This document shows positions 1-64,000 of a DNA stretch of 64,000 nucleotides, one piece after another. Made by a program: the position numbers and the translations under genes. How positions within the stretch are numbered: the first letter of the stretch is position 1; every line of letters begins with the position of its first letter. Origin of the DNA: Nitrosopumilus sp. (lineage in GTDB: Archaea > Thermoproteota > Nitrososphaeria > Nitrososphaerales > Nitrosopumilaceae); contig CBDBLO010000002.1 in NCBI GenBank assembly GCA_965207075.1, positions 672,001-736,000 on the forward strand, in the 5' to 3' direction. The notes below the pieces were generated by a model. That model made no database searches and was not told where the DNA came from. It saw nothing but the letters and a program-made list of their open reading frames with translations.

Positions 1-62
1 GCCCGACAATGCAGAGGCCGGCCTTGGTTAATTTTAATAACAAAGACATCCTATCCAAAACA

Positions 63-170
63 ATGACCACCGAGCAGAGTGAGGATGAAGAGATAAAGGA
101 ACTAAAGTCCATCGCAGAAAAGGCGATAAAAGAAAACAGGGCTGTCTTTCAGCGACTGTCCGAAATCTGA
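63..170 (+). CDS. 35-aa small protein, possible antitoxin of a Doc/Fic-type pair
   Basis: Read by hand: MTTEQSEDEEIKELKSIAEKAIKENRAVFQRLSEI*. Its stop overlaps the next ATG (TGATG). Confidence 0.4.
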   Translation: MTTEQSEDEEIKELKSIAEKAIKENRAVFQRLSEI

Positions 171-235
171 TGTGCGGGGGAATAACGGAGCAGGGCCTTG
201 TGGCGCTGCACGACGTAGTTTGGCCTAAAAACGGG
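170..235 (+). pseudogene. Truncated Doc/Fic-like N-terminus
   Basis: MCGGITEQGLVALHDVV resembles Doc N-termini, but no HPFxxGNxR motif follows. Confidence 0.3.
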
Positions 236-515
236 GCGCGCAGTCAAGACGCAACGGAGGCCTGCCGTGCTTCGTGCTCTCTGCGGCAGCTACAACGCGT
301 GGTTCATGGCAGGCACCGTGCCGGCACGGCGCCATAACGTAACGGCTGGGGAGATGCTCACCACGCAGCGGCAGATCAAAGGCGCACTTTTGCTCCTTGC
401 AGTACTCGTCGATCATAGGCAGGTATCAAAACCGTCGCCGTCCGAGTTAGCGTGAATACATTTGGGAGGATTGGAATTAGATAAAATTTAAAAAGATTAC
501 CATGTATCTAATGCT

Positions 516-701
516 ATGGAATACGACTACGACAGCACCATAAAGAAGTTCGAACAATTCAAAGCTGAAGAGGAGCGCCTGTTAAAGCGTGCCATCGCCA
601 ACGGCCACGACAACTTGGCCGAATCAGTGAGGAAGTCAATAAGAGAGTATGAGGAATCAATAGCAGAGTGTACTAAGATACGCGACAAGCAGTCAGCGTA
701 A
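516..701 (+). CDS. Small helical-hairpin/coiled-coil protein
   Basis: 61-aa ORF with TATA-like TTTAAAAA at about 487-494. Colinear similarity to the convergent ORF. Confidence 0.6.
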   Translation: MEYDYDSTIKKFEQFKAEEERLLKRAIANGHDNLAESVRKSIREYEESIAECTKIRDKQSA

Positions 702-866
702 GGCACGCAGATCTTCCAGCTCCTTTTCAGCATTCTCAAGGTTGGTTTTCACCACTTTTTCTACATCAGGGCAGCCGTGCTGCTGTGCCGATATTTGGGC
801 TTCCTTTAACCACTCGATGCGCCTTTCAACGGCCTTAAGATCAGATTCGTAATCATATGGTTTCAT
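693..866 (-). CDS. Small helical-hairpin protein, paralog of 516..701
   Basis: MKPYDYESDLKAVE... with TATA-like TTTAAAAA at about 887-894 on the minus strand. Start could be 866 or 875. Confidence 0.6.
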   Translation of the reverse strand: MKPYDYESDLKAVERRIEWLKEAQISAQQHGCPDVEKVVKTNLENAEKELEDLRALR

Positions 867-896
867 GGTTTTCATAATTGTTTGCATTTTTAAATC

Positions 897-1205
897 TTAG
901 TCAGCCCAATAGTGTATTAATTCACGCGGCCCTTGTATCGGTAGGACGACCTCTCCGTAACGCTCCTGTTCTGCCTTCATTATGTGAGGACGACCCCAAT
1001 CGGCCCAGCCCGATGGGCCCTGAAAACACTCTGATGGTTTACGTGCGGATGCATATTCTGACGGAAACTGGATTCTAAAGACGCCGTCAGAATTGCCTAT
1101 CTGAAGTACTCTTGAGAGTCGGACCTCGACATCGGGGGGATCTACATAGGTGGATTTACTGAAGAACAGAGTGTTCAGTAAGGGCACGACGGAAACCTTC
1201 TCCAT
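897..1205 (-). CDS. AbrB/MazE-like DNA-binding protein, possibly degenerate
   Basis: SRVLQIGNSDGVFRIQFPSEYA resembles the swapped-hairpin motif. Confidence 0.35.
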   Translation of the reverse strand: MEKVSVVPLLNTLFFSKSTYVDPPDVEVRLSRVLQIGNSDGVFRIQFPSEYASARKPSECFQGPSGWADWGRPHIMKAEQERYGEVVLPIQGPRELIHYWAD

Positions 1206-1290
1206 AGAGGCGCCTGCCGCAGCAGGCCGGGGTTATGGCGCAGGGATGATAGTCCTTACCGCGGTCCTCGCCCCGCTGTCACAACCGCCA

Positions 1291-1833
1291 TCACGGCTGC
1301 CGCCTCTGCAGGTCCTCTATGATTCCGTCGAGCACCGACTCCACCATGGTGATTATGGGCGGTATGAATCCGGACGTGACGTTCTGCTCCGGCCAGTGGA
1401 GCTGGTTGGTCCTGCCGTTGAGCGTCACCTTTACGTTTGACTTTTGGTATTCGGTCGCGTTCTCAAACACCGGAAACGACTCCGACGGGATGGAGATGAA
1501 CCCCGTCTCCTTTATGAGGGCCCTGATCTTTGCGAGCTTTGCGTCGTCAAGCTTGGACTTTATGTCGGGCCTGAGGTACCCCTGGTCGGAGACTGTATAC
1601 CTCACCTCGCCGTCGTTCTTTATGACCAGGATCTCCGTGTACTGCGAGCCCACCCGCTCCGTTATGCCGTGCGAGACCTTTTTGAGCTGGTGCTTTGTAT
1701 ACTCGATGTCTATCGTGTCAAAGGAGTGGGCTGCTGACACGGGTATCTCGTTTTTGGTCAGGAGGGGCACAGAGATGAGGAGCGCCATGACTACTGGAAT
1801 GGCGCCCAGAGCAAGATAGAACGGCCTTACCAT
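1291..1833 (-). CDS. Membrane-anchored hypothetical protein
   Basis: N-terminal TM (FYLALGAIPVVMALLISVPLL) after ATG 1833, with host-like codon usage. Confidence 0.75.
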   Translation of the reverse strand: MVRPFYLALGAIPVVMALLISVPLLTKNEIPVSAAHSFDTIDIEYTKHQLKKVSHGITERVGSQYTEILVIKNDGEVRYTVSDQGYLRPDIKSKLDDAKLAKIRALIKETGFISIPSESFPVFENATEYQKSNVKVTLNGRTNQLHWPEQNVTSGFIPPIITMVESVLDGIIEDLQRRQP

Positions 1834-2004
1834 GCGGTATGTACGCCGTGTCGTCAAATAAGTTTGATTCCCAGCGCTTTGGGGCATGGCACGGTCTCCT
1901 GTGGTGTCTTGGGACGCAGGATGACGGGCATGAACCTTCAATGGGCCTGGATCATACTGCTGCCTCATATAGCTTAAAATTCAAGCATGCAGACGTAATA
2001 TTGT

Positions 2005-2154
2005 GGGGTCGTAGCCTAGCCTGGTAGGGCGACAGTATCTACACAGATCACCGCTAAGGGCTCCAGAGGTAAACTAAGCAAACTGACTCACGGATGATGT
2101 AAGTTTGGAGCTGTAGTGACCCGTAGGTCGCCGGTTCGATTCCGGTCGGCCCCA
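2005..2154 (+). tRNA. tRNA-Trp(CCA) with two introns (about 2034-2057 and 2067-2118)
   Basis: Acceptor GGGGTCG/CGGCCCC-A, D arm GCCT..GGGC, anticodon stem AC|GGG/CCCGT, loop CT-CCA-G|A, T arm GCCGG-TTCGATT-CCGGT. Confidence 0.93.
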
Positions 2155-2254
2155 CGTCCCCTTAACAGCGCGGTCACACTGACCGCGCGCGGCATGCACC
2201 GTGACGGCGCCCCCTCAGTAGCCCGTACGGTTCGTAACCGCATCGGAACCAAGA

Positions 2255-4546
2255 TCACGCGTCCTGCCCGTCCCGCCCGCGCTTGAGCACGTTGAGGGCG
2301 GAGCCCGCCTTGAACCATTCTATCTGGAGCTCGTTGTACGAGTGCGCCAGTTGTATGTCCTCCGACTCGCCGTCCGCGTGCGTTATCGTGCATGCCACGG
2401 GCCTGCCGGGCTCCATGTGCGACAGCCCGTGCAGGCTTATCCGGTCGTCCTCCCGTATGCGGTCATAGTCCGCGGTGTCCGCAAAGGTCAGGGCCAGCAC
2501 CCCCTGCTTTTTGAGGTTGGTCTCGTGTATGCGGGCAAGGCTTCTTGCAATGACCGCCGCGCATCCCAGGTAGCGCGGCGTCATTGCTGCGTGCTCCCTG
2601 CTGCTGCCCTCGCCGTAGTTGTGGTCCCCCACTATGACCCACTTCATGCGCTGCTCCTTGTACTGCCTTGCGATGGCCGCGAACTGCTCCGTCTTGCCGG
2701 TCAGCGCGTTCTTTCCGGAGCCCACCTCCCCCGTGAACGCGTTTACGGCGCCAAGCAGCAGGTTGTCGCTCAGCCTGTCAAGGTGGCCCCTCAGCGACAG
2801 CCACGCGCCGGCAGGTGAGATGTGGTCGGTGGTGCACTTGCCGCGGGCCTTTGCCATTACGGGTATCTCCTCGTAGTCCTGGCCGTCCCACGGCTCGAAT
2901 GGCTCCAGTCTCTGCAGCCTGCCGCTGTCCGGGTCTATCGCGACCCTTATACTCTCAGCATCCACTGCCGCGGGCGGCTCCACGTACACCGAGTCGGTGC
3001 CCGCGAACCCCCGGGGCGGCACCTCGGGCGCAGGCGGGGGCGGCTCGAGCACGTGCCTCGTGCCGTCTGCAGATACAAGCTCGTCCCTCGTGGGGTCAAA
3101 CGAGAGGCGGCCCCCGAGCGCCAGAGCTATGATCATCTCGGGGCTGCCGATAAAGTTCAAAGTCGAGCGCCTGCCGTCGTTGCGGCCGGGAAAGTTGCGG
3201 TTGAACGTCGTTACTATGGTGTTCTCGGCGCCGGGCTCAAGCTCGGGCCTGTTCCACTGCCCTATGCAGGGCCCGCAGGCGTTTGCAAGGACGGTCGCGC
3301 CTATGCCCCGCAGCGACTCCATCTGCCCGTCGCGCTCTATAGTGGCCCGTATCTGCTCGGAGCCCGGAGTTACGAGCAGCGGCGCCTTTGATGCTATGCC
3401 GAGCCTGCTTGCCTGCTCTGCCAGGCTGGCTGCGCGTGACATGTCCTCGTAGGACGAGTTGGTGCAGCTGCCGATCAGCGCCACGGAGATCTCGTCCGTG
3501 TACGAGTTTGACTCCACGTCCCTGGCAAGCCCCGAGATGGGCCTTGCCAGGTCCGGCGTGTGCGGCCCCACGATGTGGGGCTCCAGCTCGGAGAGGTTGA
3601 TCTCTATCACCTGGTCAAAGTACTTTTCGGGGTCGGCCTCGACTTCCGGATCGGCCGCGAGCAGTTCGTCCGCGTGCTTGTCTGCCAGATCCGCAATCTC
3701 GGCGCGCCCGGTCATCCTCAGGTACGCCGACATCCTCTTGTCGTACGGGAACACGGAGCAGGTCGCGCCTATCTCCGCGCCCATGTTCGTGATTGTCGCC
3801 TTGCCCGTGCAGCTTATCGATGAGGCGCCCTCCCCAAAGTACTCTACTATCGAGTTGGTGCCGCCGGATACAGTCAGGGTCTCGGCCACCTTTAGTATGA
3901 CGTCCTTGGGGGCCGCCCATCCGCGCAGGGAGCCGGTGAGCCTGACCCCGATCATCTTCGGATACAGCAGCTCCCACGGGCTTCCGGCCATAACCTCGGC
4001 TGCGTCAAGCCCTCCGACCCCGACTGCCACCATGCCGAGGCCGCCTGCGTTCGGGGTGTGGGAGTCGGTGCCTATCATCAGCCCGCCCGGGAACGCATAG
4101 TTCTCTAGAACCACCTGGTGGATTATGCCGGCGCCCGGCTTCCAGAACCCGCACCCGTACCTGGCAGCTGCGGTGCGCAGAAACTCGAAGACCTCGTTGT
4201 TCTTGCCAAGCGACGTCTTCATGTCCTCCTCGCCGCCGGACTCGGCCCGTATCAGGTGGTCGCAGTGGACCGTCGTGGGTATCGCGACGCGGCCCAGCCC
4301 GGTCTGCATGAACTGCAGCATCACCATCTGCCCCGTGACATCCTGCAGGGCGACCCTGTCGGGCCTCAGAAACACATAGTCTTTGCCCCTTGCGATGGGT
4401 GCGGACGGCGCGCAGTCGAGGTGCCCTGCAAGTATCTTCTCGGCCAGGGTCAGCGGCCCTGCGCCTGCCTTGCTGCGGTATTCCTCCAGCCTCTCGGACA
4501 TTGCGCCGTATGTGTCGCGCACCATCTCAAGCGTGGTCTTGCTCAT
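2255..4546 (-). CDS. acnA: Aconitate hydratase (mitochondrial-type AcnA)
   Basis: Motifs QDVTGQM, HCDH, GIIHQ, DSHT, IGSCTNSS, CGPCIG, TTDHISPAG, GSSREHAA. Start taken at MSKTTLE. Confidence 0.95.
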   Translation of the reverse strand: MSKTTLEMVRDTYGAMSERLEEYRSKAGAGPLTLAEKILAGHLDCAPSAPIARGKDYVFLRPDRVALQDVTGQMVMLQFMQTGLGRVAIPTTVHCDHLIRAESGGEEDMKTSLGKNNEVFEFLRTAAARYGCGFWKPGAGIIHQVVLENYAFPGGLMIGTDSHTPNAGGLGMVAVGVGGLDAAEVMAGSPWELLYPKMIGVRLTGSLRGWAAPKDVILKVAETLTVSGGTNSIVEYFGEGASSISCTGKATITNMGAEIGATCSVFPYDKRMSAYLRMTGRAEIADLADKHADELLAADPEVEADPEKYFDQVIEINLSELEPHIVGPHTPDLARPISGLARDVESNSYTDEISVALIGSCTNSSYEDMSRAASLAEQASRLGIASKAPLLVTPGSEQIRATIERDGQMESLRGIGATVLANACGPCIGQWNRPELEPGAENTIVTTFNRNFPGRNDGRRSTLNFIGSPEMIIALALGGRLSFDPTRDELVSADGTRHVLEPPPPAPEVPPRGFAGTDSVYVEPPAAVDAESIRVAIDPDSGRLQRLEPFEPWDGQDYEEIPVMAKARGKCTTDHISPAGAWLSLRGHLDRLSDNLLLGAVNAFTGEVGSGKNALTGKTEQFAAIARQYKEQRMKWVIVGDHNYGEGSSREHAAMTPRYLGCAAVIARSLARIHETNLKKQGVLALTFADTADYDRIREDDRISLHGLSHMEPGRPVACTITHADGESEDIQLAHSYNELQIEWFKAGSALNVLKRGRDGQDA

Positions 4547-4741
4547 TGTTGTTACGATCCTGACGGGGGCCGGCCCGAATTTAACTCTAGACTGCGCCGT
4601 TGCTGGGACGGCGGTGCCATGCCGCAGGCGCCGACGCGGCGCCCTGCCGCCGCCGCCCTCCAAAAATACAATTATAAGCAAAAAGCAGCTATATAGGGCG
4701 TTGTCAGCCGTCCTCAGCACCGCCGCAGGGAGCCGCGCATA

Positions 4742-5377
4742 ATGGTCAACAAGGGCTTTCCAAAGTTCGGCATGTCGCAGGCAGGCGCGTTCGTGGCGGC
4801 CCTCAAGAACTACAACCTGCCGGACTTTATACTCGCGATGATAGCAAAGGAGTGCAAGTCCGACCTCTTGGAGCGCGGCAGGATAGACGACCGCCTGCAG
4901 AGCATGAACGACGATGCGCTCTCGATGCTCCACAGGATATTCGTAGAGTGCGAGGAGGACGAGGCCGGCAAGTACGCCCAGTACAGGTTCTACGCGTTCG
5001 TCTCAAGCGTGTACCACAAGTGCACCGTGCTGGTCAACGAGACCATCCCCGGCGCGTCGGGCAAGAACCACCGCGTTCAGGTCGCCGTCAAGAACGCGGG
5101 GGGCGTGTATATTGCGGTCGCCACGAACAAGGCCACCGGCAACCCCGTGGGCGCAAAGGACACGGAGAGGTTCTATAAAGTGGTCGACGACATAAAGAGC
5201 GGCGAGCAGGGGACGATGCTTACTGACGCCATATACGGATCCTCCACCGGGTTCAAGAGGGACGCCACCAAGGAGCTTGCGAGGCTCAACGGCCAGAGGC
5301 CGGACGACCCGGAGAACAGGCTGGAGTTCAAGGCGGCAAACTTTGAGAATACGATATACTCTGTGACAAAGTGCTGA
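4742..5377 (+). CDS. Conserved thaumarchaeal-type hypothetical protein with restriction-endonuclease-like C-terminus
   Basis: 211-aa ORF with strong GC3 bias. IPGASGKNHRVQVAV resembles Mrr-like folds. Confidence 0.7.
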   Translation: MVNKGFPKFGMSQAGAFVAALKNYNLPDFILAMIAKECKSDLLERGRIDDRLQSMNDDALSMLHRIFVECEEDEAGKYAQYRFYAFVSSVYHKCTVLVNETIPGASGKNHRVQVAVKNAGGVYIAVATNKATGNPVGAKDTERFYKVVDDIKSGEQGTMLTDAIYGSSTGFKRDATKELARLNGQRPDDPENRLEFKAANFENTIYSVTKC

Positions 5378-5974
5378 TCAGCTCGATTCTTCGAGCGCGG
5401 ATGCATCCACGACAAGAAACGACGGCCTCCCCTCCGTAACCTCGTGCGAGCCGTCGTACTGGACGAACTCCAGCTGCGAGAAGACGTGCTTGGTCCACAG
5501 GTCGTGCACGTCCTGTATGTGGCGCTTGTTGCCTTTCATGCGCAGCATCTCGTGCAGTATCTGGTGCGATACGACGGTGCAGTTCTTCTCCGCGAAGAAC
5601 AGGTCGGCGTCCTCCTCCTTGGAGATGTCCGCATCCTTGGGGGACTGCCAGTACGCCATGCCAAAGTTCTCGGCGTGGTACCCCTCGCACGTGCAGTCGG
5701 TCCAGATGGGCCTGAAATACGTGAGGTAAAAGTGGTATGTGTTTTTGCCGCGGTGCTCGTGGTCCCTGACGAGCGTGTGCATGTTGATGCGGTCAAGCAC
5801 GCCGCGGGAGTTTGCGACGAGCTCGTCGCATTTGATCTCGTATGAGATGCCGAACTTTTCGCGTATCCAGGAGCCGTAGAACGCGGCCATCCTCTGGACG
5901 TAGTTATAGTCGCGGCCCGAGGCGGCCCTGGCCTGCTCGTGCTTTGTGACGAATATGAAGTGGAGTACGGGCAT
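5378..5974 (-). CDS. Hypothetical zincin-like protein
   Basis: 198 aa with HQILHE (HExxH-like) and CTC motifs. Confidence 0.7.
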   Translation of the reverse strand: MPVLHFIFVTKHEQARAASGRDYNYVQRMAAFYGSWIREKFGISYEIKCDELVANSRGVLDRINMHTLVRDHEHRGKNTYHFYLTYFRPIWTDCTCEGYHAENFGMAYWQSPKDADISKEEDADLFFAEKNCTVVSHQILHEMLRMKGNKRHIQDVHDLWTKHVFSQLEFVQYDGSHEVTEGRPSFLVVDASALEESS

Positions 5975-6089
5975 TGCGGATGCTGTGTTTGTGCGGGTTA
6001 TTGGTGTTGTTGTGCTGCCGCTTGTGAGCGGGTGCTCGCAGCCATCCGCGGCGGTATGTGGAAATGAGAAAAAGTCAGTGGTGCGCGGC

Positions 6090-6329
6090 TCACGTCTGGC
6101 CCTCGATGCCCATCAGGGTGAGCGTCGAGCGGATCTTTTCGATCTTCCTGATCTTCCAGGTGATCGTCTCCCTGAGCTTTTCGACCGTCTCGGACTCGAT
6201 CTTTGCCAGTATGTCGTACGCACCAAACGTGCCGTGAACCTCGATGACGCCCTCAAGCCCCTTCAGCTGGCTGATGATGTCCTCCTCGGAGCCCAGCTCA
6301 CAGTTTATCAAGACATACGCTGTTGCCAT
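6090..6329 (-). CDS. Lrp/AsnC ligand-binding-domain protein
   Basis: AYVLINC...GTFGAYDILAKIE...IRSTLTL. Confidence 0.92.
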   Translation of the reverse strand: MATAYVLINCELGSEEDIISQLKGLEGVIEVHGTFGAYDILAKIESETVEKLRETITWKIRKIEKIRSTLTLMGIEGQT

Positions 6330-6440
6330 GGCAGCTGTCAATACGGGGCATATATCAACAGTTCGCGCGGCGTCTGCGGCCGGTACGGCGTGCGCGTAAG
6401 AGCCGCCAGGTACGGCCCGGGCCGCCTGCCCGGGGCAGCG

Positions 6441-6857
6441 TCAGGACTGCTCTGACATCCGGATTACCTCGTCCCACACGTCCTCGGGGACAGGCATTAC
6501 GGACAGGCGCGATATGCGCAGGAGGTCCCACTCCGCCATCTTCTTGTTCTGTTTGATCTCTGCCAGCGTGACGGGCCGCCTCAGCGGCTTTTTGTATTTC
6601 ACGTCCACCACCACAAACCTCTCGTCTGCCTCCTCGGGGTTTGGATACGGCTTTGACGTCACCTGCATGATCCCGACTGCCCTCTTCTCCTTGCCCGTGT
6701 GGTAGAACAGCACTTGGTCGCCGGGCCTCATGTCGCGGATGTGCTTGAGCGCCAGGTTGTTGTGGACCCCGTCCCACATGGTGGTGCGGTCGCGCCTCAG
6801 CTGCTCAAACGAGTAGGCGCTAGGTTCCTGCTTTGCAAGCCAACGGTTTGCCAACAT
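6441..6857 (-). CDS. EVE-domain protein
   Basis: WLAKQEPSAYS, WDGVHN, MRPGDQVLFYHTG, RLSVMPV. Confidence 0.93.
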   Translation of the reverse strand: MLANRWLAKQEPSAYSFEQLRRDRTTMWDGVHNNLALKHIRDMRPGDQVLFYHTGKEKRAVGIMQVTSKPYPNPEEADERFVVVDVKYKKPLRRPVTLAEIKQNKKMAEWDLLRISRLSVMPVPEDVWDEVIRMSEQS

Positions 6858-6915
6858 GTCGAGTGGCAGGGCCCCCGCTATATGGCTTGGGATTGTGCCC
6901 CGGTTCTGACTCGCG

Positions 6916-7033
6916 CGGGATCATCGGTGCTTTAGCCAAACCCTCACCAGGTTCTCTAACCGGGGGTCGCCCTCTGTGTAGCACGCCTGGGTGAACCGAA
7001 AGTCACTGGTATCGGTACGATCGCATCATCCCG
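6916..7033 (-). ncRNA. Structured archaeal small RNA (box C/D-like, possibly HgcC-like)
   Basis: Intergenic. Minus strand reads CGGG-AUGAUG...CCGAUGA-UCCCG with a terminal stem, box C/D-like motifs and an internal UUCG-containing hairpin. Confidence 0.5.
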
Positions 7034-7234
7034 GTCCGTCTGCGTGCCTGCTCTTGGGCAACATGCGTTGCACAGACGATCTAAAAAGGATTTAGAATGC
7101 GTTACTTCTTGTCTATAGGACATACCCGTCCAACATTTGTGATCTGGGAAGACTAAATGAATTTGATGAGTTCATACAGTCAAACTCCTACATTGGTTGA
7201 TTCCTAGTTCTATTGCGAATTCGTGATATAGTCA

Positions 7235-7352
7235 TCGCTTCGGTATCCTCTGGTCGGTTGAGTTCAGGTAGAGTCTCGAGTTCTGGATGATCGTTTTCCA
7301 TTTGTTCGGGCTCTTGGTGGTGATGCCTGCGGCTTCTGCCAAGGTCTTGCGG
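7235..7352 (-). pseudogene. C-terminal remnant of an IS6-type DDE transposase
   Basis: Minus frame RKTLAEAAGITTKSPNKWKTIIQNS resembles C-termini of archaeal IS6-like transposases and lies just inside the TIR. Confidence 0.6.
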
Positions 7353-7353
7353 A

Positions 7354-7545
7354 TCAGTCCCGACAAAAGCTTAAGAGAATAACGAGCTGTACCAAGACGC
7401 TACAATTCAGTTGATTTCCCGATTCTTTACGATTCTTGTACAGTATTCGAACTAGTGAGACTGTTCCTGAACCTGCCTTTCTCGGCCTCGACTCGACCCG
7501 CCGTATCACGTCAGCCTCAATGGTCACGGTGATCTTGTGCTTCAC
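7354..7545 (-). pseudogene. Ribbon-helix-helix-like N-terminal fragment
   Basis: MKHKITVTIEADVIRRVE looks like the RHH beta strand and helix A. The remainder looks degenerate. Confidence 0.35.
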
Positions 7546-7611
7546 ACGACAAAGTATGGCAGCGTGGGATTAAAATAAGGTGTGGCAATTCGACATCCTC
7601 GTATAGGAAGA

Positions 7612-8382
7612 ATGAACATGGTGGACAAATCGCGCCTGCGCCGGAGGCTAGCCACATGGCTCAAGCGCCACAAGCATTTGTACTCTTTGTATTCCCACAG
7701 GTTCCGCTATGTGACGTCGCCGTGGCGCGCACTCCCAGACTGGTACATCCTAGGGGCCCCGAAGTGCGCCACCTCTTCGCTGTACTGGTATATGGTGCGG
7801 CACCCGGACATAGACCCCGGTATCACGAAAGAGCCCTCGTTCTACTATACGCGGTGGGAATACGGTGAGTACCACTACAGGTCCATGTTCCCGATGCGGA
7901 GGCGCGGAAGACTCACGGGTGATGCCAGCGCTAATTACCTGGCGCACCCGCTGCCCGTCGCCGAACGCGCGCATGAGATGACCCCGGATGCAAAACTCAT
8001 AGTGATGATGCGCGACCCGATGGATCGGGCATACTCCCACTACCACATGAAGCGCCGCCGCGGGGTGGAGACCGAGCCGACGTTCGAGCGCGCGCTGGAG
8101 CTTGAGGCGCAACGGCACGCCGTGTTCATGGGTGGTGACCTGAGGGACGACCCGTGGCACATGTACATGGGGCACGGGGACTATGAGCACCACATTGAGC
8201 GGTGGAAGAAATGGTTCCCGGACGACTCCATACTGGCCATAGACTTTGACGAGTTCATCATCGACCCGCATGCCGTGCTTGCAAGGGTGTGGGATCACAT
8301 AGGCGTCAAACAAGTGCGACTGCCAGACATGGAGCCGCGGAACGTGGGTAGGTACCCTCCGCGGCAATCGGCCAAGGATTGA
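7612..8382 (+). CDS. PAPS-dependent sulfotransferase
   Basis: 5'-PSB motif ILGAPKCATSSL and 3'-PB motif MRDPMDRAYSHY. Confidence 0.92.
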   Translation: MNMVDKSRLRRRLATWLKRHKHLYSLYSHRFRYVTSPWRALPDWYILGAPKCATSSLYWYMVRHPDIDPGITKEPSFYYTRWEYGEYHYRSMFPMRRRGRLTGDASANYLAHPLPVAERAHEMTPDAKLIVMMRDPMDRAYSHYHMKRRRGVETEPTFERALELEAQRHAVFMGGDLRDDPWHMYMGHGDYEHHIERWKKWFPDDSILAIDFDEFIIDPHAVLARVWDHIGVKQVRLPDMEPRNVGRYPPRQSAKD

Positions 8383-8403
8383 GAGTCACGAATTCGCAAC
8401 AGA

Positions 8404-9813
8404 ATGCATGATACACCTACGCTGTACACGTCGCGATGGAGCGACCCCTGGGGTTCTATGGGCCAAGCACCCTCGCAACAGAATGGGACAGTCCGAGCTG
8501 CTGTATGACTGGGCTGCGCGTCCTGATGATTCATGCAGCTTCCGTTTCATCAGAGACATCCGCAAGGGAGGTGAGAAGAAAGGATGAAGATAAGCATTGG
8601 AATCGACATTGGAAAGAGAAAATGTGACTACTGCATAGTCAACGGAAGGGAAAGGATCTTGGAACGCGGGCAGTACTTTAACACACAGGCGGACGCAAAG
8701 CAGTGAGCGCGAACGATACTCGGCAAATGCAGCAGGACGGGAAGGTGCACGGCCGCGTGCGAGACTGCCGCGAACATGTGGATTACGACGGTGGATACGT
8801 TTGAGCGCGCCGGCATTGCAATCAAGCTTGCCAACGCGTACAGGATGGCGCTGATCAACAAGACCGGGAAGAAGACCGACAGGATAAACGCAGAGAAGAT
8901 AGCGCAGATACTCAGAATGGGCTCGATACCAGAGTGCTACGTGCCGCCGGTATACACGCGCGGCGTCAGGAACATGGTGCGGCAGCACGTGCGGTTGGCG
9001 CAGGCCAGGATCAGGGTGGTAAATCAGGTTCACAACCTGCTTGACGCGCACGGCAGGGCCGTGCACGCGGCCAACACGTACTCGCTCAAGGCGCTGTCCT
9101 ATCTGGACGCGCTCAGCCTTGGCGACGCGCCGGACGACTTTATGCTGAGGCAGTGCGTCAGAAGGATAAGGCACTACAAGCGAGATTACGGAGATTGACA
9201 AGCAGCTGGAGGCCGAAGCCACCCAAAACGAGGATGCAAGGCTGCTTGCCAGCATGACCGGCGTTGGGACGTACACGGCCATACTCTTGGCATCTGAGAT
9301 ATCCGAGATATCCGAGATATCAAGGTCTGAGACTCCCAAGCAGATGATCTCGTGGGCCGGATTCTGTCCGACCGTCAGGCAGTCGGACAAGGAGACGCGC
9401 CTTGGGAGGATAAAGAAGATGGGCCCGACAGCCTAGTCAACTGGGCGATGTGCGAGGCCGCCAACGTGGCAGTCAGGTACGACGCGAGAATGAAGGCCGC
9501 ATACGAGGCTACCAGCAGGAGGCACGCGGGCAAGCACATGCTTGAAATTGTCGTGATGGCCCACAAGATGGTTCCCATAATGTGGCACATGCTGAAAACC
9601 AGGATCTCCCTAGAGTCACGCAACGAGGATCTGTACAGCCGCAAGCTGGCCGGGATGCAAAAAAAGCACCAGAACAAGGACTAGCCGTTGTGCGTGTACA
9701 TGTACGGACCAACCCTAGCGTCAGCTATAAACTACGCACTACCCACCCTAGGTGTGAGACGGACGCAAGATCGGAAAAATCCGGTTGGTACGCTCCGGTG
9801 CTATCATAGGCGT
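8404..9813 (+). mobile_element. IS110-family element (IS1111-like sub-terminal IRs), degenerate
   Basis: Sub-terminal IRs ATGATACACC (8408-8417) and GGTGCTATCAT (9797-9807). No TSD of its own. Removing it restores the IS6 TIR. Confidence 0.85.
8584..9684 (+). pseudogene. IS110 DEDD transposase pseudogene
   Basis: Motifs MKISIGIDIGK, KKTDRINAEKIA, GVGTYTA, GFCPTVRQSD. In-frame TGA at 8704-8706 and frameshifts near 9185 and 9420. Confidence 0.92.
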
Positions 9814-9859
9814 ACCTGATTCCTTAAAAGTTAAATCAAGTCGGTGGTAAAATTTTTAC

Positions 9860-10942
9860 ATGTGCAGAAATACGCGGATTTTAATCGGTACCATTAGAAA
9901 CAGAATTTTTCACGCCCATAACCTCTCTGCGGCCCTTTCTAAGCTGGGAGTAGAATGCAAGGTAGTGCTGGACTCCGAAACATATGACGGATTTCCATAT
10001 CGCAAAACGTTCCAGACTCGACGCCGAATACACAAGCTCTTTGATGAGTTCAGACCCAGCGCCGTGATGGGCACCTATCCAAACCTCTTCTGCATAGCTA
10101 CACTCGACAGAAACATACCGCTGCTCTTACAACTGAGAGGGGATTATTGGTCGGAGATGAAGTGGCTGAGAGATACGATATGCCGAAGCCCACTGAAGAG
10201 ATCAGTACTGTACTTCAAGGATAGGATCGCCCGTAGATGTTTTGCAGAATCGGCCATGATTCTACCAGTATCCGACTACCTCAAAGGCATAGTGGATCAG
10301 AAGTATCCAGACAAGTCGACCACTATATACACTGGAATGAATCCCGACATATGGAACGGGGACAGTGCAAGTGCAGTAGGTGATGTGGGGATACGCGTGG
10401 ACATCAAACACCCCTGTGTAGGACTGTTGCAGAATGCCAATGTATGGGGCAAGGCACGCGAGATGCTAGTGCTACCCAAAGTGATGAAGGCTTTGCCACA
10501 TGTCACGTTTTACTGGGCGGGGGATGGCATGTACATGGATCGCGTACTCCCAGATCTTCTCAAGTGCGACAATTTTGTATGGCTTGGGAACTTGGACGGT
10601 CAGGACACCGTGCGTAAGTACCTTGCAGAGATAGACGTGTACGCTCTAGTCAGTGGCGCGGACATGCTCCCCAATTCAGTAAGGGAGGCGGAGCTCATGG
10701 AGAAGCCCGTGATAGCAACCAACGTAGGAGGCGTGTCCGAGGCTATGCAGGATGGAGTCACGGGCTACTTGGTCGAGAGTGGCAATGCCACCCAGATGAC
10801 GAGCAGAATTCATGATTTGTTGGACAACGAGAAAACATCTAGAAAAATGGGCCAAATGGGGAAGAAGTTAGTTGAGGAGAAGTTCAACTGGGACAGAATA
10901 GCCTCGGATTTCATCAAGGCAGTGACACCTGCACTAAGATAA
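9860..10942 (+). CDS. Glycosyltransferase family 4
   Basis: DMLPNSVREAELMEKPVIATNVGG...DGVTGYLV and FNWDRIA. Confidence 0.92.
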   Translation: MCRNTRILIGTIRNRIFHAHNLSAALSKLGVECKVVLDSETYDGFPYRKTFQTRRRIHKLFDEFRPSAVMGTYPNLFCIATLDRNIPLLLQLRGDYWSEMKWLRDTICRSPLKRSVLYFKDRIARRCFAESAMILPVSDYLKGIVDQKYPDKSTTIYTGMNPDIWNGDSASAVGDVGIRVDIKHPCVGLLQNANVWGKAREMLVLPKVMKALPHVTFYWAGDGMYMDRVLPDLLKCDNFVWLGNLDGQDTVRKYLAEIDVYALVSGADMLPNSVREAELMEKPVIATNVGGVSEAMQDGVTGYLVESGNATQMTSRIHDLLDNEKTSRKMGQMGKKLVEEKFNWDRIASDFIKAVTPALR

Positions 10943-11188
10943 GAGTCAACAGCCGCAAGAGTACGTCTCGTATGAGTTCACGTCTTCTTGTAATCGAGCA
11001 CAAATACTACGTTAAAGCTACCCTTTATCCATACGTGTGAATTCATACGTACGTCTCCAGAAATATCTATCTGCGATCAGAGCGTGTAAATTTGCGGTGG
11101 ACTGCGAATCCGGTTGTAGTCCACTGTCATACCCTGCGTTCAGGTATGCGACACTGTCCGTAGTTCGTTTGCATCTTACCCAAATCGC

Positions 11189-12463
11189 CTACAACCTGCC
11201 AGCTCTGCTCAGACGCACGCATTTTTCGGCGTACTCGTGGCCGAATCGCCTACAGGCATACCAGTACAACACCCGCTCTGCCAGAGGTGCCGGGACGTAT
11301 CTGATCGCTCGTTTTCCCGCCTGTTCTACAGCCATTCTGATCCGATTCCTGAACGTCCCGCGCCTAATGTGCGCAAGGCATTCAACGTATGATTCGCGCA
11401 GGTTTTTGTCGTCAATTTTTTCCAGAATGGATCGGCGCAAGGCGTCCGCGCTGAGCGATATGTCGGCGGCATTATTTGAAGATATGGATTGGCCGTGCAT
11501 GCGGTAGGCTCCAAGTATTCCGGGCACGGTCCATAGCCTGCAGCCGTGCAGCAAGCAGAGGCGCAGATACAGCTCGTGATCTATGGCATAGCGCAATTTT
11601 TCATCATACAATGCAAACCGGTCAAAAATTGAGCGGTGCCACAAACTTGCCGTTACGTTTACCGTGCAGCTGTGCAACAAGTACGTGCAAAGCTCAAATT
11701 GATCCGCGTCGTTCATGTCGATCTCTGTAAACGTTCCTATTTTTTGTCCTTTTTCGTCTATCAAGTCGTATGCAGAATAGAATATGTTGTTTTTGCCTCT
11801 GTCACCAAGCTGTTTTGCCGCGCGCACAAAGCTCTCCACAGCCTCAGGATACAGCACGTCGTCGGCGTCCAATCCTTTGTACCACTCGCCGGTCATGGCT
11901 TTGATGCCTGCATTGCGGGCGGATGCCCATCCACCGTTTGACTTCTGGATTGTAGTTATCCGATCCGCGTATCTTGCGAGCAACGAGGCCGTGTCGTCGG
12001 TGGAACCATCGTCCACCACTATGACCTCGACTAGTGGGTACGTCTGGTTCAGCGCCGATTCGATGGCCTGCGGCAGGTACCGCGCCGCGTTGTATGCGGG
12101 TATTATGATGGAGACTTTCCCCGCCGTGTATTTCCCATGCAGAGTTTCGTCTTGTCTATCGCGGTCGTCCGCGTGTTCCTTGCGAAGCGTGCTCGGAGTG
12201 AGACTGCCGCAACTTTTTCTCTCCACTGGCGCCGGAGTTTTGCCGCTTTGCCGCTCTCCGTTTTCTCTTTTCTCAGCTCTGTTTGCCGCATTGTCGATTT
12301 TATGGTTTCTATAAAACCCGCGGCTATTCTGTTCAGGCCTACTTTTTCTTTGACAAATTTTTTCCCCAACCGATCTGTCATTCTGGACATCTTCTCGTTG
12401 CCCAGCACGTCGGAGATCCTCTCTTTTAGTTGGTGCGTCTGGAAATTCTTCCACACTTTCCAT
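11189..12463 (-). CDS. Glycosyltransferase family 2 (true start uncertain; domain begins about 12130)
   Basis: VSIIIPAYNAARYL, VDDGSTD, ARNAG, LDADD. The 5' part of the ORF overlaps a GT4 remnant in another frame. Confidence 0.85.
   Translation of the reverse strand: MESVEEFPDAPTKREDLRRAGQREDVQNDRSVGEKICQRKSRPEQNSRGFYRNHKIDNAANRAEKRENGERQSGKTPAPVERKSCGSLTPSTLRKEHADDRDRQDETLHGKYTAGKVSIIIPAYNAARYLPQAIESALNQTYPLVEVIVVDDGSTDDTASLLARYADRITTIQKSNGGWASARNAGIKAMTGEWYKGLDADDVLYPEAVESFVRAAKQLGDRGKNNIFYSAYDLIDEKGQKIGTFTEIDMNDADQFELCTYLLHSCTVNVTASLWHRSIFDRFALYDEKLRYAIDHELYLRLCLLHGCRLWTVPGILGAYRMHGQSISSNNAADISLSADALRRSILEKIDDKNLRESYVECLAHIRRGTFRNRIRMAVEQAGKRAIRYVPAPLAERVLYWYACRRFGHEYAEKCVRLSRAGRL
12280..12445 (-). 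pseudogene. GT4 C-terminal remnant
   Basis: ERISDVLGNEKMSRMTDRLGKKFVKEKVGLNRIAAGFI is colinear with SRIHDLLDNEKTSRKMGQMGKKLVEEKFNWDRIASDFI of 9860..10942. Confidence 0.7.
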
Positions 12464-12651
12464 TGGAAATTGCGGGTATTAAATCTACTTGATCAGATTA
12501 TTTCCGTTATACTACTTTGCTTCATGTCCCTCCTCTTTATAGCACGTTGTATGTCTCTAGGGTTTGGCAGAACCTGTTACCGCCACTGCTTAGGTCACTT
12601 CTGTCCAAGTCGTCTTCAGGCCCCATAGATGTCCCCGTCCCATCGCTAGGG

Positions 12652-13686
12652 TTACCGGGCAGGCGCCTCCTGCAAGGCGCGTGAGATCGCAGCCAATATG
12701 CCCGCGTCAAATTTCCGCGCGTCAAAAGCCCGGATGTGCCTGCGTATCTTTGGCAGGTAATCATCAAACCCCCCCTGCAGCGCAGTCTCCAGCTTGGATC
12801 GCGCGTCAGCAGCGTCCGAGAATCGGTACCGAAGCGCCGACCACGGCACCGTCTCACGGTGTCCCCACATGTCCGGCACGATTGGTATGCAGCCTGCCGC
12901 CATGGCCTCTACCGTTGCGATTCCAAAATCCTCTGGCGCCGCATGGAAATACACTTTGCTCTCCGTAAGTACGCCACGTTTTTCGGACTCTGTCACGTCA
13001 AAGTGGCATCTAGCGGACGGGAACGCCTGCCGTATCAGCCGCGCATACTGTGGAGAGGCTTTGGTTGACCCGACAATGTGAAACGATGCGGCGTCTCCGA
13101 CCACACGGGCCATAAACTCAATCATTTTCGGGCGCACGATACGCGAGAGCGTCACGACCTGCCTGCGGCCCGCGTTGTGGTCACCGGTCGCGGTATTGAT
13201 TGGAGGGTACACGACCTCCACATGGAATCCGGCAGGAAAACGGGCCGCGGTGAATTTGGAGTTTGCCAGCAGGTGCAGAGGCTTGTGCCGCCACATGTCA
13301 GCTTGGATTTTCGTGAGCAACGCGACACTGCAGCGCCACCTGAATGCTGCCGCCATGTACGACGGATTCACGAACCGGCGGCGCGTCCGCGAGTTCGAAA
13401 GACTCTCCGGCGTTGGTAACGCGTCCAAGAGCCCTTTATGATGTGTGTATACGACTGCTGGCTTGGGGCAGTCAGGCGCGGCGATCATGTTAGTGGGATA
13501 GAGCAGCAGGTCGCATTCCTTGGCGGCGCGGCGCGCCACCAGCGGCCATGTCAGCATGCCCAACGGTGACTCTGGGTACTGGCGTACGTCGTAGCCCGCG
13601 CTCTCAAGGGCCTGCACGGCGGCCTTGACCACCGTACCTATTCCACCCTTGGGGTTGATTCGCTGTAAGATTACACCGATTTTCAC
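12652..13686 (-). CDS. Glycosyltransferase family 4 (ALG11-like)
   Basis: ANSKFTA, VVYPPI, EDFGIATVEAMAAGCIP. Confidence 0.9.
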   Translation of the reverse strand: MKIGVILQRINPKGGIGTVVKAAVQALESAGYDVRQYPESPLGMLTWPLVARRAAKECDLLLYPTNMIAAPDCPKPAVVYTHHKGLLDALPTPESLSNSRTRRRFVNPSYMAAAFRWRCSVALLTKIQADMWRHKPLHLLANSKFTAARFPAGFHVEVVYPPINTATGDHNAGRRQVVTLSRIVRPKMIEFMARVVGDAASFHIVGSTKASPQYARLIRQAFPSARCHFDVTESEKRGVLTESKVYFHAAPEDFGIATVEAMAAGCIPIVPDMWGHRETVPWSALRYRFSDAADARSKLETALQGGFDDYLPKIRRHIRAFDARKFDAGILAAISRALQEAPAR

Positions 13687-14053
13687 GTTTTATATCAAAA
13701 ATACGTTATTTTATATTTATACTAACCACGGATAGCATTACGACAACCATTCTCCCTTGTGCCTGTATTGAGTTCTAGGAGTTTGACATAACCGCTGACT
13801 CCGCATCTCAAAGTCCAAGCCCCGATTTTACAGCCCATTCTAGGTCACTAGGACTTGACAGTATAATACGTGGCATGGCATTATAAGTTTACTTAATTAT
13901 ATAATCTCCAAGTCGGTCAGTCGCGCAACCCCGTCTATGTTTCATTTTGTAGCCGAGAATATCTATCTGGAATTCAGGTCATACATCTAACTACAGTAGG
14001 CGTTAGCGAGCCGGCACACGCGGCAATGGATGTGCTGCAATTAACCCAAAAAA

Positions 14054-15295
14054 TCATTGCCGTCCTACATGGATAACAGTTATGTCGTCACGTTTCTGCA
14101 CATATCCGAACGGATCAATAACCACGCTGCTGCCCGGGTATTCAAATTGGGCAAACTGCTCGTGACGGACACCAACGAAGAATACGGACGGCTCAAAGTC
14201 TGGCGCCGCCCCGTCCACGTACGGATCCCACATGGTAACGGGAACCGGCTTCCGCCCCGTCGTCAGTTCGTTGTACAGCCTGACTGCCGGGCTGCCGACC
14301 GTAAGGTTGGTTTCAGGCTTGTACGACTTGCCAAGTATGACTTTTGGCAGGTTTTCGTACTTGAGCATCATGTCCGCAAACCACTCTATGTGGTGCTCCC
14401 TGACCCTCATGCCCTCAGTGTATACGTCGTTTGACAGGCTGTGGCGCTTTGCAAAGTCCGCAAGAGCGATGTTGTCCCGGGGATGGCACCCCCCGCCGTC
14501 TGGCATGCCGCCCCTCATGTACGACGGGCTGATGATTCTCTTCGTGCAGTCCGACAGCGCGTCTATCACGACGTCCACGTCCGCCCCCTGATCCTTCATT
14601 TTGTGGCACACCTCCATCAGGTTGTTTGCAAAGTTGATCTTCATCGTAATGAACGTGTTGTAATTGACCTTTGCCAGCTCGGCGTTGACTATGGCCATCT
14701 CATGGAATGGAGCATCTGTAATGGTCCGGTAAAACTCTTTTGCCTTCGCGACCGCGTACTCGTCATCGACTCCAAACAGTACTATCTCGGGGTTTAGAAA
14801 GTCCTCTACAGTTGTACCCATTGCGATAAAGAACGGGTTGTAGCACAGCTTGACATGCCTTGAGAGGAGCGGCTTTATTTCACGCTCGATGGTTCCGGGC
14901 AGGACAGTGCTGATTATCACCACGACGCGATCCTCGCCCAGCTGGTCAAGCTCGGCCGATATCGACCTGCACGCGTCCTTCAGGTACGTATAGTCAAAGT
15001 CGGCGGTGGTGTCTGGCAGCTTTGTGACTCCCTCGTACAGCGGATCATGCGGCGTCTGGACCGGCACGAACACGATCTCGGAGCGCCGTAGCACGTCCCG
15101 GAGCGGAACGACCTCCAGTCGGGTCTTGGCCAGCAGATTCTCCACGCGCTCCTCCATGTACGGTATGCTCTTCGTTCTTATGTAGTCCGATATGCGGGGG
15201 TCGATGTCATACCCAACCACGGAGTGCCCCTTGGATTCTATTGCCAGCGCCGATGGAAGGCCCAGTTTTCCAAGCCCCACAAACCCCACGTTCAT
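14054..15295 (-). CDS. UDP-glucose/GDP-mannose dehydrogenase family protein
   Basis: GFVGLGKLG, VQTP, ISTVLPGT, YNPFF, AELAK, GGGCHPRD. Confidence 0.92.
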   Translation of the reverse strand: MNVGFVGLGKLGLPSALAIESKGHSVVGYDIDPRISDYIRTKSIPYMEERVENLLAKTRLEVVPLRDVLRRSEIVFVPVQTPHDPLYEGVTKLPDTTADFDYTYLKDACRSISAELDQLGEDRVVVIISTVLPGTIEREIKPLLSRHVKLCYNPFFIAMGTTVEDFLNPEIVLFGVDDEYAVAKAKEFYRTITDAPFHEMAIVNAELAKVNYNTFITMKINFANNLMEVCHKMKDQGADVDVVIDALSDCTKRIISPSYMRGGMPDGGGCHPRDNIALADFAKRHSLSNDVYTEGMRVREHHIEWFADMMLKYENLPKVILGKSYKPETNLTVGSPAVRLYNELTTGRKPVPVTMWDPYVDGAAPDFEPSVFFVGVRHEQFAQFEYPGSSVVIDPFGYVQKRDDITVIHVGRQ

Positions 15296-15570
15296 TGCTC
15301 GGAGGGTTTGAAATGTCAATAAAAGGATAACCGCCAGTTGCAAGCGCAATGGTCTCGAGCGACGTTTGGGATTTTTATAAGACGCGCGGCCACGCATGGC
15401 ATGGTTTTACGAGGCAAGTTCTTCACGCAATGCGGCAGCGTGCATTCGAGTTTGAGCACTGGCATCCCGCGCCGTGAGCGCTGTTGCCAGCTCGGCTGCA
15501 CTGCCCTGTTCTGCACACCGACATTCGTGGAGGTGTGTATCCCCGATGCCCTGATCAGGGGATGATGTGA

Positions 15571-16551
15571 ATGAAGTTCAGTGTGGTAATCCCATTTAAG
15601 GACTCCCCACAGGAGCGCATATTTGCAGCAAAGTCGATCCCTGCGGCCATTGCACTCAAACCCGACGAGCTGGTGATAGGAGTGGACTCGCCCGCAAGCG
15701 AGGAACTTCTGGGGTTTGTAAAGGGGCTTGCAGAGCGCGAGTCGTTTGACGGACTGCGCGTGGTGGAGGTGTCGCGCTCTGCCGGCTGGAAATTCCATCT
15801 GGCCTGCGTCATATGGGAGTGCTATGCGGAATGTCATAACGATGCTATACTCTTATCCAACATTGACGTGGTGCTGAGGCCTGCCGTGCTGTCGGGACTT
15901 GAGCGCCTGCGGCAGGATGGCGCCGCGCTGGTCTGCTTTCCGGAGAAGATGCTCGTAGATGGCCCGCGGGCGGCGATCAAGTACATGTTCGTCAAGCGCT
16001 ACCTGCAGACGCACGATGCGCCCAGCGGCGTCTTCTGGGTGGACAGGCCCCAGATGCTAGAGGACGTCAAGTTGAGCAGGCTGAAGAGCATAGATAACGG
16101 CATCGACACGTGCATTATAACAACCATGATGGCAAATGAGGCGCACAAGTCCATATACGTGAGGGAGTTTGCGGCTGACAGCCTGGACATAACGAATCCA
16201 GATCTCCCATGGCGGCAGTTTCAGAAGGGCGTGTGGCTGTACGCGAGCCTTGAGCGCGTCCAGAAGGAGCGCCTTGAGCGCATACGGGACAGTCGTACGG
16301 CATGGAAGAGAAGGCTTATGGACAAGCTGCTTTACAGGTTTCCACGGGCCAGAATACTGCTGCTGTCCTTTGCAACACAGCGTCCGTGGATAGTGCGCGG
16401 GTATAGTTGGGCCCAAAAGCACGAGACGCACGCGGCCGTCACTGAGGCCAAAAGAATGACGTTTGATGAGTACGTCATGACGGGAACCAGACACATCAAG
16501 GATATAGATCAATGGAGCGAGCACGGCAGAACTGGCACCGGGTTCGGGTAA
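15571..16551 (+). CDS. GT-A fold (GT2-like) glycosyltransferase
   Basis: MKFSVVIPFKD, DELVIGVD, LSNIDVVL, located in the glycosylation cluster. Confidence 0.7.
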   Translation: MKFSVVIPFKDSPQERIFAAKSIPAAIALKPDELVIGVDSPASEELLGFVKGLAERESFDGLRVVEVSRSAGWKFHLACVIWECYAECHNDAILLSNIDVVLRPAVLSGLERLRQDGAALVCFPEKMLVDGPRAAIKYMFVKRYLQTHDAPSGVFWVDRPQMLEDVKLSRLKSIDNGIDTCIITTMMANEAHKSIYVREFAADSLDITNPDLPWRQFQKGVWLYASLERVQKERLERIRDSRTAWKRRLMDKLLYRFPRARILLLSFATQRPWIVRGYSWAQKHETHAAVTEAKRMTFDEYVMTGTRHIKDIDQWSEHGRTGTGFG

Positions 16552-16959
16552 CCACAGTATGGTTCATGTGACTGTGACTGATGTGAGAGGGGGAGGGAAA
16601 CCGGAAACGGTTTGGCAAGGTGGTGGCAATTGCATGAAACGTCAGAATCCTGAACCGGTTCATATGAATCCGCGAAAAGGGGCAAAAGATCCCGTCGTAC
16701 GAGACCGCGCGGCGCATCCTACCAGTCAATCAAACTAGCGGTGCAGACATACCCGGCAGGCGCGCTGTCTTTTGGGTGACTACAAACCCCCCCAAACAGT
16801 CGTGTATGGTGGCCGATCCTGCATGCAACGGATCTGACAAACCCGTCGGGACTCGTAGGCAGGCCAAGCACAAATTTGGTACAACCCCCTGTACATGTAC
16901 TGTAAGCAAAGGGAAAGCCCATCACGTACATATAACACAAACCGAGGGCAAATCCAGAT

Positions 16960-18123
16960 ATGAGGGTGCTCATACCCGGTATAGACGGCTACATAGGATG
17001 GTCACTGGCCCAACACCTCCTTGCAAGGGGCGACACGGTGGCAGGCTTTGACAACCTCGCAAGAAGGAAGAACGTGGCCGAGATGGGCTCGCACTCGGCC
17101 ATACCCATACTGGAGTTTGAGGAGAGGTGCAGGATGCTGGCCGAAGAGTACGGCGATCGCGTGCATGCTGTACGGAAGGGCGACATGTGCGACTATGACT
17201 TTGTAGACGGGATGGTGTCGGGCTTTGAGCCTGACGCGGTGGTGCACCTGGCAGAGCAGCCCTCCGCGCCGTACAGCATGATAGATCATAGTCACAACAC
17301 GTACACCCAGCACAACAACGTCATCGGGACGCTGAACCTACTCCACTCGATCAGGGAGCACGCCCCGCGCGCCCACTTGGTCAAGCTGGGCACGATGGGC
17401 GAGTACGGGTACGACACCGGAATGGACATACCCGAGGGGTTCTTTGAGATGGAGTTTCGCGGAAAGAGGGCCAGGGTTCCCTATCCACGGATGGCTGGCA
17501 GCTGGTATCATTGGACCAAGGTGCACGACAGCAACAACATCATGTTCGCGTGCAAGCTGTGGGGGATCAGATCCACGGACATCATGCAGGGCATAGTATA
17601 CGGAACAAGGACGGATCAGATGAAGGACAAGAGACATGCAACGAGGTTTGACTTTGACGAGGCGTTCGGGACCGCTCTCAACCGGTTCTGCGCGCAGGCG
17701 GTGATTGGGCACCCACTCACGGTTCATGGAAAGGGCGGACAGACGAGAGGGTTTCTGGCCCTCAACGACTCTCTGCAGTGCATGACGCTGCTTCTGGACA
17801 ATCCCCCGGATCAGGGCCAGTACCGAGTAGTAAACCAGTTTGACGAGCAGTACAGCGTTCTGGAACTGGCAAACAAGGTGGCGCGGATCGGAGGCGACAT
17901 GGGTCTTGACGTTGCCATAAAGAGCAAGAACAACCCGCGCCGCGAGTCAGAATCCCACTACTACAAGGCAGATCACGACATACTGCTGTCGCTTGGATTT
18001 CGAGCGACGCGCCGCATCGACGACGAGATTCGCATCATGCTGCAGGATCTCGTCACGCACAGGGACAGGATTTTGGAGAAGAGGGACGTCATTGTGAAGA
18101 ATATCGCGTGGGACAAAAAGTGA
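16960..18123 (+). CDS. sqdB: UDP-sulfoquinovose synthase (SqdB/Agl3)
   Basis: GIDGYIGW, HLAEQPSAPYSM, KLGTMGEYG, YHWTKVHDS, RFDFDEAFGTALNRF, VVNQF. Confidence 0.93.
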   Translation: MRVLIPGIDGYIGWSLAQHLLARGDTVAGFDNLARRKNVAEMGSHSAIPILEFEERCRMLAEEYGDRVHAVRKGDMCDYDFVDGMVSGFEPDAVVHLAEQPSAPYSMIDHSHNTYTQHNNVIGTLNLLHSIREHAPRAHLVKLGTMGEYGYDTGMDIPEGFFEMEFRGKRARVPYPRMAGSWYHWTKVHDSNNIMFACKLWGIRSTDIMQGIVYGTRTDQMKDKRHATRFDFDEAFGTALNRFCAQAVIGHPLTVHGKGGQTRGFLALNDSLQCMTLLLDNPPDQGQYRVVNQFDEQYSVLELANKVARIGGDMGLDVAIKSKNNPRRESESHYYKADHDILLSLGFRATRRIDDEIRIMLQDLVTHRDRILEKRDVIVKNIAWDKK

Positions 18124-18508
18124 GAGACGCGCAGGGGTTTGTATTGCGACGGGCCGCGGCCAAACCGTCCGGCATCCTATAAGGTTGCAGACGTCCAAAG
18201 TATTAGCAAGCCTGTATGTTTGCGCCGCAGGCAAGTCCCAAGGCCGGGCAGGGCCGGGCGTGGCACGCGCTCTTGCTGATGCGTACACTCTCACATGCAT
18301 ATTACCCCACCCGTACAGGAGCAGGCCCCACACGGGATTGCGCGACATTGCGTGGGCCGGAGGATACATGTGACCACCAGAAACCGTCATGCTTGCACTC
18401 GGGCCTGCGGCGGAAGCGGCGGTTTGTCACATGATCCGCTGCGGGAGTCCGTGCCGCGCGAGTTATAACCCGGCCGAGTCTGGGACATGCAGGGAGGCGC
18501 ACTGTTAG

Positions 18509-19423
18509 GTGAGATATTTGGTGACCGGCGGGGCCGGCTTTATTGGGAGCCATATAACAAGGGCCCTGCTTGACGCGGGACACTCGGTGCGGGTGCTGGA
18601 CAATCTCTATGCAGGCTCCACGGACAAGCTGCTTGGCGTTATGGACAAGATAGAGTTCATCAAGGCCGACATCCGGGATGTGGACTCCTTGGAGTCCGCC
18701 ATGGGCGGATGCGACGGCGTGTTCCACGAAGCGGCTCTCGTGTCGGTCCAGAGATCATTCGGCATGAAGGAGGAGTACCAAGACGTGAACGTGAACGGTA
18801 CGAGGAACGTTCTTGATGTGGCGGCAAAGCACAATGCTAGGGTTGTATATGCCAGCAGCGCTAGCGTGTACGGAAACGTCCGGCGCCTGCCCATGCGCGA
18901 GGAGGATGCGTCCCGCACGCCCGTAAACCCCTACGGCGCCACCAAGGCAGAGGCCGAGATCACGTCCCAGAGGTACATGACGGGCGGGGCTGGGGTTGTG
19001 GGCCTGCGCTACTTTAACGTGTATGGGAGGGGACAGACCAGCGCGTACGCGGGGGTGATAACCCAGTTTATGAGGAGGCTGAAAGAAGGCGAGCCGCCGA
19101 TAGTCAACGGGGACGGCCTCCAGTCGCGTGACTTTGTGTACGTGATGGACGTGGCGTCGGCCAACCTAGCTGCCATGGCCAGTGCCACGAGCGACGGTTT
19201 TTTCAACGTGGGGACGGGCAGGAGCACTACCATAAACGAGCTGGCACAGACCATGATTCGCGCCTACGGCGTGGATGTGGTTCCCGAGCATGCAGATCCG
19301 CTGGCAGGAGACGTGCGTGAGAGCAGGGCGGACACGTCTCTGACGGAGCGGTCCATACCGTGGAAGTACTCCACGGAATTAAAAGACGGCATAGAAAGTT
19401 TGGTCGGCTCTTCGTCTGCCTGA
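18509..19423 (+). CDS. NAD-dependent epimerase/dehydratase (GalE-like)
   Basis: GGAGFIG, YASSASVYG, YGATK, LRYFNVYG. Confidence 0.93.
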   Translation: MRYLVTGGAGFIGSHITRALLDAGHSVRVLDNLYAGSTDKLLGVMDKIEFIKADIRDVDSLESAMGGCDGVFHEAALVSVQRSFGMKEEYQDVNVNGTRNVLDVAAKHNARVVYASSASVYGNVRRLPMREEDASRTPVNPYGATKAEAEITSQRYMTGGAGVVGLRYFNVYGRGQTSAYAGVITQFMRRLKEGEPPIVNGDGLQSRDFVYVMDVASANLAAMASATSDGFFNVGTGRSTTINELAQTMIRAYGVDVVPEHADPLAGDVRESRADTSLTERSIPWKYSTELKDGIESLVGSSSA

Positions 19424-19545
19424 AGGTTGCCCCACGTCTTTTCATTCTAGGCAAGGGGCAAACGGATACAGGGTTGTGCGCGCCGTACACGCTTCGCGCC
19501 TCAGGTATGCAAGCGTTTGATTGACAGCATACATCCCGCAGGCCA

Positions 19546-20598
19546 TCACAGCGATCTTACGGTCTTCACCAGCGCGTCGTAGGGATCCTCCATCGTGTCC
19601 AGGAACCTCTTCACCCTTGCCCGCCTCTTTTCAGCGTCCTCCGCAGCCACCCTCCTCACCGCCCCGGGTATCTTTCGCGGGTCGGTGCACCTCCTCACCA
19701 GTCCCTTCCTCACTAGGTACTTTTCGTCCGCGTTGGGTATGCCCTCGTACGATATGGTCGGCAGGCCCCTCATGGCGGCCTCCGACGTCATGGTGCCTCC
19801 CGACCCCACGAACACGTCCGTAACCGAGAATATCGACTCGCTGTCCACCACGCTGTCAAGCACCGTGGCCCTTCCGGCGAGCTCGCGCCTGATCTCCTTG
19901 ATCTGCTCCGTGTACCTTCCCAGCACGACCACGTTGTACTCGGGCAGCCCGTCTATCATGGCCCTTATCGCGCCGGCCGTGTCAAACGTCACGCCGCTCG
20001 CGTACGCCGCCTGGTTCTCGTACGGCCGGAACAGGACGGTCTTCTTGTTCTTTGCCAGCCGTATCCTGGGCCGGCGCGGGCTGCCCGACGAGTTTCTCAC
20101 GATCACGGACTCGTCCATCGCGTCATACTGCACGATGTCCGAGCGCGGTATACCAAACATTGCAAACCTGCTCTTCGGCATGTGCCTTGGTATCAGGAGC
20201 TTGTCCAGCAGCGGCACCGAGAGCCGCATCATGGCGGCGTAGTGCGCCACGTTGCTGAACGCCACGTGCCTGATCCCGAGCCCGAACGCCACCCTAGAGG
20301 CCTCCGGCGAGCAAAAGCTGACCGCAAGGTCAGGCCCGAACCTGTTGACCACTCCGGTCAGGTCCTCAACCCTCTGCGCGGACGCGCGCAACTTGCCGAT
20401 CAGGCTGCCGCCACCGTGTCTCCCCACCAGTTTCATGCGCATGCCGCGTACCTTGGCCAGTCCGACCGCCTCCCTGTAGTCCCTGGTGGTCAGCATGACT
20501 TGGTTTTTCTCCGACAGCCTCCTTACCATCGGCTCAAAGAACAGCACGTCCTTTGGCGTGATTATGTCAAACCACACCTTGATGCCCGATGTCTTCAA
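19546..20598 (-). CDS. DUF354 family GT-B fold protein
   Basis: KVWFDIITPK, VGRHGG, GSGGTMTSEAA. TTG start overlaps the upstream stop. Confidence 0.85.
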   Translation of the reverse strand: MKTSGIKVWFDIITPKDVLFFEPMVRRLSEKNQVMLTTRDYREAVGLAKVRGMRMKLVGRHGGGSLIGKLRASAQRVEDLTGVVNRFGPDLAVSFCSPEASRVAFGLGIRHVAFSNVAHYAAMMRLSVPLLDKLLIPRHMPKSRFAMFGIPRSDIVQYDAMDESVIVRNSSGSPRRPRIRLAKNKKTVLFRPYENQAAYASGVTFDTAGAIRAMIDGLPEYNVVVLGRYTEQIKEIRRELAGRATVLDSVVDSESIFSVTDVFVGSGGTMTSEAAMRGLPTISYEGIPNADEKYLVRKGLVRRCTDPRKIPGAVRRVAAEDAEKRRARVKRFLDTMEDPYDALVKTVRSL

Positions 20599-21251
20599 CG
20601 AAAGGATCCTCCCTCCTTTTTGGCGCTGCGCCCCGTAAACTTCCACGCCAGCATGTTGGCACTGCTCTCGTCGGCCCTGCCTATGGTGTCGACTTTGTAT
20701 CCCCTCCCCTCCATGAACGGGGGGTACAGGTGCGAGAGGTGCTCCTCGTACGGGTTGCCGTACTCGGCCCCCTGCCTGTACACGCCGTAGGGACAGCCCA
20801 GGACCACCACCTTGGATGCCGCCTCTAGGTTCTCTAGCACTCCTCCGATCTCCGCCTCCCTCAGGTGCTCGGGGCCGTGCCAGAAGAACGACACGTCGAA
20901 CCTGCCCGGTATGCTCCCGGGATCCCGGATGTCCCCGTGCACGATCTCGAGCGCCGGCGTCCATCCGTCCGTGTCGGCCCTCAGGCAGTCCGCGTTCTCT
21001 CTGAAGGCCTCCAGTATGACTATCCTGTCGTATTCGGCCTTTTCGAACCAGTCCAAAAAGTACTGCCTCCTCTTGTTGGCCCCTATGTACAGGACAGATC
21101 GGTACGCGTCGCTCTCAAATATTTCAGCCAGGTTTTTTAGCATCTGCTCGCACTCGGCGGCCGGCGGTTGGCGCCTGTGCAGGCCAAAGTAGTGATCCGG
21201 CAGACTCTCGTGTGTCAATGCGTCACCCTTGCACGGGCTGGCACCACACAT
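20595..21251 (-). CDS. Class I SAM-methyltransferase-like protein
   Basis: SVLYIGA, IVHGDIRD, FDVSFFWHGPEHL, NPYEEHLS. Confidence 0.7.
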   Translation of the reverse strand: MCGASPCKGDALTHESLPDHYFGLHRRQPPAAECEQMLKNLAEIFESDAYRSVLYIGANKRRQYFLDWFEKAEYDRIVILEAFRENADCLRADTDGWTPALEIVHGDIRDPGSIPGRFDVSFFWHGPEHLREAEIGGVLENLEAASKVVVLGCPYGVYRQGAEYGNPYEEHLSHLYPPFMEGRGYKVDTIGRADESSANMLAWKFTGRSAKKEGGSFR

Positions 21252-21322
21252 GAGACGGGCGAGCCCCGCGGCAGTTTAAAGTGTTTGCCGCGAGTCAATT
21301 TTTGAACCACCTCGGTGTCGGG

Positions 21323-23821
21323 CTAGGGTGGCGTCACGGCCGACGTCCCGTTCTGGGATTCCGCATCATCGTCCGGCACGACATCGGGCCGCGCGGTTGT
21401 TGGCTCCTCGGACGGCGCAGTCGCGCCGACCGGATCCGCTATTGGAAGGACGCCGCCTTCGCTAGCGGGATTATACTCGTCATTCACCTCGTAGATGAAG
21501 ACGCCGATCATGGGGCCCGGGGACTCTGCTTCAAACGACGGCGAGGAGTACGCCAGCCTGAACGGCCCGTCCCCGTCGGCGGGATACTTGACGTCCTTTG
21601 CGTATATGGCGACTGCCCCCGGCACGTACGTCGGGAACTGCTGCGCGGGGTTGTTCGGGTTCACGTACGTGGCCAGGCTGAACGGGAACAGGTGGGCCAC
21701 CGCGGTGCTGTCCCAAAAGTATTCCGTGCCGCTCATCCCGTCCATGTGCAGGTACAGGTTGGGGTCGTGGCCGCCTATCCGTATGAACCACTGTTTTTTG
21801 GACTCGTCGCCGCCGTGCTGCAGCGAGTAGAGCGGGACGGGGGACTCGCTTTGCAGGAGCTGGCCCGCCACGAAGACCAGCACGTAGTCGGCGCCCAGGT
21901 CGCGCAGGTCGTGCCACGCGTCGTCGGGTGCGCTGATGAACATGTCTGCCAGCATCTCGATGCGCGTGTGGTTGCCGGTCCAGTTGTCCGCAAGCGACGC
22001 CCTTTCGCCGACCGTGCTTATCCAGTATCCGTAGTCCCACCAGGACGCGATGACGGCGTCGGGGTGTGTGCTGTTCTTTATCCACGCCAGCGCGTCGGTC
22101 CAGTCGTCTGTGGGCGTCCCGAACGACGCGCCACCCGTCAGTATGGTCGGCGGCGTGTCGGTGATCGTAAAGACGTCGGACGCGCCGCTTCCAGAGTATA
22201 TCAGGGGCAGGAGCAGCAGCGCCGTTATGCCTGCCACGTACGGCATGCTCAGGATGCCGGGAACCGGCCGCCTGCCGCCCTGGCGGCCGCCACCGCGGCG
22301 CGGCGGCGGTATGCGCACGGCGCGGTGCTGGGCGCGCGCGGACAGCGGCTTTGGACCGCCGGAGGTTCTGATCTGGGCCGTATCGCCCTGCGGCTTTGCC
22401 ACATCGTCAGACGGTTTGTTGCCGCCGCCCGTCTGGACGCGATCACCTCGAGCCGCATGGGATCCGGCCGCGTCATAATCACCGCCGTGCATTCCCGTGC
22501 CGCCCCTCCCAAGGAACTCCCGCGAGAGCATGCCAAGCCCTAGCGACGCCATTATAATGACGGACACTGCTGCAAACACCTCCAGCCGGACATACGACGA
22601 GCTGATGTACACGCCCGTCATGCCGATCATGAGTGCAAACGCGAGCATGTCAGGCCTGATGTAGACCCTGTCCTGCTTGTACCTTGCAAGCGCCCTTATG
22701 ACGAGCCATATTCCGATTCCCGCGAATATCATGAACACCGTATGGAACAGGAACGACTGCTGGAGGGTGGTGGTGGCGTGCTCGGCCACGGACTCGACGA
22801 GCGGAATCTCCGTCGTCATGAACGGGTTGAGCGCGTTGAGGTACCTGTAGCTTGGCAGGCCCACCGTATTGCTCTCGGCTAGTACTATGCCCCCTACTGG
22901 CAGCACCGCAAGCACGGCCGCCAAAAATATCAGCCCGTTCCGGGTCTTGTGCCGCGCGCTCTTTTTCTGTATGAATATGCAGGCGACGAGGAACCCTGCC
23001 GATACGGCCAGCGCGAGTATAGAGAAGGGCGTGGACGCGATGCCCCTCTCGAATAGGAGGGAGGTGGCCAACACAGACGCCGCGAAGAGCGGGACCGCCC
23101 ACAGCAGAAAGTTGTGGTCCCTGCGCAGAAACGGGAGCGCCAGGAACAGGACGCCTATCGTTATTATGAGAAACTGGTTTCCGCCCCATGCGGACACGGA
23201 CGAGGATACGAGGAGCCCCGCGGCTATCATCCTTGCCGCCGCCGTCCCCCTGCTAGCAGAGTACAGCCCGCTTACGAACAGGTATGCGGCCGTTATGCTC
23301 AGAAACAGCCCAAACGGCTCGGACTTGAACCACCCTATGGGGGATCTCACCAGTATGGGCAGCGACACGGAGTACAGCATGGCCGCGAAAAGCCCTGCCG
23401 AGGTGCCGCCCATGACGCGCACCAGCGCAAAGATGGACACCGCGGTCAGCGCCCCGAATATGGTCGGGAACAGTATGGTATAGTCGTACAGGGGCATGCC
23501 GCCGCCGAACATCTGGTACGTGACGGCGGCCGCCATGTGCAGGGCCACCTGTGACGAGGCGGATACGTCCCTGCCGTTGGGATACCAGCTCATGGTGTCA
23601 TGCCACTCGTAGTAGGCGGGTATGCCGTTCTCTACCATGTAGAGCGTTGCCCTGTAGTTGAAGAACGGGTCGAACTCGTTGAGCTCGAATCCGTACTGGG
23701 CCGGCTGGGCCCTTATCAGGAACGCGACGGCGACGGCCGCGGCAAGTATGGCTATGACCATCAGGTGCCTGTACCGGAGCGTGTGATTCCCCACGGATGC
23801 CAGTATTGTGTTGCCGTTCAA
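21323..23821 (-). CDS. aglB: STT3-family oligosaccharyltransferase AglB
   Basis: EFDPFFNYR, multiple TMs, SVAEH, WWDYG, DNWT. Confidence 0.95.
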   Translation of the reverse strand: MNGNTILASVGNHTLRYRHLMVIAILAAAVAVAFLIRAQPAQYGFELNEFDPFFNYRATLYMVENGIPAYYEWHDTMSWYPNGRDVSASSQVALHMAAAVTYQMFGGGMPLYDYTILFPTIFGALTAVSIFALVRVMGGTSAGLFAAMLYSVSLPILVRSPIGWFKSEPFGLFLSITAAYLFVSGLYSASRGTAAARMIAAGLLVSSSVSAWGGNQFLIITIGVLFLALPFLRRDHNFLLWAVPLFAASVLATSLLFERGIASTPFSILALAVSAGFLVACIFIQKKSARHKTRNGLIFLAAVLAVLPVGGIVLAESNTVGLPSYRYLNALNPFMTTEIPLVESVAEHATTTLQQSFLFHTVFMIFAGIGIWLVIRALARYKQDRVYIRPDMLAFALMIGMTGVYISSSYVRLEVFAAVSVIIMASLGLGMLSREFLGRGGTGMHGGDYDAAGSHAARGDRVQTGGGNKPSDDVAKPQGDTAQIRTSGGPKPLSARAQHRAVRIPPPRRGGGRQGGRRPVPGILSMPYVAGITALLLLPLIYSGSGASDVFTITDTPPTILTGGASFGTPTDDWTDALAWIKNSTHPDAVIASWWDYGYWISTVGERASLADNWTGNHTRIEMLADMFISAPDDAWHDLRDLGADYVLVFVAGQLLQSESPVPLYSLQHGGDESKKQWFIRIGGHDPNLYLHMDGMSGTEYFWDSTAVAHLFPFSLATYVNPNNPAQQFPTYVPGAVAIYAKDVKYPADGDGPFRLAYSSPSFEAESPGPMIGVFIYEVNDEYNPASEGGVLPIADPVGATAPSEEPTTARPDVVPDDDAESQNGTSAVTPP

Positions 23822-23917
23822 CGACTGACACGCTTACCGGTGCGAATATTACTTTTGTTATGTGTACAAGCGACAGGGCATGGTACCACTTTATACGATG
23901 TGTAATCAACACCGTGT

Positions 23918-24832
23918 ATGGCGCGGGGTTATCCCATACACGACGTGCGGAGGCGACTCATCGAGGCGCTGGGGGATGCGGACACCAAGGGGGGCATGTC
24001 CGGCGTGGAGCTGGCCAAAGCCCTTGGAATGAGCCGCACCACCGCATCCAAGTATCTCAGGATACTTGCAGCAGATGGCACCCTGGACCGGAGGGAGGTG
24101 GGCAACGTCACACTGTGGTCGCTGCGTCCCGGGCAGGAGTCCTTTGCGTTTCCAGACGATTACTTTAGGGCCGCGTCCGCATACATGGAGTGCATCAGGA
24201 ATGCGTCAGAGTCGGGGGCCGTGCAGGTGGTCCGCAACTGCATCAGGTCGGGGGCTTCCCCCGCGAGCTTGGTACTGGACGTGGTGCTGCCCGCGTCAGA
24301 CGCCATACACGACCTGTACGAGACGGGCAAGATCGGGACGGCCGAGCAGAATTACTTGGGCGGCATAATCTCACGCTCCCTGCATGCAATAGAGGGCCAC
24401 GGCGCGGGCGTGCGCGCAGGCCGGGAGAAGGGAAAGAGCGTGCTTGTGATCGCGGCCGATTCGCGCAGCGGGCCCGTGTCGCACGCGGCCTGCTCGATAT
24501 ACCGCTCCGGCGGGTGGACCGTCTTTGAGCTCGGGGACATGTCGGCGGCCGCCGGCGTGCTGTTTGACCTTGACTTTGAGAGGCTGGCCGGCAAGGTGTG
24601 GACTCCAAGGGACGGGCCGCTCGTAACTGCCGTATTCTCCAGCACGGCCGAGGGGCTGAACTTTTTTGCAGACAGCATATATCCCGTGTCCAGACGGTCA
24701 AGGCGCATGCACTTGCTGCTGTGCGGCCGCGGGCTGGCCGAGCCCGTGTCCGGCATGAAGTCGTGCGACTATTACATAGACGGGGATGTATCCAAGGTGA
24801 TCCAGATATCTGACGCTATATCTGCAAGGTGA
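23918..24832 (+). CDS. HTH regulator with cobalamin-binding-like domain
   Basis: SGVELAKALGMSRTTASKYL, plus the B12 cap-like LYETGKIGTAEQ. Confidence 0.8.
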   Translation: MARGYPIHDVRRRLIEALGDADTKGGMSGVELAKALGMSRTTASKYLRILAADGTLDRREVGNVTLWSLRPGQESFAFPDDYFRAASAYMECIRNASESGAVQVVRNCIRSGASPASLVLDVVLPASDAIHDLYETGKIGTAEQNYLGGIISRSLHAIEGHGAGVRAGREKGKSVLVIAADSRSGPVSHAACSIYRSGGWTVFELGDMSAAAGVLFDLDFERLAGKVWTPRDGPLVTAVFSSTAEGLNFFADSIYPVSRRSRRMHLLLCGRGLAEPVSGMKSCDYYIDGDVSKVIQISDAISAR

Positions 24833-25110
24833 CCGCGTATCTAAAAACCGAAAGATGGGCCTGATTATGACATGAAGGTTCTTGTAGACGGTTTCAGGCC
24901 CAGAGCAGCCTAGAACCCCACGCAATCATGCATGGCCGCGCGAGTCACGGTTTGAACACAATCGCCACCGGTGTCACTCGACGAGGGCTCTTGGCATTCT
25001 GCTGTATGCCAAGCATGCCCAAACCACACGTCGCGATCATGTCTCGTTCTTATCTTGTAGAAGAACCGAAACGTCGTGATCTTTTTATGCCTATCACGGG
25101 TATTGCTGAC

Positions 25111-25599
25111 ATGAAAGCGGCTAGGAGGGGCTTTCGAACCCTGTTCTACTTTAGAACGGGATACGCCACATACCTAATCATACTGCTGGGGGCAGTCAAC
25201 GTCCTGACGTCCACCTACTTTCTGGCCATAGATGAGGTGCCGCTTATCAAGGAGATCTTTCCCACGTTTGAGATCTACGTCATAACGGCGGTGCTGGTGG
25301 CGATTCCCGTGGTTACGGTCGTCGGATACGCCCACTACAAGAGGATAGGCGCGCACTCTGCCGCCATGGCAATTAACATGCAGAACAACATATTCAACTA
25401 CAAGTTCCAGCCCGGGTTCACCCGGGAGGTGTTCGGGCCTGCCTACAAGATGATCCTGAGGTCCGTCCTCAAGCGCTCCATCTCCGAGAATCTTACAGAC
25501 GAGGAGATCGGAGAGATTGACCGACTCCGGGAGCGCCTCCGGCATCTGATCGATGGGGGGAGCGTGGGTTCGTATGCGAGGGGAGTGATAGACGATTGA
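25111..25599 (+). CDS. Conserved 2-TM membrane protein
   Basis: FRTLFYFRTGYATY. Tandem paralog of the next gene. Confidence 0.75.
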   Translation: MKAARRGFRTLFYFRTGYATYLIILLGAVNVLTSTYFLAIDEVPLIKEIFPTFEIYVITAVLVAIPVVTVVGYAHYKRIGAHSAAMAINMQNNIFNYKFQPGFTREVFGPAYKMILRSVLKRSISENLTDEEIGEIDRLRERLRHLIDGGSVGSYARGVIDD

Positions 25600-26153
25600 G
25601 CAAAGATGGCGGGAACGGCGCCGGCAGCGATGGCCTGCGCAGCAACGAGGTGCGCGACGGCAGCCACAGCTCCAAGCGGTCGGTGACCTTCCGCTCTTGG
25701 TTCTACTTCCGGACCGGATATTCGGAGTATTTTGTATTTATATTCGGCGCGGCCAACACACTCACCCTGACGTACTATCTGGCGGTGGACAACTATCCGG
25801 CCCTGCAGTCCGTATTCTCGAGCTTTACGCTGTACATTGCACTCGTAACCCTAGCTGGGTTCCCGATTCTGATACTGGCCGGCTACCTGCACATGCGCCG
25901 CACGAGCGCGTTCCGCTCCCAGGTCGAGATAAACGTCGAGAGCAATCCGTACATGTACAAGCTTCCGCCCGGCGTGCACCAGGAAGTGTTGGCGCCGCTG
26001 CTTTACGAGGTTCTGGGCGCGCTCAAAAAGGCCGACGCGGGGGAGAGGCTGACCCCCGACGAGGTCAAGGCCATGAGGAACCTGGACGAAAAGCTCGAGT
26101 TTCTGGCGGGCGGAGGCATACTGAGGAGGCCGGAGAACTTTGGCGGGCTGTAA
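25596..26153 (+). CDS. Conserved 2-TM membrane protein (paralog)
   Basis: FRSWFYFRTGYSEY, NPYMYKLPPG. Confidence 0.75.
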   Translation: MSKDGGNGAGSDGLRSNEVRDGSHSSKRSVTFRSWFYFRTGYSEYFVFIFGAANTLTLTYYLAVDNYPALQSVFSSFTLYIALVTLAGFPILILAGYLHMRRTSAFRSQVEINVESNPYMYKLPPGVHQEVLAPLLYEVLGALKKADAGERLTPDEVKAMRNLDEKLEFLAGGGILRRPENFGGL

Positions 26154-26686
26154 CGGCAGCACCGGTAGCAACCGCAGCCTCAGAGTTAATTCTGTGGGCC
26201 AGTACATGGGGATGTAGATTCCCCCCGACATGGGGATAACGGGGCTTTTCAGGAGGCGGGGGAGGAGAGGTAGATACGACCGTGGACTTGTGACACGGGG
26301 AGAGAATCCGTCTTGGCGCCGTGCGTTGGGAGATCACGGTGCCTTCCTGTTGCCCGATCGATACGCGTGGGAGTTGTTTGGTGCGATTGTGCCGACGTAC
26401 GGATCTATCACGTCTCTGAAGTCGTCCTCTCCGGGGAATAGCACCGTGCGCATGGCCGCAAACGCCTTGATCTCCGCGCCGGGGTATGCATCGTGGATCT
26501 TATGGTATGCTGCAAGGAATGTCGTCCCCCGCGTAACCACGTCGTCGATTAGCAGTATGCAGGGCGGCTCCGTAAACAGGTACCTCATTTCAAGGGAATC
26601 GCAGTGCTCTTTGACTGTCGGCCGCTGACCTTGGGCGCTAATGGATGCCTTTTGCATCGGTGCTGTGCGCAAAAGGCACGGCACTA

Positions 26687-27790
26687 TAGCTAGAAGCAAA
26701 AGTCCTTGAGGGATCAAACTTGTCAAACAGAAACAGATTTTGATCCCCCTGTATCACGCACGGCATGGCAACAGTAGGACCGGAGGACCTGAGGAAAGCG
26801 TACAGGAAGGAAAGAGACCCACGGGTCAAGATCAGGATGGCTGCGGTAAACATGGTATGCATGAACAACGAGAGCATACAGCATACGGCGGACTCGCTCA
26901 TGCAGTGTCCCAACTGGGTCTCCATGTGGGTCGAACGCTTCAAGGAGGGCGGCATAGTCGCCCTCCGGGACCTCCCAAGGCCTGGCAGGCCGCCCAAGGT
27001 GGAGCGCAGTGAGATGGAACGTATAATGCGCGGGGCATCCGGGTCAAGGACCACCGCCACCGCGCTGCAGCAGGACATACGTCAAAAGACGGGAGCCTTG
27101 TTCCACATCACGTACGTCAGGAAGCTCATGCACAGGTACGGCCTGACCCCCAAGGCCGCCACCGCGATACACGTCAACCGCGCGGGCAGCAGGGCCGTGA
27201 ACGCGTGGCGGTACCGCGCAAAAAGGCGCATTTCACGCCTGAAAACGGCCGGGTTTACGATACTGGCAGAGGACGAGTCCTTCTTCATCCATGACACCAA
27301 GTCCGGGCGCAAATACTGGTCCCCTGCGGGGACAAGGATAACCGTCCCGTACACTGGAAGCCACAAAAAAGTGACGGTATACGGGGCCGTCACCGACGGC
27401 GGGAAGCGGTTCTTCAGGGTGTACGACACCGGGTTCAACACGGAGACGTTCATCCGGTACGTCGTGGAAATGAACAGGCGGTTCGGCAAAATAGTCGTGG
27501 TTCTGGACAAGGCGTCACCGCACTGCTCCAAGGCCCTGAAGCAGAGATTCGGGCGCGACAGGGACGTCAGGTTCGTCTACCTGCCGCGCGGATCGCCGTA
27601 CCTCAACATGATCGAGGAGTACTGGCGGCAGGCAAAGCACCGCCTGCTGGTATCAGAATACTATCCGACGTTTTCCGACATGAGAAGGGCCGTATCCGAA
27701 TACTTCAGGACATCGAGGCTCAGCCTTGACATGTACGCGTACCTTGACAGGTGGTCAGCACCAATACTCAAGAACTTTTGATCTTAGCTA
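26687..27790 (+). mobile_element. IS630-family insertion sequence
   Basis: TIRs TAGCTAGAAGCAAAAGTCCTTGAG and (reverse complement) TAGCTAAGATCAAAAGTTCTTGAG, with a TA duplication. Confidence 0.92.
26765..27781 (+). CDS. IS630 transposase (intact)
   Basis: RPGRPPK, AEDES, LDKASPH, SPYLNMIEEYW. Confidence 0.93.
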   Translation: MATVGPEDLRKAYRKERDPRVKIRMAAVNMVCMNNESIQHTADSLMQCPNWVSMWVERFKEGGIVALRDLPRPGRPPKVERSEMERIMRGASGSRTTATALQQDIRQKTGALFHITYVRKLMHRYGLTPKAATAIHVNRAGSRAVNAWRYRAKRRISRLKTAGFTILAEDESFFIHDTKSGRKYWSPAGTRITVPYTGSHKKVTVYGAVTDGGKRFFRVYDTGFNTETFIRYVVEMNRRFGKIVVVLDKASPHCSKALKQRFGRDRDVRFVYLPRGSPYLNMIEEYWRQAKHRLLVSEYYPTFSDMRRAVSEYFRTSRLSLDMYAYLDRWSAPILKNF

Positions 27791-28166
27791 TACATCCTTC
27801 CCCAAACCCGCCATCTTTAGCTCGTTTGCCAGGACGTGCGGAACCCACAATGTGTCGGATCTGGTACGTTTGGAATCCGGAACTGGGACAAGAACGGTAT
27901 CTCTGGAAAAAAATTCGGAGAACGTACCAGAACCTGCACACTGCTTGGCAACGAGCTGGGCGAGGGAATACTGTCCACTCGGTGGGATCCGGTTCTGTTT
28001 TAATGCAATCATGTACTCGTGTGCCTGAGAAAGCTTGTCCGGATCTGTTCCCGCGTTCCCTTCATTCCACCGACGTTTTGGAAGATAGGATAACAGCGAG
28101 GCAAACTTAACGGCCGTTAATGGCATGCAGGACACCTTGCTTGTGGGGGATCTATGGGATGGAGGG

Positions 28167-28838
28167 TCATCCAAACACGTCTATCAGCTTGATGTTATGT
28201 GGCACAACGTCTAGTATGTCCTCGTAATTCTCAAGCGTGATTGCGCCGTAATCCTCCATCTCTTCCAGCCATTTCGGTCGCCGCCTTGCTACGGGCCCGC
28301 ACACAAACAGAGGCCTCTTCATCCTGATGGCCTCCCATCCCTGGTGTCTGGTTCCGCTGTCCTCGCCCGCCTCGACTATCACGCTGGCATCCGATATCAG
28401 CGCCATGGTACGGTTCCTCATGACAAAGTTTTTCTTGGTGACTGGGCGCTCGCCGGAAAACTGAGATACGACCAGATGGCGGTCTGCAATACGCGCCTGC
28501 AGATCCCGGTTTGACGCCGGATATGTAACGTTCAGCGGGGTACCAAGTACTGCCACAGTCCGGCCCCCATACTCGATGGTACTTTTGTGCGATGCGGCAT
28601 CTATCCCCGCGGCAAGGCCGCTTACCACGGTGGCGTCGTTGTCCACGAGCATCTTGGTTAGAGCTTGGGCTTCTTTGACACCCTCGCCGGTGGGGCGCCT
28701 TGTACCCACTACTGAGATCCTTGGTGGCGAGAGCGGGATGTCCATGGGCCCCTGCACGTAAACCCTGCCGGGAGAGTTCTTCTCTTCTGTCCCGTTGAGC
28801 GGCCTCCCGATCAAGTCTTCAATTGTAACTGTACGCAT
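28167..28838 (-). CDS. dprA: DprA/Smf-like Rossmann-fold protein
   Basis: ISVVGTR, VSGLAAGID, FVMRNRTMA, VEAGEDSGT. Short form, adjacent to the PRTase. Confidence 0.9.
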   Translation of the reverse strand: MRTVTIEDLIGRPLNGTEEKNSPGRVYVQGPMDIPLSPPRISVVGTRRPTGEGVKEAQALTKMLVDNDATVVSGLAAGIDAASHKSTIEYGGRTVAVLGTPLNVTYPASNRDLQARIADRHLVVSQFSGERPVTKKNFVMRNRTMALISDASVIVEAGEDSGTRHQGWEAIRMKRPLFVCGPVARRRPKWLEEMEDYGAITLENYEDILDVVPHNIKLIDVFG

Positions 28839-29560
28839 GTCTCTCTTTGGGACACATAATGTATTAAATTTTTGACAGCAGATTCCTGTGCATTATGGGG
28901 CATCTGCGCGTCATGTGACTGTGTTTGCTTTTTTCGTCCGTGTTTTGAGCGTAACGGTGAGGGACTGGGTGGAGGCGATGGAGCAAGGTGGAGGGACTGA
29001 CGAAACCGGCGCCAGGGCGCGTGCTGCGACGGATCGGGCGTTTTTTTTGCATCTTGCGCACGCCATGGGGGGATAGGTCCTATGTGGTGACGGATGCGGC
29101 CTGCCTGGCGCCAAATTTCCAATTTCCAGCCGCGTGTGCGGGATTTGTCTGCCGCATTGCTAGGGGGGCGCCACTGCTCAGGCGGCCCAACCCGTTCTGC
29201 AGCAGGGTGGGAGTGACGCCCCACGGGCTGGCAAGCGCCGGCGGGATCTGGCACTTGATGTCCGGCGGCAGGTTCCTGATCAGGCGCAAGGCGGCGCCCG
29301 CGTGAGGGCCCTGTCTGCCGGGCATGCTGGGCCTGTCGTCCGGTTCCGATTCCATCGTGGTCCGCCGTCTGGCAACTGCGGCCCCCCGTGGTGCGGCGCA
29401 AGAATCCCTGCTGCCGCAGGGCCGGCAGGCGGGCCCTGCCCTTGAAGGCGGCGGGCCGGCGCCTTGACAGGCGGCGGTGGCCTTCGATGGGCCGCCGGCA
29501 TCGTTCCCTGGGGGGATCGACGTCGTAGACGTTATTAACTAATTTTTTCATCAGGCGTAG

Positions 29561-39221: not shown

Positions 39222-40067
39222 GTGTCCGACATGGTGATGATGAAGATCGGCCTTGACATCGGAACCGGCTTTGTAAAGTGCGTCTCCGACTACGGGGCGG
39301 TGCGCTTTCCGTCAATCTACGTGAGGCGCATACACGGGATGTGGACCGAAAAGGCGACGGAGGTAGTGGGCTCCCGGGCAAGCTTGCTGCTTGATACGAT
39401 GGGCGCCACTGCCATAAGCCCGATAACCCGGGGCAAGCCGGACTCCAGATACTACAAGCAGGTGGACATGCTCTTGGCCGAGGCGCTGCGCCAGATACAC
39501 AAGCTGGCAAAGGCCCCGGTCGATACGGACGCAAAGCTCCGCATCGTGGTCGGCTTGCCGTACCACGCGTTTGGCTACCGCGAGTCCATGACTCGAGTGA
39601 TACAAAAGGCGCTCAACGTGGAGACGTGCGCCGTGGTAGCCCAGGCATCTGGGACGCTGATGGACCTCGACCTTGAGAGCGCAATGGTGGTGTCCATCGG
39701 ACAGGGGACGACTGAAATAGTGGTGATAGACGACATGGAGGTGATAGACGGGGAGAGCTCCCGGTGGGCGTCAGACTTTGTGACGAAAAAGATAGGCAGG
39801 TACGCCCACCTCGATGTGGACCTGCTCCACAAGAACCAGGACGTGTGCCAGAGGTATGCAAGGGTAATGGCAGAGAACCTGTCCCGCGAGATACACGACA
39901 TGTCCGGGCAGTACGGCAACCGGTACACCATAGCGCTCTCGGGAGGCGGCCTGCTGCTTCCGGGCATGCAGGAGAGGCTGTCCGCCCGGCTAAAGGAGTT
40001 CAAGGTGGTGGTCCCAAACGATCCGGTCATGAGCAACGCGAACGGGCTCTACAAGCTCGTGGAATAG
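39222..40067 (+). CDS. ParM/StbA-like actin-fold ATPase
   Basis: IGLDIGTGFVK, VGLP, VSIGQGTTE, LSGGG, NANG. Confidence 0.85.
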   Translation: MSDMVMMKIGLDIGTGFVKCVSDYGAVRFPSIYVRRIHGMWTEKATEVVGSRASLLLDTMGATAISPITRGKPDSRYYKQVDMLLAEALRQIHKLAKAPVDTDAKLRIVVGLPYHAFGYRESMTRVIQKALNVETCAVVAQASGTLMDLDLESAMVVSIGQGTTEIVVIDDMEVIDGESSRWASDFVTKKIGRYAHLDVDLLHKNQDVCQRYARVMAENLSREIHDMSGQYGNRYTIALSGGGLLLPGMQERLSARLKEFKVVVPNDPVMSNANGLYKLVE

Positions 40068-40574
40068 CCTGCCGCTGCGGGGTTTTCGGGTTTTGCGGGG
40101 CGCAGTATGGCCTCGTCTGCCCTGCTTTGCAGCTGGGACGGAATTTTTCTGTAGCTGGTGACATAGGCCGGTCCGCTCTGTGTGCCACATGTCATTAGGG
40201 CCTGTAAAGATCTTCTGTCAGTGATCGGGGGGTTCAAATGACTTGGACGTGTCCTTTCCAGACCCATGCTGCTCTATTGCATACCCTTCGTTTGGCTACA
40301 GGCTGTCGACTGGTGCCTGCTCTGTCTCTGACATGCGTTACAGCATTTCAAATTGTTTCTAAAACTATCTCCGGCGAGTCAGTTCTGTGCATTTTCCCTT
40401 CTCTCCACCAATCCCGATCTGGACACAAATGGAGAATGTAGGCGGAATTGCAATCTCGGTACTGTTGCGAATACGTGACATAGGCACGGCGCGATCTTCT
40501 CCGAAACGACCTTGATCCGCTTCTGCTCCGGTGGGCTGACCACAATTTATAACGTTGGGTTCGGCGGCGTGATC

Positions 40575-41639
40575 GTGGATGACATCGCCGACATAGACGC
40601 GCTTCTCAGGCTCAACGTGGGGGACGCGGGAAGGCTCAACTACATGAAGTCCAAGCTTGAGGGCGGCGGCACGCTGTACAGTTCGGACAGGACGTACCTT
40701 GAACGCCTGAAGGACGGCCTTGCGGGCGCGCCCGCCGAAGCGCCCGCCGAAGCGCCCGCCGAAGCGCCCGCCGAAGCGCCCGCCGAAGCGCCCGCCGAAG
40801 CGCCCGCCGAAGCGCCCGCCGAAGCGCCCGCCGAAGCGCCCGCCGAAGCGCCCGCCGAAGCGCCCGCCGAAGCGCCCGCCGAAGCGCCCGCCGAAGCGCC
40901 CGCCGAAGCGCCCGCCGAAGCGCCCGCCGAAGCGCCCGCCGAAGCGCCCGCCGAAGCGCCCGCCGAAGCGCCCGCCGAAGCGCCCGCCGAAGCGCCCGCC
41001 GAAGCGCCCGCTGCCTCCAAGGAGCGGGAGGTCATAATCGTAAACAAGGCGCCGCAGTCGAGCGCGGCGTGGTATCTCTTGCCCGTATTCTTCCTGATCG
41101 TGGGCGGCCTCATATCGTACCTGTGCCTCCGAAAGCAGGACCCGCCGAGGGCGCGCAAGTCGCTGATAGTGGGGGTCGTCCTGACTGCAATACCACTCAT
41201 GTTGCTCGGTGCAATGTACGGGGCCGTGGAGGACGAAATCATAGGCGAGGACGTGCACGTGCCCAACCTGACCGACGAGCAGATCAAGCAGATGGCCGTC
41301 GCCATCCCGTACGATTCGCTCATGGAGGAGCCGAAAGAACACGCGGGCAAGATAATCAAGTACGGGGGGAACGTGTTCCAAGTACAGGACAGGTTAAACT
41401 CACACGTGATGCTCGTCTCCCCCGACTTGCCGTCAGGCAACATCTGGTCCAACTTTGAAGCGGACACCAGCGCCAAGAAGCAGCTACTTGATGAACTCAA
41501 ACGAGACGTACCCAGCGCTGACGTGAGTGTGTGGGGCAAGTTCACGGGGCTACGGGATTATGACACGTGGCTTGGGGGCACAAACACCGTGCCCGAAGTG
41601 GATGTTTACATTTTGGAGAAGATCGTCATTCTAGACTAG
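40575..41639 (+). CDS. Membrane protein with APAE linker and C-terminal OB-fold-like domain
   Basis: TTTATA at about 40546. N-terminal LNVGDAGRL..LYSSDRTYL domain, 2 TMs, YDSLMEEPKEHAGKIIKYGGNVFQV. Confidence 0.8.
   Translation: MDDIADIDALLRLNVGDAGRLNYMKSKLEGGGTLYSSDRTYLERLKDGLAGAPAEAPAEAPAEAPAEAPAEAPAEAPAEAPAEAPAEAPAEAPAEAPAEAPAEAPAEAPAEAPAEAPAEAPAEAPAEAPAEAPAEAPAEAPAEAPAASKEREVIIVNKAPQSSAAWYLLPVFFLIVGGLISYLCLRKQDPPRARKSLIVGVVLTAIPLMLLGAMYGAVEDEIIGEDVHVPNLTDEQIKQMAVAIPYDSLMEEPKEHAGKIIKYGGNVFQVQDRLNSHVMLVSPDLPSGNIWSNFEADTSAKKQLLDELKRDVPSADVSVWGKFTGLRDYDTWLGGTNTVPEVDVYILEKIVILD
40728..41003 (+). repeat. Perfect 12-bp tandem repeat (GCGCCCGCCGAA)x23 encoding APAE
   Basis: Read directly from the sequence. 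Confidence 0.95.
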
Positions 41640-42158
41640 GGCTTACGTGGAATTTGAGCACACAAGAAAAGTACTGTACTTTGGTTTTTTGACGACTGTA
41701 AGAGATCAAATATTTGGCATTATCGTACCGCATACGGTAACTCCTGCCGTACACTACCGTTAAGCGCGCATTTAAATTACGGTACGTCCAATACATGCTA
41801 CCGTCTTCGCGTTAGGTCAAGGTATGATGCGGAACATTGGTGCAAACACGGTTCCGCCGCGAATCAGTGATGTGCGGGGGGACGTATTCATCATTGCATC
41901 TTTACTCTGTTCAACCGATTGTAACCCTCCGACAAAGTTATATCTAACTCCTCTCCAAGGACTTAGAGAGGTGCAGGTAGCACCTAGCAACCTGATTGGG
42001 AAGTCAGGAATAGTAAATTTTTGAGGGTATTATTCAGATGGTTGCAAAAATCGCCGCTCTATATAGAGGTGAAAATATGTCCATTATATGTAAGACTGTT
42101 GCGTGTATTAGACGACTATTCGGCAAATGAGTAGAGGCCCATTTTGGGTGCTGTTTCC

Positions 42159-42226
42159 GGTACTGGTATGAATTCGGTATATAGTCATCGGTTCGGCACC
42201 CTCTGGTTCGTGGCTATCAGGTAGAG
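42159..42226. repeat. Degenerate internal IS6-type end, homologous to 7206-7273
   Basis: GGTACTGGTATGAATTCGGTATATAGTCATCGGTTCGGCACCCTCTGG versus AGTTCTATTGCGAATTCGTGATATAGTCATCGCTTCGGTATCCTCTGG. Confidence 0.7.
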
Positions 42227-42388
42227 GCTGGCATATCATCCCGCCCCCTACCGCGACCCCGCGATGATTCATCTCCAAGTTTCTCAGGAAGTGTCAGATG
42301 ATGTCTAGCCGTGCCTAGATTCTATATCACGAATTCGCAACAGTACCGCAATCTCGAGGGCTTAAAAGGAAACCGTCGTCCTGACTGC

Positions 42389-43642
42389 ATGCCGAGGTGG
42401 CGCATCTCAAACAGAAAGGCGCCCAGGGGGCAGCTGGCAGACGTCAGAAAGATCATATGCGGCCCCGAGAGGCCGTCCGCCCGCTCGGTGATTGTGCCGA
42501 TAGAGTCGGACCTGAAGGGGGCGTCAAGCGTCGCCGGTGGATTGGCAGGGGAACAGGTACGGAGCTTTGAGATGTGGTGGGACGCGGCAGAGTCCAAGCT
42601 CCGGTTTGTCATCATATCAGACGAGAGGGACGCGGACGACTTTGAGCGGGCGTTCCAAGTCATGTATCCGAATGCGGCGTTCGATGACATGCGCGAGACG
42701 GTCCCCGCGTGGTTTGAGCGCGGGTCCGCGTGCCGCGTGTTTGACGTGGGGACGCGCCACGGCCACTATGCGGCGGTCTTTGACGAGCCGGGCGGCGGCG
42801 GAGGTGGGGAGCACAGCCTCATCACCCGGATGGCGAGCGCCGTCCAGTCGGCCAGCCACGCGTGGATCCAGTTCGTGTTTGCGCGGCTTGACTGCACGGC
42901 GTTTCTCCGCACGCACATGTCGCGCCTGGACAGCCGGTTCATGGAGATAAACCGCGGCAACTACACGTCGCTGGGGGACGAGATTACGGGGAAAAAGCCG
43001 CGCGAACACCCGGAGCTCGGGTACGACCTTACAAGCAACTACAAGGGCCTCAAAAAGCACGTTATAGCAAAGATGCAGGGCGCGCACTTGGTAATGAGCA
43101 TAAGGGGGCTGGTACAGGGCGACGGCGAACAAGACGTCGACCTCCCGTTTGACAATGTCTCGGCGCTGTCGGTGGACGGCATCGATTCCACATACGAGCA
43201 CCTGGCAAAGTTCCGCTACGGATATGACAGGTTCTGCTCCGATGCAAAAAAGTCGCAGATCAGGGTGCCCGGGCCGCGCGGCGCGCGCGACCACAGGGTG
43301 TGCATGTTCGAGTCAAGGCATCTGCCGGATCCCGACCAGTTCTTTGGCCGCGCCATATCGCAGTATTTTGACAAGGGGTGGTGGGGACTCCGCGGGTACC
43401 AGACCAGGAGGCCCCTGCCGTTTTTGATCCTGAACCCGGCGGAAATACCGCTGTTCGTGCACCTGCCCGACCCGGCCACGCCCAACGTGGAGACCACGCG
43501 CGGAGTGCGCCTCCCCTCAAAGCCGTCTGAAAAGACGGGTGCGGGCATAGGCTTTTTCGACTCGCTGGACGATCCCGGCCCGCAGCCCGGCCCTGCACCC
43601 GGAGACGCGGGGCGGGAACCTGCGGATGATGGTGGCGCTTGA
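42389..43642 (+). CDS. Hypothetical protein coupled to the VirD4-like gene
   Basis: TTAAAA at about 42362, ATG at 42389. Ends with an ILNPAEIPLFVHLP motif and overlaps the next gene. Confidence 0.75.
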   Translation: MPRWRISNRKAPRGQLADVRKIICGPERPSARSVIVPIESDLKGASSVAGGLAGEQVRSFEMWWDAAESKLRFVIISDERDADDFERAFQVMYPNAAFDDMRETVPAWFERGSACRVFDVGTRHGHYAAVFDEPGGGGGGEHSLITRMASAVQSASHAWIQFVFARLDCTAFLRTHMSRLDSRFMEINRGNYTSLGDEITGKKPREHPELGYDLTSNYKGLKKHVIAKMQGAHLVMSIRGLVQGDGEQDVDLPFDNVSALSVDGIDSTYEHLAKFRYGYDRFCSDAKKSQIRVPGPRGARDHRVCMFESRHLPDPDQFFGRAISQYFDKGWWGLRGYQTRRPLPFLILNPAEIPLFVHLPDPATPNVETTRGVRLPSKPSEKTGAGIGFFDSLDDPGPQPGPAPGDAGREPADDGGA

Positions 43643-45606
43643 CTGCAGTCCGGACGGGGGACAGGAGGCGCCAGTGGGGCGAGATGGCCAAGTCCAAGGA
43701 CGCGGGCGCCGCGGTCATATCCCCCACCGACTTTGCAAACCACCTATACGTGGTGGGCGCGTCCGGCTCCGGCAAGACCTCGCTGATCCGCCTGCTTGCA
43801 AAGCACTTGGAGGCGTGGAACCTCAACGGCACATTCCAGAACGCGTTCATCTATGTGGACCCAAAGGGGGACGATTCCCATAAGTTTGTCAGGCAGTGCA
43901 GCCCCGACACGGTCGGGCGCGGTTCAGTGCACTTTCTGGACCCCCAAAAGACAAAGTTCTCGATCAACCCTCTGGAGCTACCCGCATACCAGGAGAACGA
44001 GCGCGAGGAATTAGTGTCCAGGTACGTCGGCTATTTCATGAAGACCATAGAGGAATGGTACCAGCAGTCGGCCACGTTCGTGCAGATGGAGCGCATATTC
44101 CGCGCCCTGCTGTTCTACGTGTACATGAAGCACGACTCCCCTACCTTCCTTGACATACACGACATGATACTAAAGATGCAGGAGAGCGGGCACGATGCCC
44201 TGCCGCAGATAGCAAGCACGTTCGGGACCCCGAACCGGGAGATGGAGCAGGCTTTGCTGAGCATAGCGGCGCTCAAGGGCGACGCGTTCGTCCCGCTGCT
44301 GAACCGCATCGAGCAGTTCGCGACCGACCCCGTGCTCAAGAGGATGTTTTCAGTCAGGAAGGGCACCGTGAACTTTGGGGAGCTGATCAAGCCCGGCACG
44401 TATACAGTGGTGCGCATATCGCCCCTGAACATGCCCCACCACGTGCAGCCGCTGGCGATGCAGGCGTTCATACTAAAGCTGTGGTTTGCCATCCAGGAGC
44501 GCGCAAACCTCCTGCTGGGTGAGGAGAGGACGCAGGTGGTGCTGGCGCTCGACGAGTTCCAGATTGTAAAGGACCTGCAGGTGCTCCAGCTCATGCTCGA
44601 GCAGGCCAGGTCGCTGGGGCTGGGGCTGATACTGTCGCACCAGACCACCGAGCAGATAAGCGACACGCAGCTCGGATTGATCACGGGGAACTCGGGGACG
44701 CAGCTAGTGGGCAAGGTAAACGGCAAGGACGCCACCAGGATGGCACAGATCTGGGATCCGCAGTTCAAGGGGGAGCTGACCCGGCTGCTTGCAAGCCAGG
44801 AATACTTTCACTGGTCCATACGGGAAAAGGCGCCTCCCGGAAAGGAGCAGCCGCTGCCCGTCCAGTTCTGGCTGGGCGCGCCGCCCGCCCTGCAGGTGTC
44901 AGCCGCCGCGTACGACGCGTTTCTGGCGGCCCAGCTTGCAAAGTACGGCCGCGGCACGGTGGAGGATACGATGGTCAGGCAGACGATCGCGGCCCGCAAC
45001 AAGTGGCTTGAGAGCATAACGGTACGGTTCCCGGCGCGCATGGAGTGGAGGATAATGGTCATGCTGCTCAGGAGGCCCCTCCAGCAGATGGAGATGGTCT
45101 CGGAGCTGCCGGTCTCAAACAGGTCCGAGGTGCTCGACATCCTCAAAAAGATGCAGGCAGACAGGCTTGTCAGAAAGACCGATCCCGGGAACCGCCTCTC
45201 AAAGTACGACCTGACGCAGGACGCCAGATCCGCGTACTTTGAGCCCAGGTTCGACGAGGTCGGCTCCGCAGCCGAGATCGAGGGCCTGACGCGGCGCGTG
45301 TTCAACGGCTATCTGAAGAAAGGGATGTTCGTCGCCGTGGCCTCGCAAAAGGTGACAAAGGGGCGCGACAGGACCGACCTGGTGGCGTACGACTACGAGG
45401 ATGACACCCCCATAAGCGTGGAGATCGAGTCGGTGGTCGAGGTGCAGAGCCACCCGGAGCACGTGCGGTACAACATGGTAAAGTGGAGGGAGATGGGGTT
45501 CGGGCAGTGTCACGTGTGGTCCAAGAGCCCCAAACTGCAGCAGATCTACGACCGGCTTTCGGACGGGGAAAAACGCGACGTCCAGATCAGGGTCATTTCA
45601 GCCTGA
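43639..45606 (+). CDS. VirD4/TraD-like coupling ATPase with C-terminal wHTH and nuclease-like domains
   Basis: GASGSGKT, VDPKGD, INPL, LDEFQ, ARSLGLGLILSHQ. C-terminal DLVAYD...VEIE. Confidence 0.85.
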   Translation: MTAVRTGDRRRQWGEMAKSKDAGAAVISPTDFANHLYVVGASGSGKTSLIRLLAKHLEAWNLNGTFQNAFIYVDPKGDDSHKFVRQCSPDTVGRGSVHFLDPQKTKFSINPLELPAYQENEREELVSRYVGYFMKTIEEWYQQSATFVQMERIFRALLFYVYMKHDSPTFLDIHDMILKMQESGHDALPQIASTFGTPNREMEQALLSIAALKGDAFVPLLNRIEQFATDPVLKRMFSVRKGTVNFGELIKPGTYTVVRISPLNMPHHVQPLAMQAFILKLWFAIQERANLLLGEERTQVVLALDEFQIVKDLQVLQLMLEQARSLGLGLILSHQTTEQISDTQLGLITGNSGTQLVGKVNGKDATRMAQIWDPQFKGELTRLLASQEYFHWSIREKAPPGKEQPLPVQFWLGAPPALQVSAAAYDAFLAAQLAKYGRGTVEDTMVRQTIAARNKWLESITVRFPARMEWRIMVMLLRRPLQQMEMVSELPVSNRSEVLDILKKMQADRLVRKTDPGNRLSKYDLTQDARSAYFEPRFDEVGSAAEIEGLTRRVFNGYLKKGMFVAVASQKVTKGRDRTDLVAYDYEDDTPISVEIESVVEVQSHPEHVRYNMVKWREMGFGQCHVWSKSPKLQQIYDRLSDGEKRDVQIRVISA

Positions 45607-45904
45607 GGCGTTCCAGCTTGCTCCTCCCGGGCGCCGCGCCTCCGCGCCCCTTGGACTTTTCGGACCTGCCCTTGGCGATCATCTCCGTTACGGCCGTCTC
45701 GTACTCGTCCGAGCCTGTGGGGCCCGGGGCGCCGCCGCCCGCGACGGCGCCAGTGGGCGTGATTATGATCTCCCCGTTTCGGAATGTAAGCCTGACACCC
45801 TGTCCCCTGTGAAGCTTTGCCCTCTTTACCATGGCCCGCGGGATCGTCAGGAGGAACGATCCGTGACTCTGCTGTAACCTGCGCTCGAACACCTGCTCCT
45901 CCAT
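45593..45904 (-). CDS. AbrB/MazE-family DNA-binding protein
   Basis: RRLQQSHGSFLLTIPRAMVKRAKLHRGQGV...IIITP. Confidence 0.85.
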   Translation of the reverse strand: MEEQVFERRLQQSHGSFLLTIPRAMVKRAKLHRGQGVRLTFRNGEIIITPTGAVAGGGAPGPTGSDEYETAVTEMIAKGRSEKSKGRGGAAPGRSKLERLRLK

Positions 45905-45932
45905 AACATCGTGTACGCCATATTCATTTAAG

Positions 45933-46087
45933 GCGTGGAAAGCGTGGAAAGCACGTTTTTGCCACGCGTGGAAAGCGTGGAAAGCACGTTTTTGCCACGC
46001 GTGGAAAGCGTGGAAAGCACGTTTTTGCCACGCGTGGAAAGCGTGGAAAGCACGTTTTTGCCACGCGTGGAAAGCGTGGAAAGCACG
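45933..46087. repeat. 33-bp tandem repeat, about 4.7 copies (GCGTGGAAAGCGTGGAAAGCACGTTTTTGCCAC)
   Basis: Read directly. Lies immediately upstream of the AbrB gene promoter. Confidence 0.95.
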
Positions 46088-46613
46088 CCCCTGTTTTGCG
46101 GGTACGTGTAGAATATCCCACTCGCATATTGGCCTGTCACCTCAACGACAACCGCCGCCCCGTCTCGGATGTCCGCCCCCCTCGTCGGTTCCCTCCGAGG
46201 GGGGCTCTATTGTCTCCCTCCGCCGCAGGCGCCCCATATCCAACTGATAATTTCGCAGGCAGCGCACAACCCTCAATCTTTCGAGACGCGCGGTTGCCGT
46301 CCAGCGCCCCCGCGCGCCAACTGTTTGCAGGCAGGTCAGAACACATACCCCGCCAACCCATTTCGCGCCCGCGGCGCGCCACCGGTATGTCGCGCCGTCA
46401 TTTCACGTCATCCCGAAGCGGCCCAGATGTCACATTTTGGCCGGTTTCCAGTTGGCTCAAACTCGTCCGGCAACCACAGACCGCAGCACAGGCACTCTCG
46501 CTGTCCATGATTATTGATTCGCAGTCAAGTCTGTCGCGTTCTCACAAGGTGTTTCTGGCACATCCGGCGGCCTGTCCGGACTCCACCCGGAACCCGGCAT
46601 TTGCCCATCTTGT

Positions 46614-46697
46614 GGGCTTGGTCGGCTCCGCCGACTTGGGGGGCTCCAGGCACGGGCTTGGTCGGCTCCGCCGACTTGGGGGGCTCCAGGCACGGGC
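46614..46697. repeat. 40-bp tandem duplication containing hairpin GTCGGC-TCC-GCCGAC
   Basis: Read directly from the sequence. Confidence 0.9.
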
Positions 46698-46727
46698 ATC
46701 TTCATTGTCGTCGACTTTGTCGACTTT

Positions 46728-46830
<103 letters not shown>

Positions 46831-46912
46831 TCAAGAGTCTACCATGTTGTCGACAAAGTTGTCGACTTTGTCGACTTGAATCTACCAAGGTCGGCTTTTC
46901 CACGGTTGAGTC

Positions 46913-47206
46913 TTATTCCCCGATTGTGTGTCGATAGGGGACTAAGTTGTTCGCGCAGTACATCCACAGGCCTGGGATAACGCGCCCGTCATCGTCATTC
47001 TGATTCAGCGACAACTGACCCCGCTCTACGAGGAACTGTACGAACCGCACGAACGTGTCGTTGTCGATGGCGCCCTCGATCCACCACCCGGCGCTGATCT
47101 TCACCCACACCGACATGGGAGCCCGGTCGGCGGCGGGTTCGGAAACGGCCGCGGGCCGCGCGTCTACGGTCGGCAGCATCGCGTTTGCGCCATACTCATC
47201 GCCCAC
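46913..47206 (-). CDS. Stand-alone or fragmentary thaumarchaeal surface-protein C-terminal domain
   Basis: WVKISAGWWIEGAIDNDTFVRFVQFLVERG matches the WxKxxAGWWxxGxIxDxxF pattern. Confidence 0.6.
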   Translation of the reverse strand: MGDEYGANAMLPTVDARPAAVSEPAADRAPMSVWVKISAGWWIEGAIDNDTFVRFVQFLVERGQLSLNQNDDDGRVIPGLWMYCANNLVPYRHTIGE

Positions 47207-47410
47207 ATCACCGCCTTGCGCACAATAGTCGGAATCTTCGTATCAGCACCCAGCTTCATACCGCACGGCGCACTCTGGTTTCAACCAACCACAAGATCCC
47301 TAGAGTCCGCGCGCCGCGCAGCGCAAACAAAGTTACTTTGGATGGTTCGCCCACAATCCGCTGGGATCCGCAACGTAGCGCCCTAGCGGCCGTCTGGCAA
47401 CGACGGCTTG

Positions 47411-47797
47411 TCAGATCGCCCTGGAGGGGGGCGGCGCAATCTTGCTGGCAGCCAGGACCTCCCTGACATCGGGGATCTCCCACGCGTACTGTATGTGGAC
47501 GCACATGTGTTCGTCGCAGTACTCGCACCACGCCCTCGTGTCGCGGAAATACACGGACAGGATCCTGCCCGCGCGCCCAAGCCTGTTGTCAAGTATCTTT
47601 ACGTGGTCGTCGTACATGTTGATGTGCTCAAACCTCTTCTTCTCCAGTTTCTCGAGCTTTTCGCGCAGCGCCAAATCCACGAACTGGGACATGTTGGTTA
47701 TCCCTTCCCCCCTTACCGCATCAGTCTGCAGCATCTTCTCGACCTCGTCCATCATCACTTTTTTCACGTTGACCGTCTTCCAGTCCCCCTTTCCCAT
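47411..47797 (-). CDS. RHH regulator with C-terminal SWIM-like zinc finger
   Basis: WKTVNVK...ITNMSQFVDLALREKLE and CEYCDEHMCVH. Confidence 0.85.
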   Translation of the reverse strand: MGKGDWKTVNVKKVMMDEVEKMLQTDAVRGEGITNMSQFVDLALREKLEKLEKKRFEHINMYDDHVKILDNRLGRAGRILSVYFRDTRAWCEYCDEHMCVHIQYAWEIPDVREVLAASKIAPPPSRAI

Positions 47798-48003
47798 ATG
47801 ATATTATTGTTATATGTTATTATTATTCTTTATGTTGACACATGAACCGCTACTAGCGGGCAGCCTCGCCACACACGCTGGCCGCACGCCCCCAAGAGCA
47901 GCAATCCGGAATGCGCATACGTGCCGGAACGGCGGCCGCCTGCCCCTTCTTACAACATATTTATCATAAAGGATAAATACAAAATTGACCATAGCGTTGT
48001 TGC

Positions 48004-48159
48004 ATGAAGAAATGGGGGACGGTCCAGGTCAGGGCGACGGTTCTTGAGAGGATCGCCTGCCATCTGAACGACAGGACGGAACCCTCGATAACGAACACGG
48101 CGCAGTTTGTGGATATGGCGCTGCGCGAGAAACTGGAGGCGCACGGAGGGGGAGTCTGA
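48004..48159 (+). CDS. 51-aa RHH protein (not in the ORF track)
   Basis: MKKWGTVQVRATVLERIACHLNDRTEPSITNTAQFVDMALREKLEAHGGGV*. Confidence 0.8.
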   Translation: MKKWGTVQVRATVLERIACHLNDRTEPSITNTAQFVDMALREKLEAHGGGV

Positions 48160-48160
48160 A

Positions 48161-48472
48161 ATGAGCGGTTTTGGCAATTATGATGATGACAACGGCGCCG
48201 ACAAGCCGGGGAGGTGTAGTGCAGGCCGCGGTTCCCGTGATGCCGGGGCCGCGGGCCCGGCCGCCGGGCCGGGGGAGTGGTGGCGCGGGCCCGGCGGTTG
48301 CGGCCACCACATCATGCTGGCGTGCGCGGCGCGAAGGGAGGTGCGAGGCCTCGACGCGATGTTCTCCCCGCCGGGAACCATGTATACTTACAACAGCGAC
48401 CGCGGCTTGTCGGGAACTAGAGTGCGCTGCAGGCGGGACGATGACGGTGACGGGGAGGCGCGCATACGGTAA
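48161..48472 (+). CDS. Hypothetical protein
   Basis: Abuts the upstream stop and the downstream start in an operon-like arrangement. Confidence 0.4.
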   Translation: MSGFGNYDDDNGADKPGRCSAGRGSRDAGAAGPAAGPGEWWRGPGGCGHHIMLACAARREVRGLDAMFSPPGTMYTYNSDRGLSGTRVRCRRDDDGDGEARIR

Positions 48473-48657
48473 TGCCCTGTCGCGGAACATGCGACCGCAT
48501 CCGGGTGAGCAAGCCGGGCAGGCTGAGGCGGTACGAGGCGGGCCAGGTGCGCTGCCAGCAGTGCGGCGTCTGGATGGTCAGGGACGAGCCCGCGTGTCCG
48601 TGCTGCGGCCTGCGGCTGCGGCGGCGGGCCAGGCGCGGCAGTGTGCATCGGCAGTAG
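48472..48657 (+). CDS. Small thaumarchaeal-type zinc-ribbon protein
   Basis: CRGTC...RYEAGQVRCQQC...CPCCGLRLR. Confidence 0.8.
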   Translation: MPCRGTCDRIRVSKPGRLRRYEAGQVRCQQCGVWMVRDEPACPCCGLRLRRRARRGSVHRQ

Positions 48658-48859
48658 CGGCGCGTACCATGCTCAAAAGCAATTGCGGGGGGTGGTGACA
48701 GCGGCGGTGGTGGAGATGACAACGGTACGTAAAAGAAACAGGCGGTGTATACACGGGCACGCGGGCCGCGCGGGCTTGCCGGCGACTGCAGGCGGCGGAA
48801 GGGCCGGACGGTTACGCCCGTCCCTCCTTGCCGGGAAGCGGGGCCAGAAGTGTGCGGGC

Positions 48860-51800
48860 ATGCAGCGTGAGAGGGGGACAGTAGATCCCAACGTACTGCG
48901 CGCTCCGCGCGGTCTGTGCCATGCCGTCATTATCATGGCCGCAGTCGTCATAGCATCGTGCGCCGCGCCGGACGCCGCAGTCTGGGCGGACCACTCCGCC
49001 ACTAGCTGCGTACTGCGCGTGAGCGGCTCGACGCATCCAGTCACATACCAGGGCGAGCCACGACAGAATCCCGACGGTACGTACTACCCGGGGGACGCGT
49101 TCTACTACGTGTTCCGGTGGTCCGAACAGTCCGACGACCCCGACGGCTGCTCCGTCCGCGCCCCGCTCCTCGAGACGAACCGCCTGCAGCTGGACCACCG
49201 CGCCGTATGGGTCGACTCCAACGGCCGCGAAGACCGCCGCGCGCCCCTCATGCACAGGGACCTCGACCCGTCTGTGGCGTTCCTCTCCAGTACGGACTTT
49301 TACGCGGGTAAAACGGTAGCCTCGTGCAAGGAGATGTTCACAAAGCCCGGCGAGTCCCATACGTGGAGGTATGACAAGTGGGTCGTGTACGACAAGGTAT
49401 TCCTCACAAAGGACTCCGACGTACTGACGGAGTTTGAAAAGACGCTCAAGTCTAGGGGATACGGGGGCGAACCGGCCTGGGGGTGGTGGACCGACAGGAT
49501 TGACGCAAAGTCGCGGCACGTGCAGGACCTGCCGTACTGCCCGTGGGCCAAATACAAGGGAGGCAACATCAAGGGTGGCATTATCCCAGAAGACCAGAAG
49601 CTAAACGACACCACGGCCGACCTGCCCGGCGCCCCCCCGCACATGAAGCCCTACGGCGGCGGCATATTCTACGCCACGACGCACGGCTGGGGGATCACCA
49701 CGGGCGCGGGCGCGTCGCACGCCCACCTCGCCGAGACGCCGGCCGATCCCGAGAGTGTGGAGTGGTTTGAGGAGCGCGTGCGGGCGGCGTGCGGCGGACT
49801 GGGCGCGCGGTCCGGTTGCGTGTACGGAACAGCCGAGGTGCGGCCCAGCCGGGGCGTGTGCGTCTCGGATGTAGTCGGCGCGTATGGCGCCATACTGGAC
49901 GCGTGGCACAAGCGGCTGCCGCCGTACGACGTCCGGGGCGGGAGCGGAGACCGTGCGGAACCCACGCCGCCACCGCCGCCCGGGTATCCGGCGGGTTTCT
50001 GGGCGCACCTGCTGTCAAACCGCTCGCACGCGTTCGATATGGACACGGTGCCGGCCGGCATGCATCCGGAGGCGTATCAGGTGCCGGCCGGCGGCGACGC
50101 GTGCTCAGGGCCTACAACGGACGGCGCGAAGCTGGATCTTACCGTATCAGGCCACTACTGGACGCCGCAACACCGCGCCAACGGTATACCGGTGAGGGGA
50201 TTGGAAGAGGTGGGCAGGGAATCAGGACCACCGCTGCAGGACGGCAAGCTGTCAATCGTGCTGACAAAGCCGCCACTGCATCATGTGGAGGGGTATGACG
50301 CCAAGAATCTGGACGGCACCTACTACCACGAGGATCCAATATACGTGCGGCACGAGCCGTCGTGGAAATGGAAGGACGAGCGCAGCGCGCACGTCAGCTT
50401 CGAGACGCACCGCCTGCCCCCCATTGCACTCCCGGTGATTGATGAATTTGACTGCCCGCCGCAGTCGACGACGGCGGACGGGAACGTCACCACCGCGCCC
50501 GCCCCACATACGGCGGTACCGCCGTGCGAGCATGCGATTGAGGTGGACTCGCTGCTGTGGCTGGCCGAAATACTATGGTTCGGCAACGGAGACGGACTGA
50601 CGGTCCGGACCTCCGACGTATCGCACGATTTTGGCACCTACGAATTCGCGTACAACATGACTGCCTACAACCTAGGCAAACAAGTTGCAAGTGCGGTGAA
50701 CTCTACCGAGGCCAAGGTCGTGCCGTACGAGCCATCCTACGAGGCGGCATATTCATATCCCATGCTTGCCGACGCCCGTGAGTACGCCTTTGATGACCGA
50801 CACGGGATCGCCATGAGGTACGGTGGGAGCTGGCAGGAGGACGTACTCCACCCGATGCGCCGCTCGTTCATCAACGGGTGGGACGGGACGGGAGGGGGGC
50901 ATGACCCGTACACCTACAACCGCTTTGGGCAGGACCACGTGCTCGACATGGGCCGCAACTCCTCGCCCGACCACACCGCGCTGGAGCACGTACAAGACAC
51001 GCAGACCGCAATGTTCGTGCAGGATGGGCACGGCACAATCTTGTTTGAGTGGCCCGTATCTGGATGGGTGTTCTCCACGTACAACCAGACGGCAACGGGG
51101 ACGCCGGTCGCCGCCACTACCGCTGTTGCAAAGGCGGCAGTCAACGAGAACGTCACATCGCACCTGAAGATCTACAGCCGCGACTTTGCGGGCAAGGACG
51201 CCCTGTTATACGAGACCACAATGCGTTATCCGGAGATGCCGTTTACAAAACATGTGACGATACAGTCCGTAGATCATACTGGCGCCATACAGGCTATGGA
51301 TGATATCACGCTGCGGGTAGCACCATACACGGAACTGGGGGCCGAATATTTGACAGACTACATACGCGACAAGATAACATGGGATACAGGCGATCCGATC
51401 ATAACACAGATCGTCGTAAACGCCACCCATCCCATGGTGCAGGAGTGGCACGCGTCAGACGGCGTAATCAAAGCCACGGTGCTGCGTACGTCCGTACACT
51501 TTAACGACATTGCGATACAAAACGGCACTGGCCTGCCATACAGTGGCAGGTTGGCGGACCTTCACGAGTTGGCCGAACATCCGGAAACACTACGTCTCGC
51601 TGCTTCATACGATCTGGGACTGAGCGTACTGGCTCCAACGTCCCTGTACATCACGATAAACAACTCCAGCGAGCACGCCATCCATCACAAGTACTATCCG
51701 TTTGGGGGAAGTGAAACTATCAACATCAACGTCAAAAAGGACAATCCGGCAGATATATCAAGGGAGCCTGGCCGCCTCATCATAAGACAGCCCGAAAATT

Positions 51801-52060
51801 TTGGGATCATCAAGCATGTAGAGATAAACGGAACGCGTCTACAGCAACCATGCCCCATTGGCTGTACCATCATGTTCCAACCAGACGTCGCCTTGAATAT
51901 AGTACTATACAACGAATGGGGCGGGGAGGCCCACGGCGCCGTTGTTACATCGTATGTTCTTTATGCGCCGCATTCAGACGAGTCGGGGTGGCAGATTATG
52001 GGAATTGTTGTATCGTCATTTGTGATTTTATATGTGGCGTACAGAAAGACAGCAACATAA
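48860..52060 (+). CDS. Large secreted/membrane-anchored protein
   Basis: N-terminal hydrophobic segment, C-terminal TM, and an internal repeated motif NPDGTYYPGD / NLDGTYYHED. Confidence 0.8.
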   Translation: MQRERGTVDPNVLRAPRGLCHAVIIMAAVVIASCAAPDAAVWADHSATSCVLRVSGSTHPVTYQGEPRQNPDGTYYPGDAFYYVFRWSEQSDDPDGCSVRAPLLETNRLQLDHRAVWVDSNGREDRRAPLMHRDLDPSVAFLSSTDFYAGKTVASCKEMFTKPGESHTWRYDKWVVYDKVFLTKDSDVLTEFEKTLKSRGYGGEPAWGWWTDRIDAKSRHVQDLPYCPWAKYKGGNIKGGIIPEDQKLNDTTADLPGAPPHMKPYGGGIFYATTHGWGITTGAGASHAHLAETPADPESVEWFEERVRAACGGLGARSGCVYGTAEVRPSRGVCVSDVVGAYGAILDAWHKRLPPYDVRGGSGDRAEPTPPPPPGYPAGFWAHLLSNRSHAFDMDTVPAGMHPEAYQVPAGGDACSGPTTDGAKLDLTVSGHYWTPQHRANGIPVRGLEEVGRESGPPLQDGKLSIVLTKPPLHHVEGYDAKNLDGTYYHEDPIYVRHEPSWKWKDERSAHVSFETHRLPPIALPVIDEFDCPPQSTTADGNVTTAPAPHTAVPPCEHAIEVDSLLWLAEILWFGNGDGLTVRTSDVSHDFGTYEFAYNMTAYNLGKQVASAVNSTEAKVVPYEPSYEAAYSYPMLADAREYAFDDRHGIAMRYGGSWQEDVLHPMRRSFINGWDGTGGGHDPYTYNRFGQDHVLDMGRNSSPDHTALEHVQDTQTAMFVQDGHGTILFEWPVSGWVFSTYNQTATGTPVAATTAVAKAAVNENVTSHLKIYSRDFAGKDALLYETTMRYPEMPFTKHVTIQSVDHTGAIQAMDDITLRVAPYTELGAEYLTDYIRDKITWDTGDPIITQIVVNATHPMVQEWHASDGVIKATVLRTSVHFNDIAIQNGTGLPYSGRLADLHELAEHPETLRLAASYDLGLSVLAPTSLYITINNSSEHAIHHKYYPFGGSETININVKKDNPADISREPGRLIIRQPENFGIIKHVEINGTRLQQPCPIGCTIMFQPDVALNIVLYNEWGGEAHGAVVTSYVLYAPHSDESGWQIMGIVVSSFVILYVAYRKTAT

Positions 52061-52596
52061 AAATCATAATCCAAGAGATTCTGCATTATGATCGTTATTT
52101 ATTAGGTCACGGGTACTGAAACAAACAAGCAAGATATGGGTTAGACATGGGTGATTGATTGAAAAACAAATTAAGAAATATTGCGTGGTTACTGCTTGCC
52201 GGCACATTTGCAGCTGCTGCAATCACGGCAGTTGTGATTTATGTATTCGTGGGAGATGATGCAGGATTGGATCCTTTTCCCGATCTTTTGTATATCCGAA
52301 GCGGTTCAGGAGTGCCGGGTTGTGAGCTTGCAGAGCAGTCGTGTGTCAGCGAACCTGTCAAAGAGATTGGCGCCGGAAAGTACCTTATCTTCTCAAACAA
52401 GGATGACGTAAACCATACCATGACGTCCGGCACGCCCGAATCTGGTCCTGACGGTGAGTTTGACATCGGGCCTGTGCCGGGCCGAGTAACACAATCGTTC
52501 ATCGTTCCGGAAAGAGGCGAGTATGATTGGTTCTGCTGGAGTGGACCCCCTGTTTTGGTACCATTTCTTGCTCCAAAATCCGAATGATTCCTGCCC

Positions 52597-53430
52597 TCAT
52601 TTATTCGTCATCTCCCACAGTTCGACAAACTCTGCCGGTGTCATGTACCCGATAGAGGAGTGTATCCGCTCTTTGTTGTAGTCGGCAATGGCTTCTGCAA
52701 TGATCTTCTCTGCCTCCTGGTAATTGGCAAACTCATGCGGCCAGATGTACTCCTTTTTGAGGGTCTTGTGGAACGACTCGACGTGCCCGTTCTGCTCCGG
52801 TGTGTTCTTCCAGATGAACTCGTGCTTGCCGATGCCCAGGGCCCGGACCGCGCGCCTGAAGTCTCGGCTCGCGTACTGGTTGCCGTTGTCAGTGCGCAGC
52901 CGCAGCCTGGAGCAGTCGGGCCTTTCCGCGGCGACCGCGTTTGTGATCGAGTCGATTGCCACGTCCCTCGTGGCATGGACGTCAAACGCGTACGCGATCC
53001 ACTTGCGCGTAAAGCAGTCTATCACGTTGAAACAGTAGCACCAGCCGTCAATGCCGCACCAGACGTACGTGATGTCAGTCTCCCACAGCCGGTTCGGGGC
53101 CTCTGGCTTGAAGAGCCTGCGGCCTGCCCGGATGATGTCGTTTTTCGTCTTTTGCGGCTGGATGTAGCCTATCCTGCGGTATATCCGCTGCACTTTCTTG
53201 CGGTTTGTGGACACGCCGGTCTCGCGGGCCACCTGGGCCGCCATTCTTCTGGTTCCATACGTGGGACGCCTGGCCGCAATGCGCCTGACCACCCGGACGG
53301 CGTCCGCGTCCACCGGGACGTTCCTTGGACGCGCAGTGTAATACCATGCCTGCTTGGACATGCCGCAGTATCCCAGCGCCCTGTTGAGGCTCATGTATTT
53401 CGCTGCCTTGGTGACTGCCTCCATCCTCAT
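52597..53430 (-). CDS. IS3 transposase OrfB
   Basis: YGTRRM, WETDITY, TDNGNQY, NGHVESFHKTLKKE. Confidence 0.93.
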   Translation of the reverse strand: MRMEAVTKAAKYMSLNRALGYCGMSKQAWYYTARPRNVPVDADAVRVVRRIAARRPTYGTRRMAAQVARETGVSTNRKKVQRIYRRIGYIQPQKTKNDIIRAGRRLFKPEAPNRLWETDITYVWCGIDGWCYCFNVIDCFTRKWIAYAFDVHATRDVAIDSITNAVAAERPDCSRLRLRTDNGNQYASRDFRRAVRALGIGKHEFIWKNTPEQNGHVESFHKTLKKEYIWPHEFANYQEAEKIIAEAIADYNKERIHSSIGYMTPAEFVELWEMTNK

Positions 53431-53708
53431 CTTTTTGCCCCCTCCAAAGTTTTTTTTAAAACGTCGTTGGCTATGGTGATCTCTGCGATTATGCGCTTGA
53501 GGTGTTCAATCTCCCGGACGTGGCTCTTGTCAACGTCCCCGTGGCTGGCAAGCGCCTGCTTGCCACCCTGCAGGAACTTGTCCTTCCAGTCCTGGAAGGT
53601 CGCAGGGGAGACATTGTGCTTGCGGCACAGCTCGGCGGCAGATATGCGGGTGGTAAAAAACTCCACCACCGCGTCGGCCTTGTCTTGCGGGCTGCGTCTC
53701 TTGCTCAT
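53427..53708 (-). CDS. IS3 transposase OrfA
   Basis: HTH ELCRKHNVSPATFQDW. ATGA overlap with OrfB and an A8 run just upstream of the junction. Confidence 0.9.
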   Translation of the reverse strand: MSKRRSPQDKADAVVEFFTTRISAAELCRKHNVSPATFQDWKDKFLQGGKQALASHGDVDKSHVREIEHLKRIIAEITIANDVLKKTLEGAKR

Positions 53709-53818
53709 GCCCCTGCTGCCGCCTCCTGCACCCTTAAGCATTCGGTTTTGATCGGTCTCACTTTAGCGGGGTCCAGCCCACTGCACGATACATCCGTGGA
53801 TAACAGGGAGGATTATAG

Positions 53819-54781
53819 TTGGTTGATCGTCACAAATCAGAGAAGGTAAACTACATCGACTGCGAGATTTCCAGAAGACTTGAGATAATAGACTGCATGA
53901 TCAGATGGTGGACGACAAACCAGAACTACATCCACGCGGATCCAAATGTCGCTGCCAAATGCGGATGGATGATTCGGCAACTTGAAAACTACCGTAACAG
54001 GGTGTATGACAGGTCTGCGGAGTTCAGGCAATACATGATTCTTGTGGAATCATACAAGTATGATACGGAAAGCAATGAATTCAAAAACGCTGAAAGACGG
54101 GCCAACGAGCTGTATAGGAATCTATGCCGCACGTTTGATAATAACGGCCACTACTTCCAGGCGCTGGTCACGAAACGCTTTCACGAGGATGATCAATTTG
54201 AAATAACAGATGTAGAGGTGAAGGGTACCGGCTATGACTTTGATGTCGAAATTGCAGACGAGCATGGTTACCGATACTGCATCGAGGTGTGGCTGGGACA
54301 AAACAAGTACAGTTATGCGACGAAGGAGAGCACTTCAATTGTGGGAGTCTATGATGGTGTGGTTCATTCTGATCTAGGATCGGTCCCGGAACGACTGAGC
54401 GACGTTGCGTCGGATCGGGGCGGCATAAGCGCAGATCCCAAACACGATCTGCCCAAAATCTGGCGCAAATTGGCCCAGTTGCCCGACAACCGCGTGGGCT
54501 TTCTTGTCGCTTGCAGGCGGGGCGGCAGCCGAATACAGATTGGACGAACCGACTTTCCAATAGTGTCGCCGGAGTATATGCCGCCAAACAAGTGCATCAT
54601 TGTGCTGAATTTTGGCGGGGATGGGGTACCCGGGGGACGCGGCTCTGCGTTTGTAGTGCATCATCCAGACTTTAAGCTAGTCGAAGTTGCGAAAGAGATA
54701 ATCCGATCGTTAGAGTTCAAGCACGATCAGGACGTATACGCCGAAAAGACCTGGCTGCTTGAACAGTGTGGCCTAGGGTAG
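53819..54781 (+). CDS. Hypothetical protein, possible PD-(D/E)xK-like fold
   Basis: 320-aa ORF containing DFDVEI...CIEVW. Confidence 0.6.
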   Translation: MVDRHKSEKVNYIDCEISRRLEIIDCMIRWWTTNQNYIHADPNVAAKCGWMIRQLENYRNRVYDRSAEFRQYMILVESYKYDTESNEFKNAERRANELYRNLCRTFDNNGHYFQALVTKRFHEDDQFEITDVEVKGTGYDFDVEIADEHGYRYCIEVWLGQNKYSYATKESTSIVGVYDGVVHSDLGSVPERLSDVASDRGGISADPKHDLPKIWRKLAQLPDNRVGFLVACRRGGSRIQIGRTDFPIVSPEYMPPNKCIIVLNFGGDGVPGGRGSAFVVHHPDFKLVEVAKEIIRSLEFKHDQDVYAEKTWLLEQCGLG

Positions 54782-54795
54782 ATTCGTTTACGCAT

Positions 54796-55119
54796 CTAGT
54801 TCCTTGTAGTGGCTGATAAGCCTGTACGTCTCAATACCAAAGCTCTCCACGTACGCCTACGTTCATCTGAGAACTTGGGCCTGAACCTTGGAGTGTTGAT
54901 TGTAGTCTGGATACCAATACACTCCACTATTTCTAGCATGTTTTTGTAGAGTTTGGCAGGATGGTATGATACTATGTTTGTATCCAAATCACGGGGCATG
55001 GCCATGATTACTTCTCGGATATACCATCGTGTACGGCTCGGGCCATACGCTACCCTAGACACGAAGTCTGTAAACTGTATCTTTTGTCCGTCATATTTTG
55101 AATTTTGGATCGGCACCAT
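54796..55119 (-). CDS. Hypothetical protein or fragment
   Basis: 107-aa ORF only. Confidence 0.35.
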   Translation of the reverse strand: MVPIQNSKYDGQKIQFTDFVSRVAYGPSRTRWYIREVIMAMPRDLDTNIVSYHPAKLYKNMLEIVECIGIQTTINTPRFRPKFSDERRRTWRALVLRRTGLSATTRN

Positions 55120-55678
55120 TTACTTGAAAAGCAGTATGTTGGCTACCTAGTGATCAGTATGTAGATTTGTCAGTGTAGTGAACATGTTCCCATACCCACC
55201 GATGTGGCAGCTTGTTCCAGCAACTACACATGTGAAACATGGGAAAGAAGATGATGATGGGGGGCATGCAATGATGAAAAGCACTAGAGAAACACCTCAG
55301 TGCAACATCCATTGTACACAGAAGGGGGGGGGGATCATGGATGATTATTGGAATCATTCTGGCGGCAATGAGATGATGTGTAGGATGTAAAGTGGGGTTA
55401 AATTTGACGAGAGCGCTGCGCGCGAGCTTTCTATCAGTTAAAGCGACATGATAATGAATACAGGGTAGGAATGGAAAGGGTCGAAATCCACAGTGGGTTC
55501 GCATACCTTCACAGATGACAGCAGAAGGCGATCGGGGCGTCCACAACATCCCTGCATTTTTCTTCACATTATGGATATGGAATAATATTTTTCTAAATTA
55601 TAAAAAATCAGTGTACAGTGTGAATGGTGGCCAATGCGCAAGATCACGAATACTTTAAGAACGAGAACAATCTAATCC

Positions 55679-56770
55679 ATGCAGTCCATGACTAGCAAAA
55701 ACAAGCCCAAAGTAGAAACATCTACTCGTCAGAGAAGAGCGGCTTTCAAGGCATGGAAAACGATGAGAAGAGACAGGTGGTCACGACAAGACGGTGCATC
55801 TTCCAAAATTGACAGGTTTATGACCCCAAGACAAGCCTCAAAAATCATACACCCCGAATCCATACAAGTCCGGCAAGAACAAAAAACCACTTACTCGAAA
55901 GGAATAGTAAGCCTTTTCCACAAAACTCCTCCCGATATAGCATGCGGTAGATTTTGGGAATTAAGGTGGGCGTATGGGTGCCCACTTGACTGTAGTTACT
56001 GTTACCTTCGTGGAACCATGAGGGGAAACATGAAACCCAGTCCATTAAAACCAGAGCATGTTCTTAATGCAATAGGTGCAGCATTTGCCAACATAAAAAC
56101 TCCGTCGATATTTAACACGGGCGAGCTTTCCGACTCGCTAATGTACCCAACACTCATGGAAAAAATAGTCGATAAATTTGAAGAGCAGTCGACACATAAA
56201 GTTGCACTGCTTAGCAAGATGGGCGTCAAGAATGTAGGTTTTTTGTTAGCCAAATTGCGAAAACAGACCATATGCGCATGGAGTGTAAATGCCATTGTGG
56301 TATCCAAAAGGTGGGAAAAGGCTGCGCCGTCTCCAAAGGAGAGGATCGATGCCGCAGCGCTGGTCAGCTCAGTTGGCTATGACACAAGAATAAGAATAGA
56401 CCCGATATTCCCCACATATGAATGGAAAAAGCACTATGAAGAGATAATTGAGTACATGTTCTCAAGACTTGATCCAAAAAGGATCATACTTGGGACTCCT
56501 CGGGGCCTATGGAAGACCATCAAATATGCACGGGAGGCAAAAATCGACATGTCTTGGGCTAATTTCTTTAATGAGGACTCTGGCTGGGGTAAAAAACTGG
56601 CCTTTGAGCAGAGGGGTGAAATTTACCGTTTCTTTATCGACAAAATGGCAGAGTTTGGATATGCGAAATCCAAAATCACCATGTGCAAAGAGACCACTGC
56701 GATGTGGGATAAGATGAAGCTTGACTACAAGCCGCTAAGATGTAATTGTTATGGAAGTCACTTACTCTGA
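55679..56770 (+). CDS. Radical SAM protein, spore-photoproduct-lyase-like
   Basis: GCPLDCSYCYL, FNTGELSDS, RIRIDPI, ITMCKE. Confidence 0.88.
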   Translation: MQSMTSKNKPKVETSTRQRRAAFKAWKTMRRDRWSRQDGASSKIDRFMTPRQASKIIHPESIQVRQEQKTTYSKGIVSLFHKTPPDIACGRFWELRWAYGCPLDCSYCYLRGTMRGNMKPSPLKPEHVLNAIGAAFANIKTPSIFNTGELSDSLMYPTLMEKIVDKFEEQSTHKVALLSKMGVKNVGFLLAKLRKQTICAWSVNAIVVSKRWEKAAPSPKERIDAAALVSSVGYDTRIRIDPIFPTYEWKKHYEEIIEYMFSRLDPKRIILGTPRGLWKTIKYAREAKIDMSWANFFNEDSGWGKKLAFEQRGEIYRFFIDKMAEFGYAKSKITMCKETTAMWDKMKLDYKPLRCNCYGSHLL

Positions 56771-57859
56771 GACAAACTCTATTATGCATGTATCGGGATA
56801 GTTAAATCCGCCTCTCTTTCTTCCTAAAACCTTGATTTTGGGCGGCTGTTGGCTTTCTAGCACCTTTAGAATATCATTTTTATAACGGAACTTTGAGATC
56901 CAAACAAATTCTTTGATTTGTGGAACTGGCACTGTCTGCCCCTTGAATTTCTCAAAGACGAGCCTGGCTGCTTCAGACGCTGCTGATTCTTCTGTTACGT
57001 CAGTGAGATATGTTTGGTGAGGATCTGCCCTGTCTGAAAATCTATAAGTTCCTCTCGAATCAACGGCGTACATGGCATTTTTCATGACGTCCATTCCTTT
57101 CGGGTGATTGGTACCAAACACTAGGTAATACTCCGTATGTCCATCCTTCCGTACCATTTCAAATGATCGTATATGTTTCACTTTGGCAATTGTTCGTAAC
57201 TTAGATTCATAATAACCTAAGAGAAAATCCTTCCTTGCTTCCGATTCGGTTGGAATTGTTTCGTTTTGCCAGTCCGAGTCACCATACAATTCGTTGATTG
57301 CACTTTTTTGAATATCCGAAAACCGATTGACAAAATCATACATGAATGTGATTAACACTTCACAACGTTTATTGGACATAAAACGCGCAATTGTAGTCAT
57401 TGGAAAATTAGAATATCCAAACGGATCAATAAACGCAAACGTAGGTGCAAGCTCTAATTTGTCTTGATCTAGCTCATCCAGAATTTCTTCAACTGTGGTT
57501 GCAAATTCTCCCTCATATACACCGTACTGGAGGTTGTTTGGAAGATTGGGAAATTTGTCATTTAAAACATCCTTTAATTTTTGTGCTATTTTCGGATCCT
57601 TTTCAATAAAAACAAATTTAATTTCTCCAAATTTTTTTCGTAACATGTGCTCGCGTGCAGTTCGCAATGCAATTACGGGAGATCCATCTTCTCCTTGTGA
57701 ATAAACCCCGGGGCCCGCAAATCCGTCCAAATACACCACCCTGCCAAAAGTGCCAGACATAATCGGAAACCAAGCTTTTAGGTGGTTCTCCAGAATTACG
57801 TGCTTTGCTTTAGTATGTGGTTCAATTGGCCAAGTTGGGTCTGAGTCAGTTGCCAACAA
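56762..57859 (-). CDS. tcmP: Three-Cys-motif partner protein TcmP (methyltransferase-like)
   Basis: HTKAKH, YLDGFAGPG, GSPVIAL, FAFIDPFG, YYLVFGTNHPKG. Confidence 0.9.
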   Translation of the reverse strand: MLATDSDPTWPIEPHTKAKHVILENHLKAWFPIMSGTFGRVVYLDGFAGPGVYSQGEDGSPVIALRTAREHMLRKKFGEIKFVFIEKDPKIAQKLKDVLNDKFPNLPNNLQYGVYEGEFATTVEEILDELDQDKLELAPTFAFIDPFGYSNFPMTTIARFMSNKRCEVLITFMYDFVNRFSDIQKSAINELYGDSDWQNETIPTESEARKDFLLGYYESKLRTIAKVKHIRSFEMVRKDGHTEYYLVFGTNHPKGMDVMKNAMYAVDSRGTYRFSDRADPHQTYLTDVTEESAASEAARLVFEKFKGQTVPVPQIKEFVWISKFRYKNDILKVLESQQPPKIKVLGRKRGGFNYPDTCIIEFVSE

Positions 57860-57910
57860 TGTGGTATATCTGTAGAATTTTTAACCATTTCTATCATAAA
57901 TAGCGCCTTC

Positions 57911-59055
57911 TGTAGTACAAAAGTAGTTCATTCCCTGGCCAAGTGCATGAGATCGGTCGAGATGTGGACAAAACGCATAAGCTTGACGTCCAGTGGAAGA
58001 AGGGTGTGTAGGTTTAGAGCCAGAGACTGGCAGGTTAATCAACTTGAAACGTCCCGACAACGAAAAGCTCAATGAAGAGCACGTGAACTAGATACTGCGG
58101 GAGAAGAAGAAAGGCGTGTTGACCAACGCCTAGATGGCCCATTGCATGGGCATCTCACCGAGATGGGTGCAGAAACTCTGGTCTAGGTACGGTCACAGCC
58201 TCAAACAACTTGAGTCGTACCCTCCCGTATAAGTAGGACACCAAGAGACGGAGCATGCGGGCGCGGGAGCACTCTGCGGTGCTGCGCGCCGGACAGGCCG
58301 AACCACTGGGATCGATGGGGCCGCAGAGGATCATAAGGGCCTATACCTGAATCAATACCCCAAACAACATGATACACAACATACTGTTGGGCGAGGACAT
58401 GACCGAAAGACACTCAAAAGAAAGCAGAAAGCGAAAATAGGTGTGGTACGAGCGCGAACGCCCCAATTCGCTGTGGCACACGGACTAGAAGCAGCTGTAC
58501 GACAGCAGGCGGCTTCCGTACCACGAAGGCAACGCGTCCAAGTTCGTCACCGGGTACGGAGTGTTCGAGAACCCAACTGCCAAGAACGCCCTTGCGGTGC
58601 TTGACGCCATCATCCGGAACCACGGCTGGCCTCGTCCATCATGACGGATCATGACTCTCCGTTTTATGTAAACGAAAAGGGGAGGTAAAGCAGGACGCGA
58701 GCTCATTTGAGAGGAGATTGATAGAGCTGGACATATGTCAGATCTTGGGAAGCGTGAAGCATCCTCAGACGAGTGACAAGCTTGATAGGCTGCACGGGGA
58801 GAACCGATGCAAGATTCCCCGGTTAGAGACAGTCGTAATGCGTACCGACGCGCCGATGGATCTGTTCATGAAATGGCACAATCATGACAGGCCGCACTGG
58901 TCACTGAACTGGGACGAACCGGATCTTCCGCACGGGCTTTTGAGCGCAAGATGCCCAAAGCGACTACAACGGAAAGCGGAGAAACCGTTATTGACGCGTA
59001 GGCAGGTGCAATGCACCATGCTCAGTAAGGAATGAACTGCTTTTCATACTCCACA
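57911..59055 (+). mobile_element. Decayed IS481-family element
   Basis: Imperfect IRs TGTAGTACAAAAGTAGTTCATTCC and (reverse complement) TGTGGAGTATGAAAAGCAGTTCATTCC. Broken frames ISPRWVQKLW, YERERPNSLWHTD, HPQT..KLDR, WHNHDRPH. Confidence 0.8.
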
Positions 59056-59118
59056 ATTATAAGCACGCCTGTAATCAATAGTGAACTTAAATACTAATAA
59101 TCTTAGGTAGCTTCAAGA

Positions 59119-59943
59119 TTGGCTACTAGTTCCGCAATAGAATGGACCGAGGCTACATGGAACCCCACCACGGGGTGCACCAAGATCTCCCAAGGTTGCA
59201 AAAACTGCTATGCAGCAGCGCTATCCAAGAGGCTAAAGGCCATGGGAATTCCAAAGTACAAGAACAACTTCAAGTTTACGCAGCATGAGAACGAGGTTGG
59301 ATTGCCGTTAAAATGGAAAAAACCTCGAAAGATTTTCGTGAATAGTATGTCTGACTTGTTCCATGAGGAAGCTATGATGGAATTTATTGCAAGCTGCTTT
59401 GATACTATGATTAAAGCCAATTGGCACGTCTATCAAGTTTTAACAAAACGCCCTGAAATAATGGCAGAATTTTCAAAATTATCAAAATCGTATTTTGGCT
59501 TCCAAATTCCAAACCATATTTGGATGGGCACAAGTGTGGAAAATAATGATACTACTTGGAGAATTCGAGAATTACGTAAGGTAAAATGTTATGTAAAATT
59601 CATTAGCTTTGAGCCACTTTTAGAAGAAATAAACAACGTGAACTTGTCAGGAATAGATTGGGCCATCATTGGCGGAGAAAGCGGCCATCATTATCGGCCT
59701 GTCGAAAAAAAATGGATTCAGAATCTAATTAGGCAATGTAAACGACAAAACGTTAAGGTGTTTTTTAAACAATGGGGTGGTTTTAGACCAAAAGCCGGTG
59801 GCAGGACAATTAATGGTAGAACGTATAGTGAATATCCAAAACTAAAACCCATGACAAGCCAAACTCAACTAAAATTGCAACGGCGACAAACCAAAGATAT
59901 TCAATTTGAAAAACAACAATTTAAGAAATACTGTCACCTTTGA
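59119..59943 (+). CDS. DUF5131 (phage Gp37/Gp68) radical-SAM-like protein
   Basis: IEWTEATWNPTTGCTKISQGCKNCYA, FVNSMSDLFH, LTKRP, SFEPLL, IGGESG, FFKQWGG. Confidence 0.95.
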   Translation: MATSSAIEWTEATWNPTTGCTKISQGCKNCYAAALSKRLKAMGIPKYKNNFKFTQHENEVGLPLKWKKPRKIFVNSMSDLFHEEAMMEFIASCFDTMIKANWHVYQVLTKRPEIMAEFSKLSKSYFGFQIPNHIWMGTSVENNDTTWRIRELRKVKCYVKFISFEPLLEEINNVNLSGIDWAIIGGESGHHYRPVEKKWIQNLIRQCKRQNVKVFFKQWGGFRPKAGGRTINGRTYSEYPKLKPMTSQTQLKLQRRQTKDIQFEKQQFKKYCHL

Positions 59944-59966
59944 TTCACATCAAAAAGTGTTAATTT

Positions 59967-60836
59967 ATGAGCGGTTCCAAATCATTACAAGAACAACTTG
60001 AATTAATCAACGAAAACATTTCAGCTAGTACTTTGACTAAATATGGATATTGTTATTATGAACTATTGTCGAAATTGCACCTTCTTCTCGTAAAAAACAA
60101 AATTAGAAAGGCATACTATGACGATAAAACCCTAATAAACCCAGAATATTTTGAGGATAGTCATGATATTGATTCCGTAATAATTAAACATATGGGACCA
60201 GATGCTAAAATACAACTTAATTCATTGCGTCATTTGAAACAAGCGTCCTCAAAAATGAATCTAAAAAGTTACGAAGCGACACATAGTTACTTTTATTTGA
60301 ATCAAAATGAAATAGTTCCAAACCATATCCTCGATAAATTTTGTAGAAGTAGAGGTTTTGGAAGAAATATCTGGGTTTATGATGATCCCGGCATAAAAAA
60401 CGATATAGATGACGTAATTCAAGGTAATATTCGCATCGGCGATCTTTTAGAATATCCAAAATGCTGTGTAGATTGGTTAGTTGAAACACAGACAAAATCA
60501 TTAATTGACTGTTATTGTCTTTCTATTAGCACAGCTCTCGCACAACTTAGCGATAGTGCTACTGTAGGGTTTTTGCTGGATTATTACCAAACAGATCATG
60601 TTCCGAATAACGAAGAAACAATTCAAAGCATAAGAAAGAATCATGTTAGAAAAACGATTTCAAAATATCCGTTTGTTTTTCACCATGCATGTAGATCTTG
60701 TTTAAAAAATTCAAATTCACCTACCGCAAAACTGGATCAAAGATATGGCAGATTTGCCCGTAGCATATCTCAAGAATTTTATCAACAACTAGTTAATGAG
60801 TCAAAAAAAATGGTTAAAGACCATGATAAATTATGA
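59967..60836 (+). CDS. DUF483-like Cys-containing protein
   Basis: IGDLLEYPKCCVDW and FHHACRSC. AT-rich, directly after DUF5131. Confidence 0.65.
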   Translation: MSGSKSLQEQLELINENISASTLTKYGYCYYELLSKLHLLLVKNKIRKAYYDDKTLINPEYFEDSHDIDSVIIKHMGPDAKIQLNSLRHLKQASSKMNLKSYEATHSYFYLNQNEIVPNHILDKFCRSRGFGRNIWVYDDPGIKNDIDDVIQGNIRIGDLLEYPKCCVDWLVETQTKSLIDCYCLSISTALAQLSDSATVGFLLDYYQTDHVPNNEETIQSIRKNHVRKTISKYPFVFHHACRSCLKNSNSPTAKLDQRYGRFARSISQEFYQQLVNESKKMVKDHDKL

Positions 60837-61135
60837 GGCCGTGTGAGAACTAGCCTGCAGGATCGGAAGTCGAGTACGGCCAAGAGCAAAAGTTCGTGAG
60901 CAAACATTTGTTCTAAACAGAATTTTTATTAATTATATTGATCGGCACACCTGTGGTTTAAATATACAAGGAAGAGTTCAAACAGGGCAAGCCATAACGG
61001 ATCAAGACCGGCGCGGTCAATCTGCACAGGTGCCCTCGCAAAACCCCTGAAAACGCTTGAGTGTTACTTTATTCGTAAGCGACTTGTCGGCACCATGCAG
61101 AAAAATACATTGGCATAACCGCTTAAAAACAAGCT

Positions 61136-62758
61136 GTGGATGGTGTCTTGTTGACAAGCGGAGACAACTACGTCATCTGTAGGTTCGACGACCAGGCGCC
61201 GGATCCGGACGTGGTCCAAGAGTATCTGGTCGGGCAGACGGGTGCAAAGGCCCGTGTCTTTATCACCAGAGACGGTCGCTACATCATTAGGGAGCCGCCC
61301 CTCACCACGCGCGCCGAGGCCGCGTACAGGCGGCTCATGCAGAACATACACCACTCCTTCACGTACCAGGACATATCCAGTGACGACGTCATACCGCTGC
61401 TAAAGCGCACGCTCGAAGAGGAGTCAAAGGCGACAAACGACTTTGAGGTGTGGAAGCGCGAAAAAGAGGCAGTCGAGTATTACCTGGTCCGGGACGTGGC
61501 GGGGTACGCCGAGCTCGACGTCCTGATAAGGGACCCGCACATAGAGGACATCCTGTGCCTACACTGGAACAAACCCGTGGCAGTGGTGCACCGCGAGCAT
61601 CCGCACCACACCTTGCTGGGCACGAACGTGGTATTCCAGACCGAATCGGCGCTGGAGCGACTCATCCAGCGCATATCGCAAAAGTACGGCGAACCGCCGA
61701 GTGAAACCCGTCCCATGACCTCGTTTTCCGACGAAAACGGGATACGCTACACGTTCACCGGAAACAGAATAATTACGCCGGACAGCCCGACCGCGTCCAT
61801 CAGAAAGCCGTCCGTATCTGCCGTCACCATATGCCACCTGCTGCAGAGCGGCCTGCTCTCGGTGCTGGCGGCCTCATATCTCTGGTGCATCATGGACCTC
61901 AAGGGGTTCGGCCTGGTAATCGGGGCGCCGTCGGCCGGCAAGACCACCATGATAAACGCCATATTTACCATGTCAAACCCCAACTGGCACTATTTCACCA
62001 TAGAGGACGTGCTGGAGCTGAAGGTGCCGCACCAGTACGTCAGCAGGCACCAGACCACCACCAACTCGTCGCTGCACGGGGAGCAGAGCGCGTCTGCAGC
62101 AACATCCGGCGGCAACAGCAACGCGGGAGCCGTGGCAGGCTTTGGCGTCTTTGACCTGTGCAGGCTGTCCATGAGGTTCCGCCCCGACTTTGTGGTGGTG
62201 GGCGAGATACTCGGACGGGAGGCAGACGGCCTGTTCCAGGCCGCCGCGTCCGGGTCGGGATGCATGTGCTCGTTCCATGCAAGCAGTGCGGAGCACGCCC
62301 TGACCAGGCTGGAGGCCCCGCCCATATCGCTCTCAAAGTCGCAGACATCTCTGCTCACCTACATACTTCACATGTCGTGGGTGCTGCACGACAACAAGAG
62401 GCAGCGCAAGCTCATATCCATAACGGAGATCGCCACCGAGCGGGACGGTGGCCACGTTGCGGGCGCGTCGTGCGCGGCGGATACGGGCGCAACAGCCGAC
62501 AGCAACCACGATACCAAGATGTTGAACACTCTGTTCTGGTACGATCCCGAACGAAACCGCGTCATGCCGGACAATCTGGACGAGATCATCGAAAAAAGCA
62601 CCGTTTTGCCGCGCATGGAGGTCATGCTGGGCGTCGACGACATCAGGCACGACATGGAGCGCCGCATGCATATTTTGGAGCGCATACGCGACGAGAATAT
62701 TGCCGCGGTACCAGACATACACGACGCGATAAACGGCTTTTACCACTCCGACTCCTGA
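61136..62758 (+). CDS. VirB11/type II-IV secretion ATPase
   Basis: DPHIEDI, SIRK, GAPSAGKTT, TIEDVLEL, MRFRPDFVVVGEI, SFHA. Confidence 0.92.
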   Translation: MDGVLLTSGDNYVICRFDDQAPDPDVVQEYLVGQTGAKARVFITRDGRYIIREPPLTTRAEAAYRRLMQNIHHSFTYQDISSDDVIPLLKRTLEEESKATNDFEVWKREKEAVEYYLVRDVAGYAELDVLIRDPHIEDILCLHWNKPVAVVHREHPHHTLLGTNVVFQTESALERLIQRISQKYGEPPSETRPMTSFSDENGIRYTFTGNRIITPDSPTASIRKPSVSAVTICHLLQSGLLSVLAASYLWCIMDLKGFGLVIGAPSAGKTTMINAIFTMSNPNWHYFTIEDVLELKVPHQYVSRHQTTTNSSLHGEQSASAATSGGNSNAGAVAGFGVFDLCRLSMRFRPDFVVVGEILGREADGLFQAAASGSGCMCSFHASSAEHALTRLEAPPISLSKSQTSLLTYILHMSWVLHDNKRQRKLISITEIATERDGGHVAGASCAADTGATADSNHDTKMLNTLFWYDPERNRVMPDNLDEIIEKSTVLPRMEVMLGVDDIRHDMERRMHILERIRDENIAAVPDIHDAINGFYHSDS

Positions 62759-62872
62759 CGACGACCTATGCATGGACGGGCAGAATTACAGGTCAGGCCC
62801 GTGACACGGCAGATCCGCCTTCCGTCATTCCTGCGCCAAAACCTTAATGAGTCTGCCCGTCCCCACTAATCC

Positions 62873-64000
62873 GTGAAGACGACCTTGTTTCTGGGCGCGG
62901 GCGCGTCGGTGCTTGCAGGGATGCCGACAACAAAAGGCCTGATTGACGAGGTACGGGATCGCGTACTTAATCACGAAGCATGGGAGAGTCGGGAGGCGAA
63001 AGCTCTGGCCGAAAACATCATGACTGAGCATAGCAAGAAGGACGTCGAGAAATTATACGAGAGAATCCACCGCATGATTAGCGCCGAGAAACTGCATCGG
63101 GCCATAGCATCGTACAAGATAACGCATAACGCAAGCGGCCCGTCAAGACGTCGGATACAAACCACTGAATCACCATATGGTTCGGACAACATAACCGCAG
63201 TAGAGGAAACCACAGACATTGACGAAACCATAAGGGCCCTCGAATCACTGGAGACGGCCATACGCAACACGCTGCTGGCCAGCCTCATGGTCAAACAGGA
63301 GCGTTTTGATGCAGTAGTGTCCACATACAACAAATTGTTCACGTTCGTATCCCGCAACATAGTTACGACCAACTTTGACAACGTGCTGGAAGCCTACTGC
63401 GCACAGGCGGGACTGGATCTTGTGGACGGCTTCGAGAGATCACCGCTCGGCGACATGCGGACGTGGGGGGACGTGTGGGAGGATGCGGAGAACGCGCTAC
63501 ATTTGCTCAAACTGCACGGTAGCACAACGTGGCAGAAGGACGATGACGGAGCCGTGCTACAAATTGGCAGGCCGGGCCTGCGCAGCACGGACAGGGATGT
63601 CATGATAGCCCCCACGCTTGGCACGAAGGATTACAGCGACAGCATATTTCCCGCGTTGCTGGAGAGGTTCAAAAAAGTATTGGACGAAACCGAGACACTC
63701 ATAGTGGTGGGGTTCTCGTTCAGGGATCCCGAAATCACGCAGACGCTTCAGCGTCACCTCAGGCGCACCAACAAAAGCCGCGATCCCATGAATCTCTTGT
63801 GTGTGGATCCGAACCTAGATGGGGTGAAGACGTTGTTTAGTTCAAATGTCGAGACGAATTCGGTGTGGGGGCCGAGAAAGGATATGTTGTGGCATTTTGA
63901 TTCAGATAAAATGCCGTACGTGTATGCGTACCAAGTTGAGTTTGGCCTGGACATTATACAATCCTTGGAAAACGTATTGGAGATCGTAGATAGTGAATAC
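62873..64000 (+). CDS. SIR2-like domain protein (runs off the window; not in the ORF track)
   Basis: LFLGAGAS..GMPT, IVTTNFD, LLKLHGS, VVGFSFRD. Confidence 0.9.
   Translation, partial: MKTTLFLGAGASVLAGMPTTKGLIDEVRDRVLNHEAWESREAKALAENIMTEHSKKDVEKLYERIHRMISAEKLHRAIASYKITHNASGPSRRRIQTTESPYGSDNITAVEETTDIDETIRALESLETAIRNTLLASLMVKQERFDAVVSTYNKLFTFVSRNIVTTNFDNVLEAYCAQAGLDLVDGFERSPLGDMRTWGDVWEDAENALHLLKLHGSTTWQKDDDGAVLQIGRPGLRSTDRDVMIAPTLGTKDYSDSIFPALLERFKKVLDETETLIVVGFSFRDPEITQTLQRHLRRTNKSRDPMNLLCVDPNLDGVKTLFSSNVETNSVWGPRKDMLWHFDSDKMPYVYAYQVEFGLDIIQSLENVLEIVDSEY

What the first reader, a model, noticed from the sequence alone, without database searches (positions are those of the whole stretch)
8386..9824. 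Archaeal IS110 inserted inside an IS6 TIR, with a guide-like copy of that target in its leader (candidate bridge/seek RNA)
Seen: deleting about 8404-9813 restores the TIR end ...TCGCAACAGAACC directly followed by its TSD. The 180-nt leader contains TCGCAACAGAATG (8473-8485), identical to the left junction (8394-8406). It also contains GGTTCT (8452-8457, reverse complement of target AGAACC) and TCATGCA (about 8531-8537, reverse complement of the element's own left-end TGCATGA). The other TIR copies here differ at those bases (CAGTACC at 40458/42347; mismatches at 7206) and are unoccupied. Known: IS110-family recombinases use non-coding bridge/seek RNAs, and IS4321/IS5075 target Tn21-family TIRs. 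Inference: an RNA-programmed element that parasitises, and probably immobilises, IS6-type elements in an archaeon. This copy's transposase is broken.
Basis: partly seen in the sequence, partly recalled or inferred. Interest (0 to 1): 0.88.

Follow-up and report, generated by a model that had tools for sequence, protein, structure and literature searches.

The report
Dead RNA-guided IS inside IS6 end
A decayed jumping gene of the IS110/IS1111 kind sits four bases from the tip of another jumping gene's end in an ammonia-oxidising archaeon, and comparison with relatives shows that its leader encodes a guide RNA that spells out the insertion site, a mechanism already known from bacteria.

Summary
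It splits the right terminal inverted repeat of an IS6-type element (7206-9816, 8-bp duplication TGATTCCT). Its 181-nt leader repeats the left junction exactly, 13 of 13 bases.

Relatives from Nitrosopumilaceae genomes and metagenomes turn this into a mechanism. The leader folds into a conserved RNA with two internal-loop modules: 27 pairs, 97.9% paired, 9 compensatory pairs.
- The 3' arm of module 1 copies each element's left flank: 6.57 of 9 cognate against 3.28 non-cognate.
- Its 5' arm complements the right flank: 4.89 of 8 against 2.76.
- Module 2 copies the element's own right end: 7 of 7 in 16 of 19 elements.

So this is a bridge/seek-RNA element. It shows IS1111-type guide order and subterminal repeats, but the RNA lies upstream of the gene.

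Three details fail:
- The restored target is CAGTACC, not AGAACC.
- An identical TIR at 42327-42348 is unoccupied.
- TCATGCA is not a donor guide.

This copy is a fossil: one stop, two frameshifts, SG changed to SD, and a lost donor guide. It is a new member of a known kind.

The parts
7198..7205 (.). Left copy of the 8-bp target duplication TGATTCCT of the IS6-type host element
   Evidence: Read. An identical 8-mer is at 9817-9824.
7206..7228 (+). Left TIR of the IS6-type host element (AGTTCTATTGCGAATTCGTGATA)
   Evidence: 1 mismatch to the pattern; genome census.
7232..7366 (-). Remnant of the C-terminus of an IS6/IS240 transposase next to the left TIR
   Evidence: 29 of 42 residues identical (E 3e-17) to the only PF13610 ORF of the genome.
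7582..8382 (+). Sulfotransferase ORF carried between the two TIRs (cargo)
   Evidence: PF00685 at 2.6e-13 and PF13469 at 5.3e-12.
8383..8402 (-). Inner part of the right TIR. 8394-8402 (TCGCAACAG) is the left target, including the core AG at 8401-8402.
   Evidence: It is identical to the intact TIR at 42327-42346.
8403..9812 (+). IS110-family (IS1111-like) element, copy A, 1410 bp, counted with the right-hand copy of the core
   Evidence: copies B, C and D in the genome; ends defined by comparison.
8435..8551 (+). Structured guide RNA region. P1 is 8435-8443 paired with 8543-8551. Module 1 is 8445-8488 and module 2 is 8495-8541.
   Evidence: 27 pairs in 5 helices, 97.9% of cells paired, 9 pairs with compensatory change, 0 of 500 shuffles reach this.
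8450..8458 (+). 5' arm of module 1, the right-target guide. GGTTCT (8452-8457) is the reverse complement of AGAACC.
   Evidence: in relatives this arm complements the core plus right flank (8 of 8 in L053, L054, L055 and L058). In this copy it gives 5 of 6 against AG|TACC.
8473..8484 (+). 3' arm of module 1, the left-target guide TCGCAACAG (8473-8481), followed by the constant AAU
   Evidence: 9 of 9 to the left flank. Family mean is 6.57 of 9 cognate against 3.28 non-cognate.
8502..8534 (+). Module 2 loop. The 5' arm is 8502-8510 and the P5 hairpin is 8511-8523. The 3' arm (8524-8534) has lost the copy of the right end.
   Evidence: the arm equals the right end plus core in 16 of 19 relatives. 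This copy scores 3 of 7.
8566..8574 (+). Shine-Dalgarno-like GGGAGGTGA, 9 nt before the ATG at 8584
   Evidence: GGAGGTGA is invariant in the 14 aligned leaders.
8584..9684 (+). Transposase pseudogene. Lesions: TGA at 8704-8706, frame changes near 9176 and 9412-9424, a 9-nt repeat expansion at 9292-9321, and SG changed to SD.
9805..9812 (+). Right end CATAGG (9805-9810) plus the right copy of the core, here CG (AG in a related strain)
   Evidence: C9811>A in all 3 X7 contigs covering the position.
9813..9816 (-). Tip of the right TIR (TACC, reverse complement GGTA), cut off from the rest of the TIR
   Evidence: most TIR tips in the genome read GGTAC or GGCAC.
9817..9824 (.). Right copy of the 8-bp target duplication TGATTCCT

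Best explanation
Window 8403-9812 is a decayed copy of an IS110-family insertion sequence of the IS1111 type, in a Nitrosopumilaceae archaeon.

How its lineage works (inferred from the family comparison):
- Its upstream leader, also the 5' UTR of the transposase mRNA, encodes a bridge/seek RNA of about 117 nt.
- One long stem (P1) encloses two internal-loop modules.
[quoted passage not shown] - In module 2 the 3' arm has the sequence of the element's right end plus core. The 5' arm complements the start of the left end. Module 2 therefore recognises the joined ends of the excised element.
- The DEDD/Ser recombinase then exchanges strands at the core. The element ends up flanked by the core on both sides with no other duplication.

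What happened here:
- Copy A was directed by its own guide (GCAACAG, core AG) into the tip of an IS6-type TIR. It entered between ...TCGCAACAG and TACC, four bases from the TIR end.
- It has since decayed, in both the gene and the RNA.

Shown: the family, the anatomy, the conserved structure, and the guide/flank and guide/end covariation.
Inferred: that the RNA is made, that it binds the recombinase, that a circular intermediate exists, and that the insertion disables that TIR.
For: 1. Family membership. PF01548 and PF02371 hit the ORF pieces of copy A and copy B. NF033542, 'IS110 family RNA-guided transposase', scores 242.9 bits (cut-off 140) for the intact relative L006 and 196.8 bits for B. 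The nearest solved structures are ISCro4 (4e-12) and IS621 (5.1e-11).

2. The repeat. 13 of 13 bases between the left junction and the leader, with 0.11 expected.

3. Conserved structure in 14 leaders. 97.9% of 378 cells are paired and 9 of 27 pairs have compensatory changes. 0 of 500 shuffles reach any of the five measures. Slid controls give 30-50% paired.

4. The guides lie in loop arms and covary with the flanks.
- Left guide against left flank: 6.57 of 9 cognate, 3.28 non-cognate, 23 elements. Without the core: 4.57 of 7 against 1.52. 0 of 20000 permutations reach the observed value.
- Right guide against core plus right flank: 4.89 of 8 against 2.76, 19 elements, 0 of 20000.
- Four elements score 8 of 8 (L053, L054, L055, L058).

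5. Same genome, different guide, different site. Copy B has guide UGGUUAG and left flank TGGTTAG. An empty version of its site exists, CCGGTTAGGTTCCGC.

6. The module-2 3' arm equals the right end plus core at 7 of 7 positions in 16 of 19 elements. It follows the variants CATAGG, CATAGA and CATGGA, and core AG in B. 0 of 20000 permutations reach this.

7. Site reuse. Copies C and D also sit at IS6-like TIR tips, AG|TACG and TG|TACC. L005, from another genome, sits at AG|AACC.

8. IS1111-type traits. The top-strand match is 5' of the bottom-strand match, as described for IS1111 seekRNAs (PMC11187229, sections 9 and 12 read). Inverted repeats at the ends: 43 nt at 81% in L006 and 20 nt at 90% in L044. 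The motif GLxPxxxxSG is present (the motif comes from section 6 of that paper).

9. Age of the insertion. Contigs of a roughly 6% diverged strain bridge both junctions and read AG at 9811-9812.
Against: 1. No RNA evidence. No RNA run was listed, and Rfam gives no match at E up to 1.

2. Copy A folded alone is no more stable than shuffles (z = +1.09).

3. Copy A's right guide fits its real flank poorly: 2 of 8 in the family register and 4 of 8 when shifted by one base. That is 5 of 6 over AG|TACC.

4. Copy B's right guide fits its flank only with a 2-nt offset, and its right end carries 3 extra bases.

5. Copy C's left guide matches its flank at only 5 of 9 positions.

6. Copies A and C lack the module-2 copy of the right end (3 of 7 and 2 of 7). 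This lineage's RNA may not have recognised its own ends the way its relatives do.

7. L051 (2 of 8), L045 (2 of 8 in register) and L068 (4 of 8) are poor right-guide fits.

8. The elements compared are relatives, so the permutation figures overstate independence.

9. The right-end junctions were picked by a motif plus inverted-repeat rule of my own.
Confidence: 0.85

Rival explanations
1. The element is 8404-9813, the target was TCGCAACAGAACC, and GGTTCT is a perfect right guide. TCATGCA is a donor guide for the left end. The other TIRs are empty because they read CAGTACC.
For: The string operation holds. GGTTCT is 6 of 6 against AGAACC. The partner TIR at 7206 has the GTTCT form. L005 sits at AG|AACC.
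Against: The right end is CATAGG (or CATAGA, CATGGA, CATGGG) followed by a 2-nt core wherever a right junction was located (19 elements). That places T9813 in the flank. Copies C and D also read G|TAC. The related strain reads CATAGG-AG-TACC at this locus. GGTAC and GGCAC tips dominate the 45 TIR-like hits in the genome. The GCA of TCATGCA belongs to the P4 stem, whose pairs are unchanged in 13-14 of 14 leaders.
Confidence: 0.08
2. The leader is only a structured 5' UTR that controls transposase translation. Site choice is made by the protein. The guide-like matches are by-products, for example flank sequence captured at excision.
For: The RNA region ends 14 nt before a conserved Shine-Dalgarno sequence. 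No RNA data are available. Copy B's right end carries 3 extra bases that resemble another copy's flank.
Against: Capture cannot place flank copies of both strands in two loop arms 60-80 nt inside the element in 23 lineages. The same design has been shown experimentally to guide IS621, ISEc11 and ISEc21 (PMC11208160 passages; PMC11187229 sections 9 and 12).
Confidence: 0.04
3. Copy A was already defective when it inserted. It was moved in trans by the recombinase, and possibly the donor module, of an intact relative. Only its own module 1 was used.
For: Copies A and C share the replaced module-2 arm (GAUUCA) although they are about 18% diverged. Bridge RNA works in trans in IS621 (PMC11208160 passage).
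Against: No intact copy of this subfamily is in the genome. Copy B has a TAG stop and E changed to G. Timing cannot be read from one genome.
Confidence: 0.1
4. The 13-nt repeat is a chance match or a local duplication without function.
For: It is a single pair of short repeats in one decayed copy.
Against: 0.11 matches expected. The homologous position matches each relative's own flank.
Confidence: 0.01

Closest known systems
IS1111-family elements with seekRNA (ISEc11, ISPa11, ISKpn4; Siddiquee et al. 2024, PMC11187229)
   Same: DEDD transposase with a GLxPxxxxSG motif. Subterminal inverted repeats. [quoted passage not shown] The top-strand match lies 5' of the bottom-strand match.
   Different: The non-coding region lies upstream of the gene. 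The paper says almost all IS1111 members have it downstream and that 'a few' have it upstream, for example ISMtsp17. The host is an archaeon of the Nitrosopumilaceae. A second module that copies the element's right end is evident here.
IS4321/IS5075 (IS1111 family), which insert in the TIRs of Tn21-family transposons
   Same: Orientation- and position-specific insertion inside another transposon's terminal inverted repeat.
   Different: Known to me only from the citation in PMC11187229 (reference 1) and from recall. The host element there is Tn3-family in bacteria. Here it is an IS6-type TIR, cut 4 bp from the tip.
IS621 / ISCro4 bridge RNA recombinases (IS110 group; PMC11208160, PMC11208158)
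   Same: Upstream leader RNA with a target loop and a donor loop, each with a left and a right guide sharing a 2-nt core. The core flanks the inserted element.
   Different: Guide order in each loop is reversed (right guide 5', left guide 3'). The core is TG or AG instead of CT. One closing stem encloses both modules. Protein similarity is only 4e-12 and 5.1e-11.
ISEc21 (IS110 family), which targets a conserved stretch of IS3-family transposase genes (PMC11187229, section 12)
   Same: An RNA-guided IS whose natural target lies in another IS.
   Different: ISEc21 targets coding sequence and has the IS110 guide order.

Membership tests
IS110 family (RNA-guided DEDD/Ser recombinases) | DEDD RuvC-like domain plus C-terminal Tnp domain | tested here: met
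   PF01548 and PF02371. NF033542 at 242.9 bits (L006) and 196.8 bits (B), cut-off 140. Copy A's ORF is in pieces.
IS110 family (RNA-guided DEDD/Ser recombinases) | Intact catalytic residues in this copy | tested here: not met
   Stop at 8704-8706, two frame changes, SG changed to SD. Copy B has E changed to G and a TAG stop. The relatives L006 and L008 are intact.
Bridge/seek RNA | Structured non-coding RNA in the long non-coding end, with internal loops | tested here: met
   5 helices, 97.9% paired, 9 compensatory pairs, 0 of 500 shuffles. No Rfam model matches.
Bridge/seek RNA | Loop arms match both strands of the target around a shared core | tested here: met
   left guide 6.57 of 9 against 3.28; right guide 4.89 of 8 against 2.76; 0 of 20000 permutations each. 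In copy A the left guide is 9 of 9 and the right guide is 5 of 6 over AG|TACC.
Bridge/seek RNA | Second loop matches the element's own joined ends (donor) | tested here: inconclusive
   Met in relatives: 16 of 19 score 7 of 7 to the right end plus core. The left-end match is only partial and was judged by eye. Not met in copy A (3 of 7) or copy C (2 of 7).
Bridge/seek RNA | RNA is expressed and bound by the recombinase; a circular intermediate exists | not testable with these tools
   No RNA holder was listed. Contigs cannot show circles.
IS1111 subgroup | Subterminal inverted repeats with short terminal extensions | tested here: met
   L006: 43 nt at 81%. L044: 20 nt at 90%. In copies A and B only about 9-10 nt remain (ATGATA.. 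against ..TATCAT).
IS1111 subgroup | Top-strand match 5' of bottom-strand match in the RNA | tested here: met
   compared with PMC11187229 sections 9 and 12.
IS1111 subgroup | Long non-coding region downstream of the transposase gene | tested here: not met
   The RNA lies upstream in all 24 aligned elements. The paper notes a few such exceptions (section 6).
IS6 family (host element) | Short TIRs starting GG.., 8-bp target duplication, DDE_Tnp_IS240 transposase | tested here: inconclusive
   TIR pairs with 8-bp duplications occur at 7206-9816 and 40457-42348. A remnant transposase C-terminus is 69% identical to a PF13610 ORF. No element in the genome has both the TIRs and an intact gene. The IS6 TIR consensus and the 8-bp rule are recalled, not tested.

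The most novel reading that the evidence does not exclude
Nitrosopumilaceae carry a clade of IS1111-like recombinases with an upstream, single-stem-enclosed two-module guide RNA. This clade has repeatedly re-programmed its guides onto the ends of other insertion sequences: IS6-type TIR tips in the A lineage, ends of IS4/IS5-type elements in the L006 and L045 lineages, and an IS66-like end for B. They would act as hyperparasites that split and disable the TIRs of their hosts and follow TIR variants (TACC against AACC). Intact members (L006, L008, L043-L046, L054 and others) would be compact, naturally diverse programmable recombinases from mesophilic archaea.
Probability: 0.3. Interest if true: 0.65.

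Novelty: new member of a known kind. Interest (0 to 1): 0.5.

Why it matters
The mechanism is known: bridge and seek RNAs were described in 2024. This locus and its relatives add three things.

1. A natural comparative data set from archaea. More than 20 lineages each carry a different guide and a matching insertion site. This shows natural re-programming without any experiment.

2. A layout that mixes traits used to separate IS110 from IS1111. Guide order and subterminal repeats are IS1111-type, but the RNA is upstream.

3. Cases of one IS aimed at the ends of others. This bears on how mobile elements limit each other in small archaeal genomes.

The window copy itself is a fossil. The intact relatives are the ones to test.

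Tried and rejected
- Rfam: no family matches 7000-10400 at E up to 1.
- Folding copy A alone: MFE -52.6 kcal/mol, z = +1.09. This is uninformative, and the structure rests on the alignment.
- TAG recoding. One search listed many '1 TAG' rows. In the loci I held, in-frame stops fall at different positions (query positions 28, 190, 256, 286, 296, 307, 360). I dropped the idea.
- Autonomous IS6. The only PF13610 ORF (L070) has no matching TIRs beside it. Seven TIR-bounded stretches checked carry no transposase-like long ORF by eye. Only L070 was scanned against Pfam.
- Expression. 'No RNA holder listed'.
- Empty site. No contig in X1, X3, X6 or X7 skips the element. Contigs show presence, not absence.
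- IS1111 placement by similarity. A plasmid tblastn gave only generic 'IS110 family transposase' names, the best being a Halobellus plasmid at 33.9%. No tree was built.
- Donor right guide. I compared the module-2 5' arm with the left end by eye only (listing). The matches are partial, often with a 1-nt offset, and no statistic was made.
- A:T to G:C bias in the window's own genome. Self-comparison of repeats and copy A against B, L004 and L005 show ordinary spectra.
- Supplements of the papers were not opened. The covariation tables and IS lists of PMC11208160 and PMC11187229 may already include elements of this clade.
- Rows dropped. For the right-guide and right-end counts, 5 of 24 elements were left out (L008, L029, L057, L060, L063). 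No right junction was found downstream of the gene, or the contig ended. For the left-guide count, 1 of 24 was left out (L053, whose contig starts inside the left end).
- The tally of 56 of 401 genomes includes G000 and the unpublished G228. No locus of G228 was fetched or used.
Full report
WHAT IS THERE

The window is G000:C2:672001-736000 of a 2.23-Mb, 60% G+C genome. Its relatives are Thaumarchaeota/Nitrosopumilaceae MAGs.

- TCGCAACAGAATG is at 8394-8406 and 8473-8485: 2 matches with up to 1 mismatch, 0.11 expected, and 0 of 100 shuffles give 2 or more.
- GGTTCT is at 8452-8457.
- TCATGCA is at 8531-8537.

Four IS6-type TIR copies lie at 7207-7226, 8386-8405, 40459-40478 and 42327-42346. 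The pair 7206...9816 is flanked by TGATTCCT (7198-7205 and 9817-9824). The pair 40457...42348 is flanked by GCAATCTC.

The TIR is tied to IS6 in two ways. A 44-aa ORF next to the left TIR (7232-7366, minus strand) is 69% identical over 42 residues (E 3e-17) to the C-terminus of the genome's only DDE_Tnp_IS240 ORF. The elements also have 8-bp duplications. That IS6 elements make 8-bp duplications and have GG(C/T)(A/T)CTGTTGC ends is recalled, not tested.

THE INSERTED ELEMENT

The ORF pieces between 8584 and 9684 hit PF01548 and PF02371. Against copy B, read through with X at its stop, the gene shows these lesions:
- a TGA at 8704-8706;
- frame changes near 9176 and near 9412-9424;
- a 9-nt repeat expansion;
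- SG changed to SD.

The genome holds three more copies.
- B (C2:787023-788433) is 82% identical, with one TAG stop and the DEDD glutamate changed to G.
- C is internally deleted.
- D is a right end only.

BOUNDARIES

All copies start A-A-(T/C) right after a flank ending (A/T)G. All end CAT(A/G)G(G/A) followed by a 2-nt core and then the flank. For copy A this gives:
- left flank ...TCGCAACAG (core AG at 8401-8402);
- element 8403-9810;
- second core copy at 9811-9812 (CG);
- flank TACC plus TGATTCCT.

- Copies C and D read AG|TACG and TG|TACC.
- Most of the 45 TIR-like hits in the genome have tips GGTAC or GGCAC.
- Contigs of a related strain in run X7 bridge both junctions. Record 25 covers 7735-8506 with 50 differences and record 32 covers 9748-9880 with 8 differences. 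All 3 X7 contigs covering 9811 read A there, which gives CATAGG-AG-TACC.

The element is therefore flanked by AG on both sides, as expected for a shared core. The insertion predates the split of those strains.

The TIR at 42327-42348 is identical to the occupied site over CACGAATTCGCAACAG+TACC. Two more TIRs read TTCGCAACAG|TAC(C/G). Their emptiness is therefore not explained by sequence.

RELATIVES

Three searches supplied relatives.
- One search gave 13 loci from reference genomes.
- One search gave 23 loci from metagenome contigs.
- One search found a homologue at E <= 1e-30 in 56 of 401 Nitrosopumilaceae genomes. That count includes G000 and the unpublished G228, which I did not use.

A leader profile found the leader in 45 of the 70 loci held at that point.

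STRUCTURE

Fourteen leaders align over 206 columns. RNAalifold gives five helices.
- P1 (window 8435-8443 with 8543-8551) encloses two modules.
- Module 1 is P2 (CCCC/GGGG), a 9-nt 5' arm, hairpin P3 and a 3' arm.
- Module 2 is P4 (GAGCUGC/GCAGCUU), a 5' arm, hairpin P5 and a 3' arm.

Counting the 27 pairs:
- 97.9% of 378 cells are paired;
- 9 pairs have changes on both sides;
- 0 of 500 shuffles reach the observed value on any measure;
- slid controls give 30-50% paired.

Copy A alone is uninformative (z = +1.09). It carries mismatches in P2 and P3. The X7 strain has G at 8469, which restores a P3 pair.

GUIDES

In a 24-leader alignment I took the arm columns and the junction flanks mechanically and compared cognate with non-cognate pairs.

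Left guide (the 9 nt before AAUGGGG) against the left flank:
- 6.57 of 9 cognate against 3.28 non-cognate, 23 elements, 0 of 20000 permutations;
- without the core, 4.57 of 7 against 1.52;
- the first two positions are mostly a constant UU or UC, so the working guide is about 5 nt plus the core.

Right guide (5' arm) against the core plus right flank:
- 4.89 of 8 against 2.76, 19 elements, 0 of 20000;
- 8 of 8 in L053, L054, L055 and L058, and 7 of 8 in L056 and L062;
- poor fits in L051 (2), L045 (2; 6 with a 1-nt shift) and L068 (4).

Copy A:
- left guide 9 of 9, although the X7 strain reads T at 8474, the family's usual U, which would make it 8 of 9;
- right guide 2 of 8 in register and 4 of 8 shifted;
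- GGUUCU pairs with AG|TACC at 5 of 6 positions and with AG|AACC at 6 of 6;
- L005, an 87% relative, sits at AG|AACC.

Copy B in the same genome has another left guide (UGGUUAG) and sits at TGGTTAG|. An empty version of that site lies elsewhere. Copy C's guide is degraded (5 of 9).

DONOR MODULE

The 3' arm of module 2 equals the last five bases of the right end plus the core at 7 of 7 positions in 16 of 19 elements. It follows the variants CATAGG, CATAGA and CATGGA, and core AG in B. Cognate is 6.47 against 5.83 non-cognate, 0 of 20000 permutations.

By eye, the 5' arm partly complements the start of the left end. Examples are GAACACA in L051 and L054, and TACACA in L050. No statistic was made.

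Copies A and C have GAUUCA in place of the right-end copy (3 of 7 and 2 of 7). It is not supported as a donor guide.

COMPARISON WITH WHAT IS KNOWN

In IS621 the left guides lie 5' and the right guides 3' in each loop, and the core is CT (PMC11208158 and PMC11208160, passages read). Here the order is reversed.

[quoted passage not shown] They also describe subterminal inverted repeats, a GL-P----S(t)G motif, and a non-coding region that is downstream in almost all IS1111 members, upstream in 'a few' (PMC11187229; abstract and sections 6, 9 and 12 read).

The present clade has:
- the repeats (43 nt at 81% in L006, 20 nt at 90% in L044);
- the motif;
- the IS1111 guide order;
- but an upstream RNA.

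Archaeal IS110 recombinases as such are known: 662 in 2,835 archaeal genomes (bioRxiv 10.1101/2024.06.21.599552, passages). Two full-text searches listed no paper on IS110 elements of Thaumarchaeota or on IS110 in IS6 TIRs. I read only the listings and the two papers above, and supplements were closed.

TARGETS

Copies A, C, D and L005 sit at IS6-like TIR tips.

L006, L007 and L011 sit at the same sequence, (G)TAGTCTGTTG|CACAACT. In L006 it lies about 70 bp upstream of a DDE_Tnp_1 transposase gene.

Among 14 lineages whose flanking ORFs I scanned, 5 (L006, L044, L045, L055, L058) have another transposase-type domain within about 1.3 kb. I took the longest ORF of one or both flanks, and not all left flanks were scanned. 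The other 9 lie next to ordinary genes or to ORFs with no Pfam hit, for example DNA ligase and FBPase for L052.

Copy B lies at the end of an IS66-like element (PF03050, E 1.3e-4, below the cut-off).

Aiming at IS ends is therefore frequent but not universal.

VERDICT

This is a real, well-supported natural example of a bridge/seek-RNA element in an archaeon. The window shows it as a fossil. The mechanism is known and the layout is a minor mix of known traits. I file it as a new member of a known kind, interest 0.5.

SEEN IN PASSING

In relative genome G041 several copies of the L006-type element differ from the intact copy almost only by A-to-G and T-to-C changes.
- 44 of 44 differences in L007 and L011.
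- 89 of 90 in L071.
- 74 of 98 in L072.
- 43 of the 44 sites are shared with L071.
- The changes often come in T-N-N-A pairs.
- The bias extends into the flanking IS copy.

The window's own genome shows no such bias.

Noticed in passing
L006, L007, L011, L071, L072 (genome G041; record OY759726.1 as named): Copies of the same IS differ from the intact copy almost only by A>G and T>C: 44 of 44 differences (L007 and L011), 89 of 90 (L071), 74 of 98 (L072). 43 of L007's 44 sites recur in L071. Changes often come as 5'-TNNA-3' to CNNG pairs in G/C contexts. The bias continues into the flanking IS4/IS5-type copy (62 of 86 substitutions). It destroys catalytic residues (IGIDIGK to IGTGMGK). This could be directed A:T>G:C hypermutation of repeated mobile DNA, or a sequencing artefact. 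It is not seen in the window's genome.
   Followed up: partly
window 7206-9816 and 40457-42348; G000 C2:1104230-1105401 and others: IS6-type TIR pairs with 8-bp duplications enclose cargo instead of a transposase. The cargoes are a sulfotransferase (7582-8382), a PAEA-repeat protein with no Pfam hit (40512-41639), and a 332-aa ORF with an HEMGH motif. There are 45 TIR-like hits genome-wide but only one PF13610 ORF, which has no matching TIRs beside it.
   Followed up: partly
L006 1127-1156: The 15-nt left target CCTAATAGTCTGTTG is present twice in tandem directly before the inserted element.
   Followed up: no
L001 (G000 C2:785000-790500): Copy B lies between two inverted, partly duplicated copies of an IS66-like element. 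The left one is truncated, which suggests a rearrangement at the insertion. B's right end has 3 extra bases (CATAGG-AGG-AG) that resemble the flank of its 88% relative L004/L047.
   Followed up: partly
window 9292-9321: A 9-nt unit (ATC[CT]GAGAT) is repeated three times inside the transposase pseudogene, adding SEI repeats (SEISEISEIS) relative to copy B.
   Followed up: no
window 40720-41037: A long perfect 12-nt tandem array encodes (PAEA)n in the cargo ORF of the second TIR-bounded element.
   Followed up: no
G000 C2:1039889-1040872 (-): A distant IS110-family paralogue with an open frame of 421 aa and no internal stop (E 3.4e-48 to the profile). Its leader and target were not examined.
   Followed up: no
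right and left ends of relatives (e.g. L051, L052, L054, L055): The subterminal repeats are A/T-rich (TTTTAACATAGG at the right end, CATGTAAAAAC at the left end) in otherwise G+C-rich elements. They could serve as archaeal TATA-like boxes, so that joining the ends would place one upstream of the RNA. This was not tested.
   Followed up: no
L058 about 2600-2850: This element carries about 300 extra bases between the stop codon and the right end, with a repeated GGGTGTTTTTACATGAAT unit.
   Followed up: no
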